Below are positions 1 through 5,447 of a stretch of DNA of 5,447 nt, piece by piece. The notes beneath the pieces are model-generated. The model had not been told where the DNA came from, made no database searches, and was given only the letters and a program-made list of their open reading frames with translations. The stretch lies in the IMG/VR virus record IMGVR_UViG_3300029517_000088. The stretch is one strand, 5' to 3'. The position numbers were made by a program, and so were the translations under genes. The DNA is from a virus (lineage: Duplodnaviria; Heunggongvirae; Uroviricota; Caudoviricetes). Within the stretch, counting starts at the first letter, position 1. The number at the start of each line of letters is the position of its first letter.

Positions 1-51
1 GCTCATGATGTCCCTCTGGGATGCGCTCCGGATGAATATGATGATCTCATA

Positions 52-141
52 TCAGGAACTTGTTCGCACCTTCCCTTTTTCACCGTCCGGATGCGCCCAG
101 GCATTCATCGCCATGCGGATGTGTTCATGCTTGATTTTCAT
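52..141 (-). CDS. Short ORF (29 codons, MKIKHEHIRMAMNAWAHPDGEKGKVRTSS) starting 17 nt inside the 3' end of ydaS; possible 5' remnant of a ydaT-like gene
   Basis: ATG at 141-139 on the minus strand overlaps the ydaS stop in a different frame. The frame closes at TGA (52-54). The other two minus-strand frames also carry stops in 1-141, so no long gene can run from here past the window edge without frameshifts. In K-12 the gene after ydaS is ydaT (about 140 aa). Confidence 0.25.
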   Translation of the reverse strand: MKIKHEHIRMAMNAWAHPDGEKGKVRTSS

Positions 142-406
142 GAATCAAGCTCCTAGAAAGTGGTTGTGTTAACATTTTGGTATCTTCCAGCTCGGGCCAA
201 ATATTCATCCAATCAAAAGGCCTTAGTTGCTGACGTGTAACTTCACCATTACTGGCTCGCTCAATAAGGACACATAACGATGCCCCTAACACTTGACCTT
301 TACTCAATGCCTTTCTTAGATAACCGATGCTGGTACCACACTCGCATGCAAACATACGCTGTTCATCTGACGAAAGAGAATTGAGAAATATTCTTAATTC
401 TTCCAT
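125..406 (-). CDS. ydaS: Cro-like helix-turn-helix regulator of the YdaS family (93 aa)
   Basis: ORF of 93 codons with a strong Shine-Dalgarno (AAGGAG, complement of 412-417) 5 nt upstream of the ATG at 406. Divergent from the repressor gene as in Rac. Sequence (CGTSIGYLRKALSKGQ...VTRQQLRP) has a Cro/YdaS-like HTH character. Symbol assigned by synteny and size. Confidence 0.75.
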   Translation of the reverse strand: MEELRIFLNSLSSDEQRMFACECGTSIGYLRKALSKGQVLGASLCVLIERASNGEVTRQQLRPFDWMNIWPELEDTKMLTQPLSRSLIHENQA

Positions 407-431
407 AGCTACTCCTTAGTAAACACAGCAA

Positions 432-459
432 AGAATACCCATAGGTAAACAAAAGTCAA
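432..459 (-). promoter_or_regulatory. Candidate sigma70 promoter for ydaS: -35 TTGACT (complement of 454-459), 16-bp spacer, -10 TATTCT (complement of 432-437)
   Basis: Read directly from the minus strand. The -35 is a 5/6 match and the -10 a 4/6 match to consensus. The predicted start is about 19 nt upstream of the ydaS ATG. Operator copy O1 overlaps the -10 and spacer. Confidence 0.45.
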
Positions 460-471
460 TACCCACAGGTT
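436..471. promoter_or_regulatory. Operator pair O1 (436-447 TACCCATAGGTA) and O2 (460-471 TACCCACAGGTT), OR-like cluster in the ydaS-racR divergent intergenic region
   Basis: Two copies of a 12-bp near-palindrome spaced 24 bp start to start. The same motif recurs at 502-513, 969-980 and 994-1005. Confidence 0.6.
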
Positions 472-472
472 G

Positions 473-500
473 TTTACCTTGCAGTAATCGCATCTATTAT
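473..500 (+). promoter_or_regulatory. Candidate racR promoter: -35 TTTACC (473-478), 16-bp spacer, -10 TATTAT (495-500); predicted start at or next to the racR ATG (leaderless)
   Basis: The -10 is a 5/6 match ending 6 nt before the ATG at 507. No Shine-Dalgarno is present upstream of the ATG, and no alternative in-frame start exists back to the stop at 417-422. Confidence 0.4.
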
Positions 501-501
501 T

Positions 502-513
502 TACCTATGGACA
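502..513. promoter_or_regulatory. Third, degenerate operator copy O3 (TACCTATGGACA) overlapping the racR start codon
   Basis: Matches the first 9 positions of the motif and spans the ATG at 507-509. Position is consistent with autoregulation. Confidence 0.35.
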
Positions 514-926
514 AATATGAATTTAGACGACAGCAACTCATCAAAATTCGTGATGAGAAATGCGATGGTAAAGCGGTTAACGTGGCCAGAAAGATCGGGC
601 GCGAGCCTTCTTATGTATCAAGAATGTTGTACCCAGAGGGGAAAAAGGGAAAAAAACGGATCGCTGATGATATGGTGGAGATTATCGAAGAGTCCTTTGG
701 GTTACCCCGGGGATGGATGGATGGTATCGTTTCATCATCAACGAACACAGCCTCCAGTTATGAAACAAGGGTTCTAACGCCACGACAACGTATTTTTTTA
801 GATCTCTTAGACGAACTGCCAGAAAGTGAAGCGGATAACTTATTAAAAACTCTTGAAGAGAAAAAACAGTATTACAATATGATCTACGAAGAAATCCGTA
901 AAAAGAAAGCACAAAACGCATCATAG
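507..926 (+). CDS. racR: Prophage repressor, RacR/DicA-like HTH protein (139 aa), no C-terminal peptidase domain
   Basis: 139-codon ORF divergent from ydaS. N-terminal HTH-like segment (AVNVARKIGREPSYVSRM). C-terminal segment (LTPRQRIFLDLLDELPESEADNLL) resembles the DicA C-terminus as I remember it. Position relative to ydaG, ydaF and sieB matches racR of Rac. My recollection of K-12 RacR is 158 aa, so the start or length may differ. Confidence 0.7.
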   Translation: MDKYEFRRQQLIKIRDEKCDGKAVNVARKIGREPSYVSRMLYPEGKKGKKRIADDMVEIIEESFGLPRGWMDGIVSSSTNTASSYETRVLTPRQRIFLDLLDELPESEADNLLKTLEEKKQYYNMIYEEIRKKKAQNAS

Positions 927-968
927 CTCACCAAACAACTAGTCACCAGTTAAGACACCGTAAAAAGT

Positions 969-1005
969 TACCCATGGGTATTTACTTTTTAAATACCTAT
1001 GGGTA
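969..1005. promoter_or_regulatory. Operator pair O4 (969-980 TACCCATGGGTA, perfect palindrome) and O5 (994-1005 TACCTATGGGTA), OL-like cluster immediately downstream of racR
   Basis: Two copies spaced 25 bp. Candidate weak promoter elements overlap them: -35 TTTACT (981-986), 17-bp spacer, -10 TATCCT (1004-1009); alternatively -35 TTACCC (968-973) with -10 TAAATA (990-995). Orientation would drive the + strand early genes. Confidence 0.5.
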
Positions 1006-1180
1006 TCCTTCTTTTCATACCAACCCACCCCGCCCCACAGAATGCAGGGCAATACTTCGAGTTACCAGGCAGTGGTCAGGGGTTAAGTAGCCAGCCCGAG
1101 GCGTAAGAACATGACGGCGGGATTCAAATTTTGCAGTGCAGCAGTTAGTTCCGCCACCCGGCGTTAAGGGGAGAGATAAG

Positions 1181-1315
1181 ATGGTGCATTACGAAGTAGT
1201 TCAGTATTTGATGGATTGTTGCGGTATCACTTACAACCAGGCTGTGCAGGCTTTACGCAGCAACGACTGGGATCTCTGGCAGGCAGAAGTCGCTATACGT
1301 AGCAACAAGATGTGA
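1181..1315 (+). CDS. ydaG: Small prophage protein (44 aa), function unknown
   Basis: ATG at 1181 preceded by a strong Shine-Dalgarno (AAGGGGAGAG, 1166-1175). The 44-codon length and the position two genes from sieB match ydaG of Rac. Below the size cut-off of the supplied ORF track. Confidence 0.65.
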   Translation: MVHYEVVQYLMDCCGITYNQAVQALRSNDWDLWQAEVAIRSNKM

Positions 1316-1325
1316 GATTCGCAAA

Positions 1326-1481
1326 ATGCAAAAAATCGACCTCGGCAACAACGAATCCCTGGTGTGCGGCGTGTTCCCCAACCAGGATGGAACGTTCACT
1401 GCCATGACGTATACCAAAAGCAAAACATTTAAAACCGAAACTGGTGCGCGCCGATGGTTGGAGAAGCACACAGTAAGCTAA
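1326..1481 (+). CDS. ydaF: Small prophage protein (51 aa), function unknown
   Basis: ATG at 1326, 10 nt after the ydaG stop. The 51-codon length and position adjacent to sieB match ydaF of Rac. Its stop TAA (1479-1481) overlaps the sieB stop on the opposite strand. Confidence 0.6.
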   Translation: MQKIDLGNNESLVCGVFPNQDGTFTAMTYTKSKTFKTETGARRWLEKHTVS

Positions 1482-1966
1482 CGATTAAAACGTCTACTCC
1501 TGCTGTTCCAGAATAACTTCATAAAATGGGAGTATTTTTCGGTGACGAGATAATAAGAACAGTTTGCGCTATCACTCTGATGTTGAATGATGCCCTTCCG
1601 TTCTAATTTTTTCATAACCAGGTTACGGCAAGGAGAAGTGATAATAAGATTTCCTGTTTTAAGGAAATCTTTAAATACAGCGATTTCTTTCTCAGATAAA
1701 CGAAGCAATACTCGTTGCTCTGGTAGTAATGAATAATGCTTTTGAATATGTGCTCGCAATCTTGAGAAGGAAATGGCGACCACGAAAGAAAAGGCAAAAA
1801 CGATAATCTGAAAGAGCCAAGGTATTTCAGTATAAGCATTGAATGCGACAGTAAACTCTTTCGGTATCAGCCAGAGAGTGAGACCAAAAATGATAATCGT
1901 ATACATAAGTCTTTCGAGTGGCTCGTTAGCAAAAAGTTTCAACAATGGAGTAAATACATCCAACAT
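1478..1966 (-). CDS. sieB: Superinfection exclusion protein B (162 aa), predicted membrane protein
   Basis: From MLDVFTPLLKLF... the protein is 162 aa and matches SieB of Rac as I recall it. Two hydrophobic segments in the N-terminal half. The ORF track extends the frame to 2089 (203 aa), but that upstream start has no ribosome-binding site. Confidence 0.8.
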   Translation of the reverse strand: MLDVFTPLLKLFANEPLERLMYTIIIFGLTLWLIPKEFTVAFNAYTEIPWLFQIIVFAFSFVVAISFSRLRAHIQKHYSLLPEQRVLLRLSEKEIAVFKDFLKTGNLIITSPCRNLVMKKLERKGIIQHQSDSANCSYYLVTEKYSHFMKLFWNSRSRRFNR

Positions 1967-2407
1967 ATCAATAACTCTCAACTGTAAGGGTATTGAAATG
2001 TTAACACAAGCTCTCGCTGTAGGGGTATAGCCGAGACCACCGAAGCCCGGAGGTGGTGAAATAAAACCGGGCACAACACGAAGGCGCATTTCCGATATCC
2101 ATAAAGAGTCGGTCTTGTCTGTTAAATTTAAATGGTGGGAGTGCGCCTCCGGTTGTAAATAACGACATTGCTGTGTGTAGTCCTGGCGGCATCAGTTTTT
2201 TTCTTGAAGTTCGGCTGATGTCCGCCCTTTTTAAAGTGAATTTTGTGATGCGGTGAATGCGGCTAAGCGCACGTGGCACAGTTAAAAGTCATGTTAGTCC
2301 TTATTGGTTTGGGTGGGAAAGCCGACTGTAATTGTTAACTGGTTGCAGTCACCTGGAGGCACCGGACACCGCATCAACAAAGTTCATTTGTAAAAATGGA
2401 GATAATT

Positions 2408-2629
2408 ATGATTGCACATCACTTCGGAACTGATGAAATACCACGTCAGTGTGTGACTCCTGGCGATTATGTTCTTCATGAAGGCCGGACATATATTGCC
2501 TCGGCAAACAATATTAAAAAGCGAAAACTATATATTCGTAACCTGACCACAAAAACATTCATTACTGACCGCATGATTAAAGTCTTCCTCGGTCGTGATG
2601 GTTTACCTGTAAAGGCGGAGTCATGGTGA
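2408..2629 (+). CDS. kilR: Prophage Kil protein, cell-division (FtsZ) inhibitor (73 aa)
   Basis: Start at 2408 ([14 protein letters not shown]...) has GGAG 6 nt upstream; the 2396 start in the ORF track does not. The 73-aa length and sequence match KilR of Rac from memory. Confidence 0.8.
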
Positions 2630-2799
2630 TGACTAAGAAAATAAAATGTGCTTACCACCTTTGCAAAAAAGACGTTGAAGAAAGCAAAGCTATTGAAAGA
2701 ATGCTTCACTTCATGCACGGGATTTTATCAAAAGACGAACCGAGAAAATATTGCAGTGAAGCTTGTGCCGAAAAAGACCAGATGGCACATGAACTTTAA
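2629..2799 (+). CDS. ydaE: Small 4-Cys protein (56 aa), putative zinc ribbon
   Basis: ATG at 2629 overlaps the kilR stop (TGATG). The 56 codons contain CxxxxC and CxxxC pairs (KCAYHLCKK and YCSEACAEK). Size and position between kilR and racC match ydaE. Below the ORF track cut-off. Confidence 0.65.
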   Translation: MTKKIKCAYHLCKKDVEESKAIERMLHFMHGILSKDEPRKYCSEACAEKDQMAHEL

Positions 2800-2873
2800 T
2801 TAATTGACTATTCGAAACTGAATTTATGCCAGAAATGGCAGGTATTCGCTCAACCTTAATTAAGGAGAAAAAC

Positions 2874-3149
2874 ATGATTACCAATTATGAAGCCACTGTT
2901 GTAACTACCGATGACATTGTTCACGAGGTGAATCTGGAAGGAAAGCGCATTGGCTACGTAATTAAAACAGAAAATAAAGAAACCCCATTCACTGTGGTTG
3001 ATATCGATGGTCCATCAGGCAACGTAAAAACACTTGATGAAGGTGTCAAAAAAATGTGCCTGGTGCATATCGGAAAGAATCTGCCCGCAGAAAAAAAAGC
3101 CGAATTTCTGGCAACTCTAATTGCAATGAAATTAAAAGGTGAAATCTGA
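2874..3149 (+). CDS. racC: RacC protein (91 aa), function unknown
   Basis: Start at 2874 (MITNYEATVV...) has a perfect Shine-Dalgarno AAGGAG (2862-2867) 6 nt upstream; the longer 2826 start does not. The 91-aa length matches RacC. Confidence 0.8.
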   Translation: MITNYEATVVTTDDIVHEVNLEGKRIGYVIKTENKETPFTVVDIDGPSGNVKTLDEGVKKMCLVHIGKNLPAEKKAEFLATLIAMKLKGEI

Positions 3150-3154
3150 AAGAA

Positions 3155-3179
3155 ATAGCCTGCGTATGGCGCAGGCTAT
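3155..3179. other. Perfect 10-bp stem with 5-nt loop (ATAGCCTGCG-TATGG-CGCAGGCTAT) between racC and recE
   Basis: Read directly from the sequence. No U-tract follows on the + strand, so it is not a canonical intrinsic terminator. The minus-strand version is followed by a moderately T-rich run. Confidence 0.4.
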
Positions 3180-3250
3180 GAACAGTGTGTATCCGGCAAG
3201 ATCATTCACTGAACAAAACGAATTTTAATCTGAGTTGAGGTTAAAAAACA

Positions 3251-5278
3251 ATGAGCACAAAACCACTCTTCCTGTTACGGAAAGCGAAAAAATCATCCGG
3301 TGAACCTGACGTCGTCCTGTGGGCAAGCAACGATTTTGAATCGACCTGTGCCACTCTGGACTACCTGATCGTTAAGTCAGGTAAAAAACTGAGCAGCTAT
3401 TTTAAAGCTGTTGCCACGAATTTTCCTGTCGTTAATGACCTGCCCGCTGAAGGTGAGATCGATTTTACCTGGAGTGAACGCTATCAACTCAGCAAAGACT
3501 CCATGACATGGGAACTAAAACCGGGAGCAGCACCAGACAACGCTCACTATCAAGGCAATACCAACGTCAACGGCGAAGACATGACTGAGATTGAGGAGAA
3601 TATGCTACTCCCAATTTCTGGCCAGGAACTGCCCATTCGTTGGCTTGCTCAACACGGCAGCGAAAAACCGGTAACGCACGTTTCACGCGACGGACTCCAG
3701 GCATTACACATTGCTCGGGCTGAAGAACTACCGGCTGTTACTGCCCTGGCTGTTTCCCACAAAACCAGCCTGCTCGACCCGCTGGAAATTCGCGAACTCC
3801 ACAAACTGGTTCGTGACACTGACAAAGTTTTCCCTAATCCTGGTAATTCAAACCTGGGACTGATAACTGCTTTTTTCGAAGCATACCTGAACGCTGACTA
3901 CACCGATCGAGGACTGCTGACAAAAGAGTGGATGAAGGGTAATCGTGTTTCACACATCACTCGCACGGCTTCCGGTGCTAATGCTGGCGGCGGAAACCTC
4001 ACCGATCGCGGCGAAGGTTTCGTACACGATCTGACGTCACTGGCGCGCGACGTAGCCACTGGCGTACTGGCCCGTTCAATGGATCTGGACATCTATAACC
4101 TTCATCCGGCACACGCTAAACGCATTGAGGAAATTATCGCTGAAAATAAACCGCCCTTTTCTGTTTTCCGCGACAAATTCATCACCATGCCTGGCGGGCT
4201 GGATTATTCCCGCGCCATCGTGGTTGCGTCCGTAAAAGAAGCACCAATTGGGATCGAGGTCATCCCCGCGCACGTCACTGAATATCTGAACAAAGTACTG
4301 ACTGAAACCGATCATGCCAACCCTGATCCGGAAATCGTGGATATTGCCTGCGGTCGCTCCTCTGCCCCGATGCCGCAGCGAGTAACAGAAGAAGGAAAAC
4401 AGGATGATGAAGAAAAACCGCAACCATCTGGAACAACGGCAGTTGAACAGGGAGAGGCTGAAACAATGGAACCGGATGCAACTGAACATCATCAGGACAC
4501 GCAGCCGCTGGATGCTCAGTCACAGGTAAATTCTGTTGATGCGAAATATCAGGAACTGCGGGCAGAACTCCATGAAGCCAGGAAAAACATTCCATCAAAA
4601 AATCCTGTCGATGCCGATAAATTGCTTGCTGCATCACGTGGTGAATTTGTTGACGGAATTAGCGACCCGAACGATCCGAAATGGGTAAAGGGGATCCAGA
4701 CTCGCGATTGTGTGTACCAGAACCAGCCAGAAACGGAAAAAACCAGCCCGGATATGAATCAACCTGAGCCAGTAGTGCAACAGGAACCGGAAATAGCCTG
4801 CAATGCCTGCGGCCAGACTGGCGGGGATAACTGCCCTGACTGTGGTGCGGTGATCCGAACAGTAACACTACTGCAGCCTGCTCTTGAAGCACTGAAGGAG
4901 CAATACAAACTGACCGGGCATCATCGCAAAAGCGAAATCACCTTTTATCATCGGGAGTACGGCAGAACCGAAAAGCAAAAACTGCATTTTGTTTTCATGC
5001 CCAGGGTGTGTAACGGAAAACAAAAACCTTATTACTCGGTAAGCAGTTTGGGGGCAAGGTGGAATGCAGCAGTAAAACGTGCTGGTATTCGCCGCCGTAA
5101 TCCGTACCATACGCGGCATACTTTTGCCTGCTGGCTGTTGACGGCAGGAGCGAACCCGGCATTTATAGCCAGCCAAATGGGGCATGAAACTGCGCAGATG
5201 GTGTATGAAATTTACGGTATGTGGATTGATGACATGAACGACGAACAGATAGCCATGTTGAATGCGCGGTTATCGTAG
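3251..5278 (+). CDS. recE: Chimeric ORF (675 aa): RecE (exonuclease VIII) N-terminal region, about residues 1-534, fused in frame to the C-terminal about 141 residues of a Rac-type tyrosine integrase
   Basis: From [29 protein letters not shown]... to ...[21 protein letters not shown] the protein matches the RecE N-terminus as I remember it. After about nt 4852 it continues with an integrase C-terminus carrying the HxxR box ([10 protein letters not shown]) and the catalytic-tyrosine region (MVYEIYG). GAGG lies 10 nt upstream of the ATG. Confidence 0.8.
4853..5278 (+). pseudogene. intR: 3' remnant of the prophage integrase gene (C-terminal catalytic fragment only)
   Basis: Only the distal part of the catalytic domain is present; the upstream Arg/Lys catalytic residues and the N-terminal DNA-binding domains are missing. 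Position directly upstream of ttcA matches intR of Rac. The junction coordinate is approximate. Confidence 0.65.
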
Positions 5279-5329
5279 TTGCAAAGTTTGCCCCCAATTT
5301 GCCCCATTTAGTACCAGAGAACTGAAATA

Positions 5330-5447
5330 ATGCAAGAAAATCAACAAATTACAAAGAAAGAACAATACAACCTGAACAAATTACAAAAACGTCTGCGTCG
5401 TAACGTGGGCGAAGCCATTGCTGACTTCAATATGATTGAAGAAGGCG
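5330..5447 (+). CDS. ttcA: tRNA 2-thiocytidine biosynthesis protein TtcA, 5' end (39 codons, continues beyond the window)
   Basis: [39 protein letters not shown] matches the TtcA N-terminus. ttcA is the host gene flanking the integrase end of Rac. Confidence 0.85.

Follow-up and report, generated by a model that had tools for sequence, protein, structure and literature searches.

The DNA analysed here, 5,447 nucleotides in all and referred to below as the window, comes from the remnant of a Rac-like prophage: the neighbours are the Rac-like prophage genes ydaF, sieB, kilR, ydaE, racC and recE. Two genes diverge toward its left side. On the plus strand (507-926) lies an intact gene for a prophage repressor, a CI analogue of 139 aa that is identical to WP_000362155.1; on the minus strand (125-406) lies an intact gene for a 93-aa YdaS-like protein, a Cro analogue that is 100% identical to its counterpart in the same reference locus (L001, strain Combat11I9). 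Overlapping the end of the ydaS-like gene are 22 codons and 1 nucleotide of a YdaT-family gene, itself the analogue of CII (75-141, minus strand), and the remaining 74 nucleotides belong to an insertion sequence. It is very probable, from comparison with intact loci and with annotated copies of the element, that the window starts 74 nt inside an ISKpn26-type IS5 element whose outer end abuts codon 23 of the YdaT-family gene.

The ydaT remnant and its breakpoint

An earlier note on this DNA, made without database searches, had pointed to an ATG-initiated frame that overlaps the end of ydaS and closes after 29 codons, and to stops in the other two frames of the same strand. These readings hold up: the ATG is at 141-139 (minus strand), the overlap is 17 nt, the 29-codon frame (MKIKHEHIRMAMNAWAHPDGEKGKVRTSS) is closed by TGA at 54-52, and the other two minus-strand frames stop at TGA 49-47 and at 5-3. 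Three closed frames are uninformative by themselves, since closure of all of them is expected by chance about 70% of the time (three random 47-codon frames; our own calculation). The telling signal comes from alignment: from 141 down to 75 every position agrees with the intact gene, and at 74/75 the agreement breaks off sharply.

The intact reference for the remnant is the gene encoding WP_000693836.1 in strain Combat11I9 (L001, 2642-3067; 141 aa, annotated as 'toxin YdaT family protein'). Its 5' end and the remnant are identical at 67 of 67 nt, and both share the 17-nt overlap with the ydaS-like gene, which together establish descent from the YdaT family. The overlap is likewise found in other intact relatives (for example L006, 6001-6282 and 6266-6691), where the frames run for 141 codons. 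The suspicion that the partner gene is inactivated is thus borne out: what is present is a YdaT-family 5' end that starts MKIKHEHI and of which only 22 codons and 1 nt are left. K-12 YdaT, whose start the earlier note had proposed to compare, begins with the same residues.

Among 5,426 complete E. coli genomes searched with megablast, 822 match window 1-1000 at 98.6-100% identity, and in all 822 the match ends at window position 75 (100% identity) or 63 (98.7% identity). Alignment to the intact locus of L001 puts the break at 74/75, and the sequence leftward of it is the IS terminal inverted repeat, ...CTTGTTCGCACCTTCC. The 29-codon frame (52-141, minus strand) is accordingly a hybrid, because 75-141 matches the YdaT gene and 1-74 matches the IS end: YdaT residues 1-22 are joined to GKVRTSS, which comes from the inverted repeat. 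Translation would proceed through 22 YdaT codons and 1 nt, and a 7-codon read-through into the repeat would then close the frame.

The earlier note had expected frameshifts or nonsense mutations within ydaT-derived sequence. Stops in three frames are what such a model would call for, and yet there are 0 mutations in the 67 retained nt: positions 75-141 do not differ from the intact gene, and closure is due to the IS end at 1-74, which has no homology to ydaT and is identical to IS copies at 74 of 74 positions. A mutational pseudogene is refuted by the alignment with the intact L001 locus and retains practically no credence.

Could the 29-codon frame instead be a complete small gene in its own right? 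It begins with ATG and is placed for translational coupling, as such a gene might be. Its last 7 codons, on the other hand, are IS inverted repeat, and its first 22 are the N-terminus of a 141-aa protein for which structures have been solved; its 29-aa product has no match to PF06254 or to any other Pfam or NCBIfam family, and among the complete E. coli genomes and the contexts examined, none that lacks the IS was seen to conserve this 29-aa frame. A genuine small gene is extremely improbable.

In the intact 141-aa protein, PF06254 is detected at residues 47-98 (39.6 bits against a cutoff of 21 bits), a region that falls beyond the break. The predicted product of the stub is without residues 23-141 and hence without the PF06254 region. 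Going by the structures and mutagenesis of homologues (PMC9986795; PMC11879457), the recognition helix and the C-terminal tetramerisation helix would also be missing.

The IS end and its junction with ydaT

Positions 1-74 (minus strand) are the terminal 74 nt of an ISKpn26-type IS5-family element, at its transposase-proximal end. Two features assign the type: the terminal inverted repeat GGAAGGTGCGAACAAG at 74-59 (minus strand) and the adjoining 5' region of the transposase. In L003, an annotated copy, the transposase CDS begins 68 nt from the IS end; in that register the ATG falls at 6-4 of the minus strand here, which gives the transposase the same transcriptional orientation as ydaS-ydaT. 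Annotated copies are identical over 74 of 74 nt, among them those in L002 and L003 and the IS5 copy inside the Rac prophage of K-12 (L004). Canonical K-12 IS5 is ruled out by 19 mismatches in 74, against 0 for the ISKpn26-type copies. One IS end lies within the window, and the other lies outside it.

The element is abundant: window 1-80 has 5,528 matches in 1,842 E. coli genomes, with up to 43 in a genome and plasmids included, and all 5,528 fall under CDSs annotated as 'IS5-like element ISKpn26 family transposase'. (A technical note: the single match to window 1-80 at 100% identity, in SY3626, H31, belongs to an unrelated insertion near yfbL, where the flank by chance starts CTTTTT; about one such chance match is expected among 5,528 copies.)

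Two observations on other prophages may be recorded here. The IS that interrupts a lom-like gene in Rac of K-12 MG1655 (L004, 3636-4831) is of the ISKpn26 type and not canonical IS5; it is flanked by a duplication, CTTG, that does not conform to the YTAR pattern described below. In E. coli TA8571 (L005, NZ_AP024205.1, 2910-4069), which has the same immunity module, an IS1 sits at the 5' end of the ydaS-like gene, alongside the intergenic region shared with the repressor gene, and sieB contains an IS3; since both are present there, IS insertions in this immunity module recur independently.

The window starts exactly 74 nt into a multicopy IS, as a draft contig assembled from short reads would do on breaking off at a repeat; if that is what happened, it would explain the lack of leftward sequence. 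Might the 74 nt then have been mis-joined to ydaT at the repeat during assembly, the gene being intact in the organism? Draft contigs do often start within multicopy repeats, and the junction is unique among the databases searched. Exact-pattern and megablast searches of the 5,426 complete E. coli genomes, the GTDB representative genomes and the JGI metagenomes did not find the IS/ydaT junction, and an exact-protein look-up has no record of the 55-aa plus-strand ORF that spans it, so that the junction rests on one sequence. The break, however, coincides exactly with the outermost base of the IS inverted repeat, as in a true transposition or deletion junction and unlike a random chimera, and an assembly artefact is very improbable. 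Positions 1-560 were also scanned for promoters and terminators: only the divergent intergenic promoters were picked up, with nothing notable at the IS junction.

If the junction is taken as real, how did the IS come to abut codon 23? The sequences flanking the same IS end were gathered from viral contigs (L016-L135) and from reference loci, giving 115 distinct flanks. YTAR (TTAG, CTAG, CTAA or TTAA) accounts for 100 of the 115. The window's own flank, CTTT, is atypical; one of the 115 reference flanks is CTTT, and it belongs to a copy without a duplication, beside a partial gene (L002). Both ends of the element are visible at 51 distinct sites, and 35 of these are simple insertions with a 4-bp duplication. 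Of the 35 verified duplications, 32 fit YTAR, and a two-position mismatch to it occurs in none of them. (The 16 two-ended ISKpn26-type copies without a matching 4-bp duplication often have two different YTAR flanks, as is expected after recombination between IS copies.)

Two accounts have to be weighed against these numbers: 1) The IS may simply have transposed into ydaT. About 1.2 kb further left one would then meet a 4-bp CTTT duplication, the other 119 codons and, after them, the replication genes. Leftward on the plus strand this account predicts an IS of about 1,196 bp and then ...CAGCTGCCGGAACTTT, the rest of ydaT with the CTTT duplication; the left flank of the IS would end in ...GCTGCCGGAACTTT, the plus-strand continuation of ydaT, and beyond the rest of ydaT would come the genes for the 356-aa O-like protein and DUF977. 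It draws on the frequency of simple insertions (the 35 of 51 just mentioned) and on the existence of duplications that are not YTAR: CTAT twice, and CAAG/CTTG once, at the copy inside K-12 Rac. What weighs against it is the two-position departure that CTTT represents, seen in 0 of the 35 verified duplications. A simple insertion is quite possible, at a little short of an even chance. 2) The IS may instead bound a deletion or rearrangement that has removed or displaced what followed in ydaT and, probably, the adjacent O-like and DUF977 genes. One route would be a deletion that set out from an IS already present at the edge of the prophage, and a model for such a starting point exists: in strain 2017.13.01CC an ISKpn26 copy of the same orientation separates the BCCT-transporter gene from the DUF977 gene, 2.4 kb leftward of ydaT, and a deletion from that IS end to ydaT codon 23 would give the window exactly. 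Predicted beyond the IS is unrelated sequence without the CTTT duplication, for example the TTAA site between those two genes of 2017.13.01CC. The atypical flank favours this account, the only other CTTT flank (L002) being without a duplication and beside a partial gene, and so does a second deletion in the same remnant, recE'-'intR. Still, transposase-mediated adjacent deletions share the normal target preference, so that an atypical flank is not specifically explained, and the left side lies outside the window. A bounded deletion or rearrangement likewise falls just below the even mark.

The target-site statistics are suggestive rather than decisive between insertion and deletion. The two accounts are about equally likely, and the gene is dead on either.

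The second deletion is seen in a 675-codon ORF at 3251-5278, in which codons 1 to about 535 of RecE run on in frame into the final ~140 codons of IntR, the Rac integrase. The recE/intR junction is at 4848-4854, in a 7-bp microhomology (GCGTGAT) shared by the two ends. Compared with K-12 the remnant lacks 3,360 bp, namely the recE nuclease domain, recT, ralR, rcbA, xisR and about 271 codons of intR. This junction is absent from the 5,426 complete E. coli genomes and has 0 exact matches in genome and metagenome contigs; the exact-protein look-up holds no record of the 675-aa RecE'-'IntR fusion. A remnant that has lost these genes is expected to be incapable of excision and to have no RecET.

Immunity type and the likely consequences of losing YdaT

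The earlier note took the three regulatory genes for the K-12 alleles of racR, ydaS and ydaT, and this part of it does not survive. To judge by its sequence, the immunity module is of the CP-933P/CFT073 type and not K-12 racR-ydaS-ydaT: intact YdaT of this type shares 33% identity with its K-12 counterpart; the YdaS-like protein can be aligned with K-12 YdaS for no more than 28 residues; and the 139-aa repressor has no detectable similarity to RacR, a BLASTP comparison without significant alignment (best E 2.3) excluding that identity. Over its N-terminal 86 residues the repressor shares 65% identity with the cI/prophage repressor of phage mEp043, and comparison with the PDB gave only weak, sub-significant matches to unrelated proteins (best E 0.076). 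Against Pfam YdaS_toxin the YdaS-like protein scores below threshold (E 9e-6; 25.8 bits against a 30-bit cutoff). Its exact 93-aa sequence occurs in 15,318 collection blocks; in each of the 10 distinct contexts returned for it, an intact 141-aa YdaT comes next, followed by the 354/356-aa and DUF977 genes. The full three-gene unit is found in 813 genomes.

Three operator-like palindromes, TACCYATRGGTA, occupy the divergent intergenic region in an OR-like arrangement (436-447, 460-471 and 502-513). Two more exact copies, in an OL-like arrangement, are placed downstream of the repressor gene (969-980 and 994-1005). Against these 5 in the window, 0.33 are expected, and 0 shuffles reached 5. A promoter scan places consensus-like divergent promoters at 459-432 (minus strand) and 473-500 (plus strand), and the OL-like site at 969-1005 precedes the ydaG/ydaF...kilR-racC-recE transcription unit. 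The layout of operators and promoters looks lambdoid, with OR- and OL-type sets, and points to the repressor as a regulator of the leftward ydaG...kilR-recE unit as well.

A different inverted repeat, TTGATT-N6-AATCAA (TTGATTTTCATGAATCAA), is at 131-148, spanning the ydaS stop and the ydaT start; it is the sole exact match in the window (0.05 expected). Both the motif and its position are those of OM, the high-affinity YdaT operator of CP-933P (PMC9986795), and it is here the predicted YdaT operator, kept intact though the cognate YdaT is truncated.

What, then, is lost with YdaT? CP-933P YdaT shows no toxicity and is a CII-like activator; it acts on a PRE-like promoter at the ydaS/ydaT boundary and so turns on repressor expression (PMC8630535). 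The literature disfavours the label toxin-antitoxin, under which Pfam and PGAP annotate YdaS/YdaT: in K-12 the two single deletions (ydaS, ydaT) are each viable (PMC5700377), and in CP-933P YdaT is a non-toxic transcription factor (PMC8630535, PMC9986795, PMC5917428). By analogy, the remnant would have lost the CII-like activator that binds the 131-148 operator and switches on the PRE-like promoter for repressor synthesis, and, CP-933P YdaT being a non-toxic analogue of CII, only an establishment-type input to that synthesis would be removed. With an undamaged repressor, Cro-like YdaS and both operator sets (OR-like and OL-like), the remnant should stay repressed. Rightward transcripts from the ydaS promoter would run into the IS, sense to its transposase, which would leave the normally downstream replication genes either separated from the promoter by about 1.2 kb of IS or absent.

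Would an inactive ydaT make racR dispensable, as the earlier note thought it might? The claim is unsupported; it conflicts with experiments in K-12, and YdaT of the present type is reported to be non-toxic. In K-12, silencing of racR is still severely toxic in a delta-ydaT strain, and the toxicity is relieved only in delta-ydaS delta-ydaT (PMC5700377); a delta-racR mutant could be constructed only where ydaS-ydaT had been deleted as well (PMC5700373). Even for K-12 the matter is not settled, since a later study puts the toxicity mainly on YdaT (PMC11014345). The inference does not carry over to the window's locus in any case, because the repressor is not RacR and the YdaT type is one reported to be non-toxic.

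One can also think of the IS junction as something beyond decay: a selected step of domestication, in which loss of the CII-like YdaT and uncoupling or loss of the replication genes, along with the recE'-'intR deletion that takes out xis and int, would lock in a remnant reduced to the repressor, the Cro-like gene, sieB and kilR; the IS end might, in addition, drive outward transcription across the PRE-like region to the repressor gene. This is highly unlikely. The ydaT remnant is an ordinary IS-bounded pseudogene in a decaying prophage, and loss of a regulator in this way is of an already known kind. Beyond correct annotation its importance is small. The proper annotation is a YdaT-family pseudogene bounded by an IS5-family (ISKpn26-type) element, neither a mutated K-12 ydaT nor a small ORF. 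K-12 gene names, and the argument that racR is essential, are not transferable to Rac-like prophages with another immunity cassette. For the source strain the prediction is a prophage remnant without its CII-like activator and, from the second deletion, without excision or RecET functions.

Comparison with known systems

The nearest known relatives are prophage YdaT proteins of solved structure. The homologue from E. coli O6 (PDB 3C4R) is 99% identical to the intact 141-aa protein, and the window's 22 codons are the N-terminus of that protein; YdaT of CP-933P (E. coli O157:H7; PDB 8BT1) is about 86% identical to the intact YdaT of the window's type. In this CP-933P/O6 type the ydaS-like gene overlaps ydaT by the same 17 nt as in the window, and in CP-933P the TTGATT-N6-AATCAA repeat lies across the ydaS/ydaT boundary, as it does here (PMC9986795). 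The differences are two: unlike the CP-933P and O6 genes, the window encodes residues 1-22 of YdaT only; and the paaA2-parE2 toxin-antitoxin genes that follow the CP-933P repressor are absent, their place being taken by ydaG/ydaF-like genes.

K-12 Rac shares with the window its placement, next to ydaF, sieB, kilR, ydaE, racC and recE, and its layout, a divergent repressor and Cro-like/CII-like pair, with a YdaT that starts MKIKHEHI in both. It is of another immunity type (the 33% identity of YdaT, the 28-aa alignment of YdaS and, in the window, a repressor unrelated to RacR), and its ydaS and ydaT do not overlap: they are 22 nt apart, where the window genes overlap by 17 nt. The ISKpn26-type copy in the lom-like gene of K-12 Rac has the identical 74-nt end and also interrupts a prophage gene. 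It sits at a different site, and the window's copy stands apart by its CTTT flank in place of the usual YTAR.

The functional analogue is cII of phage lambda, the second gene of the rightward operon, whose product activates a PRE-like promoter for establishment of repressor synthesis (PMC8630535, PMC11879457). There is no sequence homology between the two: YdaT has a POU-like domain and forms a tetramer by way of its long C-terminal helix (PMC9986795). Unlike lambda cII, the ydaT of the window is truncated.

Follow-up and report, generated by a model that had tools for sequence, protein, structure and literature searches.

The immunity region and its repeated palindrome

The window, by which we mean the whole 5,447-nucleotide stretch of prophage DNA analysed here, carries a repressor gene and a divergently oriented cro-like gene (Table 1), with an early operon, ydaG-ydaF-kilR-ydaE-racC-recE, on the repressor-gene strand in the order annotated for the same DNA in strain L725. 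The repressor of the window is annotated merely as a "hypothetical protein", and some database copies of it are frameshifted. The prophage is a remnant: in L725 its right arm has been lost after the replication genes, and the window itself has a recE-intR deletion, a junction that a search of complete E. coli genomes did not find. The circuit described here could therefore be partly decayed.

Table 1. Genes, putative operators and promoter-like elements of the immunity region (positions in the window; scores from the weight matrix described in the text)
Feature	Position	Strand	Details
cro-like gene	125..406	-	93 aa; 73% identical to mEp043 gp51, annotated 'transcriptional repressor'
PR-like promoter, cro-like gene	432..459	-	TTGACT, 16-nt spacer, TATTCT; consensus scan 9/12; predicted start ~425
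OR1, strong putative operator	436..447	.	TACCCATAGGTA; upstream cluster; exact consensus match; 19.7 bits; in PR spacer and -10 region
OR2, medium putative operator	460..471	.	TACCCACAGGTT; upstream cluster; one mismatch; 10.9 bits; abuts -35 hexamers of PR and PRM
PRM-like promoter, repressor	473..500	+	TTTACC, 16-nt spacer, TATTAT; consensus scan 9/12
OR3, weak putative operator	475..486	.	TACCTTGCAGTA; one mismatch to TACC-N4-GGTA; 8.7 bits; overlaps PRM -35 and spacer
Possible fourth weak site	502..513	.	TACCTATGGACA; upstream cluster; over repressor start codon; two mismatches; 7.9 bits, sixth best in window
Repressor gene	507..926	+	ORF; 139 aa, WP_000362155.1; N-terminal helix-turn-helix of mEp043 cI type; short helical C-terminal domain of Tritos CI type
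OL1, strong putative operator	969..980	.	TACCCATGGGTA; downstream cluster; exact match; 20.4 bits; directly 5' of PL -35 hexamer
OL1:OL2 RNA hairpin and tail, candidate intrinsic terminator	969..1015	+	16-bp stem, 5-nt loop, tail TCCTTCTTTT
PL-like promoter, early left operon	981..1009	+	TTTACT, 17-nt spacer, TATCCT; predicted start ~1016
OL2, strong putative operator	994..1005	.	TACCTATGGGTA; downstream cluster; exact match; 19.4 bits; overlaps PL spacer and -10 hexamer
Predicted PL leader and ydaG (first gene, 1181-1315)	1016..1315	+	Annotation of same DNA in strain L725

A preliminary description of this DNA had claimed five copies of a 12-bp palindrome, and reading the sequence directly recovers every one of them, three in an upstream and two in a downstream cluster. 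The repeat is thereby confirmed, and it probably delineates both operator clusters of a prophage switch built like that of lambda; its core is TACC-N4-GGTA, or in fuller form TACC-YRYR-GGTA. When the whole window was scanned with TACCYAYRGGTA at up to two mismatches, exactly five places were returned, corresponding to 10 strand matches against 1.08 expected, a number that none of 200 shuffled windows reached. A weight matrix trained on related loci alone, with the window left out of training, likewise placed its top six window matches within the two clusters, the seventh scoring 4.7. The motif scan of the carrier genome covered 100 kb of the L725 chromosome in addition to the prophage; rarity outside the prophage, proposed earlier as a test of the motif, was borne out, with zero matches at up to one mismatch and zero paired sites in the 100 kb of unrelated chromosome. 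The 24-25 bp spacing proposed for sites within a cluster applies from 436 to 460 (24 bp) and from 969 to 994 (25 bp) but fails from 460 to 502, which lie 42 bp apart.

These counts rule out a chance origin for the four or five main sites. That the matches are chance or leftover repeats without function is a reading to which we give next to no credence: the weak copies at 475 and 502 do fall in a score range in which the matrix expects about 0.7 chance hits per window, but neither the shuffled windows nor the unrelated chromosome reproduces the pattern, and the positions of the sites are conserved across bacterial orders, as set out below.

Putative operator layout, related loci and candidate cognate proteins

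As had been proposed, the upstream cluster falls between the divergent genes, where it overlaps a pair of promoter-like sites that face outward and were identified by a consensus scan. The short gap between the repressor and cro-like ORFs holds at least three copies of one operator, and these appear to overlap or abut back-to-back PR-like and PRM-like promoters. Related loci sharpen this picture considerably. In most of 25 such loci, TACC-N4-GGTA stands at -72, -47 and -32 from the repressor ATG; the sites at these three positions occur in 23 loci from separate species, most of which also have the downstream pair interleaved with -35/-10 hexamers. The loci span Enterobacterales, Aeromonas, Burkholderiales, Xanthomonadales and an alphaproteobacterium, and stray sites number only 23 in 131 kb. 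OR1, at -71, has a counterpart at -72/-73 in 23 of the 25; OR2, at -47, matches the -47/-48 site of relatives, whose sites likewise end in GGTT or GGTC; and OR3, at -32, occupies the third-site position found in 20 of the 25. Because the window sites at -71, -47 and -32 match the layout of the relatives, the earlier list of sites was incomplete, having overlooked OR3 (475-486). OR2 and OR3 are both degenerate relative to the consensus.

The third copy on that earlier list, 502-513, fares less well. It is the weakest of the five, no counterpart was found at that position in 24 related loci, and its right half coincides with the conserved coding start ATGGAYAAA; its role as an operator appears doubtful.

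The promoter-like elements also have parallels among the relatives, which conserve gTCAATACC (containing the minus-strand -35 TTGAC) on the cro side and share the PRM layout of TTTACC ... TAGAAT, 6 nt, ATG. No Shine-Dalgarno sequence precedes the repressor ATG (507), and the predicted PRM start falls at or beside that codon, which points to a leaderless repressor mRNA. The centre of OR2 lies at about -41.5 relative to the same ATG.

A close match to this arrangement is found in the lambdoid phage mEp043 (NC_019706), in which the same palindrome has three copies between cro and cI and two more, at 25-bp spacing, over an annotated putative PL; phage CharmingMan repeats the arrangement, and the shared offsets are -72, -47 and -32 together with a pair spaced by 25-26 bp, compared with -71, -47 and -32 plus the pair in the window. 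A homologous repressor DNA-binding domain and a homologous cro-like protein, together with TACC-N4-GGTA at conserved offsets, suggest that the window's region has mEp043-type specificity. Literature searches on the operator sequences and on mEp043 found no functional work on these operators. There are differences as well: mEp043 cI has 228 aa and a LexA/S24-type C-terminal domain whereas the window repressor has 139 aa, and the interval from cI to OL in mEp043 contains an additional gene and its own intrinsic terminator, with an N antiterminator downstream.

The repressor itself appears to be a composite. Residues 1-86 are 65% identical to mEp043 cI, residues 21-139 are 39.5% identical to the CI of phage Tritos, and the protein matches PHROG 5736 (E = 4e-70). 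Since a Pfam search gave no hit and a sequence search of solved structures gave nothing useful, we turned to structure prediction and fold search. The AlphaFold2 model (pLDDT 84) has helices at 3-63, and the best solved structure retrieved by Foldseek is the phage repressor Rep (5D50, E = 6e-4), alongside XRE-type domains; model, fold search and homology to annotated cI proteins agree on a helix-turn-helix DNA-binding domain. A C-terminal S24 peptidase domain (PF00717), present in related repressors of 221-242 aa, gave no Pfam hit here, and residues 87-139 align with the short helical domain of Tritos type, not with the GDSM-containing domain of mEp043 cI. Without a RecA-cleavable domain in the repressor, induction, if there is any, would probably proceed by another route, for instance an antirepressor.

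Tritos was considered as a carrier of the motif and rejected, as the motif is absent there; it served instead as a specificity-swap control. Its repressor has the C-terminal domain of the window's protein and a different DNA-binding domain, and a palindrome of its own is present in three copies at OR and in two copies, spaced by 24 bp, downstream of CI. Across Proteobacteria, the window's motif follows the N-terminal domain of the repressor. Judged by its sequence, the region is a new immunity type of ordinary design, joining a DNA-binding domain of mEp043 type to a short tail of Tritos type, and it is carried by 822 of 5,426 complete E. coli genomes (15%).

Could a protein other than the 139-aa repressor be the main reader of the palindromes? 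The cro-like protein matches PHROG 35 (E = 1e-22) and gives a weak YdaS_toxin match, under the curated cut-off; its relationship to K-12 YdaS is weak (54% identity over 28 residues). Like the repressor N-terminal domain, it co-varies with the motif, and it is closely similar to its mEp043 counterpart (Table 1); furthermore, the Cro analogue binds the repressor's operators in lambda and in CP-933P (PMC8630535). Such sharing of operators is usual, so a cro-like reader would complement recognition by the repressor more than compete with it. YdaT-type proteins, for their part, recognise TTGATT-N6-AATCAA (PMC9986795), a box that we find at 131-148, apart from the palindromes. As the motif tracks the repressor N-terminal domain, we regard recognition mainly by a cro-like or YdaT-like protein as improbable. 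We instead favour, with a probability of roughly 0.85, the reading that the palindromes are operators of the prophage's own cI-like repressor in a lambda-style arrangement.

The downstream pair as putative operator, promoter and hairpin

The second cluster was earlier described as lying just 3' of the repressor gene and facing the early genes, in the geometry of lambda cI, OR and OL. This description stands, and the early operon ydaG-ydaF-kilR-ydaE-racC-recE is on the repressor-gene strand. OL1 and OL2 form a conserved pair, 20 of the 25 loci having two sites 25-26 bp apart 3' of the repressor gene, and they appear to lie over an outward early promoter beyond that gene. The predicted PL hexamers score 8/12, under the scan threshold of 9; a -35/-10 pair placed likewise with respect to the two OL sites recurs in relatives, and in K-12 the alignment columns of the window's PL are occupied by a near-consensus promoter, TTGACA-17-TATAGT. 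The PL module also resembles an inverted copy of the PR module, its identity to the reverse-complemented PR sequence being about 84%. From position 1016 onward, near-identity to K-12 resumes.

The same DNA, read as RNA, has a second notable property. A terminator scan flags the OL1/OL2 hairpin with its tail (Table 1), whose stem includes 5 G-C pairs among its 16 bp; the segment 920-1030 folds at -24.1 kcal/mol (z = -4.45), and an Rfam search of the window returned zero RNA families. The hairpin lies 42 bp past the repressor stop codon, is the sole terminator-like element between that stop (926) and PL, and is the most stable of such hairpins in the family. That a hairpin exists follows automatically from two similar palindromes, and in most relatives the OL hairpin is a by-product of this kind; the window's version is unusually strong, and we therefore keep termination as a secondary hypothesis, short of a conclusion.

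On the strength of these properties, and since the silence of kil in K-12 depends on a Rho-dependent terminator inside racR (PMC4150792), the pair at 969-1005 could be read as chiefly an intrinsic, possibly bidirectional, terminator that resembles OR only since any two palindromes can pair. The relatives speak against this: what their pairs preserve is the TACC/GGTA half-sites together with the interleaved -35/-10 hexamers, and neither the complementarity between sites nor the T tail; these pairs often lie 0.4-1.8 kb past the repressor stop codon, and in mEp043 a separate canonical terminator stands upstream of the pair. The two roles are also compatible with each other. A mainly terminating pair is hence an outside possibility, and it is likelier that the pair is primarily an operator and that termination is an added function of the compact version. 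More tentatively, the 47-bp element 969-1015 may be dual, serving as OL1/OL2 and PL in DNA and, in RNA, produced solely by transcripts that come through from the repressor gene, as a terminating hairpin with a U-rich tail; we hold this to be possible, with the odds against it. If it were true, the kilR operon 42 bp away would be insulated from constitutive transcription of the repressor gene, and the OL hairpin would replace the Rho-dependent terminator of K-12 Rac.

A proposed lambda-style switch and its counterparts in lambda, CP-933P and K-12 Rac

Taken as operators of the prophage's own repressor, the sites suggest a simple circuit. In the gap that separates the cro-like gene from the divergently oriented repressor gene, OR would comprise 436, 460 and 475, perhaps with a weak fourth site at 502. 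OR1 and OR2 would cover the cro-side promoter PR; OR2, some 41.5 bp upstream of the predicted leaderless repressor start, would take the place from which lambda OR2 activates PRM; and OR3, over the PRM -35 hexamer, could give negative autoregulation. OL1 and OL2 would bracket the PL -35 and overlap its -10, with PL driving ydaG-ydaF-kilR-ydaE-racC-recE. Repressor dimers at OR1/OR2 and OL1/OL2 would then silence both early operons in the lysogen, and with them the toxic kilR. We infer binding of the protein, activity and start sites of the promoters, cooperativity and OR-OL looping from the layout, the homologies and their conservation. As to cooperative binding, the 24-25 bp spacing and the helical C-terminal domain are at most suggestive.

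The preliminary likening of this region to lambda OR and OL holds up, with one cluster over promoter-like sites in the divergent region, a second 3' of the repressor, and the mEp043 palindrome at both OR and putative PL. In lambda and in the window alike, the repressor and cro genes diverge from an operator of three parts with predicted strength OR1 > OR2 > OR3; the two also have in common site spacings of about 24-25 bp, an OR2 centred near -42 of a putative leaderless repressor transcript, and a second cluster over an outward early promoter (a predicted one in the window), 3' of the repressor and on its strand, for kil and recombination genes. They differ in that the operators have no sequence similarity, with a core of 12-14 bp in the window against 17 bp in lambda; that OL has two sites where lambda has three, and OR2 and OR3 are 15 bp apart; that OL lies 42 bp past the repressor gene, rex-like genes being absent from the gap; that the repressor has no RecA-cleavable S24 domain; and that the window has no N/nut antitermination module and, as its cII analogue, a YdaT-type protein.

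The PaaR2/YdaS/YdaT system of the sister prophage CP-933P offers another parallel, in a Rac-like cryptic prophage with a non-LexA-type repressor and a leaderless repressor transcript (PMC8630535). There, the repressor and the Cro analogue have been found experimentally to repress the divergent promoters and PL933P, which has similar operators, OL1-3 (PMC8630535). Its repressor is a different one, however, with the half-site consensus GTTTAGTAA in 18-bp palindromes, and a toxin-antitoxin pair is co-transcribed with the repressor (PMC8630535).

The preliminary description had named the gene at 507-926 racR, an identification ruled out by BLASTP against K-12 RacR (E = 2.3, no detectable similarity) and by reciprocal motif scans: searching the window for the published RacR operator, (T/A)TAGGC-N3-GCCTA(T/A) (PMC9638921), gave nothing at up to two mismatches, and searching the 25-kb K-12 Rac region for the window's motif gave nothing at up to one. 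K-12 Rac has five RacR operators at up to one mismatch: three are intergenic, and the other two, spaced by 25 bp, surround TTGACA-17-TATAGT, in alignment columns shared with the window. The two prophages thus share their chromosomal site, flanking early genes, operator-cluster layout and a 25-bp pair around a promoter upstream of a common leader, and both have a YdaT box at the ydaS-ydaT junction (PMC11879457). What separates them is an unrelated repressor, the operator TAGGC-N3-GCCTA (PMC9638921) and, in K-12, the insulation of kil from racR transcription by the Rho-dependent terminator (PMC4150792).

Binding of the palindromes by a K-12-type RacR, which would let RacR knowledge apply directly, thus has the shared locus and the shared flanking Rac genes in its favour; given the dissimilar repressors, the mutual absence of each other's operators and a swapped immunity cassette in which K-12 homology resumes only at 1016, we consider it scarcely credible. 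With the repressor unrelated, the RacR operator absent and YdaS only weakly related, what is known of RacR, including the repression of ydaS and ydaT that had been extended to this region, cannot be transferred directly. RacR can serve as an analogy and no more, given that K-12 carries an operator pair of its own at the corresponding place; in K-12, depletion of RacR raises ydaG, ydaF, kilR, ydaE and racC 40- to 70-fold (PMC6765115).

For the biology of these prophages, several consequences follow. Results obtained with K-12 RacR do not carry over to strains with this immunity region, which adjoins kilR and recE directly upstream. Rac-like prophages swap the cassette of cro, OR, repressor and OL/PL as one unit, and the left boundary of the swap coincides with the predicted PL start. 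The operator TACC-YRYR-GGTA and the positions of its sites predict which phages the prophage should exclude, namely those of mEp043 type. The current understanding is not overturned; rather, the lambda model is extended to another immunity type.

Predicted operators and promoters of a lambda-style switch

The palindromes flanking the 139-aa repressor gene are best read, from their sequence, as the OR and OL operators of a switch like that of lambda, an interpretation offered in the preliminary description and supported by site conservation, promoter overlap and shared layout. The five copies it listed are all exactly placed, and a scan of the 5,447 bases with TACCYAYRGGTA, allowing up to two mismatches, returns those five places only (10 strand matches against 1.08 expected; 0 of 200 shuffles reach 10). 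Nor is the motif equally frequent elsewhere, as 100 kb of unrelated chromosome from strain L725, which carries the same region, holds no copy at up to one mismatch and no paired matches. The proposed 24-25 bp spacing holds from 436 to 460 (24 bp) and from 969 to 994 (25 bp), but not from 460 to 502 (42 bp). Four of the listed copies stand; 502-513 is doubtful, and a real site, TACCTTGCAGTA at 475-486, had been left out. The latter is the canonical third OR site, since window sites lie at -71, -47 and -32 from the repressor ATG, together with the downstream pair, nearly as in relatives.

Features of the switch region and of the right end of the window
Feature	Position	Strand	Description
Cro-like gene	125-406	minus	
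YdaT recognition sequence	131-148		TTGATTTTCATGAATCAA
PR-like promoter	459-432	minus	TTGACT-16-TATTCT, towards cro-like gene; consensus scan
OR1	436-447		
OR2	460-471		
PRM-like promoter	473-500	plus	TTTACC-16-TATTAT; consensus scan; overlapped by OR3
OR3	475-486		
Doubtful copy	502-513		
Repressor gene	507-926	plus	139 aa
OL1	969-980		
PL-like promoter	981-1009	plus	TTTACT-17-TATCCT, bracketed by OL1 and OL2; 8/12
OL2	994-1005		
RecE-integrase fusion	3251-5278		675 aa
ttcA	from 5330		beyond the fusion ORF

The lambdoid phage mEp043 carries TACCTGTAGGTA, TACCCATAGGTT and TACCGGCAGGTA in its cro-cI interval, with TACCTATAGGTA and TACCTGTAGGTA, 25 bp apart, over a promoter annotated as putative PL; CharmingMan has the same arrangement. 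Scanning one genome per species yielded 23 further loci encoding repressor relatives, in genera including Yersinia, Arsenophonus, Edwardsiella, Klebsiella, Brenneria, Leclercia, Aeromonas, Paraburkholderia, Herbaspirillum, Alcaligenes and Stenotrophomonas. With mEp043 and the window added, the comparison covers 25 loci, of which 23 have TACC-N4-GGTA at -72/-73 relative to the repressor ATG, 15 at -47/-48 and 20 at -32/-33; a downstream pair, 25-26 bp apart, is found in 20 of 25, and stray sites number just 23 in 131 kb. With a weight matrix built from the relatives, the window sites at 969, 436 and 994 score ~20 bits, 460 scores 10.9, 475 scores 8.7 and 502 scores 7.9, the best score outside these six being 4.7. 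None of the related loci compared has a copy corresponding to 502-513, whose right half is the conserved coding start ATGGAYAAA; with some uncertainty, 502-513 may act as an additional weak site at the repressor start codon, in parallel with the position reported for O3 of K-12 RacR (PMC9638921).

Between the divergent genes, the consensus scan found two promoter-like sites. OR1 lies within the PR spacer and -10 region, and OR2 adjoins the PR -35 hexamer. The PRM -10 hexamer ends six bases upstream of the repressor ATG and a ribosome-binding sequence is absent, so the repressor mRNA is probably leaderless, as are those of lambda cI and of CP-933P PaaR2 (PMC8630535); relatives share this arrangement. 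Counted from the predicted leaderless start, OR2 is centred at ~-41.5. The PL-like site went unreported by the scan because of its low score. Three observations support this putative promoter: the module at 969-1010 is the PR module (431-471) in inverted form, with ~84% identity; relatives have both hexamers in the same position with respect to the downstream pair; and K-12 has TTGACA-17-TATAGT (11/12) in the corresponding columns of the alignment, with two RacR-type operators interleaved. The predicted PL start, near 1016, is the point at which K-12 homology resumes. The predicted PL leader opens with a C-rich, G-poor tract, CATACCAACCCACCCCGCCCCACAG (1016-1045), conserved in K-12; since kil in Rac is known to be silenced by Rho (PMC4150792), the tract could serve for Rho loading.

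Under this reading, the repressor would silence PR, turning off the cro-like/YdaT/replication arm, and PL, turning off the ydaG-kilR-recE arm; for the window, we infer binding, promoter activity, cooperativity and looping over ~510-530 bp. Such control agrees with K-12 data on the analogous RacR, lowered levels of which raise ydaG, ydaF, kilR, ydaE and racC 40- to 70-fold (PMC6765115; also bioRxiv 10.64898/2026.09.06.749655); for the recombination genes, zygotic induction is classical genetics (summarised in PMC5917428).

A hairpin at OL

OL1 pairs with OL2, A/T flanks included, in a perfect 16-bp hairpin that has a 5-nt loop and is followed by TCCTTCTTTT; the fold of 920-1030 reaches -24.1 kcal/mol (z = -4.45). 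Any two similar palindromes are expected to give a hairpin. Those of relatives are less stable (-6 to -19 kcal/mol) and frequently lie at a distance from the repressor gene; none in the family is as strong as that of the window, which begins 42 bp past the repressor stop codon and is the sole terminator-like element before PL. As PL transcripts would begin downstream, it would be present only in RNA from the repressor gene. Silencing of kil in K-12 requires a Rho-dependent terminator inside racR (PMC4150792), so some insulation is expected in the window too. We consider it possible, if rather unlikely, that the OL hairpin is a real terminator.

Repressor identity and the exchanged cassette

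The gene had been named racR, wrongly: BLASTP of its product against K-12 RacR (158 aa) gives E = 2.3, no similarity. The footprint-derived RacR operator, (T/A)TAGGC-N3-GCCTA(T/A) (PMC9638921; PMC5700373), is absent from the window even with two mismatches, and the window palindrome is absent from the 25 kb of K-12 Rac scanned. Together, the BLASTP result and this mutual absence rule out RacR. Searches of Pfam and, by sequence, of solved structures returned nothing for the repressor, which matches PHROG 5736, "transcriptional regulator" (E = 4e-70). In a translated search of phage genomes, residues 1-86 are 65% identical to mEp043 cI and to a CharmingMan protein, and residues 21-139 have 39.5% identity to Tritos CI, a phage protein also of 139 aa. 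By alignment the repressor is a chimera, with an mEp043-type N-terminal half and a Tritos-type C-terminal half (about 87-139) replacing the LexA/S24-like domain of mEp043 cI and most database relatives. In its AlphaFold2 model (pLDDT 84), the N-terminal domain is helical (helices 3-63), residues 77-87 form a disordered linker and residues 92-138 a helical hairpin at the C terminus. Among solved structures, the model is closest to Rep from a temperate phage of Salmonella (5D50, a deposited repressor-antirepressor complex); XRE-type helix-turn-helix domains come next. Several database relatives (P0012, P0015, P0017, P0018, P0005) start at the ATG at 517, in another frame, and around the A-runs at 641-660 either return to the repressor frame or leave it; some strains could have frameshifted and presumably inactive copies, or these entries could reflect slips in sequencing.

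The window is a Rac-like prophage remnant adjoining ttcA. Strain L725 is annotated, in order, YdaT-family, cro-like regulator, "hypothetical protein" (the repressor), ydaG-like, ydaF, sieB (opposite strand), kilR, ydaE, racC and recE. The cro-like protein shares 73% identity with mEp043 gp51 and is only weakly related to K-12 YdaS. Because repressor, operators and cro-like protein all differ from K-12, and near-identity of the two prophages starts only at 1016, sequence comparison indicates that the cassette of cro-like gene, operators, repressor and downstream operators is exchanged as a whole.

The remnant has further features. At the left edge, most genomes at 99.8-99.9% identity to the window align only from position 75 (leaving out 1-74), so a mosaic joint lies inside the ydaT-like gene. 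The site at 131-148, where the cro-like and ydaT-like genes meet and with the ydaT start codon in its spacer, is a perfect match to TTGATT-N6-AATCAA, the YdaT recognition sequence defined for CP-933P (PMC9986795; 1 match against 0.05 expected), and is one base apart from the K-12 "YdaT-box" (PMC11879457). At the right, the N-terminal ~535 residues of RecE are fused in frame to the C-terminal part of the Rac integrase, implying deletion of the recE end, recT, ralR, rcbA, xisR and the intR start. At this junction (~4846-4871), which is absent from all 5,426 complete E. coli genomes searched, ~26 bases belong to both the recE match and the intR match.

One layout, different palindromes

The same layout recurs with different palindromes in the three immunity types examined and, from the literature, in CP-933P. 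mEp043 shares TACC-N4-GGTA with the window, whereas K-12 Rac has TAGGC-N3-GCCTA, at three intergenic and two downstream sites and nowhere else in 25 kb. The two downstream RacR-type operators of K-12, TAGGCTATGCCTA and TAGGTAATGCCTA (8627-8668 of the Rac DNA compared, L002; about 1419626-1419667 in MG1655), lie 25 bp apart just downstream of racR, facing ydaG-kilR-recE and interleaved with the near-consensus TTGACA-17-TATAGT; the RacR operators published in the literature cited here are in the racR-ydaS intergenic region only. Tritos has ATGTACT...AGTACAT-type palindromes, three of them at OR (3857-3928 of the Tritos DNA, L005, near the cro/CI starts) and a pair spaced by 24 bp just downstream of CI (4414-4457), and none of the window motif. 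Its CI shares the C-terminal domain of the window repressor but has another DNA-binding domain, so the motif goes with the DNA-binding domain and not with the tail. Judged by sequence, the palindrome travels with the mEp043-type DNA-binding domain, as expected of its operator. In CP-933P, PL933P with OL1-3 is repressed about 100-fold by PaaR2 and YdaS, experimentally (PMC8630535). The switch is of ordinary lambdoid design, and belongs to an uncharacterised but common immunity type, found in 822 of 5,426 complete E. coli genomes.

Follow-up and report, generated by a model that had tools for sequence, protein, structure and literature searches.

A single genuine deletion of 3359 bp in a Rac-type cryptic prophage at the host gene ttcA very probably created an in-frame fusion of recE and intR. 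The window analysed here is a whole JGI/IMG metagenome contig of 5447 nt, and the host of the prophage is an E. coli-like strain. The fusion is one open reading frame (ORF) of 675 codons on the + strand that spans window 3251..5278. It encodes RecE residues 1-534 followed by IntR residues 271-411. The anatomy of the fusion, the extent of the deletion, and the genes and domains present are all direct observations. The fusion protein has been seen once among about 15 billion proteins, where it forms a cluster of one.

Both parts of the ORF have known parents. Residues 1-534 match K-12 RecE at 533/534 positions by BLASTP, with D455A as the only change, and the two proteins diverge after the residues CGAV. 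The RecE proteins of strains L725 and CP53 are identical to this portion (534/534). Residues 535-675 are identical to K-12 IntR 271-411 in the same type of search (141/141). The recE 5' part (3251..4854, + strand) consists of codons 1-534 plus 2 nt, and it encodes the Exonuc_VIII N-terminal domain and a linker without the nuclease domain. The intR 3' part (4855..5278, + strand) begins with the third base of codon 271 and continues to the stop codon. At the DNA level, window 4855-5447, which runs from the intR 3' part across the intergenic region into the start of ttcA, is identical to K-12, CP53, and L725 over 593/593 nt. Such a match on both sides of the junction is a near-identity to known genes and evidently no chance pattern. 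The initial annotation had placed the change from RecE to integrase at about nt 4853, with CGAV followed by IRTVTLL, and had proposed that an alignment to K-12 would assign the first 534 residues to RecE and the last 141 to the IntR C-terminus. The protein and DNA comparisons agree with it exactly, the DNA matches overlapping at 4852-4854. Domain searches give the same division. The Pfam profile Exonuc_VIII (PF06630) matches fusion residues 2-178 with E = 4e-98, and Phage_integrase (PF00589) matches residues 535-655 partially, over profile positions 66-165 of 172. The NCBIfam RecE equivalog NF007259 scores 1068.5 bits over profile positions 1-563 of 877, which is under its curated equivalog cut-off of 1269 bits. 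RecE codon 455 (window 4613-4615) specifies Ala here and Asp in K-12. The Ala455 allele is also present in L725, CP53, 2017.13.01CC, and a RecE fragment of Shigella flexneri (P0006).

A base-by-base comparison places the deletion junction at window 4852..4854 (+ strand), where 3 bp (GAT) are common to the recE and intR parents. The match to recE DNA extends through window 4854, the match to intR begins at 4852, and the GAT sits inside an imperfect 6-of-8 match between the parents. The junction joins recE nucleotide 1604 to intR nucleotide 813. It is straddled by a hybrid codon, ATC (Ile535), to which recE contributes the 2 nt that follow its 534 codons and intR the third base of codon 271, and this hybrid codon maintains the reading frame. 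The missing segment measures 3359 bp against CP53 and against L725, both of which carry intact Rac-type elements. recE has lost 997 nt (codons 535-866, the 3' 38% of the gene) and intR has lost 812 nt (codons 1-270, the 5' 66%). recT, ralR, rcbA (ydaC), and xisR are entirely deleted, and these genes are annotated in that interval in CP53, K-12, and L725. It had been proposed that the rest of recE, recT, ralR, ydaC, the excisionase gene, and the 5' two-thirds of intR lay between the breakpoints, and that an internal deletion of a Rac-type prophage had removed the nuclease domain, recT, ralR, and the excision genes with the frame kept. The gap against the references and the annotation of the intact elements bear out each of these points, and the proposed sizing of the deletion and search for junction microhomology yielded the 3359 bp and the shared GAT. 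Because the frames agree across the junction, which has a chance of 1 in 3, a gene caller sees one ORF of 675 aa.

The product lacks the parts that define both of its parents. The C-terminal PD-(D/E)XK nuclease domain of K-12 RecE lies at residues 615-850 as PF12684 and at residues 605-866 in PDB 3H4R. It is missing from the fusion, in which the RecE portion stops at residue 534. K-12 IntR is comprised of an arm-binding domain (PF12167) at residues 5-69, a SAM-like core-binding domain at 82-139, and a catalytic domain at 205-391. The fusion contains neither the arm-binding (PF12167) nor the SAM-like core-binding domain in the Pfam analysis. Two residues of the active site are also missing, since both lie upstream of residue 271. 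These are Arg I of IntR, R231, which corresponds in the alignment to the residue mutated in R225K of Tn1549 Int (6EMZ), and the beta-hairpin Lys, K266, which is part of the motif PPKTNAG. An alignment to Tn1549 Int identifies IntR R358, H381, and Y391 as residues that are kept in the tail, where they are fusion residues 622, 645, and 655. Y391 is probably the Tyr nucleophile of IntR. The earlier description of this part as a non-catalytic integrase tail is thus right in one respect and imprecise in another. The tail is predicted to be non-functional, with an incomplete active site that lacks R231 and K266 and without the DNA-binding domains, but it does retain the catalytic residues R358, H381, and Y391. 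The integrase fragment starts partway through the catalytic fold and would probably not fold. With no nuclease domain and with an incomplete integrase catalytic domain that lacks its DNA-binding domains, the recE-intR ORF is best regarded as a fused pseudogene, which is presumably neither functional nor expressed. recE is normally silent in uninduced Rac, and sbcA mutations are needed for its expression. A scan of window 2300-5447 returned 0 sigma-70-like promoter matches where 4.4 were expected, which is weakly consistent with a silent recE.

The rest of the window is that of a Rac-type element. Window 75-4854 matches the Rac-type element of L725 at 99.92% identity, with 4 SNPs in 4780 bp and no gaps, and that of CP53 at 99.8%. 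The early-region synteny sieB-kilR-ydaE-racC-recE is present, and its identity to the Rac regions of K-12, CP53, and L725 is 99.7-99.9%. The superinfection exclusion gene sieB (1478..1966, - strand) was placed by transfer from positions 6404-6892 of the annotated locus L004. Annotation of the same locus was transferred, at 99.9% identity, to kilR (2408-2629), ydaE (2629-2799), and racC (2874-3149), which are intact, lie on the + strand, and stand upstream of recE. The immunity region is of another type than that of K-12. Window 75-1015 has no DNA match to the racR/ydaS region of K-12, and the match to K-12 starts at 1016. This immunity region is common to strains such as CP53 and L725. It contains an ORF for a helix-turn-helix regulator of 93 aa in the ydaS position (125..406, - strand), a non-K-12 immunity type that is annotated in CP53 and L725 as a transcriptional regulator (WP_000391949.1). 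A second ORF (507..926, + strand) encodes a protein of 139 aa in the position of the repressor gene racR. It is listed as a hypothetical protein (WP_000362155.1) and it has no K-12 DNA match, so at the DNA level it is not a racR homologue. By these comparisons, the element is a mosaic variant of Rac that has a repressor/toxin-regulator module unlike that of K-12.

The integrase gene remnant adjoins the 5' end of the host gene ttcA, which is the att site, as in Rac-type prophages. The ttcA 5' end (5330..5447, + strand) was placed by transfer from L004 13615, and the contig ends within it. The boundary between prophage and host, which is the int-proximal att site, is at about 5337, where genomes without this integrase start to match. 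These genomes match window 5337-5447 at 97.3% identity, and a match of this degree from about 5337 fits an imperfect att core inside the ttcA 5' end. Rac attaches at the 5' end of ttcA and its integration changes the N-terminal residues of TtcA (PMC4632033). A distal copy of the att site was sought in the flanking DNA retrieved from relatives and was not found there. The Rac excisionase, XisR (YdaQ), works together with IntR at the att site, which is located in the ttcA 5' end (PMC4632033). In the element described here the functional excision module is missing, because xisR is wholly deleted and 66% of intR is deleted. Since xisR is gone and only a fragment of intR remains, the element should no longer excise by itself. 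It is reasonable, from the gene loss, to regard the element as grounded, that is, as unable to excise by its own machinery. The genes that remain are sieB, kilR, ydaE, racC, and the regulators of the immunity region.

A second lesion is found at the left end of the window. The first 74 bp (1..74, - strand) are the terminus of an IS5-family (ISKpn26-like) element and are 100% identical to positions 6001-6074 of locus L003. In L003 these positions overlap with the beginning of a gene annotated as an IS5-like ISKpn26 family transposase, and window 1..74 has thousands of matching sites in E. coli genomes and plasmids. The contig ends inside the IS, and the IS terminus (...TTCGCACCTTCC) meets Rac DNA at window 74/75. 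There it cuts a gene of the ydaT toxin family, of which a 5' remnant of about 22 codons is left (75..141, - strand). The corresponding coding sequence of L004 is 4642-5067 (- strand), with window 75 equal to L004 5001. The terminus is exact at the inverted-repeat end inside ydaT, and it points to a second, independent decay event of biological form. The 4 bp that adjoin the IS end are CTTT. The usual target of IS5 is YTAR, and since CTTT does not conform to it, the junction at ydaT may be the product of an IS-mediated adjacent deletion and not of a simple insertion. The IS5/ydaT junction was also looked for as a lineage marker in all collections searched and was not found in them.

We propose that a Rac-type prophage integrated at ttcA underwent one deletion of 3359 bp. 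The most likely route would be RecA-independent illegitimate recombination or replication slippage at the very short homology GAT. Of random recE x intR breakpoint pairs, 5.9% have 3 bp of junction homology, and the GAT therefore indicates a microhomology mechanism only weakly. The frames would have happened to agree, so that RecE 1-534 and IntR 271-411 came to form one ORF. The element would have lost the RecET recombination pair, the RalR toxin, RcbA, the excisionase, and a working integrase in this one event. Two other routes to the junction were considered and rejected. Aberrant integrase-mediated excision does not apply, as the junction falls within intR and some 480 bp away from the att boundary (about 5337). 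IS-mediated deletion does not apply to the recE-intR junction either, as neither an IS sequence nor a terminal repeat occurs there and the sole IS is at the far left of the window.

The leading alternative to a genuine deletion, though an unlikely one, is an artefact in which a chimeric read or a misjoin in the metagenome assembly united two parts of an intact Rac. What speaks for it is the rarity of the fusion, which is known from one metagenome contig only among those roughly 15 billion proteins. A junction probe of 201 bp was compared with 5,426 complete E. coli genomes, and no record among them matches it over 80% or more of its length. The junction is also missing from the phage and plasmid collections and from all other collections searched, and exact junction k-mers were found in none of the species-representative genomes, JGI metagenome contigs, or IMG/VR records. 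A junction-centred peptide had no match across both halves in a collection of 5.8 billion proteins, in a search that returned only proteins of up to 212 aa and missed both the parent of the query and the full-length RecE and IntR. The structure of the junction points the other way. A misjoin in the assembly graph requires a shared k-mer, and the parents share only 3 bp at the breakpoints. Both flanks belong to one lineage (L725) and one locus, and they are collinear, on the same strand, and 3.4 kb apart in natural order. This is the signature of a simple deletion and not that of a random chimera, and it favours a deletion over a misassembly. The contig passes the junction unbroken, which suggests that there was no competing intact path. 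The IS5-family lesion in ydaT also shows that the source genome is really eroding. A chimera of two strains, a separate candidate, was rejected because L725 alone matches both flanks almost perfectly.

A deletion in the prophage may also be genuine and yet be more than decay. The in-frame fusion could be expressed, useful, and retained, either for a role of the RecE N-terminal region or as a dominant-negative integrase half that acts against related integrases. We consider this very improbable. The frame is preserved over 675 codons, the PF06630 domain is intact and might keep its function, and the tail retains R358, H381, and Y391. In full-length RecE, the N-terminal domain has been reported to contribute to linear-linear recombination (PMC11611040). 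Against this, the prior chance of frame preservation is 1 in 3, so the kept frame is no evidence of selection. Only one copy of the allele is known, and nothing indicates that it has spread. Neither half differs from its parental gene, which leaves no time for selection to have acted. The fragment of the integrase starts in mid fold, recE is not ordinarily expressed in Rac, and the promoter scan of window 2300-5447 gave no match. If it were true, retention of the chimera would mean that a prophage fragment is on its way to domestication, which would go beyond mere decay.

The weakest alternative is a laboratory construct, made by restriction and ligation or by engineering a deletion in a lab strain that entered the sample as a contaminant, and it is scarcely credible. 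In its favour, the intR breakpoint lies in a GGATCC site (BamHI, with the Dam sequence GATC), the sequence at the junction (within window 4849-4860) reads TGATCC like a BclI/BamHI hybrid, and the right flank is identical to K-12. Against it, the recE breakpoint is TGATGG without a GATC or BclI site in all four references, which makes the resemblance look coincidental. No scar, cassette, or vector sequence is present, the immunity region (window 75-1015) differs from K-12, ydaT carries an IS5-family insertion, and the junction is in no complete genome of a lab strain. A single deletion in the prophage of an E. coli-like strain is thus the explanation that we prefer.

The importance of the fusion beyond annotation is slight. 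A gene caller would report a 675-aa 'exodeoxyribonuclease VIII' or 'integrase', and the protein is predicted to have neither activity. The element is also a precisely mapped example of how a cryptic prophage loses its mobility, in which a 3.4-kb deletion takes xis/int together with recET and an IS strikes the other side. The fusion is a natural allele of RecE with the N-terminal domain only, and it could be of marginal use for probing the function of that domain if the source strain can be obtained.

Compared with intact Rac of K-12 and with its closest alleles, those of L725 and CP53, the element has the same order, which is ydaT, the ydaS-like regulator, and further on sieB-kilR-ydaE-racC-recE, with intR-ttcA at the int-proximal end. 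The left side is 99.8-99.9% identical to intact Rac and the right side 100%. It differs from intact Rac by the missing 3359 bp and by the ydaT-family gene, which is cut here by the IS5-family element, and its immunity region is of the L725 and CP53 type and not of the K-12 Rac type. The segment lost here also bears marks of decay in other strains. In the closely related strain 2017.13.01CC (L003 14970-16989) there are two copies of IS1, one that overlaps the 3' end of recT and one between rcbA and xisR, and this suggests that the recT-xisR interval is a frequent target of decay. A 'partial' IntR fragment of 148 aa (P0003, residues 264-411) represents 384 Shigella flexneri sequences. These are contig-end fragments that start 7 codons upstream of the position of the recE-intR junction, and they suggest a recurrent assembly break in the Shigella flexneri intR, probably at an IS.

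The rearrangements of the sbcA type are known events that resemble the fusion in form. The sbcA8 deletion, for example, fuses upstream Rac sequence to recE and activates the RecE pathway, and such rearrangements are likewise in-frame deletions in Rac that give a chimeric RecE polypeptide. The sbcA deletions take away sequence in front of recE, or the 5' part of the gene, but spare the nuclease domain and recT, and the pathway is switched on. In the element described here the deletion leaves the sequence before recE untouched and takes out the nuclease domain and recT, and the pathway would be abolished. It is in this sense the mirror image of the sbcA type. Generic prophage decay offers a parallel in kind. 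There too, int/xis and recombination genes are lost, an IS provides a second hit, and superinfection exclusion and regulator genes are kept. Nothing in the element differs in kind from this pattern, and only the breakpoints are new, with no occurrence in the 5,426 complete genomes. The fusion is an ordinary, textbook kind of prophage decay, and the type of event is already known.
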